From Eledone cirrhosa (lineage: Eukaryota), in NCBI GenBank assembly GCA_964016885.1, contig OZ024743.1, forward strand, positions 21,948,001 to 22,012,000: DNA of 64,000 nt. Reading direction: 5' to 3'. The notes below the pieces were generated by a model, which was not told where the DNA came from, made no database searches, and worked only from the letters and a program-made list of their open reading frames with translations. Of this stretch, positions 1 to 64,000 are shown piece by piece; position 1 is the stretch's first letter, and each line of letters opens with the position of its first letter. The position numbers and the translations under genes are program-made.

Positions 1-64
<64 letters not shown>

Positions 65-571
65 TATACATATATACATACATATATATATACATACATA
101 TACACATACACACACACATATATATACACACACATACTCACAACACACATATATACATATATGTACACACACACACACATACATACATATACATATATAT
201 ATACATACATATACATATATACATATATACACACATATATATATATACACACACATATATATACACACACACACATACATATACGTATATATACATAGAC
301 ACACATACCCATGTATATATACACACAACCACACACTCACACACAACTCAGACATACATAAATATAGAGACATACATACACACATATATACATATACATA
401 TATACATACATATAAATACATATACACACACATATATATACACACATATATATATATATATACATATATAAAAAAAAAAATAAATACACACAGTCAGACA
501 ATTATGCACATATATACACATACATACACACATCTCTACAAATACATATACATACACATACATACATACAC

Positions 572-641
<70 letters not shown>

Positions 642-772
642 TCTCATACTCAACAACCAAAAACATAAAACAAAATATAAGTGCTTATAATGCATAAAAA
701 TGTAAAAAAACCATAAGTATACCACCAATACATCAAACTAACCATAATATCTCCTCAAATACAGAATTAACG

Positions 773-1204
773 AAAGGTTGTAACTGTAGAAACAAAGCAA
801 ACTGCCCATTAAAAGGAAATTGTCTTGTTAACAACATAGTTTATAAATGTAAAGTTAAAACTAAAGATTCTATTTGCTCATATATAGGAGCTACTTCTAA
901 CAATTTTAAGGTAAGGTTTAATACCCACAAACATAGTTTTAAAAATGCCGCACTGGCTAATACAACATCTCTAGCAGAAAAAATTAATAGTTATAGAAAT
1001 AAGAGTATAGAATATGATATGACCTGGAGTGTGCTCAAAAGAGCCACCCCTTATCAAAATAATAGAAATGAATGTAGATTGTGTTCCCAAGAACTATTTG
1101 AAATAATGAAATCTAAGGATATCCTATTAAATAAGCGACAGGAATTAATTATATCGTGTAATCATAAACTGAGAAAAACATTTAAATATTATAAACCTAA
1201 TTAA
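773..1204 (+). pseudogene. PLE GIY-YIG endonuclease domain, probably Naiad-type (Cys-rich linker), 5'-truncated
   Basis: Manual translation in the frame of ORF 1019..1204 gives KGCNCRNKANCPLKGNCLVNNIVYKCKV...SYIGATSNNFKVRFNTHKHSF...TWSVLK...CRLCSQE...LLNKRQELIISCNH, with VY/YIG, catalytic R and E, and LN motifs. Confidence 0.85.
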
Positions 1205-2050
1205 TAATATATATTTTAGAAATTAATATATAATTTAATTTAAATGTAGTTAACCTATAATTTTAATTTAATTAAAATTCTACTACAGATGAATTTTAAA
1301 AAAATATTGTGTAATCATAAATTGTGAAAAACTTTTAAATATTATTAACATAATTAATATATACTTTGGAAATTAATTTATAGATTAATTTTAGTTTATT
1401 TAACCTTTTATTAAAATTCCTTTACAGATGAAATATAACAAAATATCGTGTAATCAATAACAGAGAAATACTTTTTAATATTATAAACCTAATTAATGTA
1501 CAATTTAGAAATTAATTTATAAATTAATTTTAATTTAGTTAACCTATAATTTTAATTTAGTTAGCTTAAAATTAAAATTCTAATACAGATGGATTGCAGA
1601 ATATCATGTAATCATAAACTGAGAAAAACTTTTAAATATATACCTAATTAATATATTCTTTACAAATAAATATATAGATTAATTTTAATTTTAGTTAACC
1701 TATAATTATATTCTACTATAGATAAAATACAAAATTTGCTTTAATTATTATAAACCTAATTAACATATACTATAGAAATTAATATATAATTTTTAATTTA
1801 GTTAACCTATAATTAATATTCTACTACCGATGAAATACTTGATTTGGCTTTCCCTATTACTAAATTCATTTCTTAAAATTGATACCATCATGTTAATATT
1901 TTTAATTTAGTTATGCTATAATTAATACTCTACTACTGTTTAACTTCAAAATTCCGCTTTAAATATTATAAACCTAAGTAGTATACACCTTGGAAATTAA
2001 TATATTAACTATTTTTACTTTAATTAACCTATAATTAATAGTCTACTTAT
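1151..2050 (+). repeat. Degenerate AT-rich tandem repeat, ~150 bp unit, shortening distally
   Basis: ATATCGTGTAATCATAAACTGAGAAAA...TAAACCTAATTAA...GTTAACCTATAATT...TTCTACTACAGATG recurs at ~1151, ~1304, ~1443 and ~1601, with partial units after that. Confidence 0.75.
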
Positions 2051-2307
2051 ATTAAAATGCATAATTTTGCCTTCTTTCTGACACTACTATGTAAACACAT
2101 ATTATGATTTAAATGCAGATTAATATTCTATGTTCCTTGAAACCTATATTTACTATTTCCTACTAATAATTTTAATCCCCCCCCCCTATAATTATTCGTA
2201 TTTGTAAGTGTGGATGTATGTATATGTATGTAAGTATGTATATATGTTTGTGTGTTTGTATGTGAGTATAAAAATACATATGTGCACATGTAAATAAGTG
2301 TGTATGA

Positions 2308-2351
<44 letters not shown>

Positions 2352-2686
2352 ATATATGTGTGTGTATATGTATTTATATGTATGTATATATGTATATGTA
2401 TATATGTGTGTATGTATGTCTCTATATTTATGTATGTCTGAGTTGTGTGTGAGTGTGTGGTTGTGTGTATATATACATGGGTATGTGTGTCTATGTATAT
2501 ATACGTATACGTATGTGTGTGTGTGTATATATATGTGTGTGTATATATATATGTGTGTATATATGTATATATGTATATGTATGTATATATATATGTATAT
2601 GTATGTATGTGTGTGTGTGTGTGTACATATATGTATATATGTGTGTTGTGAGTATGTGTGTGTATATATATGTGTGTGTGTATGTG

Positions 2687-2717
<31 letters not shown>

Positions 2718-2722
2718 GTATA

Positions 2723-2798
<76 letters not shown>

Positions 2799-3408
2799 TG
2801 TATTTATATGTATGAGTATATCTTTTACTTGTTTATTTCTTTTAATATATTTCTTTTTATTTCTAAATTTATAGATACATTTTTATAAATATGCTGAGTC
2901 TGACACCCTCTGTAATTTACTTACTCCCTTACCTATTTTTAGTTCTGCATCTAGATGTAAGTGTATGTGGCCGTGTTTATGTGTGCGCCTCAATATCCAT
3001 ATAGTTATAATAATAATATATACGTATGTGTGTGTGTGAGTGTCTATGTGTGTGTGTGTTCGTGGGTATGTGTATGTGTATGTGTATATGCGTGTGTGTG
3101 TATGAATGTATGTATATGTGTGTATATATGAGTGTATATATGTATGTATACATATGTGTATTTTGTCTGTGGATTATAAACATACAGAGACATTAGCCCT
3201 GAATTTTTGTATTTACATACACTTTTTCGACATGCGTATGCATGTGAACATACATTTTTATGCATATCTGTGAACGAAGTTACTTACATATATACACACA
3301 CCTAACTGTATTTTCTTGATGTATTTTTATGTATTTCATTGGTCTATTTAAAATCTGTTCCCAAACAGACCTGTAATTTTGAATTGTTGTTATTATCAAT
3401 AAATATAC

Positions 3409-3561
3409 TTCATTATTTCTGAAGACGGCATATGTATGTGTTGGTATGTATATTCTATTTGATAGTTTGTATAATTTTGTATAATTTTGTACATAGATCT
3501 TTTGAATATGCATGCCAATTCTAACACATATATGTCCTAGAAACGATCGTTAAATAATGAA
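3409..3561 (+). ncRNA. Type I hammerhead ribozyme motif
   Basis: Stem I TTCATTATTT/AAATAATGAA (10 bp); core CTGAAGA; long stem II GGCATATGTATGTGTTGG/CTAACACATATATGTCC; GAAAC-GATC-GT palindromic stem III; GUU site. Confidence 0.75.
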
Positions 3562-3615
3562 CTTTTTTTGTTTAATATAAGGAACTGTTTCATTGTTTTA
3601 TTCATTATTTTTTTA

Positions 3616-3680
<65 letters not shown>

Positions 3681-3849
3681 CGTCTAACTACCTCCAGTCT
3701 AATAATTCTCTGGTGAAAATTGACATATTTTATGTTAGAAAGAAAGAAAAACAAATTGAAAATTTTTTAATAATTTCTTATTTTACTTAAATGTAAATAG
3801 ATTTAAATTTAGATATATTTTATCTTGGTAATGTGTAATGTTACTCGAT

Positions 3850-4098
3850 AGAGTGCATGGCTCGGAGATGAGAGAACCGCTTCAGGTAAAGCCGCCACTT
3901 TTCCAAATTGAAAGATCATATCTCAGATACGATGGACTGATTTTACGGGCAAAACCAACCGGCATGAACCCTCAGGTAGACACTGAACAAGATGGATTAC
4001 ATCCATGAGCTCGGCTGGTCTCGCTCGAGGACCCAGGCAGATTCATGACCCTCATACGACCTTCCTTGGAAGAAGAAGAAGAAGAAGAAGAAGAAGAA
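3850..4098 (+). mobile_element. RTE (Expander/Rex3-like) LINE 3' fragment with (GAA)n tail
   Basis: Degenerate translation RVHGSEMREPLQVKPPLFQIERSYLRY...AKPTG...DYIHELGWSR followed by (GAA)n. Confidence 0.6.
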
Positions 4099-5669
4099 TA
4101 TTCATAATTATTTGACGTAAATGAAAATAGGTTCAAATAAGTAATTTTATTAAAAAAATGTGAAATTGTTTTTGGTCTGCCAGTACGAGCTAAATTTATA
4201 GAACATGCAGGACGGAGTTCAGATTTCATTTTATTTTTAAACCTATTTTTCTATCTTTAGCGACAATTGTAAATGCTGACTTTAAACTCGTGGTAATATC
4301 ATTTAAAACTTTATTTTTAAAACTAATCTTTCTCATTTTTTGAAAAAATTATAAAAGTACATTTTTGCCCTCCAACCGAAGATTGAAAGCCTATTCCAAT
4401 CTACATATATAAATAAATATACTCATAAGACAACTTCCATGTTATCAATTTTTTTTTAAATGGATATATTTAAACATATTTTAATATTTGAAAAATATGT
4501 AAAAAGGTTTAAATATGTAATTGAATTAACATTTTTCAAGCTTTTTGGTCTATTTTTGTATTTAAACCTAGAGAACAATCTAGATGGGTTTGAAGTTTCT
4601 CATTGGTTTTTAAAACTTTTCCCACCTAGATCTAGCGGTAAATATATATGCCCGATATGTACAAGTGGTAACATCTCTACAGATAGGGCACATACACAAA
4701 GACGCACGCACTCTTTACAATTAGAAGTCCAACATACACACATATATACCAAAGGCAGTAAACTATCGCTCTAAATACTTAATATAGGAAAGTATGTCTG
4801 TTGATGTCAAAAGTCCACCAGATTTATTGTTTTTACTGTACAAAATACAGTACGTGAGCATTATATGAAATTTTAAAATCATAACAGGAAATAGGATATT
4901 TTTACTTCCTTGTTGGCAGTGTAGTTGAAGAGTACATTCGGGGACCAGATAGCACCGAATCACACGGTAATTTGCCTGTACTCTTCTGGTCCTCATTATT
5001 GAGGGTCTGTGACCATGGACAATCTATATGTCCACGATTCTTATGGGGAAAAAAGTAACATTGGTGGGTCCCAAATCCTCGCTCGACCATTACTCGGGAG
5101 CTGGCTACCAATTCGCAGCTCATCAGCCTTCATCATAAGTTACTAAGGAGTCCCACCTACCCCACTTTTGAAATTAGAGTAATCCTTTTCCTAGATATAG
5201 TGCCAATCAAGGCTCTGTCTACTCGCATTGGATGGCCACTGACTCTCCTGAGTTACTCCACTTTTTAATGTATTTTTTTGTTCATCCTGCACGGTGTCCA
5301 AAAATACCCATCCTTATCAAGCAAGCTTGATGGGTTGCCGATTTCGTTGCCGACGACCGGACCATGCAACAGGTTATACTGCGAAAAATAAAATAAAAAA
5401 ATAAAAATTCCATATTTTAATAAAAATACTTATTTAAACGTATTTTATTTACGACCTGGTCCTATTATCGAGATAATATTAAAAAACGAGCTCTTTAAAA
5501 TAAAAATACTTGAAACACAATCTCCGATTTATATTCTCCGAACACATAGATGCACTCACACTATCCACATGAGAACCACCAGGTTAATAGTTCTACTATT
5601 AAAATTGATATACTTAAACCTATTTGATTGTTTGACTTAAATGAAAAAAGTTTGAAATATATATATCTA

Positions 5670-6225
5670 ATATTGGTTTCTGATTTAGGCACAAGGTCAG
5701 CAATTTTGTGGGAGGGGGAGTCGATTAGATCTACCCAGTACATTACTGGTACTTTATTTTGTCGACCCTATAAGGATGAAAGACAAAGCTAACCTTGGCA
5801 GGATTTAAACTCTGATCGTAAAGGGCAGTAACTCTATGCCATAAAACATGTAGACCGACGCTCCACCGACACTGCGAATCCACCGCCATATATATATATA
5901 TATAATATTAAAATATTACTGGTCTGTTCGTAAAACTTTGATCTAATGAGCATCCTAGTTGAGTTCCAAATTTCACGCCATCTTCTGAAAACATTTTCCT
6001 TGCACAAACAATAAATGTACATGTTTGATTTGAACTCGTAATAATTGTTTCTACTTTTGGCACAAGGCCAGCAATTACCCAGTACATTACTGGTACTTTA
6101 TTTTATCGACCCCGTCAGGATGAAAGGCAAAGTTAACCTCGGCGGGATTTGAACTCAGATCGTAAAGAGACGTAACTATGCTGGAAAGCATGGCGTCCGA
6201 CTCTCTACCGATACTGCCAATTCGA
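5670..6225 (-). mobile_element. Two copies of the dominant tRNA-derived SINE (5670-5890, 6040-6225)
   Basis: Minus strand shows an A-box-like TGGCAGTATCGG, B box GAGTTCAAATCC, central GCCTTTCATCCT...GGGGTCGATAAAATAAAGTACCAG (Meta/MESC-like domain, from memory) and an ATT tail. Confidence 0.8.
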
Positions 6226-6752
6226 ACTCGTAATAATACCACTTAATACTATTTCTAAAACTCTATTTTCCACCTCTAGATGATACTTACACACAAATAT
6301 ACACAAACCTAGTTAACTCACTATTTAAGCCAATCATAGATGGGAATGTCTCGGTTAATGTCAAAAGTACTTTAATTCCAGTGGGCATTTTTATTGTTTT
6401 TAAGGTAAAAGATAATTACTTATAAAATATAGAACATAATATAGAACTGAATTACAATAAGAACAATATTTTTACTTCGTTGTTGACAGTAGAGCTGAAT
6501 AGTCTCTCTCTCTAAAAGGGAGGGTGGGCCAGTAAGAATAACAAGGACATAAATCATCATAGTGGAGAGATTGAGAGAAGAAACATTCAATATATAAGAG
6601 GCAGGTCTGAAATATAAATATAATAATCATCTATAGTGTAGCTAGTGTGTACCATCCTGATCAGCCTTTGAGTTTTCCACCTTCATCTAAAACAAATACA
6701 ATATATTGCTCAGTGACTTCTTAAAGTTATATAAATATATATATATACATTA

Positions 6753-6948
6753 TAGACCTGTCAACTCTCCCCGTCCGATGGAGAGATCTCACACTCACCT
6801 TGGGGTGGGTGAGAGATATCTTCTCTTGTGTAAATGGGTATACCTTTCATTACGTAAAATCTCCCCTTTTTTGTTTCATTTTTCCCCACTTAGGGGCATT
6901 GTTTTTCATGGTACTCCCCGTTTGGGTTTTTAGAGGTTGGCAGGTCTG
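6753..6948. mobile_element. MITE, hAT-like termini
   Basis: TIRs AGACCTGTCAAC / GTTGGCAGGTCT (1 mismatch); ACATTA is repeated on both flanks. Confidence 0.6.
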
Positions 6949-7099
6949 ACATTAACTAACAAACATTAAAACCATTTAAATTTCAATACAGCTTGTATAG
7001 GCTTATACAACAGACCCAAATAAACCGTCCCCATAAGAGTGCCATCTGATGCGTACCGACTCCTTCACCCCCAGCTACACTCCGCATAAAATAAAGAAG

Positions 7100-7555
7100 T
7101 AGAGATTGAAGAAAAGCGGAGAGACATCGTGCATCAAGTACTAAGTAGATGAGAAGCAATAGAGTACTTTAGATTGCTGATGCAACAACAGTAAGACCGG
7201 CTCAAGAGGTTCAAGTTCATCGACTCATATGATTTCTAGAGACACTTGAGCAAAACAGAGAAAGATATCTGAAAAGAAAGAATATAGCTAATAATGAAGA
7301 AAGATCTTAGCACAGGTAAGACACAGAACAACAATTGAAGTGTAAAATGAAAACCCGAAGAAGAAACAGAAAAAACGAATAAAGAAATTAGGCAACGAAA
7401 GGCAATTAGACTTGCTAATGAGATTCAAAAGCAAAGAACAAATTAAATTTGAGAATCTCAGATAAATAACTGCTACAAGATTAGAAAATGACACTAAAGA
7501 ATAAAGAAAGGCATGATAAGCAAATGAAAGGATAAGAGACGATGAGAGAATACTA
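7100..7555 (+). pseudogene. Degenerate Helitron N-terminal charged (STPR-like) repeat region
   Basis: Purine-rich frames giving ETLEQNRER, RLANE and TRLEND; lies upstream of the Helitron Zn-finger fragment at 8531-8870. Confidence 0.35.
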
Positions 7556-7572
7556 AGTTATATATACAAACA

Positions 7573-8250
<678 letters not shown>

Positions 8251-8375
8251 TATATATATATATATGTAAAAGTTTATCCCGGGTTCAATCGGGGGGGGGG
8301 GTAACCACAGTAAGTAAGGTACTCAATACAAAGCAGAGTATACATATTTAATATAGAAAAGCTTTTCTATATTAA

Positions 8376-8421
<46 letters not shown>

Positions 8422-8530
8422 ATGAAGATATTGAAGTGCTTAGAAGGCGAAGCAAGTTAGACATGATAGGATATAATACATAAATATATTAACATTTTTT
8501 TCTAAAATAAATACGGAACATAAATCCCGT

Positions 8531-8870
8531 GGAGAATTTAATGTAAAATGTCAGTTTTGTTGAGTAAAGAACTTTCTTGGTGAGAAACCCACCAATAGCT
8601 TATTTAATAACTGCTGCGATGAAGGTAAAGGTCACATCCCCCAACGGCAATCTTTCCGAAATACATGAAGCATATTATGTGCTAATCAGGTCATCCTCAT
8701 TATTCCAAGTTTAAGTACAACTTGGCCCATTCGTCTGCTTAAAATGGGACTCTGTTAACTGAGACATATGGACAATAACGTACATGGCTACATTTATCAT
8801 TGCAATTCTAATATGTGCCCTACAGAAGGAGATGAATGATAATTTGCTCAAGTGTATGTTATCGATTCAT
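8531..8870 (+). pseudogene. Helitron RepHel N-terminal fragment (Zn finger and Helitron_like_N-upstream motifs)
   Basis: Translates as GEFNVKCQFC*VKNFLGEKPTNSLFNNCCDEGK...KYNLAH...VHGYIYHCNSNMCPTEGDE**FAQVYVIDS, matching the Helitron CxxC..CCxxGK and HGQxYH..FAQxYxxD motifs; contains stops. Confidence 0.7.
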
Positions 8871-9074
8871 CAATAGCTAATCACCAAACTAATGTAAGAT
8901 GTCTGTTTGAAATTATGGAATTGTGTAAATAAATTAGTGATTACCAGTGAATAATTTGGTAATTTCATTCAATACGTTATAATTCTATAAATATTAATAT
9001 TTTCATTTTATATTAATTTGAATACGACACACAAAAGAACAAAATATTTAAACACACACTCTTTAAAACAATAG

Positions 9075-9672
9075 AATAATGGTTTCAAGTTAAGGTACTA
9101 GAACAGGGCTTTGGGGACAGAGTAAAGTCGATTATATCGACATAAGCATTTGACTGGTACGTATTTTATTGACCCTGGAAGAATAAAAGGCAAAGTTGAT
9201 TTTAGCGTGATTTGAATATAAAGTGCCGTAACTAAATGCCGCCAAAATTTTGTCCGACGCACCGATGATTCTACCAATCTGCCGTCTTAACGATTAACAC
9301 CTGCCTGACCGAAAATAATGATTTCTACTTTAGGCACAAGGCCAGCAATTTTGGGGAGGGGAAAGTCGATTATATCGACTCCCGTACTTTACAGGTACTT
9401 TATTTTATCGATCTCAGAAGGATGAAAGGTAAAGTTGACTCTGGTGCTATTTGAACTTAGAAAGTAAAGAGCCACAACAATTAACGCGGAAGCATTTTGT
9501 CCGATGCTCTATCAACAGCTATATAATAATTGATTCTAGTTTAGGCACAAGGTCAGCAATTACCCCAGTGCATTACTGGTGCTTTATTTTATCGACCCCG
9601 TAAAGGGCCGTAAATCTATGCTGCAGAGCATAGCGTCCGATCCTCTACCGATACTATCAATCCACCGCCCTT
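9075..9672 (-). mobile_element. Cluster of three tRNA-derived SINE copies
   Basis: GGCACAAGGCCAGCAATT...GGTACTTTATTTTATCGAC...GATGAAAGG...TTTGAAC pattern at ~9075-9290, 9315-9510 and 9525-9672. Confidence 0.75.
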
Positions 9673-10397
9673 AAAAGCTATATAATAATATGAACTTATC
9701 AATTCCACATGCCGTTATTGTAACGATTCTGGTACACTAAGTACATAAATAATTTGTTTATTTTGCTTAGTACTATTTAGTGTAAAATAGATAAAATTAG
9801 AAAAACGGGTCATAGTTTATGTAAATACGATTAGCAAGGTAATATAACTGAAATAGGCCAAAAGCATGAATTTAGATAATTATGTTAGAGATGTACTGAA
9901 TGCTGTATGCAAAATATTTTTGGCTTATAATGTTTAATAAACCGAAGTATGTCCATAGTTGTCCCTTGCCTGCAAACAAATCTCTTTTTTTTTTAATCTT
10001 AAGCATTAAATTATATTCAAGAGATTAACACCTAATATACGTATTGAACATATCTTCCCTTTGCTCCGTCAGTCGTTAATAATCGCTGCAAGATTTGAGT
10101 TAACTTCTTCCAACTTTTAAATTTCAATTAATCACTCCTTGTTTTTTGCGTACATCATTGCGTACGTCATTCAATCCTCAAGTTAATTATCTAACTTTAT
10201 GTCTTTGGCCTATTTGAATAGCCCTCCTTAGCCCATAAAAAAAAATGCTAACTATGTCACCTGATCAATGGGTCTGGTTAAATTATGACACTTGTGGGGT
10301 CTAATAGACCGAAATATGCTTGTAGCTGTTTCTTGCTTGCGAAGAACGAACAGAGTTTCCTTTTCCTAAGAATTTTAATTTATTTTGAGAGATTGCC

Positions 10398-10460
<63 letters not shown>

Positions 10461-10463
<3 letters not shown>

Positions 10464-10980
10464 TTTCTGAATTTGTTTAGCAAGATTCTTTATCTGAAAA
10501 CGTGTGTTGAAACCGATATTGTTATACTTTGGGAGGGTCATGTTGCCAATAAGAAACACACGCACCAGTTGCTTTCACTTCAATTTATTATAATAAATTT
10601 ATAAATTTAGGAATTTATAAATTTCCGGTTGGTTGGTTGGTTCCACAACCAGATGGTTGTTTATATATTGTCAAAGTTCTTTCGTCACACATTCTGTGAC
10701 CTCTTCAGTGACTGGGGATTCTTCAACAAAATGGCGTAGGACAGAACAAAGGAGAGGCACAAAAACAAAGAAAAGAATCCCCAGTCACTGAAGAGGTCAC
10801 AGAATGTGTGACGAAAGAACTTTGACAATATATAAACAACCATCTGGTTGTGGAACCAACCAACCAACCGGAAATTTATAAATTCCTAAATTTATAAATT
10901 TATTATAATAAATTGAAGTGAAAGCAACTAGTGCGTGTGTTTCTTATTGGCAACATGAGCCTCCCAAAGTATAACAATAT
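10461..10980. mobile_element. Fold-back hammerhead element: ~208 bp inverted arms (10516-10723/10773-10980), 49 nt spacer, in (TA)n
   Basis: Near-perfect inverted arms, each containing the hammerhead motif; TA tracts on both sides. Confidence 0.85.
10784..10826 (+). ncRNA. Minimal type I hammerhead motif (mirror copy 10670-10712 on minus)
   Basis: GTCA-CTGAAGA-G-GTCAC...GTGAC-GAAAGAACTT-TGAC; CUU site; very short stem III. Confidence 0.65.
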
Positions 10981-10993
10981 ATATATATATATA

Positions 10994-11136
10994 TAGAATA
11001 GAAAACGAAAAATCAGTTCAGAAGCATCACTGACTTTTCGTTTTCTATTCTATCATACTCTGCTCTGTAAGAGCATAGAGTGCTCAACCGGCATACCGCC
11101 TATGGAAGCTTCTTAGCTACCATCAGACACACATAT

Positions 11137-11233
<97 letters not shown>

Positions 11234-11356
11234 ATGTGTGTGTGTGTCTGATGGTATGCCGGTTGAGCACTCTATGCTCTTACAGAGCAGAGCATGATAG
11301 AATAGAAAACGAAAAGTCAGTGATGCTTCTGAACTGATTTTTCGTTTTCTATTCTA
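10994..11356. repeat. Inverted repeat (10994-11097/11253-11356) centred on a TA/TG microsatellite; each arm has an internal ~24 bp hairpin
   Basis: TAGAATAGAAAACGAAAAATCAGT...ACTGACTTTTCGTTTTCTATTCTA and its mirror image. Confidence 0.85.
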
Positions 11357-11359
11357 TAT

Positions 11360-11867
<508 letters not shown>

Positions 11868-11934
11868 TATATATATATATATTCTATATATATATATTCT
11901 ATATATATATATATATGTGTGTGTGTATGTGTGG

Positions 11935-12110
11935 ATGTCCGTCAGTTTCAACGATTCCATTAGTATTCCAGGTGTCTCATCAATGGAACAGACTGCTCCT
12001 GTATCAACATGCAAGTGGCTGAACATTCCATAGACAAGTGTACCCTTAACGTAATTCTCAGGGAGATTTAGTGTGATAGTGGGACAAGGTAGACCCTTGA
12101 ACTGGAAGTA
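11935..12110 (-). mobile_element. Second SINE family fragment (also 14545-14830; head at 16093-16210 on +)
   Basis: Shared CAA(C/T)GGAACAG...AAGTGGCTGA...CCA(C/T)AGACA.GTGTACC; the copy at 16093 has a GGCTTAGTGG A box and a GTTCAATTC B box. Confidence 0.6.
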
Positions 12111-13429
12111 CAGTCAATCGGGTTTCCACACGGTTTCCATCTACGCATTTTCACTTGCAAGGCTTGCGTCGACTCGAGACTCTGTCAAATGTCATTCACT
12201 CAAGATCGAATCTGGGACCTAATGATTGCGAAACGAATTATATAATTACTCCTATATAAATACACATTTTCTCACTAAAATACAACGTGAAAAGCCGTCA
12301 TGAGCCATATAAATTGAGTTTACGGAACCTCAAATCAAAATATATGGTACTTATATGGTACACTGTAAACGTTGGTTGTAAAAAAATGGAGGTGCGACTC
12401 ATCAATCGGTGCAACATGAGTATATATGGTAATTTGTTGAAATTTTCTTTGAGATTTGGAAATAATTACCACTATCTTTCTGTTTTCTTTCTCTAACTAA
12501 AAGGAACATTTCCGTAAATCCATCGTATTTTTACGTACATATTTCAATGCATCACTCTAAGTATATTTAATATTGTTGCTGAAGATAGTCTGAATGAAAA
12601 CCGAATTCTAAATCTATCATTCCCATTCAGCATTTATATATATCACTTAGATAATGGAAGAATCGAGAGTGTACAATTTTAGGGATGTGCTTAGAACATC
12701 AGTCAGCCTTAATGCGGCCCTGACTACACATTTATTTCATATGCATTTTTTCTCTGCACCAAAGTTAGAAGTTGGTGTGATTTATTATAATTGCAACTAC
12801 ATATTATACCGGCCTTAAAATGATATGAGATGTTATGCTGACTTCTACAGAGTTTAAATTCACTGTCATAAGAAAACGAAACTGAAATGTAATACAGTTA
12901 TTCAATCCGATTGTCATATTTGTATCATTTCATAGGAATTATACGATATGGCATAAATATATCATATCATATAATTACAAACATATGACAGTATGATATC
13001 CGATATGATAGGGCATATAACATATAATAAAATGAAAATCCGAGGTGAGTTGTAAAACAAAATTGGGGCTATATGGTTCGGAGTGGTTACATCACCACAT
13101 GGTTTGGTGTAGTGTCTGCAATGTAGTGGCTGCAAGGTTCGGGCTGGTTAAATAAATACATGGTGTGTGTGTATGCGAGGTGGGGTGGGGGAACTTAAGG
13201 CTTGCCTTGGGAGGCACATACTCTAGCTTCGCTGTGCTTTGAGGTAAAATTCCCTCGAGGTCAACTTTACCTTTCACCCTCCCGAGGTTGATAAATAATG
13301 ACTGATCCCCCTCTCTCTCCGTCTCTCTCTCGCCTTCGAATTGGCTCCGGTGAGCCGCAAGAAAGGTCGTGGGAGATCGCTCACACCATCCCTTAAAGAA
13401 GTGTTGAGTGAAGAGATAGCAACTCCACA

Positions 13430-13513
<84 letters not shown>

Positions 13514-13585
13514 GTGGTAGAACACTGGAAGGTAATATCCGTAGTGGTAGAGCCCTCAGACCTTAGCGGATCCTCAGCTCGTAAG

Positions 13586-13621
13586 GAGCTGAGGATCCGC
13601 TAAGGTGAAACAATTGTTCTC
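13586..13621 (+). ncRNA. Minimal type I hammerhead motif preceded by a perfect 20 bp inverted copy of its 5' half
   Basis: GAG-CTGAGGA-TCC-GCTAA-GGT-GAAAC-AATT-GTT-CTC; 13561-13580 is the reverse complement of 13586-13605. Confidence 0.65.
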
Positions 13622-13662
13622 GGTATGGTGAACTAACTGTTGTGTAACCACTTATATATATA

Positions 13663-14285
<623 letters not shown>

Positions 14286-16699
14286 AAAGATTAATACCAT
14301 CCAAGAACGGTCCGCTGTGCAAGACAGACCTCAACGGAAATCAAGAAACAGAAATACCCAGTTCTTCCGTGCTACAAACTTGTAACTTTCTGCCAATGTT
14401 TGAAACCTTTATTAACACATTCATTTCAGTAGACATTAAGTTTTTCTGGCATCAAACAAAAAAAATCTATTTCCCCTCTCCGAAATTTCTTTTTTAAGAA
14501 CAGTATTTTTGTCTTGTATTATATGTATAGTATATATTGGACTTCCGTCAGTTCCGACGACGTGTGATTCAGTTGATGCAATCAACGGAACAGCTTGTTC
14601 GTGAAATTAATGTGGAAGTGGCTGAGCCTTCCACAGACACGTGTACCATAACGTATTTTTCTAGGAGAATCAGCGTAACGCATGGTGGCGCAAAGGTGGG
14701 TCTTTAAACTCGCTTTTGCCAGCTGAATGAAATAAGGTGTTTTGTTTAAGGACAAAATGCTCCGTCAGGAATCAAACTCACAACTATGATTGTGAACTGA
14801 TCACCCTACCCACTTAGCCACGTGTCTTCACTTTATATTATATAGGCAAATAAACATACACGATATGTTTATGTTCAATGAACATATATGTAGTCTCGCT
14901 ATGAGTATTTTAAGTTGTGATCATATCATAACTACCTTAGTGTCGGTGTGTGTATGGTCCCATAACCTCTGATAGAGTCGGAGGGGCGCCATATTAACAT
15001 ACGGCGTTTCTTAGCCATTTTAAGCCTGGCAGAGATCATCCCTCTCCAGGTCTGGGTTCAGCAGATCTCTTCCAGAGAAAGGAAGAATCGAACCCAGTAC
15101 TAGACTGGGACTTTTTTATCGACCTTCAAAAGATAAAAGCAAAGTTGACTTCGGCGGGATTTGAACTCAGAGAGCAGAAACGTAAAAGTGCTGTATACAT
15201 GTATTTCAGAATTATTATTCATTATCAGTAAGCGTTTACTTACTCTCGTATAGAGTTCATATTTGTAATCCTTTTCTTTTGTAATATGGAGAAGATACTG
15301 CAATAAACGATAAATCTCCACTAATTCTAGCAATCAAACATCTCCCTCCCGTTACACACCCGCTCCATCTAGAATGAGTAGAACCATACACTACATCATG
15401 TTATTCTAAAACTAAAAATGCTGAAGTAGTTTTGATCATAGGTCTACTTGATCAGGATGAACCTGGACTACATAAAAGCAACAACAATAATGACATCATC
15501 AGCAGCAGTTACAGCAACAACAATAACAACAACCACAAGGCAATGAAACATTTCCAGCCTACGCGGAATGGTGGATCAACAGAGTTGTTAAAGCATCAGA
15601 CAAATGTTTTGTGTTATTTGTTACTTTTCTTTATATTGTGAGTTCAAATCCCGCCGAGGTCAACTTTACCTTTCATCCTTCAAGGGCTGCTAAAATATAG
15701 CACCAGGGTCGATTTAATTAACTTTCCCTTCCTTCAAATTACTGGCATAGTGTCTAAATTAGAAATTATTCTGGGGTCAATAAAAAAAAATAATATGAAT
15801 CAAGTACTGGGGCTGATTTAATCATCTCTGACCTTTCCCCAAATTTGCTGGCTTTGTGCCTAAATTAGAAATCAATGAAGGATTTTGAACCAACCAGAGA
15901 ACCCTTACGGGAATCACCCGACATGCTACAAACCGAAATTTAATATATCTCGAATCTTACCTACCATCTTAAAAACAACAACAAAAGACATATTAGATAT
16001 GGGATTCTAGATACATTACATTACATTAAATCCGAAAATATGGTGGCTATGGTTACCAACATCTTTGATCATCATAAATCTAGCGATTAGGGAAGGCGCG
16101 TGGCTTAGTGGTTGGAGAGTTAGGTTCGCAATCGTGAGGTTGCAAGTTCAATTCTCGGACGGGTGATGCGTTGTGTTCTTGAACAAGACATTTTATGTCC
16201 TGTTGCTCCTTCTGCCAGGAGTTGCTACCGATAGATAGTATCAGCAATGGAAAGACCAATGGAAACATTTGACGAGAATCATCCCACTCGGCAAGCGAAT
16301 GAGGTCTGGGATCTTGTCGATCAATCAGAGCGAGATCTACTGCAACTGAGCTGACCTGGGATTAAACGGCAACAACAGCCGACAAAATAACTAACCAATT
16401 AAAAGCTTATATATGCTGCACTTACACAGACACTAGATTTAGGGTTAAGGATTCACTGCAATCCCCGGGAAAGGATTTAGCAGCAGTAAAGCAATTAGTT
16501 ACAAAATATGTGAGTACCTGAAATATTCAATGCTGTGGTTTATTATAAAAACGCCATTCTTCAGAACATCTCAGATTTCAACAATTATGGTTTTAGTGTA
16601 AGTTACTTCAATCTAGCTATTACATTGTCTGCATATTGGAGTTGAGAGTACAGCCATTAATATTTCTGTCTTCTTGTCTTGTCTTCCTTTCCTGCCTCA

Positions 16700-16729
16700 C
16701 CCCCATCTCTCTCTCTCTCCCTCTCTCTC

Positions 16730-16779
<50 letters not shown>

Positions 16780-17065
16780 ACACATACTCTCGCTCTCTCT
16801 CTTTCTCTCTCCCAATCACATTCTCTCTCTCCTCTGACCCCTTCGTTCTTTCTTTTTTTTTCTTAATCTTTCATTCATTCCTTCTTTCTTTCTCTATCGT
16901 TTCTCTTTCTTTTTCTATATTGCATGTTTTCTTTCCTTTCTTATTTTTTTCTCTCATTATTCTTTTCCCCTCTTTTTCCATTCATTCATTTTTGCTTTTT
17001 CCCTTCTTTTTTTATGTATTTTCCTAGCGTTTCTCTTTCTATTTTTATATCGTATATTTTCTTTC

Positions 17066-17156
<91 letters not shown>

Positions 17157-17450
17157 CTATCGATCTATCAATATCTCTCTCTCTCTCTATTTATCTATCT
17201 CTCTACCTATCAATCTCTCTCTTTACCTATCTATCTATCTACCAATCTCTCTCTCTCTCTCTCCTCTCTTTCACTTTTTATCTATTTATTTATTACATAC
17301 TTACTTGCCTGTTTACTTGCATTTCTTGTGGGGGTTTTTTCTCATTTCTGTCATTCTTTCTTTTCTTCTTTTTCTTATTTTTTTCTCGACTTGCTTTATC
17401 TTTACTTTTCTTTTTTCTTTTTCTGGTTCTCTTGAAGTTGCTTGGCATTA
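16700..17450. repeat. (CT)n/(CTAT)n and pyrimidine-rich low-complexity tract
   Basis: Direct inspection. Confidence 0.9.
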
Positions 17451-18599
17451 AAGTAGAGTGAAATAGAAGTAGTAATATAACTAATTGACGAGGCTGTATC
17501 AAATGTACGAAAAGTCGATATACATTGTAATGATTGACTTTCAATTCAAATTACGCCATCTGCTCTGTAAATGGCAATGTTTCTTAAGTCTACTTACTAT
17601 CGCAAAGCATGTCTCTTATTTATTCTACTGATCAAAAAGATTTACTTGAAATCGATAAATTTCCTGATACGCTCTTTCGAACGAAACAAGTCCTTCTTGT
17701 CCTCGGCTGTCGGTTTTTGATGATGATCGACCGTAAACCACGATTATGTTTTATATTGTGTGTATTGTTAGCTGGTCTTAATTTAGATTAATCGAATCGT
17801 TAAGGAAAGGCCAAAGTAATAACTGTTTGTTGTATCTGTTTATTTTGTGTATTTTTTTCTTCTTTTTTTTTTGCCAATTTCTTTTCTTGCTTCTCTTTTG
17901 TTATTTCCAACAACAATCATATTTGGCAAATTTTCTTCCAAAACTATGAAGCAAATATCTGTAATTACGGCCGATATTATCAGTCGATCTATATATTCAA
18001 GAAGAATAGATGCTTATATAGTTAGTTTACAAAAGACAGTTTATAAACAAATCGGAAGTAACGTCTTTGTGTGAACATATTGCGCCATATAACTTTAATT
18101 TATCATTCTTACAGCTCAATATGTTATTGTAATCACAGATAAATAATTAAGTACAAGGCTCCAATTTCCCTCTGTTTGTTGGAAGCCAATTGCTTGTTTG
18201 CTTCTAAGTTTTATTGTTTTCTGTTCTTTTTATTTCTATTTTTCTCTTCCTGATTAAATTATGCTTCCTTCTTCAAGATGAAAATAACAGCCAAAGCAAA
18301 GTCAATGGGAACAGAGTTAACACTTTTATTTCTTGACAATTTCTATATTAGATATCGCCACACTATAATCTTCGGCTGTTCATTATATGTAAATATTATA
18401 TAGAAAAAGAAAAACATAGTTTTAAACTAAAAAGGATCCACATATGTGTCCAATATACACACACACGTATATATGTGTGTGTGTATCAGATAGCGGTATT
18501 GATTTAATCGATTAAATCCTTCCATCAAATTCATGGCCCTGTATCTACGTTAGAATCAACAACAACAACAATAGGCTATACTATAAGAGCCGTGTCTAT

Positions 18600-19033
18600 A
18601 ATAATTGTTTCTATTTTTGGCACAAGGCCAGCAATTATCCCAGTGCATTACTGGTACTTTATTTTATCGACCCCGTAAAGATGAAAGGCAAAGTTAACCT
18701 CGGCGGGATTAGAACTCAGACCGTAAAGCGGCGTAACTCGATGCTGCAAAGCATGGCGTCCGACCTTCTACCGATACTGCCAATCCACCGCCCGTCTGTA
18801 ATAATAATAATAATGATTTCTAGTTTAGGCACAAGGCCAGTAATTTGGTGGGGGAGACGATTAAATCGACCCCAGAACATTACTGGTGCTTTATTTTATC
18901 GACCCAGTAAGGATGAAAGGCAAAGTTAACCTCGGTGGGATTGAAACTCAGAACGTAAAGGGCCGTAACTCTATGCTGCAACGCATGACGTCCGACTTTC
19001 TACCGATACTGCTAATCCACCGCCCGTGTCAAT

Positions 19034-19096
<63 letters not shown>

Positions 19097-19228
19097 TGTT
19101 TCTACTTTAGGCACAAGGCCAGCAAATTACCCAGTGCATTACTGGTACTTTTATTTTATCGACCCCGTAAGGATGAAAGGCAAAGTCAACCTCGGCGGGA
19201 TTTGAACTCAGATCGTAAAGGGACGTAT
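18600..19228 (-). mobile_element. Three tandem SINE copies separated by (AAT)n
   Basis: Copies at ~18600-18795, 18810-19025 and 19090-19228. Confidence 0.85.
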
Positions 19229-19237
19229 AATAATAAT

Positions 19238-19502
19238 GATACCTAAGGGGTCTAATGATTACTTATCGCAAATCCCAGGAAACCCGCGTATAGGAGAAAT
19301 ACAAAAGATAGTACTAATGGGAACTGCCCATATACTAAGGAAGATTCTGTCAATATAAGTACATCACAAGTCTAAACACTAAAGATGCATGTGTGAGTAT
19401 GTATGTTCTTTCTTGAACATGGCGGACCTTGTTGTCTCTTGAGGTCACTGGTTGTGACTTGGTGATAACTCGTATGAACATAAAGCAAGATAAATGCAAC
19501 TG
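19238..19502 (+). mobile_element. R4/Dong-like non-LTR element 3' end, flanked by (TAA)n
   Basis: Translates PKGSNDYLSQIPGNPRIGEIQKIVLMGTAHILRKILSI*, the typical C-terminus of REL-type R4-clade elements; 3' UTR ends in TAA repeats. Confidence 0.75.
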
Positions 19503-19749
19503 TAATAATAATAATAATGCTTTCTTTATTAACCACAAGGGTTTACATAAAGTAGACATTAAGGACAGTACAGGACGGTACAAATGGGGATTTCTGCGTG
19601 TAAAAAATAAAAACAAAGGATGTAACAAAAAAAAAATAACAATGAAAAATTCCCCAATACGGGGGAGACTTCCGAGGGACATTCATGGAGAAAGCCCATT
19701 AAAAAGCCACAGTGACCCTGACCATCAGGGCAAGTGCCCTCTCCCAGTT

Positions 19750-22700
19750 TTCTACCTTTAATTTACAGACACATACTCAGAGTAGGCCCATTCACTCGGG
19801 CCATTCTTGCCTCTCTCACCCATCTTTCAACAAAATGCTGGGAAGAAAACACTTCCCTCTCTACCCTGATTTTCCTTTTCAAATGAAATTTGAAAAGTTA
19901 ATCAGGGCATCACCGAAGAGGTAAGTGCTCGTCTTCAGCCCTTTCAAACGTGTCCACCATACTATCTCTTTCGCTATAGCCACCAGACAGATAAAAACTG
20001 CCTGCCCTTCCCAGCTAAAGGAAGAGGGCGGGGCAATCCTCACGATGGACTCAGCTGATAGCTGGATCCATCCTACACGCGACAGCAGGTGTTCGACATA
20101 AACCCAGAAGTCAGCAATGCTCGGACACTGGACGAGTGCGTGCAGGATGGTTTCGTCGCCCTGCGCGCATCTCGGACATGCCCGGCTAACGGCACCTCCA
20201 TGCCTGTAGAGTTTATCCCGAACTGGCAAAGCTCCTCGGTAGCACTGCCAGGCCAGAGATTTCTGGAAGTTGTCCATAGGCCCCGGCCCGAAAGTTCTTC
20301 CGAAAAAATTGGCTAGTTGATTTTTGTCGACGCCTAGAGTTTCCCCAAGTACGTCGTCGCTCTTCCCCTCCACTAATCCTCTATAGAACGCCAAGGTGGA
20401 GTTTCCACCGATCACATTGCCCGATTGGTCGAGGGCTGTAAGCGCCTGAAGACATTCCAGTCTCCAAGCGCTCCCTCTCGGTCTTCGCTTGACCCAGTAC
20501 TGCAGCTCCGTCAAGGAGACGAGCTGGGGAAAGACGCGTCTAGCAAACGACGACCACACCTGATCACCGTCGAGGAAGAGGTAGAGATGTCGTAGCCTGA
20601 GCGCGTGTCTGCGCATCATCAGCGACGGCATGGCCAGTCCTCCACGTAGCGGGTGTTGACAGCAGAAGGACCGCCTGACCATCGGAGCGCGTCCCTTCCA
20701 CAAAAAGCGAAAGAGCAAACGCTCCAGCGCAGTCAGGTGGGGCTTAGGACAAAGTACGACGGTCAGGCGGTAGTAGATGACGGACGCGATGTACGCGTTA
20801 GCCACCTCCGCTCGACCTTTCAGGGATAGCTTCCTCTCCGCCCATTTCTGGGTGAGAGAAGCCACCCTGCTCGTCACCTCCTCCCAGTTGTTGTCCGTCT
20901 GGAGGTCCGGAGCGAACCAGACCCCTAGCAATTTAACCGACTGACGACGCTGTTGGACGGCATGGACCTGCCTCTACAGGTGCCAAGCTTCAGGTCCACT
21001 GACTTTTCCTGGTTGATCATTGCTCCTGTCACCGCTTCGTATTCTCTTAGTATAGTGCCGATCTCCTCGATGTGTTTGGCATTCCACACCACTACGGTGA
21101 CATCGTCCGCATATGCTGACACGGATCTTCCGCATCCTAGTTCGCGCGGGTCCCTCCTCAACGTCTCCAGTTTGTGCAGTAATGGCTCGAGAGACAATAC
21201 GTACAAGAGGGACGAGAGGGGACATCCTTGGCGGACCGAGCGCATGATGTTGAACGGTTCCGAAAGGTGACCGTTCACTCACACCACAGAGCAGATGTCG
21301 CTGTGCATGGCAGCGATCCAGCCTCTGAAGACGGGCCCAAAGCCAGGCCGCCCTCAGGACTGCCGCTAGGTAACGATGGTCGACCCTATCGATAGCTTTC
21401 GACTGATCTAAATTGATCAAGGACCCACCCGTGCCAGGTTCACTAGCTACCCTCTCCACGATGTATCGCATGAGGTGGAAGTTATCGTGGATGGATCTGT
21501 CGGGAATGGCGCATGTCTGCGCCTCTCCCACCAGACCACCAACGATAAGCGCCAACCTCTTTTCTAGCACCTTGGCCAAAATCTTGAACTCTGTGTTTAG
21601 CAGAGTTATGGGCCTGAAATTATCTATGTTATCCCCCTTGTTCGGATCTTTTCTCAGCAGCGCCACTGCTCCTCGGCTCACAGAGCTGGGAATTCTCCCG
21701 TTCTGTTGCCAGTTGCAATAGACGTCCGCCAAGAGGCCTCCGAACAAGTCTGGCATCTGTACGTAAAGTTCATAGGGCAGACCATCCAAACCAGGCGATT
21801 TACCCCTTGTGCAACCAGTCATTGCCTCCTGTACTTCAGCGGCTGTTATCGGCTTTTCGCAACACTCCGCCTCAGTGGCCGAGAGCCGCGGCAGTCCGTC
21901 GAGGGAGACACTAAAATCAATCCCTCGATCCGACCCGCCACTGCCCCCGAACAGCTGAGCAAAGTGTCGCTGAAAAGGTTCACACATTTGCCCGGGATCG
22001 AGTAGCATGAGCCCGTCGTGGTCCACCAAAGACCGGATCGTGGCTTTCTTGCCACGACGCGCCTGCGCCACTCGGGCCCATTGAACGGCTTTCATCCCCT
22101 CGTGTCTGAGAGCACGCACCCAAGCTCTGACAACGCAGCCTTCGTACTTTGCATTGAAGAATTGGTCAAGGGCCAATTTCGCCGCAAGTACGTCGGTCGC
22201 GATGCCTTTGCTAAGCGCCTCGTCAAATTTTCTAACTAGTTCTCCCTCTGCTCTATTTTTCTATATAGCTAAGCCTTACTAAACCTAATGGATTCTATTC
22301 TAATCGCTCGTTTCAGAGCAAACCTGAGCAAACGCCTGAGCAGGTTGGTGAGGCTCTTGCATCCTCATCCCCTATCCGCTAATCCCACACAGTTCCAGCG
22401 TGCATCTATATCCCGTTCCAGTCGCCCACTAATACTAAAGAGCGGGACGTTCCAAGAAAGGTCTCCAGACGCCGGAAGAAATCAGGCCGCCCTGCTCCTC
22501 TCGGCGCATAGACTGCCGCTAGCCTGAAATCTTGCCCGTCTCCGCTGGTCACGTCCAGCACCACCAACTTACCCTCTGGGTCCAGGAAGATGGCCTGTAT
22601 GGCGAGATCCAAACCTCTCCGAAAAAGCACAGCAACTCCTCCCCCCGATCCAGGACGGCTGGGAGATGCGTACACATCGTAGCCGCCGAAGATCGGTGCG

Positions 22701-22843
22701 AAGGCCCGTGCTTCGGAGATTCTGGTCTCGCTGATGGCCACTACATCTATGTTTAGTGATCTGAGGTCGTTGAGCAGGTCGCCCTTCTTCCATGACGATC
22801 CCAAGCCACGCGCATTTATGCTGCCTATTCTGAGTAAGGTCAT
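19750..22843 (-). pseudogene. ORF2 (APE endonuclease-reverse transcriptase-zf-RVT), frameshifted
   Basis: ORFs 22406..22843, 20974..22176, 20925..21278 and 19879..20931. Confidence 0.9.
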
Positions 22844-22877
22844 GTTGAAATGGAGTGGAAAAGATGGGAAAGACCAC

Positions 22878-24762
22878 TTACCTTACTTCTCGTAGACGAA
22901 GGATGGTTTCTCCATCCTTTTCACTGCTTGTGGCCGCCTCCGGAAGGATGTCCTTATAAATCCTCCTGGAGAGTGCTTGTCGGAAGTCTCCGATGTCTTT
23001 GAGGAATTTTTGTTTTAGTGTCGTGTAAGTTTTCTGTGTGATGCGAGTGATTTGTATGTGTGTAGGTGGTGCGAACTTTTGGGTTGTTGTGTAGTCCTTT
23101 TCTGTGATGCTGGTGTTGTGTTGGATGTAGTGTAATAATTGGTTGTTGTCAAATTTATTGCTGTGTAGTGTGTATCGTTTTGGTTCTTTTATTTTGTTTG
23201 CGTTTGTTGTGCGTTTGTTTCTGTTTCGCTTTTTGGTGACTTTTGTGGTGTAGGTGATGGTGGTGTTGGGGTTAATGATGGTGGTGGTGTTGGTGTTTGT
23301 GGTGATGGGGTTGGTGATGCTGGTGTGGATGGTGGCATAGCTGTCCTAACTTTTTTGTTTGATAGTTTGTTTCCTTCTGTATTTTGTTTTTGGAGGGGGA
23401 AGGAAGGGGATTTTTTCTATTTTGGCTTCTTTTTTTTTTCTTTTTTTTCTGATACCGTTTCCCACTCCTCGTCGTCACAATCTGTCTCCAGTTTCGATAG
23501 GTCGGGAGTGGAAAATCCTCCACAGGCGTTGGTTTTCGTTGTGGCGTGGTGGATGGTGTAGGCGCTGGTGCTAGTTCTGGCGCGTTGAGTGGTGGTGGTG
23601 TTGGTTTTGCTACTGTTGCTGCTAAAGCTGCTTCTGTTGTTGCTGCAATTTCTGCTGCTGGTGGTGTTGATGGTTGAGTCACTGGGGTGGGTAAGAGAGG
23701 TGGCCTCAACCTTTTAGCCTGAGGGCAGAAAGCCCTTAGGTGGGTTCCTTCACCACAAACGACACACCTAGGTCTTCTACCCTCGACTATTACAGTGAGG
23801 TGGCTGCCGTCAGTGAGGTCTATTACCTCTGGGATCTCCTCAATGCTTTTTGGTCCGCTTGGATCAGGAGCTCCATCCCAGATCCGGACCAGTCTCCTGT
23901 TTTTCTTTTGCTATTTCTATTATTTTGGTGTTGGCCTCGATGACGGCGAGGACGACAGCCATTAGCCAGGGAATTTCGATGGCCGGTGGAATGTGGGTCA
24001 CCCTGATCTTTACGAGTCTCGGGCCACAATAGCTTGGGACGAGTGTGAAGTCGTCGCTTCTTAATGGGGTCATGGAGTGCTCTCTGGCCTCCTGTGGTGT
24101 TCCAAAGAACACGTCCACGGTTCCATATTTCTGGCCACGTCTGATGTGGGTTTTTTTTGCTTTTTGGATTTGGGACTCGGATGCCCGTTCCACTCGGCGC
24201 GCTTTTATGTTAATCGTCCGATAAGACACGGTGCATAGGCGCCGATGCTCCATTTTATTTGGTGGGGGGGGGGGGGTGATTCTGTACCCATCTTTCTTTA
24301 CCATTCTCTTGGCTTCATCTAGTTCCTCCTGAGTTACCTGGGTTGTTTCGCATTTTTTAGCTGCTTTGGCAAATGACACGATGTTGTTATTTTCATTGTT
24401 GGTGTTGCTGTTGTTGTTATTGTTAGTTTTGTTATTGTTATTTTTAGTTTCAGTTGTGGTGGTGGTGTCAGTGGTGTTCGGTGTGGAAGAGTCCATTCTG
24501 GGTGAATCCATTTCGATGTCTCGAGATAATTTATTTTTTTCTTTTGTTTCTGTTGTCGCTGTGGTTGTGTGTGTGGGGGGGGGGGGTCGGTTTCAACACC
24601 TGCAGTCATTGGTAATGGCGGGAAATGAATGTCTGCATGAGACAAATTTAAATTATTGCTACTGCTTATATTTTTAGTGTTGGCAAACGTAGTAATATTT
24701 ACAATGGTGGTGTCGATGTGAGGTGTTAGTTTGTGAGGGAGGTGTGGCTGTGAGTCGTCCAT
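22878..24762 (-). pseudogene. ORF1 (gag-like, CCHC knuckle, Pro/Thr-rich), frameshifted
   Basis: ORFs 24334..24762, 23864..24511 and 23272..23709; homologous to 63108..63836, which carries CVVCGEGTHLRAFC. Confidence 0.75.
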
Positions 24763-24870
24763 GATTTTTTCAAAGAAATTTTTTGTTTGATAATTATAAA
24801 AGTTTAAATTTTGGGCTCAAGGCCCCAATCTTTTTGAGTGTCCTTTTCCGAAAGAAAATTCAGAACAGTG

Positions 24871-27800
24871 GGGGTTTACAATAAGGTCGAGTAAAAGTGC
24901 ACAATGGCAAGACTAATTTAACAATGAAAATATAAAAATATAAAATAAACTATGCATAAATATAACAAAATAAATTCCCCGATAGGGGGTGGACGACCCT
25001 GGGGTGATTCGGGTACCCCACCAATCCTGAACCACCCTGCGCTTCTAGGGCACCCAGGAGAGCACCCCTCTCCTCAAGTTAGCCAGCCTATAGGCGCATG
25101 GTCAGAGTAGGTCCATTCACACGAGCCATTCTCGCCACATTCACCCATCTTTTAGCAAATGTACTGGGGGGAAGCACTTCTCTCTCCACCCTCACCCTCC
25201 TTTCCAGGTGAAACTTGAAGAAGTTGATGAGGGATTGGCCGAAGAGAAAAGTATCTATCTTTAGTCCTTTCAACCTGGTCCACCATATAATCTCTTTCGC
25301 AACTGCCACCAGACAGAGGAAAATTTCCTGCTCTTCCTGACCTAAGGAAGGTGGCGGCTCGATCTCCACTATGGACTCGGCCTTTAGCCGGATTCGTTCC
25401 ACACGCGACAGTAGCTGTTCGACATAACTCCACAAGTCAGTAATGCACGGACATTGGACAAGTGCGTGCAGAACGGTTTCGTCGTTCTGTGCGCATCTTG
25501 GGCAGGTCCGTCTGACAGCACTTCCGTGCCTGTAGAGTTTATCCCGAACCGGCAGTGCCCCCCGGCAGCACTGCCAAGCGAGGGATTTCTGGAAATTGTC
25601 CATCGTCCCCGGCTCAAAAGGCCTCCGGTACAGACTGGTCAGTTCGACTTCGTCGAGGCCTAAAGCTTCTCCGAGTGCGTCATCGCACTTGCCCACCACT
25701 AATCTTCTATAGAACTCGAGAGTGGAAGTTCCACTGGTCGCATTGCCAGTTTGGTAGAGGGCAGTGAGTGCCTGGCAACATTCCAGGTGCCAGTCACCCA
25801 GTCTCGGTCTCTTCTTGACCCAGGACTGCAGCTCAGTCAAAGAAATGAGCTGCGGAAAGGCCCGTCTGATAAACCGCGACCATACCTGTTCACCATTGAG
25901 GCAGAATATCTGGAGATGTCGCAGCCTCAACGCATGTCTGCGCATCATTAGCCACGGCATGCCCAGCCCTCCACGTAGAGTGTGCTGGTAGCAAATGGAC
26001 CTCCTCACCAACGGAACTTGTCCCCTCCACAAGAATTTGAAGCGGAGCCGTTCCAGCTTGACGAGGCGCGGACGGGGGCAAGGCACGACGGTTAGGCAGT
26101 AGTAGATGACGGACGCCATGTACGCATTCGCCACCTCCGCGCGACCTTTCAGTGATAGCTTCCTCCCAGCCCATTTTTGGGTGAGACTGGCTACTCTGCT
26201 CGTTACCTCGTCCCAATTCTTTTCCACCTGGAGGTCTGGTCCGAACCAAACCCCGAGCAACTTTACCGGTCCGTCCGTCCAGCGCCCCACGACGCTGTTG
26301 GACGGCATGGGCTTGCCTCTCCAGGTTCCGAGCTGCAAGCCCACCGACTTTTCCGGGTTGAGTTTGGCTCCTGTCAACCTTTCATATTCCTTCAATAAGG
26401 TGCCGACCACCTCGATTTCTGAGGTGTTCGACACCATCACGGTGATGTCGTCCGCATAAGCCGACACCGCCTTTCCACGTCCCGGTTCGAGCGGGATGCC
26501 CTGCAACCGCTCCAGCTTCCGCAGTAAAGGCTCGAGAGTCAATACGTACAGAAGGGAAGAGAGAGGGCACCCTTGACGGACCAATCGGGAGAGCTGAAAT
26601 GGTTCCGAGAGGTGGCCATTAACCTTGACCACCGAGCGTGTGCCGCTGTGCATTGCAACGATCCAGCTTCTAAAGACAGGGCCGAAGCCAGCTGCTTTGA
26701 GGACAAACTCCAGATACCGATGGTCGACCCTATCGAATGCTTTCGATTGATCTAAATTGATCAGTGCCCCACCGAAGCCAGGTTTACACCCTACCCTCTC
26801 TATGATGTATCGCATGAGGTGGAGATTGTCGTGTATGGACCTGGCTGGGATTGCGCAAGTTTGCGCCTCCCCAACCAAATCCTCGACGACAAGCGCCAAT
26901 CTCTTTGCTAACACCTTGGCCAAAATCTTAAACTCTGTGTTGAGCAGAGTTATGGGCCTGAAGTTGTCTAATGTATCCCTCTTGTTCTCGTCTTTCCTTA
27001 TCAGCGTCACCACTCCCCTGCTCACAGAACTGGGAATACTCCCATTCTGCTGCTAGTTGCAGTAGAGTGCTTCGAGGAGTTCGGAGAACAAGCCTGGCAT
27101 ATTTACGTAAAGCTCGTAGGGCAGGCCATCCAAACCGGGTGACTTGCGCCTCATGCAGCCGACAAGGGCGTCCTGAATTTCGGCTGAAGTAATCGGCCTT
27201 TCGCAGCGCTCAGCGTCGACCGTCGAGATGCACGGCAAGCCGTCAAGGTAGGGACTGAAATCCGCTACCCTCTCTGACTCGCCACTCTCCCTGAACAACC
27301 GAGAAAAGTGCTGGCGAAAGGCCTCACACATCCGCTTGGAATCGCTTATCTCGTGTCCGTCTCAGTCCGCCAAAGACCGAATTGTGGTTTTATTACCACG
27401 CTGCGCCTCCGCCACGCGGGCCCATCGAACAGCTTTAGTTCCCTCGTTTCTCAGCGCACGCGCCTTAGCTCTGACAATACAACCTTCGTGTTTGGCATTG
27501 AAGAATTGGTCTAATGCCATTCTCGCCGCTAGCACGTCAGTTGCGATGCCACTACAAATAGCCTCGTCTAACTTATCTACCAGCTCACCCTCCTTTCTAT
27601 TTTTCTCTAACTCTAGTCCTTTGTTGAACTCTATCGAAGTTACTCTAATCTCTCTTTTGAGAGCCCCCACCATCTGTTGTTGATGATCCCTCCTGTCAAC
27701 TTTTGCTTAACTAAATTGTTGACTCGGTCCCTGTAAGCCTTACGTGCCGGAAATGACATGTTCAGCTTCCAGTAACCCGGTCCTAACCTACGCGTTTTAT

Positions 27801-29155
27801 TTAGGTCGACCGTACAGATCACAAATTTGTGATCTGAATAGGCGACCGTTTTAAAAAGTGGGCAGCCCACACTATTTCTATCTATTTTCCTAATGAAGAT
27901 CCTGTCTATATACGATCTAGATGACCCCATTCGGTTGGTCCATGTCCATACTGGCACATTGGGGAAATCTAGTCGATACCTGTCAGACAGTTGGAACTGG
28001 CTGAGTAGGTGCTTGAGGCTTTTGCACCCCCCGCTCCTATCGGCTACTCCCACACAATCCCAGCGTGCGTCTAAGATGCCATTCCAGTCCCCCGCTAACA
28101 GTGAAGGGCGAGACGTACCCAGAAAGGTCTCCAGGCGCCTAAAGAAGTCAGGTCGTCCGGCCCCTGTAGGGGCGTAGACGGCCAGCAGTCTAAAGGCACC
28201 ACCTTCGCTACTGCTCACATCCAAGACCACCAACTTACCGTCCGGGTCCCGGAAGATCGACCTTACCTCGAGATCCAGTCCTTTCCTAAACAGCACTGCC
28301 ACCCCACCCCCATTCCCCGCCTGCTAACAGATGCGAAGATCTGATAGTCGTCGAAAATGGGGGCTAGTGCGCGCGTGTCGGAAATTCTGGTCTCGCTTAC
28401 GGCAATCACATCCATTTCCAGCGACCGGAGGTCGTTGAGCAGGCGACCCTGCTTCCAGGGTGACCCCAGGCCGCGAACATTTAAACTTCCTACTCTTAAT
28501 ATGGCCATATTGGTAAGCTAAGAGAGAGAGAGGGAAGGTTTACTTACCTCCCGGGTCTTGTGAAGGTCGGGTGGTTCGACCTCCATGGTTGGTGGGGTTT
28601 CTTTTGGGAACCCCTTTAAAAGTCTTGATCTGGGTTTCACATTCGGGGTTCCCACGTCTTGAGGAAAGCTCTCTCGAATTTCTTTGAAGCAATTGAGTGA
28701 CATTCGGACCAGAAGCAAATCTTCTGGCACGCAAAATGTACTCATTTCAAAAATCTCCCCCTCTGTTTGAATGTCCTTGCTTCGCGCTAAGAGGGCCATC
28801 AGTTTATCGTTGGCCCTTCTGACAAGCACGAAGTTTTTAACATTTTGTTGGTGTGGTTTTATTTGTTTTCGTTTTGGTGAAGGTGGTAGCGATGATTTTG
28901 GTGGTGTTGTTTCGGGTATGTCTATGTTTGTTGTAGGTGTGGTGTCTGCAATTTCAGGTATTTGTGTGTTTATTTGTACTTGTGTTTGTTTAGGTTGTTT
29001 GCGTTTCGGGGATTGTGGAGGTGGTGTCGATGTTGCTGTTGGTGATGATGTTATTGGGGAAGTGTTTGCGTTAGTGGTGTCTGTATTTTTTGTTGTGTGT
29101 GTTTTTGTGTTTTGTTGGGGCTTTTTTTTGGTGAGTTTTCTCTGTTTTTTTGCAC
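24871..29155 (-). mobile_element. Tx1/L1-clade LINE, second family (copy B), 5'-truncated in ORF1
   Basis: ORF2 starts 28508 (MAILRVGSLNVRGL); pieces 27640..28302, 27362..27673, 27053..27331 and 25088..27025 (YADD, CPRC); 5' end abuts (AAT)n at 29156-29195. Confidence 0.92.
25088..28508 (-). pseudogene. ORF2 (APE-RT-zf) of copy B, with frameshifts and a nonsense codon
   Basis: The 645 aa RT/C-terminal frame is open; TAG at ~27053 replaces the W of YCNWQQNG. Confidence 0.9.
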
Positions 29156-29195
<40 letters not shown>

Positions 29196-29379
29196 GGGGT
29201 ACTGAACATCACAGAAAACCGCACAGATATCACACTACAAAAACGGTGTTTTGCTAGAGTGATAGAGATCAACGTACCACCCCGCGAAAACTAAAAGGGA
29301 TGGAAATAGACGAAGGGTACAGGGAATTAGGTCCACCTACAACAAACCCGGATGGAAACGTGCATGGAACTCAAAGTGT

Positions 29380-29600
29380 TTGTTGTTGTTGTTGTTGTTG
29401 TTTCTTCTTCTTCTTCTTCTTCTTCGCTCTGTTACTGCTGAGAAGGTCGTGGGGGCAGAGTCCTCAAAAACTCTTTCCAGCGGGTCCTGTCTGTCTGAAG
29501 CAAAAGTTTCCAACTGATCCGGCGGATCTCCAAGTGAGACCAATCACACAAATGATTGTGTTATCCAACCACCTTGCCCGGGGCCTACCTCATTGGAATG
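29380..29600 (-). mobile_element. Expander/Rex3-like RTE 3' fragment with (GAA)n tail (related copy 41495-41720)
   Basis: GTGGGGGCAGAGTCCTCAA and TTATCCAACCACCTTGC are shared with the 41495-41720 copy, whose ORF reads KRPMGRSRARWLDNI...LPPRSS. Confidence 0.6.
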
Positions 29601-30033
29601 GCATCTTAAACGCACACTAATTAAGTGGGAATAGTCGCTAGGAGAGAAGATGTAAAGGTCTTCCAAACCTGTTTAAGTAATGCCAATTTGTCTGACAGGT
29701 GTCACTTAGATTTCCTGAACATACCAGAGTAGATTTGGACAAACAAGAGCTTGTAATTTGGGTCGTAATTATAGAGATTTCACTTGCATGTAGTTGGAGT
29801 ATTGTGTTTACAATCGTAAGCTTGTGTGTTCGATTTCCAAACTGAGCATCATATTGTATCCTTGGACAAGACACTTGTTTCTCCTTTTTCCAGTCCACTC
29901 ATGGATAGGGAAGACTGACATGCATATACGACTGGTAATATTTTCACAAAACACCTTGCCTAGGCTTGCCCATTAGAGAGGATCTTTCAAGACACAGAAT
30001 CATGGTCAGTAATGGCCAAATGAACACCTTTAA

Positions 30034-30250
30034 CCGTTTAGCATTCACATTACTCTATATTTACTATTGTATTTTCATGGTAAACACTTTATCTCACATA
30101 AATATCTCACATAATATTGAATCTATGATATTTGATATTATTCATTTTGCGAACAATACCTTAAGTATGAGTGGCCAGTTACAGATGGTTTAAACAGAAA
30201 AAAAGGTGAGAGAATTCTGGCCGGATATGACCGGTTTAAATGCTAAAAGG
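30034..30250. mobile_element. piggyBac-like MITE
   Basis: TTAA on both flanks; TIRs CCGTTTAGCATT / AATGCTAAAAGG. Confidence 0.75.
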
Positions 30251-30549
30251 TTAAGATATCAACAAGGGCTGCGGGTACGGATTTCTTCAGATGTCCAGAG
30301 GCGTTATTAACAGAGAATAAATGTTTGAAAACGGAAAACAGAAAACGTAAATCAAGTTGAAGGGGGTAAACGTCAGCGAAGATATAAGAAATAGTTTTCC
30401 TATTTAAAACGGATGCATCGGCTAGGCTGCCGCCAATTAATGTAACCTGGTTTACAGAAATTGTCTTTTAAATTGCAGACAGGTTATGATGATCCTTGTG
30501 GTTTGAAAATGATGAAACGAGCTTTGTCTTGAATGGGACCATGTTCTCT

Positions 30550-30817
<268 letters not shown>

Positions 30818-31086
30818 TATATATATATATATATATATGGTAGAGAACGCGTTGAGCACAGCTGTCACAAAAAGCAATGTTCGACCTTCCTTTAGTACTG
30901 GATCAACTAAAACGTCAATGCATGTCAGTAAATATATTTGTTTATTTTATAAATAGCACATATATATTAGCTATTAATATTGAGTTATAGATTTATAAAT
31001 AAATGACAACTGGCATATAGTATGCCGCATTTATATAAAATTTGGTTAACGTATTTTCGAGTTTTTTCAATTCTAACGATCACTGT

Positions 31087-31687
31087 ACGGAAAAAATGAA
31101 ACGAAATTTCATTTCTCACTCTTAGTACGGCTGTTACTTAAATATAAGTATGTATACGTACATACACATATGTATACAGACGTACAGTAGTATGTATATA
31201 TATATATATACATACATGCACACATATATACATGTACGTATGGATTCACCGAACATTTATTATAATGCTCGGTGTGTTTGTAAACAAACATCCCGAATTA
31301 AGCCATACAGTGTTTTGCAACCATCGTTGCTCATTTGTTCAACACTGACAAAGGAACGCTGTACTAGTTTCAAGCTTATTAGCTATCATCAGCAACGTAT
31401 ACCTTCGTGCCAGATGGTTGAACGCCTGAAAGTATATACTTTCCTTATGAATATTAACGGCTGAGCAGCCTAATTTGCATATCGAGTGAGTTAATCGGCC
31501 GGGGTACCGAAAACGATAAACGGAAAAAATGAAACGAAATTTCATTTCTCACTCTTAGTACGGCTGTTACCTAAATATAAGTATGTATACGTACATACAC
31601 ATATGTATACAGACGTACAGTAGTATGTATATATATATATACATACTACTGTACGTCTGTATACATATGTGTATGTACGTATACATA

Positions 31688-31694
<7 letters not shown>
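31087..31694 (-). mobile_element. Hammerhead element with ~125 bp direct terminal repeat (period 433) and a ~120 bp terminal palindrome
   Basis: 31087-~31210 repeats at 31520-~31645; 31575-31694 is a palindrome. Confidence 0.75.
31356..31398 (-). ncRNA. Minimal type I hammerhead motif
   Basis: ACGTTG-CTGATGA-TAGC-TAATAA-GCTT-GAAAC-TA-GTA-CAGCGT; stem III palindrome ACTAGT. Confidence 0.8.
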
Positions 31695-31757
<63 letters not shown>

Positions 31758-31871
31758 TACAAAACGGGGAGGTTATATCTGTATTAAGTAGAGTACTCAG
31801 ACTAGAGGACGAGTTCGTTATAGAGTTAGTTCCTCAACAAGATGCCGCTCTATCAAAGATGGCACAACCTC

Positions 31872-31914
31872 ACTCGGGTTGAAGATCCGTTGAGTAAAAC
31901 GAGCGTCTTCGAGT
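31872..31914 (+). ncRNA. Degenerate hammerhead motif
   Basis: ACTCGGG-TTGAAGA-TCCGTTGAGT-AAAAC-GAGC-GTC-TTCGAGT; 7 bp stem I but two core substitutions. Confidence 0.45.
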
Positions 31915-31970
31915 ATGGTTTGCTAATTTCTAATTTGTCGTGGAACTAACTTTCTCTCTCTCTCTCTCTT

Positions 31971-32066
<96 letters not shown>

Positions 32067-32974
32067 TATATACTTATATATATAAGTATATAGATATATA
32101 TGCGTATATATGTATATATATGCGTATGTATGTGTGTCTGTAACTATGAAAATAATGTTGGCCCTTGGAGAGCAACCAGTCTCAGAAGACACCCATATCT
32201 CTACATCTTACTTAACACTACTAGAACGATGCTTCAGGAATCGCCGTGTATACCATAATACCACATAGGATGTAGAGACGACGGCAATGAAACAGAATTA
32301 TTAAGTCTCAGATTGTACTTTAAAGATCACAATATTTATAATTTTCATACCATTTACTCCGTACTGAGGTATCATGTGATCCTCGTGAGGGTCCCTGGTT
32401 GTTTCAGTGCCTTAGCATCGTCATCACTCGTGGCAATGCTGCAAGATTATAGGCTTGTCTCAAAGTGTTTAGTTAACCCTTATGATGTGATGTGCGGCCG
32501 ATTGTCGCACTTGCTAGTGAATTGATGGGCGTTTTTGTTTTTACTCCACTTCTTTTTTTTCTTTCTTCTTTGTATGTTTTTCTTTTTCGGTTTTTCTCAG
32601 TTTTAAGTGTTTATCAAAGACATTATATTTGTAATGTTCTTGAACGTATTTTGAGCAATTTATAATGTTATTTACGCATTTGTAATATCATTTATACATC
32701 TGTGAATAAAACGTCATAACTCCGCACTGCATATTGCATTACAGCTATTTGAAAATCACATTTGAACATCACGTTAATAATGTCAAACTACGCCGATAAT
32801 TTATGACAGTGCGCGGGGGGGGGGGGGTATCCCTTCTGGGATGCAATACTTTAGACACAGAATCAGTGTCATATCCTGGAATCACTGGGTGTTTCGGATC
32901 TTAAAACATATACTCTCATCCAAGTAACCAAACCGAGATTGATCAAAAGTCAATCTGTGTCTATATGGCATAGA

Positions 32975-33162
32975 TAATTGTTTCTACTTTTGGCACAAGG
33001 CCACCAATTAACCAGTACATTACTGGTACTTTATTTCGACCCCGTAAGGATGAAAGGCAAAGTTAACCTCGGCGGGATTTGAACTCAGTCAGTAAAGGGA
33101 GGTAACTCTATGCTGGAAAGCATGGCGTCCGTCTTTCTACCGATACTGCCAATCCACCGCTA
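32975..33162 (-). mobile_element. tRNA-derived SINE copy
   Basis: Same family as 6040-6225. Confidence 0.85.
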
Positions 33163-33810
33163 TATAGCATAGATACTACTGATCCCACACATCTCTTCTG
33201 TTCAGTCATAACTATCTAGAGGCCCTCTCTGCTGCTTCCACATTGTTTCTGATGAGGACAGTGACATTAGATACTGAGTAAGTGAATGCTGTAAATTGGA
33301 ATTATAACTATAAATGATGCATATTTTCCTAATCATGTTGCTTCGCGGATTACATTTTTCAAGCGTTTAAGTTGTTTTTTTCTTATACTGGTTAATGCGT
33401 CATTTTTTCTTCTATGTTATAAGTTTATATATATAAAAATACAGTTATATATATAACATTACAAATAAAAACGAAGTTATACAATGATGTAAGTCTGAAA
33501 TAGAAAGATAAAAACAAAATTAAGTAATGCGAAAAAGGGGAAGGGGTAAAGAAGGGCAGATCTTACTGTATCGGAAAATAGAGGAAAGAACAGGAATGCT
33601 GAGACAGTGAAACACACATACTACACACACACACACACTACACACACACACATATACGAGGACGCGCGCGCATTTATATATAGTTGCTTCAGCAAGTGTC
33701 ATATGATAAAAGAAGGAGCATTTAATATCATGAAAATAGAGATATTTTATATTTGCGTACTAAAATCTTTTCAATATTCTGCTGCGTAAATATATACATG
33801 TGCGTGGCTG

Positions 33811-33895
<85 letters not shown>

Positions 33896-33931
33896 TCGCA
33901 CACACATACATACACTCGCACACACATACAT

Positions 33932-33971
<40 letters not shown>

Positions 33972-33987
33972 GCACACACATATATAC

Positions 33988-34019
<32 letters not shown>

Positions 34020-34020
<1 letters not shown>

Positions 34021-35885
34021 GGAAAAATTTGAACAGGAACAAAACAGAGAGGCAGTACAACGAATGTTTATTAATTTCACACTCTGGAGAGTGGGGTGTT
34101 GGTGGGGAACGACGTTTCGGGCATAAGCCCTTCCTCAGGTGAGAAGTGTGTGGGAACAGAGTTCAAAGGGTGTGTAGGGGAGTGGTGGAGAGACATATAG
34201 CGAAAGGAAACGGTGCGAATGAAATTAAAAATAAAAATGAAAATAAGCATGATCAAAATACAAGGAATGAAATAAATTTAAATATAAAAGCATGATCAAA
34301 ATAAACTGAAATTAAAAGGGGGTAAAACAGGTGGTGGAAGGGTGTGGGGTGTGTAGGGGTGGTGGCGGGTGGAGTGGGGAGAGGGAGACGGGGTGTCCGA
34401 GCGGGGAGGGCTGAAGGTGGTGTGTGTGTGTAGGTGTACGTGTGTGTGTGTGTGTGTGTGTGTATGTGAAAGTAAGGGTTGGGGGAAGAACGGGGTTGCA
34501 TGTTCAGGAAGAGGTGTGTGTGGGGGGTTGTAGGTCGGAGTGTCTGTGCGTGTGTGGATAGAGGGGTGGGGGGAGAGGAATCAGGAGGCTGAGGGTGTAA
34601 ATATGTGGTGGAAAGCACGTGTGTGTGGGGTTTAAGCGTGTTGTGGGTGTAGGTGGCGTGTGGAGAAAAAAAATGTTTGGGGGTGTGTGTGTGGGTGAGT
34701 TATATAGGTGATTACGTAAGAGGATGGTTGAAAAGTTGGTAAAATCCTATGATGTTTAGTGGATTCTGTGGTGGTCAAGTTCCACATACGAGTATTCCAT
34801 GAAGCGATGGTCGGAAGAGGAGAGATGTGGGGTGCGCGCGCAACAGGAAGTGGTCAAGCAGTGGGAGTGCTGTGTGTCTGTTTGTGCTGGGAGGTGGTCA
34901 GAGGGCATAGCAGCAGTCGGTGGAATGGTAAAGGGGCGAGGATGGGTAGGTGTGAAAGTTGGAGTGAGGAGGGTGTGTGTGTGTGTATTAGTAGAGGTGT
35001 TAGTGGGATGAGTGAGTGTGGAGCGAGGGTGTGGGTGGAGCGGGGAGAGACGGGTGTGTGTAGTTCTATGGAGGGAGTGTGGTGTACTGGTGTGTGTGTA
35101 GTTTGATGAAGGGGTGTTAGTGGGTGTTAGTATACGGGAGGTGGGGAAGGGTTGAATGCAGGTGTGAGTGGGGGTTAGTGGTGGTAGGGTGTGTAGAGTT
35201 GGTGGTGTACGAGGGTGTGTAGAGTTGGTGGTGTACGAGGGTGTGTGGGTACGTGTGCGTGGGGTTGGTGGGTGTTAGTGATGTTAGTTGCGTGTGGGGT
35301 GGGTGGTGTAAGTGGGTGCGTGTGTTCGTGTGCTTGGGGTCAGGGGTGTTAGTGAGGTTAGTTGCGGGGTGGTGGGATGGAGGTGTGGGGGTGAGAGGTG
35401 TGGGGGTGAGGGTTAGTGGTGGTAGTAGGGTGTGTGTTTAGTGTGAGTGCGTGTATATATGTGCCGGTGGGTGTGTGCGTGTGATAAGGAGGGGGGAGAA
35501 GAAGGGAGGGATGTTAGTATGTTAGTTGGGGAAGGGTGGTCGGATGAGGGGTGGAGTGGAGGTGTTAGTATTGTTAGTTGTGGGGTGGGCGGTGAAAAGG
35601 AGGGGTGTGTTAGGGGTGTTAGTGGGGGATAAGTGTGGGGGAGGGGGGCGGTCGAAGGCTAAAGGAATAAGGGTGGGGAGTTCAGGCTGGGGGGAGTGTG
35701 GGTCTGTAAGATGAAGATAGTTCTTTGTTCGACTCTAAGGCGATTGGCAGGTGTTCCGTGGCATTGGAGTAGGCCACAGACTGTGAGATGGCGTGCGGAA
35801 TGTCCAGGGCCACCAAAGTGGCGGGCGATGGGGGAACTACCACCGAGACGAATATCCCGGAGGTACTCAGTGAATCGGTCCGCCA
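34020..35885 (-). mobile_element. Penelope-like element 3' end: GIY-YIG C-terminus, long C/A-rich 3' UTR, minimal hammerhead, TA junction
   Basis: ORF 35659..35958: DRFTEYLRDI...PIARHF...H...VCGLLQC...RLRVEQRTIFILQTHTPPSLN; hammerhead at 34108-34141. Confidence 0.8.
34108..34141 (-). ncRNA. Minimal PLE-type hammerhead motif
   Basis: AC-CTGAGGA-A-GGGC-TTAT-GCCC-GAAAC-GTC-GT; stem I only ~2 bp. Confidence 0.65.
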
Positions 35886-35940
35886 ATAATAGTATTATTA
35901 GCTCAAAGAAAAATAGACAATTTCCTTCCGAGCTCAAATG

Positions 35941-36597
<657 letters not shown>

Positions 36598-37003
36598 CAT
36601 ATATACATATATATACTACGTATATATATATATATGTATGTTAAAAATTATTTTTTTAAAAATAAGAATACAAACGAAAGACACAAAACTCCAGGATCAT
36701 CAGCCGTTGAGATGGACTTTGGCAGTTTCGATGCCTACCAACGGTACTGTTGGTCCTTTCGGGGTCACAGCATCTGACATAAGCCAAAACACTGTCCAGT
36801 GGAGTAAGAGACGAGAGACAAAACATTAATTTGTAGCAAATGAGCTACAACAAGCAGGAATAGAATTTTATGTGACATCAGAGAAATATACATACATACT
36901 ATATATGTCAAGTATTTCCGAAGAAAAAGCAAAGGAAAAAAGAGTGCTCTATGTATAAAAGAGAGCTATTTAATTAGAAAGTGAACAACACAATATATAA
37001 CTA

Positions 37004-37071
37004 CTCCATTACCAAAGGTTTCAGGACCCTAGACAATATTAACATACGTCTTGTTCGCTCATCAGATAGAG
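37004..37071 (-). ncRNA. Type I hammerhead motif
   Basis: CTCTAT-CTGATGA-(imperfect stem II, AGAC/GTCT)-GAAACC-TTT-GGTA-ATGGAG; flanked by the 15 bp direct repeat ATACATACTATATAT at 36892 and 37101. Confidence 0.65.
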
Positions 37072-37105
37072 AGGTTATGAATATATGAAACACTAATTAA
37101 ATACA

Positions 37106-37185
<80 letters not shown>

Positions 37186-37407
37186 GGAAGTTCAGCATAA
37201 TCGAAGCTCTGGCTGCATCTAAGCTAACGAATGCAATCGGAATGTACAGCTAAGCACTCAATAAGTTATTTTACCTTAGAGTAATAACATCACGTTTAGA
37301 CAGCTTGGCAAATTGAAGATTGCGACCGGTAAGCCAGCTGCAAGGACCAAAGCAACGAGAAAACCGACTCAGGATAATTTGACACACACATAAAACTCAC
37401 CTCCTAC

Positions 37408-37470
<63 letters not shown>

Positions 37471-37475
<5 letters not shown>

Positions 37476-38007
37476 TCGGCTCAGTATTTTTATACTTGGA
37501 GCTTAATAGTTACAGGGTTCCAATTGGGGTTTTAACTCTAATTTTCATATATATTTCTGCTCCCTCACAAGTTGAGCTTATTAAGTTGTGTGTGTTGGAC
37601 TGTTATTTCTATTCAATACGCGCTTACCACGTTTGACTAGCGGCGCACGAGGTGACAAATTCATCTTTCTGTGTGAACGTTGGCAAATAGTGTTTGTTGC
37701 ATTTAATCAGATTCTCTCGCTGATGATGCCCAAGATTATCTGTTACAAACACACTCAGGGCGAAACAGATTAGGGATAATCTGTCCGAGAGATATAATGG
37801 TTATTGAGGCGGTTTGTATAATAATATATTTTTATTTTATCATTCTGTCTGCTTCTTGGTTAAATATTTCAAACAAATGTGGTTTTTCAACCCTTGTAAT
37901 TTTAGACACACGGTTTACTGTGTTTCTTACTATATATTAATCGGCTCAGTATTTTTATACTTGGAGCTTAATAGTTACAGGGTTCTAATTGGGGTTTTAA
38001 CTCTAAT

Positions 38008-38015
<8 letters not shown>
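37471..38015 (+). mobile_element. Hammerhead element with ~80 bp direct terminal repeats (period 465) in (TA)n
   Basis: ATTAATCGGCTCAG...CTAATTTTCATAT at 37471 and 37936. Confidence 0.85.
37713..37792 (+). ncRNA. Type I hammerhead ribozyme, well formed
   Basis: TCTCTCG-CTGATGA-T-GCCC...GGGC-GAAACAGATTA-GGGA-TAATCTGTC-CGAGAGA; 8 bp stem III with GNRA loop; GUC site. Confidence 0.9.
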
Positions 38016-38066
<51 letters not shown>

Positions 38067-38069
<3 letters not shown>

Positions 38070-39402
38070 GATATTAAATAAATGGAAACTATATTTATAA
38101 AACCATATTTATTTCATTATATATATTTCAGGGATATCATATTAACAATATGTTATGCCTTCTTCAGACAAAATACAATATAGACAGTTTTATAGATAAA
38201 TAGATTTGACATACCGTTCAACATCGACTTGTATTTGAAAAAGTTGATTTGGCAGTGAAAAATTGTAAACAGAAAGAAAGAAAGAAAGAAAGAAAGAAGG
38301 AAAGAAAACGAAGAAAAAGAAGAAAAAAGAAGAAATGCATGCAACAAAATAGAGAGATAGAAAGATAGATAAAGAGAAGAACTTCATGTAAAGAAACAGA
38401 GAGAGATATATAGAGAGAGGAAATAGATAGAGATAGACATATATAGAGAAAAAAGTAGGTAGTTGAACATCCGTTGAAAAGACGTATCAATGATACATTT
38501 ATTTATTTATTTATTTATTTAGCTCTAGTATTAATGTAAGGGAGATATATGTTGTTAGGAAAGAAACCAGCCGTTATATAGAGAGAAAAATGAAAAGTAA
38601 CCAGACATAGGTGAGGCAGAATTTAAAAACCCTATGTTTTAATGTAGAAATATTAGTTCGTATAAAACCAGGCACTATAATGTAAATACTAGTATACCTG
38701 AATGAGACACGTATCTATAATGTGTGAAAAGTAATGATCTTATGTCTAGTTTTAAAAATTCATATGTTTATATAACTACAAACATCGATGTGAATTTACG
38801 TGGTCAACTCTGCAAACCCCTATTTCACACGGAGAACATTCTCATTGTGCTATAAAAATTTAAGTATACATATATGTGTATATATACACATATATATAGA
38901 GTCTATATTAATTTTAACAATACTATTCTTGTCTTTACTCTACATGATTATCTATCAAGCAGAAATAGAGAACAGATTTCAATATATTAATAAAAAATAA
39001 AAAATATCAGAAACAAAAACAAAAATAATAATAATAATAATAATAAACAAATAAATAAAATAGAAAACTAAAAAATATTACATATTAAAAATAAAAATAT
39101 TAAACATATTAAAAATATTAAAATAATAAAAATAAGATGCCACGCAAATCGACCACAAAGATCAACCCTTCAAAATTAATTGACAATATATTGCCAAGTT
39201 CATTATAAGCATCAGAGTCGAAAACAGATAAAGCTAAAAATTATTTACCAAATCGCGTCTAGCAGACATCATTTCAAAAGTTTAGGATGCCCATTTGGTC
39301 TACATATGTTCTTATATTTAATATAGAAGTTTATCTAGTGTAACGTTTATTCGATATATTTGGAGCATCAACTTTTAGGGTAGTTTTCTTTCTTTCTTTC
39401 CT

Positions 39403-39433
<31 letters not shown>

Positions 39434-39725
39434 GTTTACAATTTTTCACTGCCAAATCAACTTTTTCAAATACAAGTCGATGTTGAACGGTATGTCAAAT
39501 CTATTTATCTATAAAACTGTCTATATTGTATTTTGTCTGAAGAAGGCATAACATATTGTTAATATGATATCCCTGAAATATATATAATGAAATAAATATG
39601 GTTTTATAAATATAGTTTCCATTTATTTAATATCGTAAATATACTCCAAATACTTGTTGAGTGCTTTTATATCAGTTATAAATATTTACTAGTTGTAACC
39701 CAACAATTTAAATATAACTTTCCAT
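38067..39725 (+). mobile_element. Hammerhead element with ~240 bp inverted arms (~38067-38305/~39385-39637)
   Basis: Mirror arms, each including the hammerhead; TA tracts at both ends. Confidence 0.8.
39529..39594 (+). ncRNA. AT-rich type I hammerhead motif (mirror 38110-38175 on minus)
   Basis: TATTTTGT-CTGAAGA-AGG...CCT-GAAAT-ATAT-ATA-ATGAAATA; AUA site. Confidence 0.6.
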
Positions 39726-39905
39726 GTATATATATATATATAAGGATTTAAATGGATACAGTTCAGTAATAATATTCATATTACAACACTACGGATAATA
39801 CTATATATATATATATAATGTAGGAGGTGAGTTTTATTGTAGTACAATAAAGCAATGCAGATATCGGATAAGTAGAACTCTACAGTTTGTAGGACTGGAG
39901 TATAA

Positions 39906-40177
39906 ATAATATATAAGATCAAGAGATGGTTAAAAGAGTTCCATGTATTTTATTATGCGCATTTCAAAAACAAATATCATCATGCGATGATATTTGCGTT
40001 TTCGTCAGATAAAATAGGGAGACATGATATGAAGGTTAAAAAACACTTGTGAATAGTGCAGTTTTAAATCAACATATTTATTATCTGACGAAAACGCAAA
40101 TGTCATCGCATGATGATATTTGTTTTTGAAATGCGCATAATAAAATACATGGAACTCTTTTAACCATCGTTTGATCT

Positions 40178-40187
<10 letters not shown>
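39906..40187. mobile_element. Fold-back hammerhead element, ~107 bp inverted arms (39906-40012/40081-40187)
   Basis: Mirror arms, each with a hammerhead; followed by a long (TA)n. Confidence 0.85.
39946..40016 (-). ncRNA. Type I hammerhead motif (mirror 40081-40143 on +)
   Basis: TATTTTAT-CTGACGA-AAACGCAAATATCATC-GCAT-GATGATATTTGTTTTT-GAAAT-GCGC-ATA-ATAAAATA. Confidence 0.8.
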
Positions 40188-40210
<23 letters not shown>

Positions 40211-40236
40211 CTATACATACATATATATATATATAC

Positions 40237-40387
<151 letters not shown>

Positions 40388-40609
40388 AATAAAGATTCAG
40401 TGAGAATCGCATTTTCGGTGGGCAGGAAAACCGAAGCGAAACGCAAAATTCAGAAATGATACTGGCAAAGTGCTCAATAGTTAAAAACCAGAGCTAAACA
40501 ATGTGTTAAGAAGCCATACAAAACTGAAAAGGTGGTCAAGAAAGCATTAACCACCCAAGCCAAAAACCAAATCAAGCTAAACAGGTCAAAACAAGATAAA
40601 TGATGAAAA

Positions 40610-40681
<72 letters not shown>

Positions 40682-40686
<5 letters not shown>

Positions 40687-40759
40687 CTTGTCCGACGAAC
40701 GAATGAGGACGTTTTTTTCGTATTCGTCCTATTCGGGAAACCTCTGGTAATGAGGTAAT
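40682..40759 (+). ncRNA. Variant hammerhead motif (core CCGACGA)
   Basis: ATTGCCTTGT-CCGACGA-ACGAATG...TATTCGT-(9 nt)-GAAACC-TCT-GGTA-ATGAGGTAAT; 10 bp stem I with GU pairs. Confidence 0.5.
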
Positions 40760-40773
40760 TATATTGTATTGTT

Positions 40774-40822
<49 letters not shown>

Positions 40823-41199
40823 CGTGTGTGCATACTTCCGAGTTGCAATACAGACAACACAAATTGCCTGTTTCGATTGACTGCCTACTCTGTTGCAAAA
40901 AAAGATAAAATAAAATAAAATAAAATAAATACAGCAAGAATGAAAATGAGGGCAGGAGTGTCTTCACCTTGCCTACATATTTCAATTGTCTACGTAGTTT
41001 TTATAGACGTCGTTGCCCTTCGGCATTCTCCGAGCATATTTATCTATTTATGTATTTTTATTTACTTCATAAATTTAAATATCCGAATAGAGCTGACATC
41101 GTTAATATTAAGAAACAACAACAAAAACGAAAAGCAAGAGAACGATCTTGGGAGGTAAATATAGCATAAGAAAAATTGTAAAAATACAAGGACATCCAT

Positions 41200-41545
41200 A
41201 AAGCTTCTTCTTCTTCTTCTCCTCATCCGCTTCTTCTTCTTCTCCTCATCCGCTTCTTCTTCTTCTTCTTCTTCTTCTTCTTCTTCTTCTTCTTCTTCTT
41301 CTTCTTCTTCTTCTTCTTCTTCTTCTTCTTCTTCTTCTTCTCTATATATATCTTCTATATATATATATATATATCTTCTTCTATAATTACTCTGAGCTAT
41401 AATTTATCGATATCATCTCATTGAGTGCTTCGTGCCAGCTTCTGAAGATTGATTTCTAAAAATGCTAATCGCAACTGCAACTTCAATTTTAGTCTCTTCT
41501 TCTTCTTCTTCTTCTTCTTCTTCTTCTTCTTCTTCTTCTTCTTCT
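41200..41545. repeat. (TTC)n tracts
   Basis: Direct inspection (41204-41342, 41495-41546). Confidence 0.9.
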
Positions 41546-41959
41546 TGAGATGATCGTGGGGGCAGAGTCCTCAAGTGCTCCCTACAGCAGGTCCTGTCAT
41601 GGATGTTATCCAACCACCTTGCTCGTGATCGACCCATGGGTCTCTTATGCGTTGGTTTTGCCATCCAAAAAGCAGCTGAAATTGTTCATAGCCTCCCTTT
41701 ACTGGGAGATCTTGTTTATGGTTGAATATACTGCACATCCAACCTTTAGTTTTTTAACTGCTTCAAGACATCATTTTAACTGCTTCAAGATGTCATATCT
41801 CTTAGACTGGTAGTTTTTCTTTTACATTGGGACGAATAGTGCCATAGAGTCTCTGAGTAGTCTCTACATAAACTTAAGGTATACAACCTGCTTGTGATTA
41901 CTGTGGTAACGACTTTGGTGGTTTGTGTACACATACACATATAGAAACTTCCTTATAAA

Positions 41960-42680
41960 TACATAAGGGATGTCAGACACGAATAATGCCGCAGAGTGAA
42001 ATGAGTTCAAGAAGGCCAGAAATAAATGTTAATCTCAGCTACGGCAAATGAAACAGACATGGGGGCGAATGAAGGCACAACTATTACAGAATGTTGCCGA
42101 TAGAAGTGACTTTAAATCTTTCTATCAGAACTTAAAATGAGTCTTTGGACCCGTGTCAAATGGATCAACTCCCATCGTTTCGTCTGAGAGTAATCTTTTG
42201 ACAGACAAAAATGAGATCAGTAACCGTTGGGTAGAACATTTTTCTAATGTTATCAATACAGAACCAAATGTTGATATGAATCTACCACAGAGGCCTGATT
42301 TGCAGGACTATCAGCCACTACAGTTAATGCTGAGATTTAAAAAAAAAAGGCCGTAAAACAACTCACCAATGGCAGGTGTATCCAGAAATGATGGAATACC
42401 AGCAGAGATATAAAAGTGTGGGAGCAATCTCTTGATTTGCAAACTTTTCTTTAATCTGGAAATCAGGATAAGTTCCACAGGAGTTTAGAGATGTATATAT
42501 TGTCCATCTTTACAAGCATAATGGAAATAGATGCGAATTTGACAACCATAGAAGTATTTCCCTTCTGTGTGTTGGCGCAAAAATTCTTAGCAAGGTCATC
42601 TTCAACAGACTTAACAATGCTCTGACCAATTCAGTTTTTCCCGAAACACAGGGTTTTTCAGTCTTACAGAGGCATACAGA
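41960..42680 (+). pseudogene. RTE-BovB-like LINE fragment (pre-RT and RT N-terminus)
   Basis: NRWVEHFSNVIN, DGIPAE, VPQEFRD, DNHRSISLL, KILSKVIFNRL and PETQ motifs across frames with stops. Confidence 0.75.
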
Positions 42681-42892
42681 TACAAATGTTATGCACATGC
42701 CCACATATAACTCAAAATATCCACATCCACACATACAATAACATTCATACCTGCACACGCACACATGCAGATATACATACATATCTAACTAGTTGATGTT
42801 TAAATTCCAATGAAAGCGTCTTGTGTCTATATTAGAAACCGACTCTTTCTCTATTGGTAAACATTTCCAAAATTATAAAACCAGAAGAACCT

Positions 42893-43512
42893 ACATACAT
42901 ACATACATACATACTTGGTGGCTGCCAACTCGTTTTCGAGTACGGCCACTACTTTATATCCATGTAGGAGAACCCCTACCGATGCGCTGAACGAGTGTGA
43001 CCTTTTAGTCCAGCCAGCGACTTGAAAACTCTGGTACAAACACTACACTTGTGACAATTATTGACACATAGTTCTGGGCCCATGGTACCATGTGATGACA
43101 AGTGCAGAGAGATCTCCAAATATAAAGCAATGCCTGTGCCGTGAAGCTTTTATAGTGAGCAAAGGCACTGCACAAAGCCAGTCCCACTCTCTTAACCAAG
43201 ATGATATTTACCAAAAAGAAGAACAAGTCAACATCATTGGATACCATCAGAGTTGCAGGTGTTATATCAGAGTCCTCCTTCTCCTAGAATTCTGCCTTGA
43301 CGAAGGCTAAGGGGTCATCTCCCCCGGTGATTTTGGATGGCCATTGACTCTTAAGAGCTGCTTTGCCCTTTGACAGGTTTTGTTTTTAGTCCTGCAGGAT
43401 GTCCAAAGTTACCCTCCTCACCAAGAAACCTTGGTGGGGTTGCCAGTTCAGTCGCCAACGTCCCGACCATGGGACAGGTTGTACTGGGATACATGTTACC
43501 AGTAGCACCAAC
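42893..43512 (-). mobile_element. Probable non-autonomous RTE-derived element with (TATG)n tail
   Basis: GC-richer block between (CATA)n tracts; TAAAAACAAAACCTGTCAAAGGGC resembles RTE 5' UTRs (from memory). Confidence 0.3.
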
Positions 43513-43632
43513 ATACATATATATACATGCATACATACATACATACACAGACATATACATACATATATATACATACACATACACATATATATATACATAT
43601 ACATACACATACACATGCACATATATATATAC

Positions 43633-43665
<33 letters not shown>

Positions 43666-43787
43666 TATATATACATACACATACATATATACACATACAT
43701 ATATACACACATATGCATATACATACACATACATATACACATACATATACATACATACACATACATATATACATATATATGTATGTG

Positions 43788-43830
<43 letters not shown>

Positions 43831-44220
43831 GTATATGTATATGTATATGTGTATATGTGTATATGTATGTGTATGTATGTGTATATATATATGTATGTGT
43901 ATGTATATATATATGTGTGTATGTGTATGTATATGTATGTATGTTTGTATATGTATGTATATGTATATATATATATATGTGTGTATGTATGTGTATATGT
44001 ATGTGTATGTATATATATATGTATGTGTATGTATATGTATGTATATGTGTATGTGTGTGTATATGTATGTGTATATGTATGTGTATGTATATATATATAT
44101 GTATGCGCATGTATATGTATGTATGTGTGTATGTGTATGTATATATATGTATATATGTATATGTATGTGTATATACATACATACATACATACATACATAC
44201 ATACATACATACATACATAA
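43512..44220. repeat. Complex TACA/TATG microsatellite that switches strand polarity near 43780
   Basis: Direct inspection. Confidence 0.85.
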
Positions 44221-44442
44221 AGATATCTATATACATACACACAGCGTGACACAGTGGGTGAAAAGACTAGCACCTCGAATGTACAGGTACAACTGTTTGT
44301 CATCCACACCATCGTCATCATTATTGTCGTCGTTGTTATTGTTAAACCTTAGGTGAATTCTCATCAAGTAAACCCATGATTAGAAGTGCTTCAGTCGTAA
44401 CCATGCTACGATTTAATGTGTATCGAGGAGCACATTATCAAA

Positions 44443-44511
44443 TGTTCTTCCATTTCTTTAGAATGTGTTCTTCCATTTCTTTAGAATGTGTTCTTCCATT
44501 TCTTTAGAATG
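44443..44511 (+). repeat. 3 x 23 bp tandem repeat
   Basis: TGTTCTTCCATTTCTTTAGAATG three times. Confidence 0.9.
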
Positions 44512-44884
44512 GTTGACTGTGAACAGTGGGTGGATACTATAACGGAGAGTGTACATTGAATATTAGGAGGACTGTTTCACCCATACAGTGCCTGCTCTTG
44601 ACGAGGGGTCCGGTTATGAATTGAATGTGTTTTGCTTTATTTTTTTTCTACGAAGTTGAGTGACCAGGCACAGTAAGGGTTGACAACATTTGGAAGTGAA
44701 TTGGGCAAAGTGCAGAAAAATATGTGAAAGCAGATCCGCATTGAGCAGGACATCTTTTTGAATTTGATGAATTTATCAGTATGCAACTTTATTATGTTAC
44801 CGTTTTTGTATCCATGTATAAACATAAACAAATTCATATGAGTTTTCAGAGACATCACCAGTACGCCATTTCATTTTTAAATAC

Positions 44885-50137
<5,253 letters not shown>

Positions 50138-50854
50138 TGTCAAAGACCAGAAAGAAAAAAAATGTCAATAAAAGTACACACACACACACATGATGAAGGA
50201 CTAATTTTATTCATATGTAACCCATGTGCAACCACGCAGCACTCCATTTTTCTTATATTTATATTTTTTCCTCAGCTGCGATTGTCTGTTTCTTTCTTAC
50301 TGCTTCCCCTCTCTCTGTATCTCTCACCTTCTTTTTACCCCCTCTGCCAGTCACACTCTCTCTCAGCTGGCCTCTTCCTCACACTTCCACTCACTCACTC
50401 TCTGCTTCTCCCCCTCTCTCACTTCCTCCCGTTTGACCTGTGTGAAATCCTTTTCTCGCTCACATCTCACCCATGTCGGATGGTCTGTATCTCTCGTCCA
50501 TGATTTCACCAAGCTTAAGCTTATAGATATCATGTACTTGTCTCTTCCTATCTTTCCGTTGCAATACCATCTTTGTTTGTTTACATGTCTCGCTCGCTTC
50601 GTGCTATTTTACTTGTCCCAATAACTTTATTTAGTTATTGCTCGCACCAACCAGAGGTATATGATTTTTAAAGCGATGAAATACCAATGAAGGTTGGAAG
50701 ATCACTGATGAAAGACTAATTTTATTCATATATATATATATATATAAATACGTACGTGTGTTCTTTCTCCCCCATTTTTTCTTCACCCCCCCCCCCCCCC
50801 GTTCCTTTCTTTCATCATTCTTTACTTTCTATTTATCTTCTATTTCTAACTCTA

Positions 50855-50890
50855 TCTTGTGATGAATGACTAGTGTCCGAAAAGTTAAGA
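50855..50890 (+). ncRNA. Degenerate minimal hammerhead motif
   Basis: TCTT-GTGATGA-ATGAC-TAGT-GTCC-GAAAAGTT-AAGA; core and stem III substitutions. Confidence 0.35.
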
Positions 50891-50971
50891 CTCTCTTCTT
50901 GCTATTTCAAGCGTTAAACTAATATATTTCTTCCACTGTGTCGTTTGTTTTGTTATTTCTGTTTACCTTTT

Positions 50972-51005
<34 letters not shown>

Positions 51006-51242
51006 TCCGAGTGTAGTAATATATGGATATTTATGGGCAAGTGTTTGGGACTGATTAGGCTTTTCTCCAAGAAACGTAAAATGAGAATGTGTCGCTTTGT
51101 GTGAATATCTGTTTATTTATGTAAATATGCCTATATTTTTCATATATAATGTTTATGTTCAGATTTATGACGGTTTAATGTATGCCAGTATTTATATATA
51201 TATTAATTCGTTTATTTAATACATTTTGTGTGTCTATACGTT

Positions 51243-51275
<33 letters not shown>

Positions 51276-52016
51276 AACGGTATTGAACCAAGTGTCACGC
51301 AATTTGTCTCTCACGTTATCAAATAACGTCCATTTGACTTCTTCTTTCTCCGTTAGAATATATTAGTTCCTTCTGTATTTCTAAATATTAACTGTATTTT
51401 TTTTATTCAAATATGTTTTTAAAAATCTTTTGAACTCGTCTATAATATATTTGAAGTAATGTTTCTACTCTGTCCTTTAGATTTTAAATATCATTCACCT
51501 CTGTGTGAAAGCAATTTCTTTGCTAAGTTATACTAAATCTATTGAGCACAAATACATTTATATAAGTAAATTGTTCGGTTACAAAATGAAAGAACGAGGA
51601 ACTCTGGATAGTGATGGAGAGAATCGTCAGTTAATTGCTAATATATACCATATATGAAGGAAGTCTTTGTGTGTGTAGGGTGGGTGGGTGTAAACCTGAA
51701 ATGTAACGTTCTTCGTACCTTTTTCAAGGGTTTCTGTGCAGTTGATAGCATTCTCTAGATTAATTTGTAAGTAAAAATATACTTGTTACAACAATTAAGG
51801 AAAGATACTGCGCAACACGGATTTCATTACATAAAAATAGGAGCCAAAACACCCTCCCATCACATGCTTCTGAGAATAATGTAGTTCGTGATGTGTATGT
51901 ATGTATCCGGGTTGAGTCGTAGGGGTGCCGTAGAGATATGGTATTTCTTGAGCATTTTAAAACCTGGTGATGTCCATCTCTCCTTATCTGAAAGCGGTCA
52001 ATTTCTTCTAGAGAAG

Positions 52017-52049
<33 letters not shown>

Positions 52050-52433
52050 GGGGGGGTGTTAGAGAGAAATTAAGAAAGATATATAGAGGAAGAATCGACA
52101 CCAGTACCGAAGTGGTACTTTTTTATCGACCTCGAAAGGATGAAAGTCAAAGTTGACCTCGGTGGAATTTGAACTCAGAGCGCAGAGCTCCGGATTGAAT
52201 ACCTCAAAGCATTCTATCCGACGTTCTAACGACTCTGCAGCTTCGCCGCCTATTTCGAGCTAAATCACGTCAAAAAATAAGACTAAAATATTATAGATCA
52301 CAGGTCAACTAGGGACTAACAACAACAATAACAACAAGAGACTGTTGATATTAGAGAAAAGCAATGAAGAATGACATGATGCTGAATGACAATAAAAGTA
52401 ATATATATATAAACATACACATACCGACCATAA

Positions 52434-52771
52434 TTAAATATGGAATGATACGCGATGGGGCCTCCCCACAGCCCGGGCGGTCAGAATGGAGAAGGCGTTT
52501 CCCCGGAGGACGGCAAAGGAGACGCGCTGGAAAAGCCACTCCAACTCGCGGGGCCCACACCTGCGGCTGGCTAGCTCAGCGCCTATGGTGGTGAGTAGGG
52601 AGGTAGCCTTGGGGCCGAGGACACCAGAAGTCTCCATTGCCAGGGTACAACCGCAAACCTGTCGGAGAGCGACCGGTATTTGAGGAGTTTAGCCTCCTCA
52701 GCCCGACGTGCAGCAGAACCCGAGTTAATCGCAGACTCCACCAGGTTGCGGCTGCAGAAATTGTCGGTGCA
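52434..52771 (-). pseudogene. CRE-clade-like non-LTR element, C-terminal REL endonuclease fragment
   Basis: CTDNFCSRNLVESAINSGSAARRAEEAKLLKYRSLSDRFAVVP(frameshift)AMETSGVLGPKA...WLFQRVSFAVLRGNAFSIL. Confidence 0.8.
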
Positions 52772-54016
52772 ATCAGGGAATATCTGAAGCTAAACAACAA
52801 CAGCAATAAAAACAATTCTACCCTCAGATATTTGTCCTTAAGGCTGGAAATTTCAAGTAAATTTTCTTGATTTGTCAGTAGTTAAAAAATTTCAAGCAAG
52901 CGTTATTGCAAACCATCAATTTGTATGTCTGCATGAAGTGTGTGTCTGTGTGTATTATTTTTGAAATGTCTAACGTTAAAATAGCTCAGCTCATTGTTTG
53001 CTTTGTTGCATAGCATACGATTGTGTGATATGGACGACTTTTTCATTTCTTTCTTTTCTTCATGTTTTTTTTTGTTTCCTTCCTCCTCTATTCTTTATTC
53101 CTAAAATACTATTTGAACTTGATGATCTAATTTTTAATGTTATTTGATTCTCGATTGTTCTGTTTAATTTCGGAAATGATTTTAATATTAATATTTTATT
53201 TCCTATTATATTTGATTTTAATAATTTCTTTCCTCTTTCCATTTTTCTTTTATTTTTACAGTGCATACGAAAACCTTTTAACTGCGACTCAAAAGAAATG
53301 ACGGATCACACCTTTTGTATTTCCAAAGGAGGAGGTTTTATATTTGACTTCCGTATTCTTTCCATCACAATTGTCTGTTATTTCTGTTTCCATTCATTTC
53401 ATGAATTTTCCTTGTGGTCATAAAAAAAAATTCGATTTTTACTTCACTGTCCCTTGGGTTAAAACTATTTCAGCAATGTTTTTCCTTTCTTTCTTTCATT
53501 TTCTCACTTTAGGAAATATGTCAAAATTACTTCAAAAAGACCGAATGCAATACTTTTTGTATTAATTTTTTATTTTATTTTATTTTTGAGAACGATATTA
53601 TTAGACATTAGTTATTTTTTGTGCTTGTTACTTTTGTTTTCTCTTAAGCTTTACTTTTGAATTGCTGGGAAAATTAGTCTAAACTCAGCATCTATAATAA
53701 CCATTTCTATTTTAGGTGAGGGCCACATATTTTCAGTAAGAACTTCACGAGCTCACCTTTGTTTTTCATCCTACACTGAAGTCGGTTCTTCTCTTATATA
53801 TCTTTCTCGCCGCCCTCTCTCTCTCTCGGCTCTTTTCAAACCTGGAGTGATTTCCTCTTTAGGGTTTGAAAAAGCCCTAAGACACACCGTACGCCTCTAT
53901 GGTACCTCTACGACTTCATCGAGAGTTACGAGTACATAAATACATTTAAAAACAATAAATGAACATATATGCTTCATCACATGGGTTTATCGCCAACAAA
54001 TATAGAACAAAGAAGT

Positions 54017-54411
54017 TGTAGCGCTCTCAAGACAGGAAGTAGCTGGAGTTACTTCCCGTTGGAATTTCCAGAATCTTCTTTGTGACTTCCGTCCAGAGAA
54101 CTATAAAGGAGAGAGCTGAAAGCTATCTTCCTCTCTTTTCACCTTTTGGCGTTTACGCCGAAGGTATACTCTGTCTTTGGCGTTTTCCTTCGAACCTACA
54201 ACACTGGAGATGAACATGTTAAGCACGAGCTTGGACTAAACCTAAATATGCGTGAGGATATGTTGTGTACCACGATTATGACGGAGTTAAAATAAAATGA
54301 AGACTTGTATTCGATATGGTGTTTTGTAAATATATCTTATCCTTTTCTGTATAAAAATTAGTAATTAGATTCTGGTGATATTTACTCAAGTAAATAATCC
54401 TGGGTCTGACA
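54017..54411 (+). mobile_element. Possible solo LTR
   Basis: TGTAG...TGACA ends with internal TATAAA and AATAAA; no clean TSD. Confidence 0.3.
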
Positions 54412-54788
54412 GAACACTAAAAAGTAAAAGGGTCAGATTTCATCACATTGTAGAATAATTATGAGAATGATACACAAAATGTCTTTCAGTATTTCGTTAC
54501 GACTCTTTACATTCTAAGATCACCTTTATCATTTCTTTCCGGAATCTATAAAATATATACCTGCCAAGCCATGGGAAGCAGGTCCATAGCCAAGCTTTGG
54601 TGCACAGGGAATCTTCAGAATATTTTCTAATTCACAGTATTTCCAGGGCGGTTTTTCGGAATAAGCATGTCACCATATTGTTTCCTAAATTTGAGAGTAC
54701 ACCATTGAAAAGTAGCGGGCAGTACCCCAATCTCCTTGGCGATGGGCTCGCTGGAAAGTCTATTCAGTCAAATAAACCCCAAAGTGTG

Positions 54789-54880
54789 TGACACAGTGAA
54801 CGAACATCAATGGATATAAGGATTCATAGCAGGAGTATGCTATGAATCCTTATATCTACTGTTGTTCGTTCACTGTGTCA
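54789..54880. repeat. ~43 bp imperfect hairpin
   Basis: TGACACAGTGAACGAACA...GATATAAGGATTCATAGCA / TGCTATGAATCCTTATATC...TGTTCGTTCACTGTGTCA. Confidence 0.85.
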
Positions 54881-55789
54881 ACAAGATTTCTTTTAATCGT
54901 TTCGCTTTTAAATTACCAATGAAACACCTGCTATGCGTTTCAAAACATTCTAAATAACCAGAAATTTGGAAGCATTAAGAAAAATAACCAACTTTAACAT
55001 CAAGTTGGCGTCTGGAACATAACTCAACATAGGCTCTTACATAAAATTACGATGCAAGGATTCTATATATATATATACACACTTTAAAATTAGAAGTCTT
55101 TTATCATAAAATCATGGGCAGTTTCAGACGGTTTGGTATCAAAAGTGTTATGCATTAGTTAGAGGGAAAATAACACTTAACGTAATTCTCGGAGAGATTC
55201 AGTGTGATAAAGCTGACTCTTAGAATTACAGATACTGTCCACCCGACAGTCCATCCAAGGCAAAGGTCAACCTGAGACTAATGTAAATGACACATGCCTA
55301 AAATGCTACACAGTGGGATCGAACCGGTGACTCTAAGTTTACAAGCGAACTTCTTAATCATTTAGTCAGGCTGTCTCCACACTGGGAGGTGGAAAATGGA
55401 AAAGATCCACATTTCATGTGCTGCTGCAGTAAGGAGTAACATACCAAGATATTGATTTATCTTCGCTCACATCTACCACCCAAAACATACACGTTATATT
55501 TGACATACGCCGCACAGTTTCCATTTACCCAATATCACTCACAAGAGTTGACTGTAGTAGAATACACTTGAGCAAGATGCTCCGCGGTGCATTCGAACCC
55601 GAAACATGATTTCGAAGTGAACTTCTTAAATACAGGGTCATGCCTAAAGGGAAGAAGAGGTAAAGAGCCCGTCACTCCCAATGGAGTCATAGGGGCGCCT
55701 TTCTGACACGCTGCCTGTTTTTGGCCTTTAAGACATGGTGAAGCCAACCCCTTTCCAGATCTAAACACATTTCACAAAGGAAGAATTGA

Positions 55790-57005
55790 CCTCAGTATTG
55801 TACTTTATTTATCGACCTCGAAAAGCCAAGTTAAACTCAGCAGAATTTGAACTCAGAGAACAGTGAGTTTGATCAAATACCGAGGAATCTACAGTGAAGA
55901 GGAAAGTCGATTAGATCAACACCTGTACTTATTTTATCAAAAACAGAAGGATAAAAGACAAAGTTGATCTCGGTGGGATTTGAACCCAGAACGTAGAAAG
56001 CCATAACTTAATCTCACAAAGTATTCTGTCCAACACTCTAACCAATCCACCGCTTTCAATGATAGTTTAATTACTAAAAACAGTTTATTTCGGGTTAAAC
56101 ATGAGTAAAACAGTTTTATCTACCGTAGAATATTTGTCTATTTATTAAACACAGACTATCTATTGTTGGTTGAATTGAGATTCCCATTACACGACCACCC
56201 CTCTAACACCAATGAGTCACAAAGAAAATGTGCCAATATAATTACTTATGCATTTGCAAGTAATAGGACGAGGTGGGTTTTGAAACGGATGCTTCAGTTT
56301 CCGAATGCCCGAAAAAATGTTGGACAGCGTTAGAGAAAATTATCGTTTCCAGAAGGAGAATACAGTGAAAACGATTAATATATTTCTCTTCCAAAAGGTG
56401 ACGTATTGGGAGAATTGATTGAGCTTCGAATAAAATGCCATCGTGCTATTTGTTCTGGTATTTTACATTCTGAGTTCAAATACCGCCAAGGTCAACTTTG
56501 CCCTTCCCTCGAATTGTGCCGAAATTAGAAATCAATATATTTCTTTTCCAAACTTTTCAGAAGAAACAGGACCTGAACAGTCGTCCTAATGACTTAAACC
56601 CATTGACTATTTACTTTCGTTTATTGCTATTCAACGTTGCCATATAATTGTTTCTAATTTAGGCATGTGGCCAGAAAGTAAAAACGAAAGGAAAAATCGA
56701 TTAAATCGACCCATAAATTGGCCGGTACTTTATTTTATCGACCCCAAAAGGTGTGAAAAGTAAAGGTAACCTCGGCGGCAGGGATTTGAACTCAAAACGT
56801 AAGGAACCGGAACAAATACCGCCAGAAAATTAGGAGGGAGAGGAAAGTCGATTATATCAACCCCAGCTATTTTTTAAACCGACCCTCGAAAGTATGAAAA
56901 GCAAAATTGACCTCGGTAGGATTTTAATTCAGAACGTAGAAAAATCGTAACTAAATACCACAAATCATTTCGTCCGACGCTCTAGCGATTCTGCCAACCC
57001 ATCAC
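55790..57005. mobile_element. Cluster of older, diverged SINE copies
   Basis: Repeated TACTTTATTTTATCGAC...AAGTT...CTCGG...TTTGAAC motifs. Confidence 0.7.
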
Positions 57006-58114
57006 TCTCTGTGCCAGATAATAATGACGAAGAAGAGCCGCTTTATAAACTGAAAATAAAAGTAGGGAAAGAAACGATTGAAAGAAATTAGTGAGTGTTT
57101 GCCATAAATATGATAATGGACATTTAGTAAGCTATATAATATAATATAATATAATATAATTGTTTCTACTGGCAAATAACTGTTTTATGTGGTGATATTT
57201 AAACAATATTTAAATAACTTTTTATTTCAGATATTACTTTGTTCGTAAGAGTAGATTTGTGATATGAATTCCGTAATACATATATTAATATATATGTATT
57301 TTATGTGTATTATATATATATATGAAATATTTGGTAAGTTGTGTGCAAAACATCATTTCAATACATTAATAAATAACACAGTTATAGTGGTTTTCTGCAA
57401 CCAGTCTAAATTCACAATTATTTTTTAATTTAACATCCACACGTGCGCTTCTGTATGTATATGTGTACGTGTGTGGGTGAATAAATAAGTATTGTTGTTA
57501 TTGTTGTGGTTATATTAGAAATATTGAAAGGAAGGGTTTAAGGTTTTTAATGGGAAACTGTAGGCTTTCATAAGAATCTGTACACATCAAACTTTAATAT
57601 CACATCTAAAACAGGGTTTAAAATTATTTTCAATAGAGGGCCTGCTATGAGCAGAAGAAACCCTCACCTAATTGGTTTGCCTTGAAACCATACTCAGTTT
57701 GAACAGGCATGTTCCATTTTTACATTGGAGTATCAACATTTGCCCAGTAGACATAGCTGATCATCTCTTTGGATATATACCAAGTTGTTAAGGATGTCAA
57801 GCATCCAGCATGACTTGTTGTATGTCACTATTTTTCTTGGTTGTTTACTGTAAGAGCTCTCGGGATACAGAAGCAAATGGAGCCCACTTATTGTCTCATT
57901 GACTGAGCTTTGAGGTCATTCTCATGTCTGTTAGTTACTTATTCTGCTTGCCCAGTGTGCTCATTTCCCAAAGTAATGCTTAGCCTTTAATAAGTCCATT
58001 TTTCTCCACAGCTATAGACACTGGATAATATGCCAACAATTTGGTATTAAAGTGAATATCATGTAATATAAGCAAGTATCAAATATATTACTTGACTGCC
58101 TTGGTGACAGTCAA

Positions 58115-58925
58115 CTAGGACATGCCAATCAAGGGGATAAAGACAAACCTTCCAGATATGATTATCATAGAAAAGTATGAAAATCTCAGTACTTTTATTG
58201 GCTTTTTGAACCTTTTTTTCAAAAGTACATGTCTCTGAAGGTGAAGAAATTGATAAGGTGAAATACCTAGGAAGCTGTTATGAAAGAGAAAATCGTAAAA
58301 ATAGCAATTGGAGGTCAATTAATGATGATAAAGTATATGAACTAAAACATCTACAACTATAAAAGGTCTCAAAGATCTACACAAAAACACAAGAAGTCTT
58401 TCCAAGCACAGTCAACATCCTATGCAGGACACTTCCGATTCAGAACCCCAAATCATACAATACATTCTCTGAATAACACATACAACACACACATTATACA
58501 ATCCCTATCACCCACCAATAACACAACCCACACAACAAGGACACCATACAATCAAGAAAATATCACAATACATAGTTTTTAAAAAGAATTGTCGGTCAAC
58601 ACCAACAACTTCCACATAATATAATGCAACTCACAATATATACACTATGAACTCACTGCCTGTCACTAAAACTCAACTTGAAGAGCATGAAAAAACAAAT
58701 CACAACCCACCAAAGTAACATGACACACATTGTAAATATTTTGTATGTCATGAATGAAACACTATCGCAAAGTCCCAAACAACAAAACAAACCCTCTAAC
58801 AAAGCAAACCTGCTGAAGCATAGAAACACAACACTATCCACGAAAGGACAATATTGTACATATTTCTGGAACATGGAAATGCACCTGATAATAGAGTAGA
58901 AACTCGTATGGGACAGGTGAAAACA
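58115..58925 (+). mobile_element. Degenerate R4/Dong-like element 3' end
   Basis: *DMPI..IKTNLPDMII and VNILCRTLPI resemble the R4/Dong REL C-terminus; the 3' end AACTCGTATG...TAATAA is shared with 19467-19518. Confidence 0.55.
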
Positions 58926-61900
58926 TAATAATAATAATAATGCTTTCTTTATTAACCACAAGGGTTTACATAAAGTAGACATTAAGGACAGTACAGGACA
59001 ATACAGGACGGTACAAATGGGCATTTATGTGTGTAAAAAAAAACAGAGGATGTAATAAAAAAAATAACAATGAAAAATTCCCCAATAGGGGGGAGACTTC
59101 CGAGGGACATTTGTGGAGAAAGCCCATTAAAAAGCCACAGTGACCCTGACCACCAGGGAAAGTGCCCTCTCCCAGTTTCCACCTTTAATTTACAGACAGA
59201 TACTCAGAGAAGGCCCATTCACACGGGCCATACTTGCTTCTGTCACCCATCTTTCAACAAAATGCTGGGAAGAGAGCACTTCTCTCTCTACCCTGATTTT
59301 CCTTTTCAAATGAAATTTGAAAAAGTCAATCAGGGTAAGTCAAAGAGGTAAGTGTTCGTCTTCAGCCCTTTCAAACGTGTCCACCATACTATCTCTTTCG
59401 CCATGGCCACCAGACAGATAAAAAACTGCCTGCCCTTCCCGGCTAAAGGAAGAGGGTGGGGCAATCCTCACGATGGACTCAGCTGATAGCCGGATCCGTC
59501 CTACACGTGACAGCAGGTGTTCGACATAAACCCACAAGTCAGCAATGCTCGGACACTGGACGAGTTCGTGCAGGAGGGTTTCGTCGCCCTGCGCGCATCT
59601 CGGACATGCCCGGCTGACGGCACCTCCATGCCTGTAGAGTTTATCCCGAACTGGCAAAGCTCCTCGGTAGCACTGCCAGGCCAGGTATTTCTGGAAGTTG
59701 TCCATATGCCCGGCCCGAAAGTCCTTCCGAAGAGATTGGCTAGTTGATTTTCGTCGACGCCTAGAGTTTCTCCAAGTACGTCGTAGCTCTTCCCCTCCAC
59801 TAATCCTCTATAGAACGCCAAGGTGAAGTTTCCACCGATCACATTGCCCGATTGGTTGAGGGCTGTGAGCGCCTGAAGACATTCTAGTCTCCAAGCTCTC
59901 CCTCTCGGTCTTCGCTTGACCTAGGACTGCAGCTCCGTCAAGGAGACGAGCTGGGGAAATACGTGTCTAGCAAACGGCGACAACACCTGATCACCGTCGA
60001 GGAAGAGGTGGAGCTGTCGTAGCCTGAGCGCGTGTCTGTGCATCATCAGCCACGGCATGCCCAGCCCTCCACGTAGCGGGTGTTGACAGCAGATGGACCG
60101 CTTGACCATCGGAGCACGTCCCTTCCACAAAAAGCGAAAGAGCAAACGCTCCAGCGCAGTCAGGCGGGGCTTAGGACAAGGTACGACGATCAGGCGGTAG
60201 TAGATGACGGACGCGATGTACGCGTTAGCCACCTCCGCTCGACCTTTCAGGGATAGCTTCCTCTCCGCCCATTTCTGGGTGAGAGAAGCCACCCTGCTCG
60301 TCACCTCGTCCCAATTTTTGTCCGTCTGGAGGTCCGGACCGAACCAGACACCTAGCAATTTAATCGGTCTGTCCGTCCAGCGCCCGACGACGCTGTTGGA
60401 CGGCATGGACCTGCCTCTCCAGGTGCCGAGCTGCAGGCCCACTGACTTTTCCTGGTTGATCATTGCTCCTGTCACCGCTTCGTATTCTCTTAGTGTAGTG
60501 CCGATCTCCTCGATGTGTTTGGCGTTCGACACCACTACGGTGACATCGTCCGCATATGCTGACACGGATCTTCCGCATCCTAGTTCGCGCGGAACCCCCC
60601 TCAACGTCTCCAGTTTGTGCAGTAATGGCTCGAGAGTCAATACGTACAAGAGGGACGAGAGGGAACATCCTTGGCGGACCGAGCGCATGATGTTGAACGG
60701 TTCCGAAAGGTGACCGTTCACTCTCACCACAGAGCAGATCTCGTTGTGCATGGCAGCGATCCAGCCTCTGAAGACGGGCCCAAAGCCAGCTTGCCTCAGG
60801 ACTGCCGCTAGGTAATGATGGTCGACCCTATCGAAAGCTTTCGACTGATCTAAATTGATCAAGGACCCACCCGTGCTAGGTTCCCTAGCTACCCTCTCTA
60901 CGATGTATCGCATGAGGTGGAGGTTGTCGTGGATGGATCTGTCGGGAATGACGCACGTCTGAGCCTCTCCCACCAGACCACCAACGACAAGCGCCAACCT
61001 ATTTGCTAGCACCTTGGCCAAAATCTTGAACTCTGTGTTTAGCAGAGTTATGGGCCTGAAATTATCTATGTTATCCCCCTTGTTCGGATCCTTTCTCAGC
61101 AGCGCCACTGCTCCTCGGCTCACAGAGCTGGGAATTCTCCCGTTCTGTTGCCAGTTGCAGTAGACGTCCGCCAAGAGGCCTCCGAACAAGTCTGGCATCT
61201 GTACGTAAAGTTCATAGGGCAGACCATCCAAACCAGGCGATTTACCCCTTGTGCATCCAGTCATTGCCTCCCGTACTTCAGCGGTTGTTATCGGATTTTC
61301 GCAACACTCCGCCTCAGTGGCCGAGAGCCGCGGCAGTCCGTCGAGGTAGACACTAAAGTCCATCCCTCGATCCGGCCCGCAGCTGCCCCCGAACAGCTGG
61401 GCGAAGTGTCGCTGAAAAGCTTGACACATTTTCCCGGGATCGAGTAGCATGCACCCGTCGTGGTCCACCAAAGACCGGATCGTGGCTTTGTTGCCACGGC
61501 GCGCCTGCGCCACTCGGGCCCATTGAACGGCTTTCATCCCCTCGTGTCTGAGCGCACGCACCCAAGCTCTGACAACGCAGCCTTCGTACTTTGCATTAAA
61601 GAATTGGTCAAGGGCCAATTTCGCCGCAAGTACGTCGGTCGCGATGCCTTTTCTAAGCGCCTCGTCTAATTTTCTAACTAATTCTCCCTCTGCTCTATTT
61701 TTCTCTATTGCTAAAGCCTTACTAAACCTAATGGACTTTATTCTAATTGCTCTTTTCAGAGCAAACCACCACTTGTTGACGATGGCCCCGTAAACGCCCG
61801 CTTAACTAGTTCGCTAATCCGGTCTCTGTAGGCCTTGCGCGCTGGTAAGGACGCGTTTAGCTTCCAGTAGCCGGGTCCTCGTCTATGAAGCCTATCTAAG

Positions 61901-64000
61901 TCAAGCACACAGATCACGAATTTGTGGTCCGTGTAGCTGACTATCTTGAATTGTGGACAGCCTATGCTAGACCTATCTATTTCCCTACAAAATATTCTAT
62001 CTAGATATGATCTAGATGACTCTATGCGATTTGTCCAAGTCCACATTGGCACATTCGGGAAATCCAATCGGTACCTGTCAGACAGTTCAAAACGCCTTAG
62101 CAGGTTGGTGAGACTCTTGCACCTTCCTCCCCTATCCGTTAATAGTCCCGCCGTGCATCTAAGATCCCGTTCCAGTCGCCTACTAACACTAAAGAGCGGG
62201 ACGTTCCAAGAAAGGTCTCCAGACGCCGGAAGAAATCAGGCCGCCCTGCTCCTGTCGGGGCATAGACGGCCACTAGCCTGAAAGCTTGCCTGTCTCCGCT
62301 GGTCACGTCCAGCACCACCAACTTACCTTCTGGGTTCAGGAAGATGGCCCATATGGCGAGATCCAAACCTCTCCGAAAAAGCACAGCAACTCCCCCCCCC
62401 CCCCCCGATCCCGGACGGCTGGGAGATGCGTACACATCGTAGCTGCCGAAGATCGGTGCGAAGGCCCGTGCTTCGGAGATTCTGGTCTCGCTGATGGCCA
62501 CTACATCTATGTTTAGTGACCTGAGGTCGTTGAGCAGGTGGCCCTGCTTCCATGACGATCCCAAGCCACGCGCATTTATGCTGCCTATTCTGAGTGAGGT
62601 CATGTTGAAATGGAGTGGAAAAGATGGGAAAGACCACTTACCTTACTTCTCGTAGAGGAAGGACGGTTTCTCCATCCTTTTCACTGCTTGTGGCCACCTC
62701 AGGAAGGATGTCCTTATAAATACTTCTGGAGAGTGCTTGTCGGAAGTCTCCGATGTCTTTGGGGAATTTTTTGTTTTAGTGTCATGTACGTTTTCTGTGT
62801 GATGCGAGTGATTTGTATGTGTGGAGGTGGTGTGAACTTTTGGGTTGTTGTGTAGTCTTTTTCTGTGATGCTGGTGTTGTGTTGGATGTAGTGTAATAAT
62901 TGGTTGTTGTTCAAATTTAATGCTGTGTAGTGTGTATCGTTTTGGTTGTTTTGTTTTGTTTGTGTTTGTTGTGGGTTTGTTTCTGTTTCGCTTTTTGGTG
63001 ACTTTTGTGGTGTAGGTGATGGTGGTGTTGGGGTTAATGATGGTGATGGTGTTGGTGTTTGGGTTGATGGGGTTGGTGATGCTGGTGTGGATGGTGGCAT
63101 AGTTGTCCTAACTTTTTTTTTGATAGTTTATTTGTTTCCCTCTGTATTTTGTTTTTGGAGGGGGAAGGAAGGGGATTTTTTTCTTTTTTGGTTTCTTTTT
63201 TCTTTTTTTCTTTTTTTCTTTTTTTCTTTTTTTCTTTTTTTCTGATACCGTTTCCCACTCCTCGTCCTCACAATCTGTCTCCAGTTGCGATAGGAGTGGA
63301 AAATCCTCCACAGGCGTTGGTTTTGGTTGTGGTGTGGTGGATTGTGTAGGCGCTGGTGCTAGTTCTGGCACGTCGGGTGGTGGTGGTGTTGGTTTTGCTA
63401 CTGTTGCTGGGGTTGTTGCTCTTACAGTTGCTTCTGTTGTTGCTGCTACAGTTGTTGCTGTCATTTCTGCTGCTGGTGGTGTTGATGGTTGAGTCACAGG
63501 GGTGGGTAAGAGAGGTGGCCTCAACCTTTTAGCCTGAGGGCAGAAAGCCCTTAGGTGGGTTCCTTCACCACAAACGACACACCTAGGCCTTCTGCCCTCG
63601 ACGATTATGGTGAGGTGGCTGCCGTCAGTGAGGTCTATTACCTCTGGGATCTCCTCAATGCTTTTTTGGTCCGCTTGGATCAGGAGCTCCAGCCCAGATC
63701 CGGACCAGTTCTTCTTTTCTTTCGCTATTTCGATTATCTTGGTGTTGGCTTCGATACCGGCGAGGACGGCAGCCATTAGCCAGGGAATTTCGATGGCCGG
63801 TGGAACGTGGGTCACCCTGATCTTCACGAGCCACAATAGCTTGGGACGAGTGTGAAGTCGTCACTTCTTAATGGGGCAATGGAGTGTTCTCTGGCCTCCT
63901 GTGGTGTTTTAAAGAACACGTCCACGGTTCCATATTTCTACCCACGTCAGATGTGTGGGTTTTTTTGCCCACACATGTCCCAAAGCTTTTTGGATTTGGG
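58926..64000 (-). mobile_element. Tx1/L1-clade LINE copy C (same family as copy A), running off the window end
   Basis: ORF2 from 62603, 565 aa RT frame 59921..61618, ORF1 63108..63836 with CCHC knuckle; 3' UTR and (TTA)n end nearly identical to copy A. Confidence 0.92.
59170..62603 (-). pseudogene. ORF2 (APE-RT-zf-RVT) of copy C, frameshifted/nonsense
   Basis: ORFs 62139..62603, 61756..62067, 59921..61618, 59501..59842 and 59340..59705. Confidence 0.9.

What the first reader, a model, noticed from the sequence alone, without database searches (positions are those of the whole stretch)
37471..38015. 1.17-mer of a 465 nt unit with a well-formed hammerhead
Seen: ~80 bp direct repeats 465 nt apart around a single, fully paired hammerhead (7 bp stem I, 8 bp stem III with GGGA tetraloop, GUC site), inserted in (TA)n with no coding remnant. 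Inference: terminal redundancy is expected from reverse transcription more than once round a circle, or from a tandem pseudo-LTR. The stable stem III suggests it could cleave as a monomer, unlike minimal PLE hammerheads. This is the best candidate for bench testing.
Basis: partly seen in the sequence, partly recalled or inferred. Interest (0 to 1): 0.72.

Follow-up and report, generated by a model that had tools for sequence, protein, structure and literature searches.

The report
Penelope-tailed hammerhead retrozyme copy
This is one young copy of an abundant non-coding repeat that carries a hammerhead ribozyme motif and ends at the same two fixed points as Penelope-type jumping genes, so it is likely copied by their enzymes, possibly from an RNA circle, and its 80-base end repeat is likely their ordinary 'tail' rather than proof of a circle.

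Summary
Observation confirmed: a 465-nt unit plus a repeat of its first ~75-80 nt, one fully paired type I hammerhead, set in (TA)n, no coding frame. It is one copy of a young family (500-1,500 first-look candidates per query, five subfamilies). In 131 sampled sites, 187 of 206 arm 3' ends fall at two fixed points (unit end, tail end), 5' ends scatter, and 53 of 64 back-to-back insertions have the tail on one arm, none on both. The adjacent element, the end of an intact Hydra-clade Penelope element, shows the same ~90-nt redundancy, so the '1.17-mer' is the Penelope tail, not circle evidence. No coding version was found: a non-LTR retrozyme. Copying stops equally often either side of the ribozyme cut, which fits a circle or uncleaved multimer; rank-specific sharing between arms argues against a uniform monomer circle in some insertions. 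The ribozyme is predicted blocked by an upstream 8-nt complement, and this single-ribozyme copy cannot release a monomer, so it is a poor bench substrate alone. One insertion fuses a retrozyme arm to an age-matched Hydra arm (single case). The scan reported this kind before on other DNA of this genome.

The parts
37410..37472 (.). (TA)n target, 5' side; merges with the TA motif of the unit junction, so the 5' boundary is uncertain by about 7 nt
37473..37937 (+). One full 465-nt unit (subfamily A; most copies have a 468-nt period), 0.22% from its subfamily majority
37473..37554 (+). Head: first copy of the repeated ~80 nt, ending in the internal AUAUAU motif (distal RT start site, inferred)
37690..37697 (+). 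8-nt segment complementary to loop II (37745-37752); predicted to sequester the ribozyme
37713..37792 (+). Type I hammerhead, stems 7/4/8 bp, GGGA loop III, predicted cut after 37785 (unit position 313)
37905..37937 (+). Hairpin plus TA motif at the unit end: proximal fixed 3' end of the family (85 of 206 arm ends)
37931..37950 (+). Junction TATA followed by an initiator-like TCAGT; putative promoter by resemblance to Adineta Pen2a (PMC3846280), untested
   Evidence: sequence
37938..38011 (+). Tail: second copy of the head; distal fixed 3' end of the family (102 of 206 arm ends)
38012..38068 (.). (TA)n target, 3' side, shared with the neighbouring element
38069..39727 (.). Neighbour and internal control: two-armed 3' end of a coding Hydra-clade Penelope element (tail-less minus arm 39385 to 38069; plus arm 39386-39636 with a ~90-nt tail to 39727; minimal hammerheads at 38167 minus and 39537 plus)

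Best explanation
It is a copy of a non-coding hammerhead repeat family with the two fixed ends of Penelope-like elements (PLEs), likely a non-autonomous retrozyme whose RNA is likely reverse-transcribed at nicked (TA)n by a PLE enzyme. Shown: unit, tail, ribozyme motif, (TA)n target, two fixed 3' ends at internal AU-repeat motifs about 80 nt apart, scattered 5' ends, back-to-back arms with one tail, five subfamilies without an ORF. Inferred: the enzyme starts cDNA at either AU motif (annealing to the nicked TA strand); a start at the distal motif gives the tail; in two-armed insertions each target strand is primed at one of the two motifs. This copy started at the distal motif, ran 545 nt and stopped at the next TA-rich junction by microhomology. 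The template was continuous across the ribozyme site: a re-ligated circle (about 50%) or an uncleaved multimer (about 40%), helped by an upstream segment predicted to keep the ribozyme off. A Hydra-clade PLE is the likeliest helper (about 55%), a Neptune-type PLE next.
For: 187 of 206 arm 3' ends at two sites; 53 of 64 back-to-back insertions tail plus no-tail, 0 tail plus tail, 2 no-tail both, 9 with one end elsewhere. The neighbouring coding Hydra-type element has the same layout, its tail being the first ~90 nt of the next tandem unit; a second Hydra-type family and a Neptune-type family do likewise. Literature: tail on one end and inverted 5'-truncated arms (PMC8557442), tail between two RT start sites (PMC11167929), Hydra elements target (TA)n (PMC8557442 section 11). 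In subfamily E the tail shrinks to 62-64 nt and still ends at the AU motif. No shared coding body upstream of single-arm copies. Units within an insertion share their subfamily haplotype (146 discordant comparisons against 601 expected) and lineage variants occur in both head and tail (345 both, 38 head only, 48 tail only). Stop rate in the second unit is 0.0042 per nt downstream and 0.0044 upstream of the cut; 4 stops at 311-317 against 3.1 expected. Unit fold z = -5.1 as a circle; a real cut-to-cut 468-nt monomer refolds with stem I holding its ends together.
Against: No sequence homology between the unit and the ends of the PLE families sampled, so the helper is not identified. Eight rare variants in 6 of 46 clean two-armed insertions are shared by same-rank units of the two arms and absent from other ranks (p = 0.008), which a uniform monomer circle does not predict; arm-to-arm gene conversion or a mixed multimer would. 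The longest array (5.5 units) shows an ABAB pattern best read as DNA-level duplication after insertion, so array length alone does not prove rolling. Covariation in the ribozyme stems is no higher than shuffles. The sample is the top 40 hits of each search and favours young, long copies.
Confidence: 0.8

Rival explanations
1. Plain 3' ends (pseudo-LTR plus tail) of a coding PLE that the searches missed.
For: Same ends and layout as coding PLEs; only 40 candidates per search were scored out of 505-1541.
Against: 70 of 188 arms run past the head into another unit, never into an ORF; after the distal site the unit continues as non-coding sequence, whereas coding PLEs continue into their ORF; upstream flanks of single-arm copies share no coding body.
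Confidence: 0.07
2. One reading: the redundancy is the overshoot of a reverse transcriptase going more than once round a 465-nt monomer circle.
For: Stops are indifferent to the cut site and repeat unit after unit; head and tail evolve together; long arrays that could act as linear masters are few.
Against: The redundancy length is set by a fixed 3' start and a TA-junction stop, and linear coding PLEs have the same redundancy; same-rank sharing between arms. A circle may exist, but the 1.17-mer is not its evidence.
Confidence: 0.1
3. A satellite-like repeat spread mainly at DNA level (unequal crossover between head and tail, conversion), with the ribozyme a passenger.
For: ABAB array and shared head/tail changes in single loci; weak covariation; Li et al. 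2026 found cleavage in 1 of 9 tested dimers.
Against: Dispersed copies on many contigs with fixed 3' ends, variable 5' ends and inverted arms need RNA-templated insertion; 67 of 96 ribozyme copies are perfect, though copies are young.
Confidence: 0.03

Closest known systems
Metazoan non-LTR retrozymes (Cervera and de la Pena 2020, PMC7229834; Li, Clavereau and Pollet 2026, 10.64898/2026.07.22.740005)
   Same: Non-coding, AT-rich unit of a few hundred nt with a type I hammerhead, found as monomers, dimers and short tandems, highly structured, co-occurring with PLEs; stable helix III with monomer cleavage is described for invertebrate retrozymes (PMC7761336).
   Different: Mostly 1-1.5 units rather than long arrays; 8-bp helix III is longer than the 1-2 bp described for most metazoan type I motifs (PMC4209133); ribozyme predicted blocked by self-pairing, which PMC7229834 reports for plant retrozymes and some mussel ones but not most metazoan ones; the PLE tail and two-arm layout are not described in the parts of these papers read.
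EN+ Penelope-like elements, Hydra and Neptune clades (PMC8557442, PMC3846280, PMC11167929)
   Same: Two fixed 3' ends with an optional tail, inverted 5'-truncated arm, partial tandems, (TA)n target, hammerhead upstream of the 3' end, TATA plus initiator-like motif at the junction.
   Different: No RT or GIY-YIG ORF; full-length rather than minimal hammerhead; tail 62-80 nt against the 30-40 bp in print (coding PLEs of this genome have 70-140 nt tails).
Plant LTR retrozymes (PMC4918200, search listing and description in the papers above)
   Same: Terminal repeats, non-autonomous, ribozyme blocked in the predicted circle.
   Different: Type III ribozyme inside each LTR, PBS/PPT and 4-bp TSD, Gypsy helper; here one type I ribozyme outside the repeat and no PBS/PPT seen.

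Membership tests
Metazoan non-LTR retrozyme | Type I hammerhead in a non-coding unit of about 150-450 (up to ~970) nt | tested here: met
   465-472-nt unit, stems 7/4/8, no ORF
Metazoan non-LTR retrozyme | Tandem copies with a complete hammerhead in at least two consecutive units | tested here: met
   Met by the family (26 of 131 sites; 8 of 86 before the multi-unit query), not by this copy, which is a 'monomer' in the sense of Li et al.
Metazoan non-LTR retrozyme | No LTR, PBS or PPT; GC below 50%; PLEs in the same genome | tested here: met
   Sequence; 10,596 GIY-YIG first-look candidates and long PLE frames
Metazoan non-LTR retrozyme | Self-cleavage in vitro | not testable with these tools
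   Only folding predictions
Metazoan non-LTR retrozyme | Accumulates as circular RNA | not testable with these tools
   No RNA run available for the stretch
Metazoan non-LTR retrozyme | Homology to the pseudo-LTR of an autonomous PLE | tested here: inconclusive
   None found among about 85 PLE loci of roughly ten families held, a small part of the genome's PLEs
Canonical type I hammerhead | Loop I-loop II tertiary contacts | tested here: inconclusive
   By inspection stem I can extend past an internal loop, but loop II is 26 nt and no canonical contact motif (recalled) is evident; not modelled
Autonomous EN+ PLE | ORF with telomerase-like RT and GIY-YIG endonuclease | tested here: not met
Autonomous EN+ PLE | Insertion footprint: optional tail on one end, inverted 5'-truncated arm, partial tandems, microsatellite target | tested here: met
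Plant LTR retrozyme | Type III hammerhead in each LTR, PBS/PPT, 4-bp TSD | tested here: not met
   Single type I motif outside the repeat; a TSD cannot be read in (TA)n

The most novel reading that the evidence does not exclude
A PLE enzyme dimer primes the two strands of a (TA)n break at two different start motifs, one per strand, and can load two different RNAs: at G000:C9:17255058 a tailed retrozyme arm is fused back-to-back, without TA, to a tail-less Hydra-clade arm of the same age. The retrozyme would be a conditional-ribozyme circle riding a Hydra-clade enzyme, its 8-nt blocker protecting the template from cutting, which would name the helper and make the unknown PLE integration step testable with a 468-nt RNA.
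Probability: 0.3. Interest if true: 0.78.

Novelty: new member of a known kind. Interest (0 to 1): 0.5.

Why it matters
That PLEs mobilise animal retrozymes through RNA circles is proposed in the papers read but not shown there, and how PLEs form tails and inverted arms is open. This family supplies genomic footprints with an internal control next door: a strict one-tail rule, copying that ignores the ribozyme site, a predicted off-switch and a candidate Hydra-clade helper with an intact 745-aa frame. It also shows that terminal redundancy of this size is not by itself evidence for a circle.

Tried and rejected
Rfam: no hammerhead match. Pattern search of the genome returned only the window's two copies although other exact copies exist, so it was not used for counting. 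Pile-up of 5' ends at the ribozyme cut: not found. RNA-editing scars (lead from e1-8803865): a raw A>G excess (103 vs 87) vanished when events were counted once and ambiguous columns dropped (41 vs 51, p = 0.46). Idea that both start sites need a UUUA-capped hairpin: rejected, subfamily E lacks the distal hairpin. Purifying selection on the ribozyme: 0 of 27 substitutions between this copy and subfamily E fall in 53 stem/core positions (p = 0.03), but E was found with an exact query covering 35 of those positions, so this is not counted. Heterodimeric circle for the ABAB array: rejected because the outer units break the period. Second retrozyme-Hydra fusion (G000:C1:331180): rejected as a co-insertion, the Hydra arm has its own tail and is 5.2% from its family majority while the retrozyme units differ at 1 of 472; a third (C1:384055) is same-strand and unresolved. 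Simple fold-back as the only source of the second arm: 13 of 46 tail-less arms reach further than the tailed arm. Excess of 5' ends at positions 11-15 (6 vs 1.3) as a transcription start: confounded by TA microhomology and alignment ends. Bacterial promoter scan is irrelevant and at chance level. The covariance model was not used in any result. A check of the blocker across all copies returned no matches through a faulty pattern and was dropped.

Full report
OBSERVATION. The sequence is as described. A repeat of 89 nt (about 75 nt without the TA at its edges) lies at 37466-37554 and 37931-38019, 465 nt apart, with one mismatch, between (TA)n runs. The + strand holds a type I hammerhead, 37713-37792, with stems of 7, 4 and 8 bp, a GGGA loop III and a GUC site cut after 37785; a looser pattern appeared in 0 of 4000 shuffles. 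Rfam does not detect it. There is no coding frame.

FAMILY. The genome (3.0 Gb, animal; other scan notes call it a cephalopod, not checked here) gave 505-1541 first-look candidates for six queries from the unit, of which 40 per query were scored, and 1415 for a four-unit query. I assembled 131 distinct insertion sites after dropping three segmental duplicates and one near-duplicate; the sample favours young and long copies. Four subfamilies within about 6% of this copy and a fifth (E, about 85%, period 467-472) were seen. Full units lie a median 0.9-1.5% from their subfamily majority, this copy 0.22%. Of 96 ribozyme copies in the first 86 sites, 67 were perfect, 19 had an intact core with imperfect stems and 10 were broken.

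ENDS. Of 206 arms, 102 end at the tail end, 85 at the unit end and 19 elsewhere; both fixed ends are internal AU-repeat motifs fused to target (TA)n. Of 64 back-to-back insertions, 53 carry the tail on one arm only, none on both, 2 on neither, and 9 have one end elsewhere; 66 sites are single-armed and one has another layout. 5' ends are scattered, with a spike only at the TA-rich unit junction (13 stops at positions 1-6 against 1.2 expected), where this copy stops. Subfamily E has a 62-64-nt tail and lacks the distal hairpin but ends at the same motif. This is the PLE footprint: partial tandems, an inverted 5'-truncated arm and a tail on one end (PMC8557442, passages; PMC3846280, passages), the tail being the stretch between two internal RT start sites (PMC11167929, parts 1-2 of 4 read).

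INTERNAL CONTROL. The element at 38069-39727, sharing the 3' TA run, is the two-armed end of a coding PLE (2462 candidates). Full copies have a 745-aa frame with RWR, DKT, YRDD, CxCX5C, GIY-YIG-like and CxxC motifs, matching the Hydra clade (PMC8557442 section 11, read whole); Pfam does not recognise it and it aligns weakly with a Neptune-type protein of this genome (E = 9e-8). Its tail is the first ~90 nt of the next tandem unit and sits on one arm only. A second Hydra-type family (tails of about 70 and 140 nt) and a Neptune-type family (about 70 nt) behave alike. An 80-nt terminal redundancy therefore needs no circle.

NO CODING PARENT FOUND. After the distal site the unit continues as non-coding sequence and 70 of 188 arms run on into a further unit. 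Upstream flanks of single-arm copies are (TA)n or unrelated repeats. No similarity above background was found between the unit and about 85 PLE loci held; this is a small part of more than 10,000 GIY-YIG candidates, so the helper is unidentified. The family fits the non-LTR retrozymes (PMC7229834, parts 2-4 of 6 read; 10.64898/2026.07.22.740005, parts 1-3 of 5 read), for which PLE mobilisation is proposed.

RIBOZYME. Excised, the motif folds well (stems 0.9; strict active fold 0.29). With 25-240 nt of native upstream sequence the active fold falls to 0.001 or less, and to 0.04 in the whole 1.17-mer or circle, because 37690-37697 pairs with loop II; holding those 8 nt open restores 0.28. The same holds for one D and two E copies; one B copy is less blocked (0.14) and two C copies with a weakened stem II fold poorly either way. 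The blocking helix is in the consensus fold of 17 units. These predictions ignore tertiary contacts and proteins; the anole PLE ribozyme cleaves only with protein and is dispensable for insertion in vitro (PMC11167929). Covariation is slight: one compensatory pair among 121 and ribozyme stems no better than shuffles (40 of 500). This copy has one ribozyme and cannot yield a monomer; 26 of 131 sites have two or more in tandem, and a real cut-to-cut monomer of 468 nt refolds with its ends held by stem I.

CIRCLE OR MULTIMER. For: the stop rate in the second unit is the same on both sides of the cut (0.0042 and 0.0044 per nt; 4 stops at 311-317 against 3.1 expected), so templates were continuous there; units of one insertion share haplotypes; lineage variants sit in both head and tail (345 both, 38 head only, 48 tail only in 51 sites; indel columns count several times); few long arrays turned up as linear masters. 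Against a uniform monomer circle: 8 rare variants in 6 of 46 clean two-armed insertions are shared by same-rank units of opposite arms, against 9 cross-rank of which 6 come from one array (p = 0.008); conversion between arms could also cause this. One 5.5-unit array is ABAB in its middle and other loci show head-tail exchange, so DNA-level recombination can also rebuild dimers. I put the circle at about even odds.

HELPER LEAD. Of 27 single-arm sites without TA at the 5' junction (one is an assembly gap), two are fused back-to-back to Hydra-type arms; chance gives two or more with P = 0.065. At C9:17255058 the retrozyme arm has the tail, the Hydra arm ends at its tail-less site, and both are 0.9% from their majorities: what a two-RNA, two-strand insertion would leave. 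The other case fails both tests. It is a lead, not a result.

NOVELTY. Six literature searches returned no paper whose listing or read passages describe a cephalopod retrozyme or PLE tails on retrozyme arms; supplements were not opened (those of the bioRxiv preprint are closed) and may list such families. Also read: PMC4209133 parts 1-2 of 4 and passages of PMC7761336. The scan's own notes describe 310-, 422-, 445-, 467/468- and 478-nt families of this kind in the same genome; a look-up by sequence found no look-alike of this unit. I had the two-site, one-tail pattern before reading them. Verdict: a real, new member of a known kind, useful for mechanism; interest 0.5.

Noticed in passing
window 38069-39727; full copies G000:C4:320954500-320964400 (L289) and C1:338246500-338253500 (L291): Young, abundant Hydra-clade PLE with an intact 745-aa frame and ~90-nt tail; missed by Pfam RVT_1 and GIY-YIG. 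Many divergent Hydra-type families (30-55% identity) occur in the flanks held.
   Followed up: partly
window 39901-40192: Fold-back of 112-nt arms with a minimal hammerhead on each strand (40008 minus, 40085 plus, palindromic loop III): short two-armed end of another PLE family.
   Followed up: no
window 10708 (minus) / 10788 (plus) and 31392 (minus): Further minimal hammerhead motifs, the first two as an inverted pair.
   Followed up: no
window 35938-36114 / 36326-36502: 177-nt inverted arms, 98% complementary, ending in (TA)n; no hammerhead found by the scan; probably another two-armed insertion.
   Followed up: no
window 37390-37409 / 39818-39837: A perfect 20-nt inverted repeat plus TA encloses both the finding and the Hydra-type neighbour; origin unexplained.
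   Followed up: no
window 19879-29234 and 59921-63860 (minus strand): Broken LINE-type elements with RVT_1, zf-RVT and exo/endo-phosphatase matches.
   Followed up: partly
L111 (G000:C1:145869300-145877300): Near-complete Neptune-type PLE (938-aa frame) whose pseudo-LTR hammerhead has the U3-A8 core variant.
   Followed up: partly
L255 (G000:C1:42756346-42759530): 5.5-unit arm with two identical alternate units (ABAB), pointing to duplication of a dimer after insertion.
   Followed up: yes
G000:C1:217426148-217661553: The same three-part insertion occurs four times within 240 kb (segmental duplication or assembly repeat).
   Followed up: no
L249 and L263: Units that combine features of subfamily E and of A-D (E-like first hairpin loop with the distal hairpin, or the distal hairpin present in one unit only), suggesting intermediates or recombinants.
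   Followed up: no
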